This document shows positions 1 through 17,285 of a stretch of DNA of 17,285 nt, piece after piece. The DNA is from Geosiphon pyriformis uo1 (taxonomy: Eukaryota > Fungi > Glomeromycota), in assembly GCA_016748015.1 (NCBI GenBank), contig JAAOMT010000431.1, positions 1 through 17,285 of the forward strand. The letters run 5' to 3'. Each line of letters begins with the position of its first letter. Positions within the stretch are counted from its first letter, which is position 1. The translations under genes were made by a program, and so were the position numbers. Below the pieces are notes generated by a model, which made no database searches, was not told where the DNA came from, and worked only from the letters and a program-made list of their open reading frames with translations.

Positions 1-261
1 TCTAGTAGTTCCAATCCCATGTTCTAAAGAAAAACCAAGTAAAATATTGTCTGTCGAACGTTTTGAACTTTTATTATTCAAGCAATTGAATAGTTCTTCA
101 GGTGTTTTCATATTGCGCATTAGGTATTTTTTCACAAAGTTGGCAACTTTTGAATATTCACTAGTTGGAGAATTGGCCAAATTTTCTCTGATGATAATTG
201 ACGCTCCTTCAAGCCAGTCGAGGTTTAAGGTTGCGTTTTCAAATGATGAAGTTGAAGACAT
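1..261 (-). CDS. 5' end (87 codons) of a Sel1-like repeat protein gene copy running off the left edge
   Basis: Inverted copy of 15366-15626: MSSTSSFENATLNLDWLEG...NILLGFSLEHGIGTTR, ATG at 261-259, open to position 1. Whether it continues into an SLR array cannot be seen. Confidence 0.8.
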   Translation of the reverse strand, partial: MSSTSSFENATLNLDWLEGASIIIRENLANSPTSEYSKVANFVKKYLMRNMKTPEELFNCLNNKSSKRSTDNILLGFSLEHGIGTTR

Positions 262-1006
262 GATTTTCAAATGACACAGATAAGTTAAAAACCTTGAATA
301 TTTTCTATGGGTAAAGAAAGATTTTTAACGAGTTCATCTTTGCTATTAAATAGGGATTTCAACTTATAATTTTTTAAATCACATTCCCAAGCAGGCTAGG
401 TCTTGGGAAAAATCTGAAACGCTGGAATATTCTGAAAATAAATTTTACTTCATAAAGGTTAGATTCCTTCATTTACATTGCTTAAATGGGCAAAAGGCGC
501 ACTATGCTTGTAATTATATCATCGCTATTTTTTTAAGTTACACTCTAGTTGGTGATTGCTGACGTCAATAGCTCATTGATAAATTTCTTTAAGATTTTCT
601 ATATGCATAATCTGGTTCTAAGGTTGCAGATCTTCTTTTCTAGCCCTAGCTGATTGGTAATAGCTCCAATAACAGGTTTAACATAATTCCTTCTTTCTCA
701 TTTATCTTTGAATTTGAGCGAGTAAATAAAACTAATTTAAGTATTAACGTGAAAATCCTAAGCCTTAACATTTAGCCTAAAACTTCATTTACTTATTTAT
801 ATTGAAGATCATCGAGAACAGGAATTCAAACTTAAATGACTGCAAAGATGCAAAAAGGCGAACTATGCATATTGCTATTTTTAGTTTAAATGAAAACTTA
901 AAATTGAGTTACATTTTGATTGGTGATTGCTGGTTTCAATAGCTCATTGATAAATTAGAGATTTTTCTAAATGCATAATTTAGTTTCAAAGTTGCATATG
1001 GTCTTC
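1..1006. repeat. Left arm of ~1 kb inverted repeat (may extend beyond the window start)
   Basis: Reverse complement of 14610-15626. By manual comparison 1-696 pairs with 14931-15626 with no mismatch or indel seen (coordinate sum constant at 15627). 697-1006 shows roughly a dozen substitutions and two small indels. Similarity stops after GTTGCATATGGTCTTC (1006). Confidence 0.97.
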
Positions 1007-1130
1007 GTTAGCCCAGCCGCTTTTTTTAATATCAGTGATAGCTTGATAACAAGTTTAATACAATTTCCCTTGACTCTCGCTTCCATAATGTTTATCTTGA
1101 ATTTCAACGAGTCTATAAACCCAATTTAAT
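481..1130. repeat. Degenerate tandem duplication (units ~481-745 and ~831-1130) upstream of the SLR gene
   Basis: Shared collinear blocks: CTTAAATG..CAAAA(A)GGCG.ACTATGC, TTGGTGATTGCTG...TCAATAGCTCATTGATAAATT, ATGCATAAT, GTTGCA, ATAACA.GTTTAA, TTTATCTT(T)GAATTT..CGAGT. Confidence 0.85.
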
Positions 1131-4100
1131 TAAATAATTATCAAGAAACTGCTTTATGCATTTTATCAATAAATTATTATAAAGAAATGGTAAACCTCGA
1201 TATTGCTTTGATTTTCAGTCCAAAATTGTTGAAACTTAAATTTTTATCCGTTTTGAGCGTCTTTCACTTGGGAAATATTTGTATAAAATTTACTTACAAA
1301 AGTTACATCTCTTGCCTTGAGACGAAGTATAATCAATTTATAAGATTTGATATATTCGGCATTACTTTATAGAATAAAAAAAATTTTGGCTCTAATAAAA
1401 GAATTCACTCAAAAAAAGAAATTGAGTATATTAAAAGCTAACAATGTAATTTTACCAAGTTTATTAATATCTAAGTTCTTAAAATCTGAGAACAGTTCGT
1501 TTCTGCAAAGCATTTTAAATAAAAAAAATTGTTCACCTGATTGTGTCATTATAGGTTTAAGAATAAATTGATCCTTGTTAGTCAAGCTCGGGATGATGAA
1601 CAAACTAAAATTAAAATGAGGGAATAAAGAAGTTGTTATGAAGCAAAAGTTAGCAAGACCGAGTTATACTAAAAGATTCAGAACAAGTTTTGTGAAGCTA
1701 TAAAAAACATTAAATCTTGTTGTTTCAAAATTACTAGCGTCTTTTTTTAATTGAGTTATTATTTAAGTGAAATCGAATCAATTATTAGAACAGAGTTTTA
1801 AATAAATTAATCATACGTATAATCAATCAAATAATTTCTGTTCAAACCACTTTGCCAATTCCGAGTTCACTAACAAACTTTCTTTATGAACTTTAAAAAA
1901 TACCTGTCTAATTGAAATTCAAATTGACATTTATATATTAACAGTAGCCAATTTTTTCAAAAACCTTAAAAATTTCATTAAGTTTTTAAAGCTGACATAA
2001 AAATCTGGCCAGATTCATTGTGTTTTATATTTCAAGATACTGAAGTATGAGCAATAAGCGTTCAGAAATTCAATGTTGCAAACTTTCTTTTTGACAGTTT
2101 CAAAATATGAAATTCAATATCCCATGAATTTGCAAAGTTTATTTTCCTTTAACACTTTTTCAAACTTAAAAAAGAGTAGTTTAGAAAAATCCTTAAAATT
2201 AGGCCACCTATTGCTTTAAGCATGTGGTCCAAATTATTTGAGATTATTATTATCATATAAACATCTTTAATTTAAATGCCCTGATCGAATACCTTATAAA
2301 ATAAATATTTTGGAAAGATTGATTTTAAAAATATATTCTTTGTATTTTGCATAATAAAATTTTATTAAATTTCAAACTCGAAAATTTTATTATGTGAAAA
2401 TAACAAACCTACTATTAAAATCCATGTTTCATCTTTCACGAAATGTAAAAAGTTTTTTTTCGATAAAAACCTACAATAAATCATAGAGATGTACTTTTTT
2501 TTTCACCCAATTGAAAATAAATATTGATGAAATATTTGAGAATGCTAACCTTTATTCAATCAAAAACGATAAATTAAATTATTTCATTTTACACGAGTAT
2601 TAATAGCCAATTCATATTAGGAGTAATAAATGAATGATATAGAAAATTCATAAGGTTATTTACAATGATACGCTATTGAAATTTCAAAAATTTATGGGGG
2701 AATTTAATTTCAAAAACTCTGCTAATTAAACATGAATCTGACTTTTAAAAATAACCATGACAGATTTTCGACGAGCTTTAGCTAATTTTTTGTTCTTCCA
2801 AACTTTTGTTATGGACTTTCATCTCGTGGCTATTTTAGCCTTTCTGGGGACAATATTTTATTAGAGATTTTTGACTTTGCCACAAAACAACGAGCAATAG
2901 AAAGCTCAATGGTCATAAGATATGAGAAGTGATGTGCCGTTAACTGACGCAAGAATGTCAAATAGCATTATCTTAATTGTAAAATATCCATTCGGAAACA
3001 CTAGTTTTACAAAAAGTCCAAATTAGCTTAAACTCTTTTTTTTGATACCTTTTTTTAATGGTGAAGTTTCACCAAAATTTATTAAAAGGAATATATATTT
3101 TGGTTTTTTGCAATATTTGCTACAACTTTCTGTCATAACCAAATTCAGAGATACCAAAACAAAGCTAGGTTTAAAAGTATGGAAAATGGAAATGTTTTTG
3201 AAAAATTTATTGCTGCCAAAATAAAATTTGCTGGTTTATAATAATATGATATTATTTATTTTAAAAACTTGGTTTTAACAATTTGTGACTTTAACTTATT
3301 AATTAATTTTTATAAACAAAGAAGATATTAAAATTTTCATTCTGTCAAATTTAAAAAATTATCAGTTAAAAACATTTTTAAGACCAAATTAGTTAACGTT
3401 TATAATTATTAAAAAGATGCAATTGTTACTTTTAAAACTGGTGCATTAGAGAAACTAAGATTATTCTTAATTTTTTTACTTTTAATCAATTATTTTTTGA
3501 TTTTTAATGGTTAATTTATTTAATTTATATTTAGATAGCTGTTAACTGTTGAGTTAAAACTTTTTTAAAACAAAATTTACCAAACTGCTTATATGTTTGA
3601 ATTTTTAAATAAAGTAAACATTGTATTAAAAATTATTATATTTAAACTAATAAATTATTGCCAATTTTAAAAAATATTTAAAATGTTTTTGGCCAACAAA
3701 AATGCTATACTATGATCTGTATTTAGAGATAATACATACAATCCAATTAAATAGTTAAAAAATCTGTTATAACTAACCAGTATAATAATAATTCCCAAAT
3801 TCAAATAATTGGTAGATATCTTGAGTTACTTGGTTCCATTAATATAAACAAAAACTAGTTAATTGAGTAAATCTTGATAGAAAATTTAGTTTTTTACCAA
3901 AAAATGAGAACTAATTTATTTTATGCTTTTTTAAAAAAGCAATTATTCAAAAATAAACAACCAAAAAATCTAGAATTTTAACAAAACAAAAAAAAGGTTG
4001 CTTATATTCAATTATAAAGTGATTCATGTATTTATAACATATAAATCGGTATTTTTCAAAGTTTATTCTATAGTAATACTTGAAAAAATATGAAAAAGCT

Positions 4101-4726
4101 TAAAGGTATTAAAAATTCATAATTATATTCAATTTTTCAATAAAAATCTTTTTGAATGCAAGATTAAATTGATAATAGAGTATTCTTTAATATATTTTTG
4201 GTGTCATTTTTCAAAATAACGAAAAGTACTACCAAAAAGCAGAGATATCAATAATATACTATTCACAAAGAAGTCCCTTAAATAATAAATCAAATAGTTT
4301 TCGAGATTTTTGTTTATTTGTGCGATTTCAATCTGAGATCTCTTTATTAAGGATTGCATGTAAAAAAAAACAGATTTGATTCAATTTGGCAATGCCACAA
4401 AAATTGATGGGGGACAATGAAGTGATTTTCTTGACTTGAGGTCATTTTAGATTATCATTTTACAATTCCCAAATTGAGCCTTTAAAACCGCAAATCAGAA
4501 TGGAAGGGGTGATTTAGTTTTTTGCAAATCAAATCTTTCATACACAGGCTTTAATAATGTGCACTTTCGAAAAATAAAAGCTATGAAATCAGTGCGTTTG
4601 ACATTGATCAAAATTAACATCTTTTTTTGATTTTTTTGACAAGCGGGTGTCTGGCAAAATTCAATCACAATACGTATCGTTTCAATATTGATTTTCGATT
4701 TATAGCAATCGTTGTTCTGTTCTCGA

Positions 4727-4797
4727 CTCACGTGAGCCAATAACGATGCCAGCATGCCTCACTTCCTGCTATGTCATCATTTGAGACAGTGACGTCA
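4727..4797. promoter_or_regulatory. Cluster of candidate cis-elements (E-box palindrome, CCAAT, CRE) in a locally GC-richer island
   Basis: CTCACGTGAG palindrome 4727-4736, CCAAT 4737-4741, TGACGTCA 4790-4797. No associated gene identified. Confidence 0.3.
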
Positions 4798-6678
4798 GTA
4801 GGCTGGAAGATAATATATTTTTTCAGACACAATTAAACGAAAAAAAAAGAATGGAATAATACTGAAAATACTTCACGTCTTAGAGCCTGTAACTGTCCTG
4901 GTTTGCTAACTTTTCATTTGGCCTTCCTCATATTTGTACTTCATTAGCCTGTTCTTTAAAAAGGTCAAAATCTCAGAAGAGAAGGGAAATTAGCAGGCAA
5001 ATTTCTTCAGCTCTTCCCACACCAACAATTCAAGAATTCAGAAATGTTTTTTCTCATTAAAAGTAAAAGTGACACTTTAATTCTTAAGGTGAAAGAACTA
5101 ATCAAAAAGACTTTCAACACATAATTAAAAATATTGAATATAATAAATTTATTATCTGGAAAGTTAATATTTCTTCTAACCAAAAAAATAAAATTAAGCA
5201 TCTCAGTCTCAATAAAGCAAACAGTCTAGATGAATTCAAATAATTAGTAAATATTAACTTAAAAAGTTTTTTCTTAAATATTTTCACACCATAATTAGAA
5301 TTATTCCTGATAAATAATTGATATTGGCTTTTTTTTTAATATCTCAATTTGTTTTAAACATCATATTTTTAAACATTGACTACTGGTGTGTTGAAAACTA
5401 CATTTTATATTATACATTTTTTTCTTATATATATTGATTAACAGTAAAAAAAATTTGGACCAAATATTAAAATATTCTTAAAAATGATTATTTATATGAA
5501 GAAGCTTAAATTCAAAATAAGTCTAATAATTTTTTAGATAGAACAAAATAATAAAATTTGAGCATTGATTATTTGTCAAAATTATATTGTAATAATAACT
5601 TTTATTTTGTTTTTAAATACTTATTTATTTGTATTATTCATTTTCTTAATTATTACAAACTAATTTTGAATATTGTTAAGATAAATTCTTTTTTAAAAAG
5701 TACATTAATTATTTTATATTAAATATTTTAATAATTCAAAACTTTGAATAATATGTTATTGAATTTATATTAACTTAATATTTTTAATAAGAATGAAAAT
5801 TTGTTTAACAGCATATTAATTACAATAAACTAAAGTTGATAATATATAATTATTATCGTAAATTAGGCATTAACAATTACAAAATTATTATTAATAATAA
5901 ATTTTATTTTTTTATTTCATTCTTAATTTAGAATTTGGCACTTATATTTATGCTTTATAAATAATAAGTAAAACTTCAAATGAGATTAGAAATATACAAA
6001 ATAAATAATATTAGCACATAAACATTTCAGATAACTTAGTTAATTAATTTTTAAAAACAAAATCTTTGGCAATTAATATTTATATAAGTTCAGTTTTTAA
6101 AACATCATATAATAATCTAAAAATCGGAAAAATCTTGTCAAAAAAAGGCACACTTTTAAATATAGACTTTTTAGTACACTGGCTGTTTTCTGTATAATAA
6201 TTTCATGTAAAATCAGCAGTTTTTTGGCTAGTTAAGCTAAATGTTACACCAAAACTGTTTTAATCCAATCAAAATTTTTTACCAAAAAGGACATCAATGT
6301 ACTTAATAGTACATTTGATTTTTCATTAAGCACAATTAGTAAACTCACAGAAGTTCTTTACAAAATGTTATGCATTGTTTGACACAACAGAACACCTATT
6401 TTAAAATACTTTTTTTTAATTTCAATCAGCAGCAAATACTCAAACTTGGTTATAGTACTGGCCTAATTTTTCAATCTCTTAAATATTCTTGTAACCAAAA
6501 ACTTTAAAATCTAAAATAAAAATTTTACCGTGTTAAATTAGCATATTTATCTATCTGCGAAAATCCAAACATTATTCAAAGAGGTAAATAGCTGGTGCAA
6601 CTAAAAAAACTTTTAAGCGATCATTCAGAAGCAGAAATTCACATAAATTATTTCAGGTATTAACTACTAAGTTATTAC

Positions 6679-6743
6679 CAATGAAGCAGTCAGTTATTGA
6701 GCAAAGAATAAAGTAATTATCAATGAAGCAGTCAGTTATTGAG
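6679..6743. repeat. Short direct repeat, 42-bp period
   Basis: CAATGAAGCAGTCAGTTATTGAG at 6679-6701 and 6721-6743. Confidence 0.9.
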
Positions 6744-7084
6744 AAATGAAACTTTCAAAAAAATAGTGAATACTGATTTTTTCTATTAAAAAAAAGGCTA
6801 TGTTGAACTCACGGAATAAGATACTCCCATAATCATACAGATATATGGATTTAGGAAGGATAATGAGAAATTTTACATAGGATCAATTATATTTTAACAT
6901 TGGGACAATATTAATTCTTTACTTTCTTTAAAAGACATCTATTCTCTTTGATGATCCAATTTTGGCTTTAGTGATTGTAAGACAACTTAAATTTAAATTG
7001 GCGTAAGATTTTAAATATTACACTAAATCAGGATTTTCAAATTAGGTTCGACAAAAACAATCTTTCGAAAGAGTTTTACTAATA

Positions 7085-7478
7085 CAGTCTGGGACAATGG
7101 AACAAATTTACAACCTAATGAATTCGGGCCGATTTGCATTCTGTAACATACTGTAGTATAGAACTGGAACACAAGGTAAGTGGCCAAGTCTCTGATAAAT
7201 TTTTTAGCGCATTATTATAATAACTTTTTTAAAAAACCTTACTTTGAAATGTCAGTTTCTAAGGCAAAAAAATGCAACCCAAGCCGTGCTATATTTGTGG
7301 AAGGAGGGAAATGGACGACGAAAGAAAATTACGACAAATGCTGATATTCCCTAATCAGGTTAGGGGGATCGATGAAGCGGCTTTGTGAACTAATTATAGA
7401 AGATTTACCTTTAAAATAAGATTAATTTGATTTGTTAGTTGAGATATAATAGCCATCCATATTATTTGTCCCAGAATG
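7085..7478. mobile_element. Candidate non-autonomous Tc1/mariner-type element (MITE, ~394 bp)
   Basis: TA|CAGTCTGGGACAA ... TTGTCCCAGAATG|TA: 12/13 terminal inverted match, starts with CAG and is flanked by TA on both sides, as expected for Tc1/mariner. Confidence 0.5.
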
Positions 7479-7854
7479 TATCAGTAATTTGATCCAATTT
7501 TATCTTTTCTTTTTTTTTCACTGGTGATTTCTTTGCAAAGCTAATTAAAGAATATTGTTTGACCGTTCTATGAAAATTCTTTAGCCGTTATTTGAAGCAA
7601 TCAGGCAAATTGCTATTTATAATGACTCATTTGTTTCAATTTATTTAAAATTGGGTTGTCTCTCAACTGCTTGAAAGCCAAAAATGCACCGATAAAAAAT
7701 AATTGGTAAACTTTTGAGACAGATAAATCTATTCTCCCTATTTGGACTTTAATTTTGATACACAAGCAAAAACATTTTATTATTGCATAAAAAAATACAA
7801 AATAATAATTATAATTAAAAATATTTATTTATACTATTTCTTGTTTTTTTTTAT

Positions 7855-8780
7855 ATTATAAGCTCTATTCCAACTACTGAACTCTCTGTAATTTAGTGAA
7901 GATGTACAAGATTTGCAGCAAGCTGATCAGGTAAGCAATTTTATTATTTTGTTAATTGGACTTTTAAGTTTAAATTTATTTTTTCTACATTATTTTATAA
8001 ACCTCAAATATTCTGAATCAGGTCATATTTGATAGTCATGAAATAAAATTAGCATCATTTTCCTGACTTTTTCAACAATTTTTTGGATCATTGTCTTTCT
8101 ACAAGGCTCACTTTATAAAATTATTTCAAAAAGCATATCAACAGATGAAAAAAGACCCCATTTTTATATTTTAGTCATAAAATCAGCATTGAGACTGTGT
8201 TGGGAAGCTAAAAATTTTACCAAAACCTGAAAGCTGAAGCTGAAAAACAACTCCATACATTAACTTTAAATGGGTGCTTTACAGACCGGAATAATATATT
8301 TGTACAAGAAACTGCCAAATTTTTAAGGTTGGTTGGTTTGGACGAAATGTGCCTTCATCTGAAAATATAACTTGACTCCAGTTAAAAACTTTATGACTTT
8401 TTGCCCATTGCAAACGGGGTTTTTTGTTTGTTAATGAGTAAAAATTTGGAAAGGTTAGCCACATATTTACTCTGGCTCGTACGTAAACGTCGTTGAACAG
8501 AGTCTACACTAATTTTAACGTTTTGTTTTTTCATTTCCCTTTTATATCAATAATTAAATGAATTTTTTTGCAAGTTGTACAATTTTGGCATATTGCTTGG
8601 GCGTTGTAATTCGATTTTGATTGGTCACTTGGGTTTATTGTTTCCTTACATCTTTTAGCCAATAAAGAGCTGTAGACTTACTACAATGAATGTACTTTGC
8701 TATATCTGCAAGTCCAAGTTTTTGGGTTTGGGATGTATTTGAAAAAATGATTTCGTATCGCTTATATATTGGAACTTGAT
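7855..8780 (-). mobile_element. Degenerate Tc1/mariner (DDE_3-type) transposase pseudogene
   Basis: Minus-strand fragments in the expected order: HTH region KRYEIIF..KLGLADIAKYIHCSKSTALYWLK, ISVDSVQRRL, RLQWAKSHKVFNWSQVIFSDEGTF (first catalytic D), KHPFKVNVWSCFS, DNDPK (second D), and a decayed WPxxSPD..E region near 8010-8040. Many stops and frameshifts. Boundaries approximate. Confidence 0.88.
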
Positions 8781-8975
8781 CATCGTAAAATATCTAATGT
8801 GGAAGATCTATCATTCGGAGAATTTTCTCTATTAGACTTTAAACCCAAGAAAAAAATCTTTTTAAAACTGAGGAACCTTATTTATTTACCTGGAATAAAG
8901 AAAATTTCTCGATTTTTACATTATTTACAAAATTAAAAAGTTACTCATATTGAGTCTAGATCTGATTTTATTGTA

Positions 8976-8977
<2 letters not shown>

Positions 8978-9015
<38 letters not shown>

Positions 9016-9045
9016 TAATAATAATAATAATAATGATGATAATAA
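8978..9045. repeat. (AAT)n microsatellite with GAT interruptions
   Basis: About 22 trinucleotide units read directly. Confidence 0.97.
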
Positions 9046-9136
9046 AAATACGGGTTTATGGTTTTACTATAGATATCCAAAATCATTTTTAAAAATTCAG
9101 TTTTAATTTGTAAGGAATTTTTAATATCTTGATTAA

Positions 9137-11182
9137 ATAGCTTTCTTTTAAATCATCCTCATTATCACCCTCCTTATCTCTCTTTACCTTTATAAAACAA
9201 AATTATTAAAAGCACCAGGCCGGATTCCTATTTTTGGTAAGTTTTAGAAATTTTGCATTTTATCAATATTAACAAACCCCCTATGATATTCTATATCTTA
9301 AATTTTTTTTATTATAGGACATTTATTTTTAATAAGTCGGGATATCTATAAAAACGTAATTAGAATTTAATATTCTTTAGGTTACTATTAATTGTTTATT
9401 TTATTAAAAGACATTTTATTTAATCTAGGTACGCAGATTTAGGTGAAATATTTACAATTTACATTGGCCCTCAGCGCTTTATCATTCTAAACAGCGCTAA
9501 AAGTTGTTAACGAATCTTATTCAAAAACGTAAGTATACATTTTGAGATTCTACTCACTTAGAAATTTAATAAAATAGAAAAACTTTAATATTTAATTTTT
9601 AATAAGTGGTGCGATTTATTCCACTAATAAAATCACATATTTAAGCAAAACTTTCACACAAAATAAGAGTATAATCACCTTATAATGAGTGGTATCGAAG
9701 AGTGATGATATTTGGTAGGAGATTAATTAATCTATTGATTATTTTCATTTTTTTTTTAAAAAAATCTTGAAAAACTTGATATTAAATTGAAAATTTTTAA
9801 TATTCACTTTGATATCTCGTAACTTTTTAACTCAACAAAAAGTTGAATCGTATTATAACTTGATTGAAAAAGGCACCAATGACCTTCATAACAAAATTTT
9901 GAATGATTGCAACGAGCCCAACGGCATCGATCCTTACCATTAACTACGTTTCACCTCATTTAATATCATAATCAATGTCCTCTTTACAATCCAATTGAAA
10001 GATTTTAATGATCCACTTTATAAAAAATTAGAACAATGTTTTACAAAAACTCTCGAAATTTTGGCTTTAAAAAATGTGTTACCAAATTTATTCCCAATAT
10101 CATTTTCATTTCCTCCCTTTCGACAAGAGATCCCAAAACTTATCGAAACACGTAATGAATGGTAAAAAGTAACGGGAAACTTATTGAAAAGAGTAAAGGA
10201 TGATTCAGAAAAGAAATATTGTGTTTTTCGAGATTTTTTAGAGAAAATAATTCAAGGCTCCATTGATGAGTTGGGCGTTGTTAAATTGTGCAATTATTTT
10301 ATATTAGCAGGAACAGTTAGTTCAGAAATCTTATTTTATTAGATTAAAATCACTATTGTGACTCTGATAAATTCTTTGTCAATTCTAGGAAAGCGTAGCA
10401 TTTACTATATATTTGATTACTACAATTTTGGCAAATAATCCAAATTTTCAGCAGAAAGCGCACGAAGAATTAGACAGAGTAGTTGGAAATGAACGTTTAC
10501 CAAACATATCGGGACTTTAACTCACTTCCATATATCTGATCGCTAGTTAAAGAAGCTCTTTGTTGGGCTCCTCCAGTTAAGAAGCTTTTTTATAAGTTAT
10601 TTTTCCCCAAAATCAACTTATCTTTATATTAATCATTGTTCTATTATTATTATTAGAATCCAACACCACTGAGGTTTCTTGAACAAGATAATGATGAATA
10701 TTTAGGATATCATATACCAAATAATTCATGGTGTCTGCATGAATATTTTTGCGTTTAATTCAGACAAAAATCGTTATAAAGATCCCGACGTTTTCAATCC
10801 TGATCGGTTTCTTGATTCAAAAGAGAGTATGGCTACTTCGGGCAAGGGGTCCCTACCAAAATTGAGATCATTATTCTTTTTCAATTGGGAGACGACTTTG
10901 TACTGGAATTTACTTGGTAAGTTTTAATGATTCTTTTGTGTCTTCATATTATTTTCCCTCTAGATTTCTAAAAATAAATTTTATTTTTAATATGCTGAAG
11001 CGAAATTACTTTTTATTTTAAGTAGTCTACTTTGGACCTTTAAATTCGAAAACGTGAAATGAGATGTAACTGGAAGGGTTCTTCCAATTGATCTAAAAAA
11101 TTCGTTTAAAAGTATTCTTCAGACTCCTAATCCATACAATGTTCGATTCATTACTAGACATCAAGAAATTAAACCATTTTAA
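9137..11182 (+). pseudogene. Multi-exon cytochrome P450 pseudogene
   Basis: N-terminal membrane anchor plus Pro-rich APGRIPIFG, GEIFTIYIGPQRFIILNS, I-helix ILAGT, QQKAHEELDRVVGNERLP, K-helix KEALC (ExxR lost), FNPDRF, heme motif FSIGRRLCTG (10878-10907), C-terminal PYNVRFITR with stop at 11180-11182. Disablements: probable start is ATA, stops at 9149, 9941, 10163, 10537 and 11060, plus frameshifts. Confidence 0.93.
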
Positions 11183-11932
11183 CCTATAATTAAATATTAA
11201 AACTATTAAAATAACATTTTCATGCTCCTTTACTTCTTTGTTTTAAACATTATAATGCTAATTTATGAGAAGATGTATAAATATATTTTATAATTAGCAT
11301 TTTATAAAATATTTTAAATATTTTAAGGTTACTGGGGTAACTAAGTTATGTATTTAATAGAGAATGAAAATACTAGCTATCTTAATATTGTAAAAATTTA
11401 ACATTCACCTGAATTATTAAAAAAAATTTTGAATGTTTTTAAAATATCTGAATTGATTATGTATAATGAAAAAAAGATATGAATAATTAAAAATTTTAAT
11501 ATTTTTATTTTAATCAATAAATATATTTCTTATTAAGCATAACCCAAAATTCTTGTCCAAAATTAGAAAACTTTTTTATACTATAATTTTCATAAGCTCA
11601 TGAAAAATATTTTATATGTAAAGTAATAACAAAGAATTTCCTTTTTCCAAGTAAATCGATATTGTGTTCATGCTTTTTTTTTTTAGGTTTGCCCTTGTAT
11701 ACATCATAATTTTAAGTGCTTATTTTAATGAATTATTTACAAATAGATTTTTATTAATTTTATATATTTAACAAATTCAATTTTATTAAAATATAAAAAT
11801 TTGATTGTACTTGTTTGTTGTGTAATATATCTATAAAATTAGCATATGAGATAGTATTAACTTTATTCTTGAAAGGTCCTCATCAAAAGATTTTTATAAA
11901 ACCCAAGAACTTGAAAATATTATTAATTTTAG

Positions 11933-13493
11933 TCAAAGTTTTGGATTAAAATTAGGGGTATTAATAAGGTTGGTGCAGTCTTCAAATATAGTTCCAAAAT
12001 AAGGGGTGTCATGGAAGCTTGTTCCTGTACCATCTGTCCCTAAATTACATTGCTGCAAAATGAGAAAAAATAAAATTGGTAAGCTTTATTGTTCTTAAAA
12101 TTATTAAAAAGTTTAACTAAAATAAGCAGACATACCAGACTTTCACCATATTGCTTTTGATTTTTATTTGAAAATCCTGGACATTCATAGACTATTGGCT
12201 CATTACAATCACAATCAATACTTTCAATCCAATACTCAGTCCCAGGGTGGATATATGGTACACCCGTTGGGGAATATTTCGGGAAATGAGGGAAAAATTC
12301 GTTAGTATATGTAATTCTAAACATCTTAAGTTTATTACTTCGCTTATTGATTTGTTCAGCAAGTTGATAATTCCCTGGACGTGAAGAACCAAAGGTGACA
12401 ACGTGAATGTAAACATTTTCATCAACAGGTGAGAAAGCCAGGAGTAAAAAGCCTAATATTTGAGCATAGACTAAGTGGAGTAATAAATTAATAGTTCGAA
12501 TTTTAATTTAAAATATATTTAAAAATTTTTAAGAGGAAAATATTGACTTTCTAAAATTTCTTACATCCTCCAACTCTATGCCCAGTCAGATAAATATCGA
12601 TTCGTTGATTTGATCCCATTCCATTTCTAATTCCGTTAATTCCATGTTTTATTAAACTTGTAAAAGCTTTACAATATTGATCTTTTAACATTGTCCACCA
12701 ATCCGAATTAACTTTAAAATAACCCTTGGCTCTTAATTTTAACATTTGAAACTTGGTAGTTTCTAATTGTATTTTGTTTATTTTAGGCCCTAATTTTTCA
12801 GAGAAATAGGCAAAAATGTTAAAAATTATTATTGATCCATAAAATAGTTTTTGATTATTAAAAAAAAAAAAGGAGTAATATTTTTGTTGAGAAAGAAAGA
12901 AAGAAAGAAAGAAACCTTTCCAAAACTTACCGCCAAAAGATCCAATAATGATTGGAATTTGTGGATTGTGTGCAACATGAGCTGATAAATTAAGAAGTAT
13001 GATGGTGAAATTTTTTATATTGAAAATTTTTTGTTTTTTTACACCCTATCTTACCAATAAATCCTGGACCTGATATTGAAGCCTTAGCACAATAAGCAAG
13101 ATTTGCCCACATAGCCATTTTAGTAAAAAGTGTTAAAAGGCCTTTATCTTTTAATAACGTCTTGGGTGGGGTAATATTTTCATTAAAATTAAATCCATTC
13201 TTAGCTCTTGAAAAGAGTAATTTCTTTTCATGATCGTCTTCATATATTTCTTCTTGATGAGTAAAATTAAATTTTAATTTGGGTAACAGTTTGTATTCTA
13301 TTGAATTTAAATTGTATGAGATGGAAGTGGTTTTTCTTAAAAATTTATTATAATAATCTTTGAAAAATGTCAAAAAATTAAATAAAATGTAAAACAAAAA
13401 AAGTGTTTGAATAATTTTTTTTCCTATAATTTTTTTAGACGAACAAATGTAGTTATGATTTAAAATCATTTTTTGATAAAAATTATATTTCAT
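11933..13493 (-). CDS. Class 3 lipase-like (alpha/beta hydrolase) protein, predicted catalytically inactive. Exons 13493-13055, 12981-12931, 12789-12565, 12470-12136, 12052-11933
   Basis: Four GT..AG introns with compatible phases give an open frame: WANLAYC, IIIGSFGG, IYLTGHRVGG (GHSxGG position), VVTFGSSRPGN, FRITYTNEFFPHFP, YIHPGTEYWI, FHDTPYFG. The 5' end and start codon are uncertain; a further intron near 13365-13425 is possible. Confidence 0.85.
12891..12914. repeat. (GAAA)6 microsatellite in intron 2 of the lipase-like gene
   Basis: Read directly. Confidence 0.95.
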
Positions 13494-14609
13494 CAAGTTT
13501 ATTGAAAAATGTGGTCTTCAAACATTTATTTTATACATGTGAATGAAACAGCGGATTATCTTGATCAAGAAAATGAAATAACATTGACAATCTGTATGTA
13601 AACACTAAAATTAACAATAAAAATTAGAACAAAACCGTTCTCCATTTATATATAAACAGTATTGTCGAATGTATATTTCGTCTTTTTGACCTAGAATTTG
13701 TTTTATTTTGATAATTTTAATTAAAAAAAAAGGAAATCAATTCAGTTCTTTTTATATTTATTCCAAGAGAAATTTGAAATTTTAAACCTTATATGCAGGA
13801 TCATATTTTCAAAGAAAAGAATTTCATTTATAATTTACATGTAAATCAATCAAATTCTTTGTAATTCTTTGTAATTCTTTGGCATTTTTTGTTATAAGAA
13901 ATCTGATTTCTTAAAGTTTTTAGAATTCTTTCATTGATTGATATTCTGTATAAAATAATTTTAATATGAAATTGCTTCATTGAAGAAATTTACAATATGA
14001 AAAATATTTCAAATTTATTAATGTTGATTTCATTAAAATTTAAAAACTATAAAGAATTTTTGTTTAAATTATCAGCAATTAAGAAAACACACATTAATAA
14101 ATCTTTTGCATTCGATTCAAATTTGTTTACCATTGAGAAACTTAATTTCCAAATCATATCTTTTGATATGTGAAAATCATAACATTAGAAATAGTTTTTT
14201 CCGTGGGAATTTTTCTCAAACCCGTGATCCCACTTTATCATGTTGACATAATCTGACCGATATGGTTTAGCGTATACTAATCAAACCATTTTCTTGTAAA
14301 AAAATATTTAAACTCTCTTACAAAATTAAATTAAATCTATAATAATATACAAGCAAATCTTTATAAATTACACAAATGTAAAAGCCCAATTAGAGAATAG
14401 TCTATAAAACACCTGACACAGAATTTTATCGTAATTTTATGTCTCATTTAAGGTAATCACAACACTTTCAATTCAAAACCTTTGATCTTCTTAATACGTG
14501 ATTATAGGAATAAATTAATTATTGCCAGCTAAAACTAAATCTATGCAAGATCGAGATATTTCTCTTGCTGTTCCAAAATTAATTTGCATGAGATATAAAA
14601 ATAAATAAG

Positions 14610-15626
14610 GAAGACCATATGCAACCTAGAAACTAAATTATGCATATAGAAAAATCTCAAAGAAATTTATCAATGAGCTATTGAAACCAGCAATCACCAA
14701 TCAAAATGTAACTCAATTTTAAGTTTTCATTTAAACTAAAAATAGCAATATGCATAGTTCGCCTTTTTGCATCTTTGCAGTCATTTAAGTTTGAATTCCC
14801 GTTCTCGAAGATCTTCAATATAAATAAGTAAATAAGGTTTTAGGCTAAATGTTAAGGCTTAGGTTTTTCACGTTAATTATTAATATTTAAATTAGTTTTA
14901 TTTACTCGCTGAAATTAAAAGATAAATGAAAAAGAAGGAATTATGTTAAACCTGTTATTGGAGCTATTACCAATCAGCTAGGGCTAGAAAAGAAGATCTG
15001 CAACCTTAGAACCAGATTATGCATATAGAAAATCTTAAAGAAATTTATCAATGAGCTATTGACGTCAGCAATCACCAACTAGAGTGTAACTTAAAAAAAT
15101 AGCGATGATATAATTACAAGCATAGTGCGCCTTTTGCCCATTTAAGCAATGTAAATGAAGGAATCTAACCTTTATGAAGTAAAATTTATTTTCAGAATAT
15201 TCCAGCGTTTCAGATTTTTCCCAAGACCTAGCCTGCTTGGGAATGTGATTTAAAAAATTATAAGTTGAAATCCCTATTTAATAGCAAAGATGAACTCGTT
15301 AAAAATCTTTCTTTACCCATAGAAAATATTCAAGGTTTTTAACTTATCTGTGTCATTTGAAAATCATGTCTTCAACTTCATCATTTGAAAACGCAACCTT
15401 AAACCTCGACTGGCTTGAAGGAGCGTCAATTATCATCAGAGAAAATTTGGCCAATTCTCCAACTAGTGAATATTCAAAAGTTGCCAACTTTGTGAAAAAA
15501 TACCTAATGCGCAATATGAAAACACCTGAAGAACTATTCAATTGCTTGAATAATAAAAGTTCAAAACGTTCGACAGACAATATTTTACTTGGTTTTTCTT
15601 TAGAACATGGGATTGGAACTACTAGA
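14610..15626. repeat. Right arm of ~1 kb inverted repeat
   Basis: Reverse complement of 1-1006. Begins GAAGACCATATGCAAC at 14610. The outer limit is set by the window edge on the left arm. Confidence 0.97.
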
Positions 15627-17285
15627 GATTTAAAAAAAGCATTTTTAGAATTTCAGAAAGCAGCAAATGCAGAAGATTCTGTTGGACAATTCTTTTTAGG
15701 CTATTGTTACAGCAATGGAATTGGTGTTTCACAAGATCGAAGAAAAGCATTTAAACTCTATTTAAAAGCAGCAGAGACGGGTAATACAAATGCACAATAC
15801 AATCTTGCAACATGTTATCGAAATGGATGGGGAACAACGAAAAACTTTGAAAAAGCATTTGAACTCTATTCAAAAGCAGCAGAGGCGGGAAATACAGATG
15901 CACAATGCAATCTTGGATGGTGTATTCAAAATGGATGGGGAACAACGAAAAACTTTGAAAAAGCATTTGAACTCTATTCAAAAGCAGCAGAGGCGGGAAA
16001 TACATATGCACAATTAAGTCTTGGACTTTGTTATGAAATTGGATGGGGAATAACGAAAAACTTTGAAAAAGCATTTGAACTGTATGCAAAAGCAGCAGAG
16101 GCGGGAAATACAGATGCACAATGTAATCTTGGATTTTGTTATCAAAATGGATGGGGAATAACGAAAAACTTTGAAAAAGCATTTGAACTGTATGCAAAAG
16201 CAGCAGAGGCGGGAAATACAAATGCACAATGCCATCTTGGATGGTGTTATCGAAATGGATGGGGAACAACGAAAAACTTAGAAAAAGCATTTGAACTGTA
16301 TTCAAAACCAGCAGAGACGGGAAATACAGATGCACAATATAATCTTGGACGGTGTTATCAAAATGGATGGGGAACAACGAAAAACTTAGAAAAAGCATTT
16401 GAACTCTATTCAAAAGCAGCAGAGGCGGGAAATAAATATGCACAATCAAATCTTGGACTTTGTTATGAAAATGGATGGGGAACAACGAAAAACTTAGAAA
16501 AAGCATTTGAACTGTATTCAAAAGCAGCAGAGACGGGAAATACAGATGCACAATATAATCTTGGACGGTGTTATCAAAATGGATGGGGAATAACGAAAAA
16601 CTTTGAAAAAGCATTTGAACTGTATGCAAAAGCAGCAGAGGCGGGAAATACAAATGCACAATACAATCTTGCAAGATGTTATCGAAATGGATGTGGAACA
16701 ACGAAAAACTTAGAAAAAGCATTTAAACTCTATTCAAAAGCAGTAGAGGCGGGAAATAAACTGGCACAATACAATCTTGCAAGATGTTATCGAAATGGAT
16801 GTGGAACAACAAAAAACTTTGAAAAAGCATTTGAACTCTATTCAAAAGCAGCAGAGACGGGAAATACACTGGCACAATCAAATCTTGGACGGTGCTATGA
16901 AAATGGATGGGGAATAACGAAAAACTTTGAAAAAGCATTTGAACTCTATTCAAAAGCAGCAGAAACGGGAAATACAGATGTACAATATAATCTTGGACGG
17001 TGTTATGAAAATGGATGGGGAATAACGAAAAACTTTGAAAAAGCATTTGAACTGTATTCAAAAGCAACAGAGACCGGAAATACAGATGCACAATATAATC
17101 TTGGACGGTGTTATGAAAATGGATGGGGAACAACAAAAAACTTTGAAAAAGCATTTGATTTCTATTCAAAAGCAGCAGAGGCGGGAGATACACAGGCACA
17201 ATATAAGCTTGGACTTTGTTATGAAAATGGATGGGGAATAACGAAAAACTTAGAAAAAGCATTTAAACTCTATTCAAAAGCAGCA
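15366..17285 (+). CDS. Sel1-like repeat (SLR/TPR-like) protein, >=640 aa, 3'-partial, no intron in the visible part
   Basis: ATG at 15366 (in-frame TAA at 15300), open to the window end. ~75-aa N-terminal region, two divergent SLR units, then 14 highly similar units of consensus GNTxAQxxLGxCYxNGWGxTKNxEKAFELYSKAAEA, matching the canonical Sel1 pattern A..LG..Y..G.G...D...A...Y..AA..G. Confidence 0.96.
   Translation, partial: MSSTSSFENATLNLDWLEGASIIIRENLANSPTSEYSKVANFVKKYLMRNMKTPEELFNCLNNKSSKRSTDNILLGFSLEHGIGTTRDLKKAFLEFQKAANAEDSVGQFFLGYCYSNGIGVSQDRRKAFKLYLKAAETGNTNAQYNLATCYRNGWGTTKNFEKAFELYSKAAEAGNTDAQCNLGWCIQNGWGTTKNFEKAFELYSKAAEAGNTYAQLSLGLCYEIGWGITKNFEKAFELYAKAAEAGNTDAQCNLGFCYQNGWGITKNFEKAFELYAKAAEAGNTNAQCHLGWCYRNGWGTTKNLEKAFELYSKPAETGNTDAQYNLGRCYQNGWGTTKNLEKAFELYSKAAEAGNKYAQSNLGLCYENGWGTTKNLEKAFELYSKAAETGNTDAQYNLGRCYQNGWGITKNFEKAFELYAKAAEAGNTNAQYNLARCYRNGCGTTKNLEKAFKLYSKAVEAGNKLAQYNLARCYRNGCGTTKNFEKAFELYSKAAETGNTLAQSNLGRCYENGWGITKNFEKAFELYSKAAETGNTDVQYNLGRCYENGWGITKNFEKAFELYSKATETGNTDAQYNLGRCYENGWGTTKNFEKAFDFYSKAAEAGDTQAQYKLGLCYENGWGITKNLEKAFKLYSKAA
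15780..17285 (+). repeat. 108-bp coding tandem array, 14 units (last truncated by the window), no indels
   Basis: The xAAAAAGCATTT motif recurs exactly every 108 bp: 15633, 15741, 15849 ... 17253. Confidence 0.98.

Follow-up and report, generated by a model that had tools for sequence, protein, structure and literature searches.

A head-to-head pair of near-identical Sel1-repeat genes in Geosiphon pyriformis as a probable local inverted duplication with gene conversion

The ampliconic palindromes of the human Y and X chromosomes are inverted duplications with arm-to-arm gene conversion, and their arms measure tens of kilobases to megabases. In these palindromes, as at the locus described here (contig C309 of Geosiphon pyriformis uo1), inverted arms that carry copies of a multi-copy gene flank a spacer that is unique, the arms are far more alike than expected from the age of the duplication, there is no dedicated recombinase, and the outcome of a crossover would be inversion of the spacer and not its loss. 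The C309 arms differ in being about 1 kb long as seen (the contig end cuts them and they are possibly longer), with a spacer that is long relative to them. The setting also differs, as it is a fungal receptor-like repeat family, and conversion at C309 is inferred from just one step in identity.

In site-specific invertible DNA, such as the phase-variation switches and shufflons of bacteria, inverted repeats bracket a segment, as they do in C309. In contrast to these systems, C309 has no recombinase, its arms are 1-kb gene copies instead of short recombination sites, a flip would not switch a promoter or a coding sequence, and the host is a eukaryote.

The WD-repeat family nwd/hnwd of Podospora anserina (het-d, het-e) shares with the Sel1-repeat (SLR) family a fungal host, highly conserved tandem repeats, variable repeat number, concerted evolution of paralogues and pseudogenes inactivated by C-to-T changes (RIP) (PMC1805685, PMC2873952). 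On the other hand, the genes considered here carry Sel1 repeats rather than WD40 repeats and have no NACHT domain, and, compared with the inter-locus exchange of units in Podospora, no other SLR array exceeds 84% identity with that of C309. The C309 gene also resembles the expanded Sel1 families of arbuscular-mycorrhizal (AM) fungi, in that it is a PF08238 gene belonging to a very large family (PMC9453076; PMC13465315), and it lies in a repeat-rich region of low GC content (about 25-30%). The published AM-fungal work on Sel1 concerns copy-number expansion; inverted neighbours of near-identical sequence and conversion tracts are not described in it (PMC9453076; PMC13465315).

The window, that is, the whole stretch of DNA that was analysed, is the entire C309 contig of 17,285 bp and contains no N. 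Its features are as follows.

1-1010, minus strand: left arm, with codons 1-87 of a Sel1-repeat gene (bases 261-1) and 749 bp of upstream DNA
1011-1148, minus strand: continuation of the upstream repeat unit, in the left copy only (904-1148 matches 14866-15094 at 70%)
1011-14605, no strand: interior, 13,595 bp, with no second copy as a unit elsewhere in the genome
8161-8774, minus strand: dispersed repeat, at least 14 copies at 71-73%
9105-11210, plus strand: pseudogene of a cytochrome P450, disrupted by in-frame stops and by a frameshift ahead of the haem-binding motif
12043-13517, minus strand: gene similar to class 3 lipases, split into three open pieces
13140-16102, plus strand: duplicated segment, also on contig C587 and, for the portion from 14565 on, on contig C542
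14606-15626, plus strand: right arm, with 760 bp of upstream DNA and codons 1-87 of the Sel1-repeat gene (ATG at 15366)
14606-14930, plus strand: diverged inner part of the arm, with 14 substitutions and indels of 4 bp and 7 bp relative to 697-1010 (about 4%)
14931-15626, plus strand: identical tract of 696 bp, 100% identical to bases 1-696 (minus strand)
15366-17285, plus strand: Sel1-repeat gene, reading frame of 640 codons that runs to the contig end, array of 108-bp (36-aa) units from about 15635

The first-pass annotation had described an inverted duplication of the SLR gene start and its upstream DNA. The duplication is real: the arms are 97.6% identical across 1021 alignment columns (1-1010 on the minus strand against 14606-15626 on the plus strand) and are separated by 13,595 bp. 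Repeat detection recovered them as three inverted pieces, 1-747/14880-15626 (99%), 737-956/14664-14883 (97%) and 955-1010/14606-14661 (91%), and a match of this length cannot be due to chance. The strands of the arms, minus on the left and plus on the right, bear out the claim that the two genes face outward. The duplicated coding part had been given as 87 codons; these are present in both arms, but the limit is not that of the homology, since it is the end of the contig that truncates the left arm at base 1. At its other boundary the left upstream unit runs 138 bp beyond the arm, and the junction at 1010/1011 is therefore natural. The right copy retains just 106 bp of this distal upstream unit, while the left copy has the fuller upstream structure.

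All 14 substitutions and both indels that distinguish the arms fall within the inner 325 bp, the outermost at 14930, whereas the outer 696 bp contain none. At the inner-arm rate about 29 differences would be expected in 14931-15626, and random placement would produce such inner-only clustering with a probability of approximately (325/1021)^14 = 1e-7. Being 4 and 7 bp long, the indels are not homopolymer errors. This step in identity supports the earlier proposal that the arms exchange sequence by homologous recombination, which is the only plausible route as no recombinase domain occurs in the interior ORF pieces. Judged from the sequence, the step fits arm-to-arm gene conversion following an older duplication, and the putative conversion tract at 14931-15626 probably extends onward into the arrays. 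When C587 and C542 were used as a third lineage, eight of the differing sites went with the right copy and eight with the left. This even split argues for a star-like divergence about 2% ago and for an identical tract that is younger. The pair thus has the inverted arms of high identity and the unique spacer of an inverted duplication, with assembly collapse as a caveat for the tract of excess identity.

In the C587 and C542 copies of the segment, the flank is 97-99% identical to C309 while the gene part is only about 87% identical, because those copies have undergone C-to-T hypermutation. The arm sequence occurs in four copies, each with different outer and inner contexts.

RIP-like C-to-T hypermutation was seen in some SLR paralogues. 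To our knowledge, RIP has not been described in Glomeromycotina. RIP signatures were reported as undetected in the AM fungus Gigaspora margarita and in Mucoromycotina (PMC8647823). This observation may outweigh the inverted repeat in importance.

The protein of the right copy matched Sel1 (PF08238) with E = 2.3e-178 and 572.8 bits (the Pfam gathering cut-off is 30.7) over 15 matched stretches. Its array comprises 14.3 units of 108 bp with a 90% match and is 87-91% identical between register-shifted copies, the kind of high intragenic repeat identity that marks nwd-like genes. Among the arrays elsewhere in the assembly, the best was 84% identical to the right C309 array. As units are about 88-91% alike within this array, whereas the arrays of other family members reach at most 84% identity with it, homogenisation would be mainly intra-array. 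For the continuation of the left copy, a 28-nt junction sequence was absent from every other contig of the assembly. A CRE site, TGACGTCA, was considered as a promoter element of the family and was rejected, as it was confined to the two C309 arms among 70 copies.

The interior holds a P450 pseudogene, a lipase-like gene and repeats, as the first-pass annotation had listed, and these contents were borne out by Pfam matches, by comparison with contig C572 and by repeat copy number. A P450 fragment matched PF00067 at 10706-10924 (E = 6e-5), and the lesions of the pseudogene were judged against a paralogue on C572 that looks intact and shares 85% identity with it. The lipase-like gene matched Lipase_3 (PF01764) at 12043-12507 on the minus strand (E = 2e-5); its nucleophile elbow reads GHRVGG, with the catalytic serine replaced. 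The repeat at 8161-8774 looks, by eye, like a degraded mariner-type element, and the label "TE relic" is based on copy number and on this reading by eye. When the mariner-like and other interior ORF pieces were compared with Pfam, nothing was significant even at E<=1 and only weak HTH matches were obtained. The scan for recombinases and transposases covered 20 ORF pieces of the interior; their matches were to p450, Lipase_3 and weak HTH, with none to recombinase or transposase families, in agreement with the earlier remark that no recombinase is visible. A tRNA scan gave no hits. Parts of the interior have paralogues elsewhere in the genome that are 66-85% identical.

The SLR gene-start block is present in at least 97 dispersed copies genome-wide, 45 on the plus strand and 52 on the minus strand. 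Copies lying within 40 kb of each other form 10 direct and 12 inverted pairs, that is, their orientation is random. The inverted arrangement is therefore not special; only the near-identity of the C309 pair is. The first-pass annotation had held that a block found as one of many dispersed, randomly oriented copies would speak against its reading. The block is such a one, but the C309 copies are near-identical to each other while their next closest relative is 87% identical.

We compared 70 sampled copies pairwise, with the C582 and C640 pairs analysed as 1.6-kb pieces. Six pairs were >=99% identical. Five of them are neighbours less than 30 kb apart, inverted on C309, C666, C640 and C582 and direct on C591, and the sixth joins C591 and C615, which are different contigs. 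The search for other inverted SLR pairs that had been suggested thus found them, on C666, C640 and C582. Between one near-identical pair and another, identity is only 79-88%, so the pairs must have arisen independently, and the four inverted and one direct neighbour pairs indicate that local duplication or conversion recurs in the family. Near-identity was not significantly more frequent among inverted neighbours (4/12) than among direct ones (1/10; Fisher p = 0.22; Mann-Whitney p = 0.053). In the other near-identical pairs the arms differ by 0.2-0.9%, and the assembler is therefore not routinely collapsing such copies. For C666, C640 and C582, a very recent duplication could account for the near-identity instead of conversion. 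In the C640 pair the differences are denser within the array than in the gene start. The C666 member stops soon past its array, and the exon concerned contains no kinase.

The most likely explanation, to which we give a probability of roughly 65%, is that C309 carries two young head-to-head SLR paralogues 13.6 kb apart that arose by local duplication and were later subject to gene conversion. Both conversion as the cause of the identity step and the order of events are inferred. In the first step an SLR gene, together with roughly 0.76 kb of the DNA upstream of it, would have been copied in inverted orientation beside the lipase-like gene. That SLR copy would then have been duplicated again, to C587 and C542, within a segment of 3 kb or more, and the two local copies would each have gathered about 2% change. 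Finally, gene conversion would have wiped out the differences over at least the outer 696 bp (promoter-proximal DNA and gene start) and probably into the arrays. A crossover between the 1-kb inverted arms could also invert the interior, presumably as an occasional by-product and not as a programmed switch. We read the C309 pair as a structure of a familiar type, in which nothing points to a dedicated DNA switch.

One alternative is that the identity of the arms, or their linkage, is unreal: the outer 696 bp on the left may have been taken from the right copy by repeat collapse, or the contig may be chimeric. The contig is just 17.3 kb long with SLR sequence at both ends, its left end stops exactly at the would-be start of the tandem array, arrays are represented by N gaps in C666 (1253-1723 and 11708-11950), C582 and C587, and there is no separate contig with the left continuation, as merged copies would give. 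However, 14 substitutions and two multi-base indels separate the arms over the inner 325 bp, and this inner part joins unique DNA through the natural continuation of the upstream unit, which argues that two distinct inverted copies were assembled. Bubble-popping is not expected to collapse a tract diverged by 4%, and a few differences are retained in the other near-identical pairs. Even if collapse had occurred, the tract must in reality have diverged far less than the inner arm. The identical 696 bp at the contig end could be partly an assembly product, through collapse or a consensus borrowed from the right copy, but artefact as the explanation of the pair is unlikely. Less favoured again is an element-like origin, in which the arms would be the termini of a mobile composite of foldback or Pack type, with the P450 and lipase genes as captured cargo. 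Repeat relics do lie within the interior, but the arms are gene starts with promoters and not element termini, they run outward into coding arrays so that any termini would lie beyond the contig, a unit of arms plus interior is absent elsewhere in the genome, where only its parts have paralogues, the four arm copies share neither outer nor inner surroundings, and the Pfam scan of interior ORF pieces found no transposase. We regard this origin as very improbable.

It could also be speculated that C309 is a functional inversion and repeat-exchange locus, in which the 13.6-kb interior flips frequently and two arrays trade 108-bp units in the manner of palindrome arms, diversifying a variable Sel1 receptor. 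The conversion-like tract adjoins the array, the SLR family contains four independent near-identical inverted pairs, the C640 differences are denser in the array than in the gene start, and repeat exchange between paralogues is documented for the Podospora nwd genes (PMC1805685). Against this, any left array lies outside the assembled sequence, neighbours are randomly oriented and a direct pair is likewise near-identical, and the lower identity of other arrays points to homogenisation mainly within an array. In addition, with an interior that consists of repeat debris beside a pseudogene and a lipase-like gene, a flip would have no evident regulatory effect, and the interior ORF pieces scanned contain no recombinase. 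We therefore find such a locus rather improbable. A related idea, which we hold to be similarly doubtful, is that near-identical inverted pairs are a recurrent, selected SLR architecture that permits paired genes to go on converting promoters, gene starts and repeat units without direct-repeat deletions, and that copies without this protection would be destroyed by a RIP-like process.

Taken by itself, C309 is nothing out of the ordinary: a young product of inverted local duplication, bearing a conversion tract, in a large and rapidly changing gene family. In this assembly, SLR arrays frequently coincide with gaps or with the ends of contigs, and copy number and array content are consequently unreliable at such loci. 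Together with its three independent inverted companions, C309 exemplifies the local turnover of the very large Sel1-repeat families of AM-type fungi, in which genes are duplicated in either orientation, neighbours are homogenised and other copies decay by C-to-T hypermutation.

The genome searched was an assembly of 128.3 Mb in 792 contigs, in which contig C309 (17,285 bp) is the window in full. GC content across it is 17-37%, and hardly any long ORF is present besides that of the Sel1-repeat (SLR) gene. The features on which the argument turns are:

1-1010, - strand: left arm
14606-15626, + strand: right arm, 760 bp of upstream DNA plus the first 87 codons of the SLR gene
15366 (ATG) to contig end, + strand: Sel1-repeat gene, frame open for 640 codons (PF08238, E = 2e-178)
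within the right-hand gene, + strand: tandem array, 14.3 units of 108 bp (repeat analysis)
9105-11210: P450 pseudogene; relative to an 85%-identical paralogue on contig C572 it has in-frame stops and, ahead of the haem-binding motif, a frameshift

The inverted SLR repeat described in the first-pass annotation is genuine: the arms align at 97.6% identity over 1021 alignment columns and are separated by a spacer of 13,595 bp. The shared 87 codons do align, but this figure is an assembly limit because the left arm stops where the contig stops, at base 1. The homology may continue past that point.

The differences between the arms are clustered. The 14 substitutions and the two indels, of 4 and 7 bp, all fall inside 14606-14930, while the arms are 100% identical across 14931-15626 (696 bp). 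Had the outer tract diverged at the ~4% of the inner arm, some 29 differences should separate the copies there, and 0 were observed; for 14 substitutions placed at random, the probability of all landing within the inner 325 bp of the 1021 is ~1e-7. Contigs C587 and C542 each hold another copy of the 1-kb arm block at 87% identity. At the 16 left/right substitution sites tallied (two of which, 14602 and 14605, lie shortly beyond the arm), these two copies side with the left arm at 8 and with the right arm at 8. This even split implies that the three lineages separated roughly together, each having since changed by ~2%, and that the identical tract is younger than the split. The simplest reading of these alignments is a gene-conversion or crossover tract that starts near 14931 and runs outward, where it probably enters the arrays.

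It is possible that part of the identical tract reflects assembly collapse, since it sits at a contig end and SLR arrays are often N gaps (C666, C582, C587) or contig ends. A pure artefact, however, does not fit the inner arm, which is distinct sequence with multi-base indels and joins its flank naturally, nor the other near-identical SLR pairs in the genome, which retain 0.2-0.9% differences. Were the outer tract merged by the assembler, the true copies would still have to differ there by far less than 4%, and the step in identity would remain. An upstream repeat unit with a period of ~378 bp also continues naturally across 1010/1011, which argues against a chimeric join there. This unit runs 138 bp beyond the arm boundary in the left copy only, and the left copy is therefore the one whose upstream structure is fuller and probably older. 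The farther upstream flank of the right copy (13140-14605) is 97-99% identical to C587. We propose that a right-type copy would have been inserted beside the lipase-like gene, with its breakpoint at 14606, and that a segment bearing it, 3 kb or more in length, would afterwards have been duplicated to C587 and C542.

The upstream DNA contains a 105-245-bp element at ~378-bp spacing ahead of the SLR gene (14611-14716 and 14990-15094, mirrored at 904-1148 and 533-743). Its core, ATCAATGAGCTATTGA, was found with up to 3 mismatches upstream of 23 of 70 sampled family copies.

A conserved 20-mer of the gene start has 97 genomic copies, 45 on the + strand and 52 on the - strand (reversed control, 0). 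Neighbour pairs within 40 kb are 10 direct, 7 convergent and 5 divergent, a random mix in which the inverted arrangement is not special. The first-pass annotation had weighed against its own proposal the prospect of many dispersed, randomly oriented copies, and in part this is what we found. Among the gene-start blocks of 70 of the 97 copies, median pairwise identity is 84% and six pairs reach at least 99%, five of them neighbours <30 kb apart. Five pairs were aligned over at least 200 nt and the C591 pair over 164 nt:

C309 pair: divergent, 100% in the gene-start block
C666 pair, 787-2623 (+) and 10808-12416 (-): convergent, block 100%, arms of ~1.6-1.8 kb 99.7-99.8%
C640 pair, 198121 (+) and 227193 (-): convergent, 99.3% in the gene start
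C582 pair, 85433 (-) and 89434 (+): divergent, 99.1% in the gene start
C591 pair: direct, 99.4%
C591-C615 pair: separate contigs, 99.2%

The suggested search for further inverted pairs thus yielded near-identical ones on C666, C640 and C582. The near-identical pairs are just 79-88% identical to one another, indicating that they arose independently. The excess of inverted arrangements among near-identical neighbours (4 of 12 inverted versus 1 of 10 direct) was not significant (p = 0.22). In the C640 pair, compared in 1.6-kb pieces, differences are denser within the array than in the promoter and gene start, where they are few. Both C666 arrays are N gaps of unequal length (471 and 243 N); the ~8-kb interior of that pair also carries a P450 paralogue, 68% identical to 9824-10928. 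The C582 + copy lies ~870 bp from its contig end.

Taken together, the alignments point to a young inverted paralogue pair that carries a conversion tract between its arms and belongs to a large Sel1-repeat family duplicating locally. This is a structure of known kind, and the pair behaves as a small palindrome does, with homologous recombination acting between the two inverted arms. Its nearest parallels are inverted segmental duplications homogenised by gene conversion and the WD-repeat nwd genes of Podospora, whose repeats undergo concerted evolution both inside a locus and from locus to locus, and among which RIP creates pseudogenes (PMC1805685; PMC2873952). The first-pass annotation's further proposal, that two arrays would trade units, is improbable. 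The partner array is missing from the assembly: the left junction sequence occurs in no other contig, and the array most like the right one reaches 84% identity. Units inside the right array are ~88-91% alike, more than the array resembles any other, which indicates that homogenisation operates chiefly inside single arrays.

The locus qualifies neither as a site-specific invertible segment nor as a composite transposon, and the sequence gave no indication of an inversion of the interior. A domain search of 20 interior ORF pieces found no recombinase, as the first-pass annotation had stated, and no transposase. Its inventory of the interior also holds (a P450 fragment, a Lipase_3-like gene and multi-copy repeat debris). 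The C572 P450 paralogue (piece L036, 4452-6585) looks intact, with long open exons and the haem-binding motif. Because C572 has the same P450-lipase order, the C309 interior is itself a segmental duplicate of old date. Additional P450 copies are clustered on C788. At the nucleophile elbow, the lipase class 3-like gene (here at 12554-12640, -) and three C572 paralogues (pieces L036 and L034) have GHRVGG or GHAVGG, a replacement of the catalytic serine, and these proteins may form a family of inactive members. The interior also contains an (AAT)24 microsatellite (8978-9050) and a 42-bp unit present twice (6669-6750).

The SLR copies on C587 and C542 correspond to 14363-16102 of the window:

C587:103199-113198 (piece L035), ~5750-7400: hypermutated SLR copy
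C542:1-10000 (piece L033), ~5031-6594: hypermutated SLR copy

From ~14813 on, C-to-T or G-to-A changes relative to C309 affect 14-31% of G/C sites (20-31% in all 150-bp bins but one). In the flank next to this stretch, which is 97-99% identical, the share is 0-6%. In the opposite direction just 0-3% of A/T sites are changed. With 66 other copies used for polarisation, C-to-T or G-to-A accounts for 34 of the 37 derived changes. They create stop codons, and their context bias is weak except at CpG. A like skew occurs in other family copies (C629:85364, C629:108547, C440:11046 and C656:1262070). These counts indicate that both copies are hypermutated in a RIP-like pattern. Published work reports that RIP signatures were detected neither in Mucoromycotina nor in Gigaspora margarita, an AM fungus (PMC8647823), and the RIP-like hypermutation of SLR copies therefore merits attention of its own.

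Follow-up and report, generated by a model that had tools for sequence, protein, structure and literature searches.

What selects, or fails to select, for variation confined to one face of an otherwise nearly uniform tandem array of Sel1 repeats? This question is raised by a locus of Geosiphon pyriformis uo1 (Glomeromycota; contig JAAOMT010000431.1), of which a stretch of 17 285 nucleotides, hereafter called the window, was analysed. Its right-hand part (15366..17285, + strand) is an open reading frame of at least 640 codons, which starts at ATG 15366, is free of stops and of any apparent intron in translation and is still open at the window end. The frame represents the 5′ part of a probable cap–Sel1–kinase gene, its start agreeing with the starts of paralogs. 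It begins with an N-terminal helical cap (15366..15563, +), typical of a Geosiphon family and devoid of hydrophobic signal or membrane segment, followed by two divergent Sel1 units (15564..15779, +) that are not homogenised with the array and by the array proper, 14 homogenised 108-bp Sel1 units (15780..17285, +), the last of which is cut at 34 codons. Pfam Sel1 (PF08238) matches the window protein over 15 stretches (573 bits, E 2e-178), with 36-residue helix–turn–helix units above the Pfam cut-off as in Sel1-like repeat (SLR) proteins, and SLR structures head both the sequence and the fold searches. Neither a signal peptide nor a membrane helix was found in the window protein (hydropathy maximum 0.54), and in the paralogs the hydropathy maxima fall within the kinase domain, with no membrane helix evident ahead of it. 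Secretion was rejected since there is no hydrophobic signal, and the protein was not assigned to the transmembrane receptor kinases because both signal peptide and membrane helix are absent. It is probably a cytoplasmic sensor, encoded by the 5′ part of a Sel1-repeat kinase gene. A metagenome scan returned only distant Sel1 matches, and an Atlas search with the cap gave leads below 0.9 only.

The array has a period of 108 with 90% matches up to the window end (Tandem Repeats Finder) and consists of 13 full units plus the 34-codon unit. An original prediction, made from the sequence alone, described 14 near-identical in-frame units, and this is what is found: the mean pairwise DNA identity is 89.1%, although no two units are alike. 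Divergence reaches 33.9% over six codons (positions 4, 7, 8, 11, 14 and 15, called groove codons for reasons given below) versus 6.3% over the 30 scaffold codons. In unit 1, the helix-A stretch with variable codons 4, 7, 8, 11 and 14 lies at 15789..15821 (+), and its offsets come back every 108 bp along the array. The residue strings read earlier for these five positions match the translation exactly, and 12 distinct five-residue combinations occur among the 14 units. The description of five strongly variable codons can be refined, given that position 8 is Asn in 11 of the 14 units, the other three being singletons, and that positions 3, 10, 17, 19, 23, 28, 31 and 36 are polymorphic too, each mostly with two states. 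At the interleaved codons 5, 6, 9 and 10, no variation occurs in the third position. Helix A spans unit positions 3–14 in the structure model, and variability along it is one-sided, as had been proposed (helical moment R = 0.59, permutation p = 0.0007). In 34 homologs with homogenised arrays, from Rhizophagus, Diversispora, a chytrid and bacteria among others, the largest shares of variability are likewise at positions 4, 7, 11 and 14. Homogenised Sel1 arrays with variation at similar positions were also observed in bacteria or a bacterial-looking contig, namely a kinase–Sel1 array in a metagenome contig (L007 6001-8736), a caspase–Sel1 array in Nibrella (P0164) and an array in Nitratireductor (P0083).

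Grouping of the scaffold sequences follows the gene of origin (8 label changes versus 27.9 when shuffled). By the four-gamete criterion, 51 of 91 informative site pairs are incompatible (Rm = 6), and adjacency within the array brings no clear gain in similarity between units (p = 0.07). The units are homogenised within the gene, as predicted, and recombinant. Concerted evolution and reshuffling of units, both characteristic of high-internal-conservation (HiC) repeats, are found in the window array. Its 89% mean DNA identity over 14 units can be set beside the HiC threshold of at least 85% over 100 residues only with the proviso that the threshold is an amino-acid one (PMC4986451), amino-acid values in paralogs being 0.77–0.84. 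Geosiphon is represented by a single assembly, and the cluster members of the Rhizophagus genes are mostly fragments.

The units of the array form an alpha-solenoid in which the first helices line a groove. Unit position 4 aligns with Pfam Sel1 position 2, and the alignment thus equates window positions 4, 7, 8, 11, 14 and 15 with Sel1/TPR positions 2, 5, 6, 9, 12 and 13. In HOP TPR co-crystals, these TPR positions contact the peptide, with Asn6 anchoring its backbone (PMC1261162). The best PDB match of the window protein is c5321 (4BWR), in which helix 1 is on the concave face and a peptide-like crystal contact is made via T306, A309, N310, A313 and R317 (PMC3851747); these residues align with window positions 4, 7, 8, 11 and 15. 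As judged by alignment, the variable positions coincide with TPR ligand-contact positions and, mostly, with the c5321 contacts. This agrees with the earlier placement of the variable sites at the concave groove of a TPR/SLR solenoid: they map to groove contacts, a mapping made by alignment to solved structures and not on coordinates of the single-sequence model (pLDDT 61).

The protein collection contains no exact counterpart of the window protein. The nearest relatives of the window gene are G. pyriformis paralogs (60–75% identity over residues 1–130; 75–84% DNA identity), and the gene shows the mark of the Geosiphon cap–Sel1–kinase family, namely a Sel1 array preceded by the N-terminal cap specific to that family. 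A kinase follows the array in 20 cap-bearing paralogs, including every one with at least 8 units, and for two short paralog models that were checked, a kinase model comes next on the same strand, immediately downstream (gene models were used as annotated, no spliced models being joined). A linker with CxxC...CxxC motifs, one or two in number, is present in most of the kinase-bearing paralogs and is modelled poorly. The paralog kinases mostly keep VALK, HGD and DLG motifs, adopt a TK/TKL fold like tyrosine kinases in fold comparison and have the catalytic Lys and Asp in place; from their sequences they look catalytic and non-RD. No kinase is visible anywhere in the window, and kinase exons upstream of the array were rejected since no kinase sequence occurs there. 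Because paralogs carry a kinase after the array, the window very probably ends before a downstream kinase, the gene being a truncated Sel1–kinase. NACHT or NB-ARC domains are absent from the window protein, from paralog P0001 and from the Pfam lists of 60 homologs. The statement that no NACHT/NB-ARC or kinase domain lies upstream of the array is therefore literally true, but it misleads, for the kinase sits downstream in paralogs; the kinase-free architecture that it implied is contradicted by close paralogs, in which cap and Sel1 array are followed by a Cys-rich linker and, at the C-terminus, a kinase. The array–kinase order is the same in Diversispora and Gigaspora and is reversed in most Rhizophagus matches. 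Some family members (L017 5001-8216 and L018 5001-7481) are broken by stops or frameshifts, with no assembly gaps, so that each is annotated as two or three models; they are possible pseudogenes. At another paralog locus (L003 18159-20652, − strand), a gene with an MLKL_N-like region (weak, E 3e-5), a kinase and Sel1 repeats faces a cap–Sel1–kinase gene. MLKL-like proteins have been noted in Glomeromycotina (PMC8778642), and that the Sel1 kinases are functionally linked to such proteins encoded in the same genome is a guess.

How might such a gene work? Recombination among units of one gene keeps the scaffold close to uniform, while at the groove codons many variants persist and are reshuffled. 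As in paralogs, the gene would continue through a Cys-rich linker to a tyrosine-kinase-like domain of the non-RD type. By analogy, the diversity of the groove would be kept by selection, its ligands being extended peptides that vary and are probably foreign or strain-specific, and ligand binding would switch the kinase. This recognition role, in which a groove that binds such peptides controls the kinase, is accordingly an analogical reading, to which we give a probability of about 0.55. Counting against it, variable grooves are common to TPR/SLR families in general and are also seen in bacterial homogenised arrays. It is conceivable, if rather unlikely, that selection on the groove favours new specificities towards proteins of the fungus itself, with no role in non-self recognition, the partners or substrates belonging to its expanded families of kinase, BTB and Sel1 proteins. 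Such diversified endogenous signalling would suit a cytoplasmic protein and the groove variation that TPR families with different ligands ordinarily show, and two reports describe these three families as signalling genes that have expanded (PMC6123716, PMC8647823). Against it speaks the fact that the diversity is kept between units within a single, recently homogenised gene, repeatedly across several genes and species, and that the same within-gene pattern is tied to recognition conflicts in Podospora.

Both readings require selection at the groove codons. The six-codon set 4/7/8/11/14/15 is defined from the literature but overlaps the sites first picked from the window array, for which reason the paralogs serve as the independent test. 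Changes were counted as tree-free minima, tree-based values being inflated by recombination, and our own codon-count and maximum likelihood (ML) scripts were used in place of PAML/HyPhy. In the window, the groove shows 18 replacements on 13.0 sites, 3.0 times the array-wide synonymous rate (p = 0.002), and codons outside the groove give a ratio to synonymous change of 0.59. The groove ratio is 2.4 in five pooled Geosiphon paralogs (p = 1e-5), 1.85 in a Diversispora gene (p = 0.056) and about 1, by counts, in the metagenomic L007 array. The cleanest selection signal among the genes examined comes from a Rhizophagus clarus kinase–Sel1 gene (L019 4660-5523; 8 units, 90% identity), with a groove ratio of 6.5 (p = 1e-5) and 20 groove replacements to 2 synonymous changes. 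Codon ML gives the window groove a ratio of 4.3–4.9, which the addition of a CpG term leaves unchanged, and flags positions 4, 7, 11 and 14, and also 23 and 36.

Could exposed groove codons that are simply unconstrained or locally hypermutable, combined with repeat turnover, yield this pattern with no selection for recognition? We consider this improbable, even though the window array taken by itself lends it some weight. Synonymous change there is also raised, with 6 changes on 3.9 sites in groove codons versus 6 on 22.2 elsewhere (1.54 versus 0.27 per site), so that replacement and synonymous rates in the groove are alike (1.38 and 1.54 per site); this synonymous excess is larger than expected from dN/dS > 1 alone (p about 0.02). 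When the groove is given a rate of its own, dN/dS > 1 is not significant in the window (p = 0.61) and has modest support in paralogs (p = 0.027). The window is fitted slightly better by a model with faster codons and dN/dS = 1 than by one with selection, the scaffold ratio of 0.6–0.75 indicating weak purifying selection. As synonymous change is raised at the same codons, dN/dS > 1 is unproven by the window array alone. On the other side, relaxed constraint as the sole cause is rejected, for 18 replacements were never reached in neutral free-recombination simulations (1200 runs at each of four rates). CpG decay fails since the CpG term leaves the excess in place, as does retroelement-type adenine mutagenesis, 10 of 44 A sites being variable versus 27 of 64 others; without adenine-specific variation, the array is no target of a diversity-generating retroelement. 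A mutational hotspot would need helical periodicity, because the interleaved third positions do not vary, and the R. clarus counts speak against the absence of selection as well. As to the expected dN/dS > 1 at positions 4/7/8/11/14, there is a roughly threefold excess over the array-wide synonymous rate, beyond neutral simulation and repeated in paralogs and R. clarus; once the groove rate is free, dN/dS > 1 is unsupported in the window and modestly supported in paralogs. For selection at binding-surface codons of the HiC type, the excess over the synonymous rate is seen, whereas a faster or older codon history is not separated from it in the window and is modestly separated in paralogs. The simplest reading is that old variants were retained or imported at groove codons while the scaffold was homogenised, because the window gene and paralog L001 share two or three codons at each of positions 7, 8, 11 and 14 despite fixed differences at 19 and 22. 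Retained groove variants are the pattern expected of balancing selection, though a codon-local mutational process may also produce it.

The reliability of the array itself has to be considered in view of an inverted duplication. The right arm (14606..15626, +) comprises the 5′ flank and the first 87 codons of the gene; the left arm (1..1010, − strand) is its inverted copy at 97.6% identity and includes a second gene start (ATG at 261, minus strand), whose gene runs off the left window end before reaching its array. Identity between the arms steps from about 92–95% distally to 100% over the proximal 696 bases (14931-15626), which suggests that the copies were recently converted or that the assembly has collapsed them. 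Within and beside the inverted arms, at 904-1148, a 100–240-bp flank element is present in older, diverged copies. Elsewhere, inspection by eye revealed cytochrome P450-like coding pieces with shifting frames at ~9200-11180 (+), including a heme motif piece near 10866, which look like a frameshifted pseudogene, and exons like those of a class 3 lipase at ~11950-13440 (−); Lipase_3 genes also occur near paralogs L002 and L003. An AAT microsatellite (8978-9050) and a 42-bp tandem pair (6669-6750) complete the picture. If the array were a collapsed mosaic of two or more inverted gene copies, its variation would be inflated and its unit order scrambled. The duplicated gene start with its 696 identical bases, the breaks of both window ends inside a cap–Sel1 gene and the scaffold gaps inside the Sel1 arrays of two paralogs would fit such an artefact, which is nonetheless quite improbable: all units differ, the longest exact in-register match being 94 bp, the reading frame is intact over 1.9 kb, the units of the window group together, and the same positions vary in paralogs free of gaps that come from three assemblies. 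In addition, one DNA run, possibly of the source sample, contains 64% of the sampled words of 13000-17285; run X2 (RNA only as a guess) contains 24%. The family-wide variability pattern is independent of unit order in the window gene.

A modular nucleic-acid reader of PPR/TALE type, with one unit per base, is very improbable, for despite near-identical units, few code-like positions, several Arg and weak matches to designed PPR proteins, the best sequence and fold matches are SLR proteins and the groove Asn at position 8 corresponds to the residue by which TPR/SLR proteins anchor the peptide backbone.

Should the recognition reading hold, its wider form can be stated tentatively: Glomeromycota may possess a repertoire of receptor kinases that are cytoplasmic and NOD-free, that owe the diversity of their Sel1 arrays to unit shuffling and selection, that serve non-self recognition and that possibly signal to MLKL-like proteins of the same genomes, with other fungi, endobacteria and Nostoc as candidate non-self. 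Such a repertoire would explain part of the large kinase and Sel1 expansions of Glomeromycota, would give a concrete hypothesis for why mycorrhizal-type fungi retain these families and for self/non-self discrimination in coenocytic symbionts, testable on existing Rhizophagus long-read genomes, and would extend the Podospora mechanism of repeat diversification beyond NLRs to Sel1 kinases. That a chytrid and bacteria, too, have homogenised arrays which vary at similar positions suggests that the design is a general one.

Several known systems invite comparison. The SLR proteins c5321 (4BWR), HcpC and Helicobacter slr share the fold and groove contacts of the window array (PMC3851747, PMC1941758), and positive selection on SLR surfaces has a precedent; these are, however, secreted bacterial proteins with divergent units, and selection was measured between strains, not between the homogenised units of a single gene. 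In plants and animals, immune receptor kinases of the non-RD type combine a variable repeat sensor with the kinase (PMC8463890), as do the Geosiphon paralogs, but the window gene has Sel1 instead of LRR units and lacks signal peptide and membrane helix. The window gene shares lineage and domains with the tyrosine-kinase-like and Sel1 families of Glomeromycota, for which expansion and methylation are reported in the available parts of PMC6123716 and PMC8647823, where unit homogenisation or groove diversification is not among the findings; nor was a report of homogenised, groove-diversified Sel1 arrays in Glomeromycota found in the open literature, subscription papers lying outside this coverage. 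Kinase–Sel1 fusions occur in Rhizophagus and Sel1–kinase fusions in Diversispora and Gigaspora, the Geosiphon subfamily differing by its own cap, its array-first order and its non-RD loop, whereas the Rhizophagus examples checked are RD. In Podospora HET-E/HET-D and the TPR/ANK NLRs, repeats more than 85% identical evolve in concert and are diversified at few residues of the binding surface (PMC1805685, PMC4986451), which in TPR NLR repeats lie on the concave helix face. The window array resembles these fungal HiC-repeat NLRs in its near-identical repeats, concerted evolution and few diversified binding-surface residues, and the analogy drawn by the original prediction is in this respect sound. 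It differs in being made of Sel1 units, in lacking NACHT/NB-ARC and a known incompatibility phenotype, and in that its units cluster mostly by gene, unlike those of the Podospora family. Moreover, fungal NLRs have an N-terminal effector and C-terminal repeats, while in Geosiphon paralogs the array is N-terminal and the kinase C-terminal; membership among fungal NLRs is rejected on account of this reversed order and the missing NACHT/NB-ARC. The window gene belongs to the Glomeromycota Sel1/kinase expansion and displays NLR-like repeat evolution without being an NLR.
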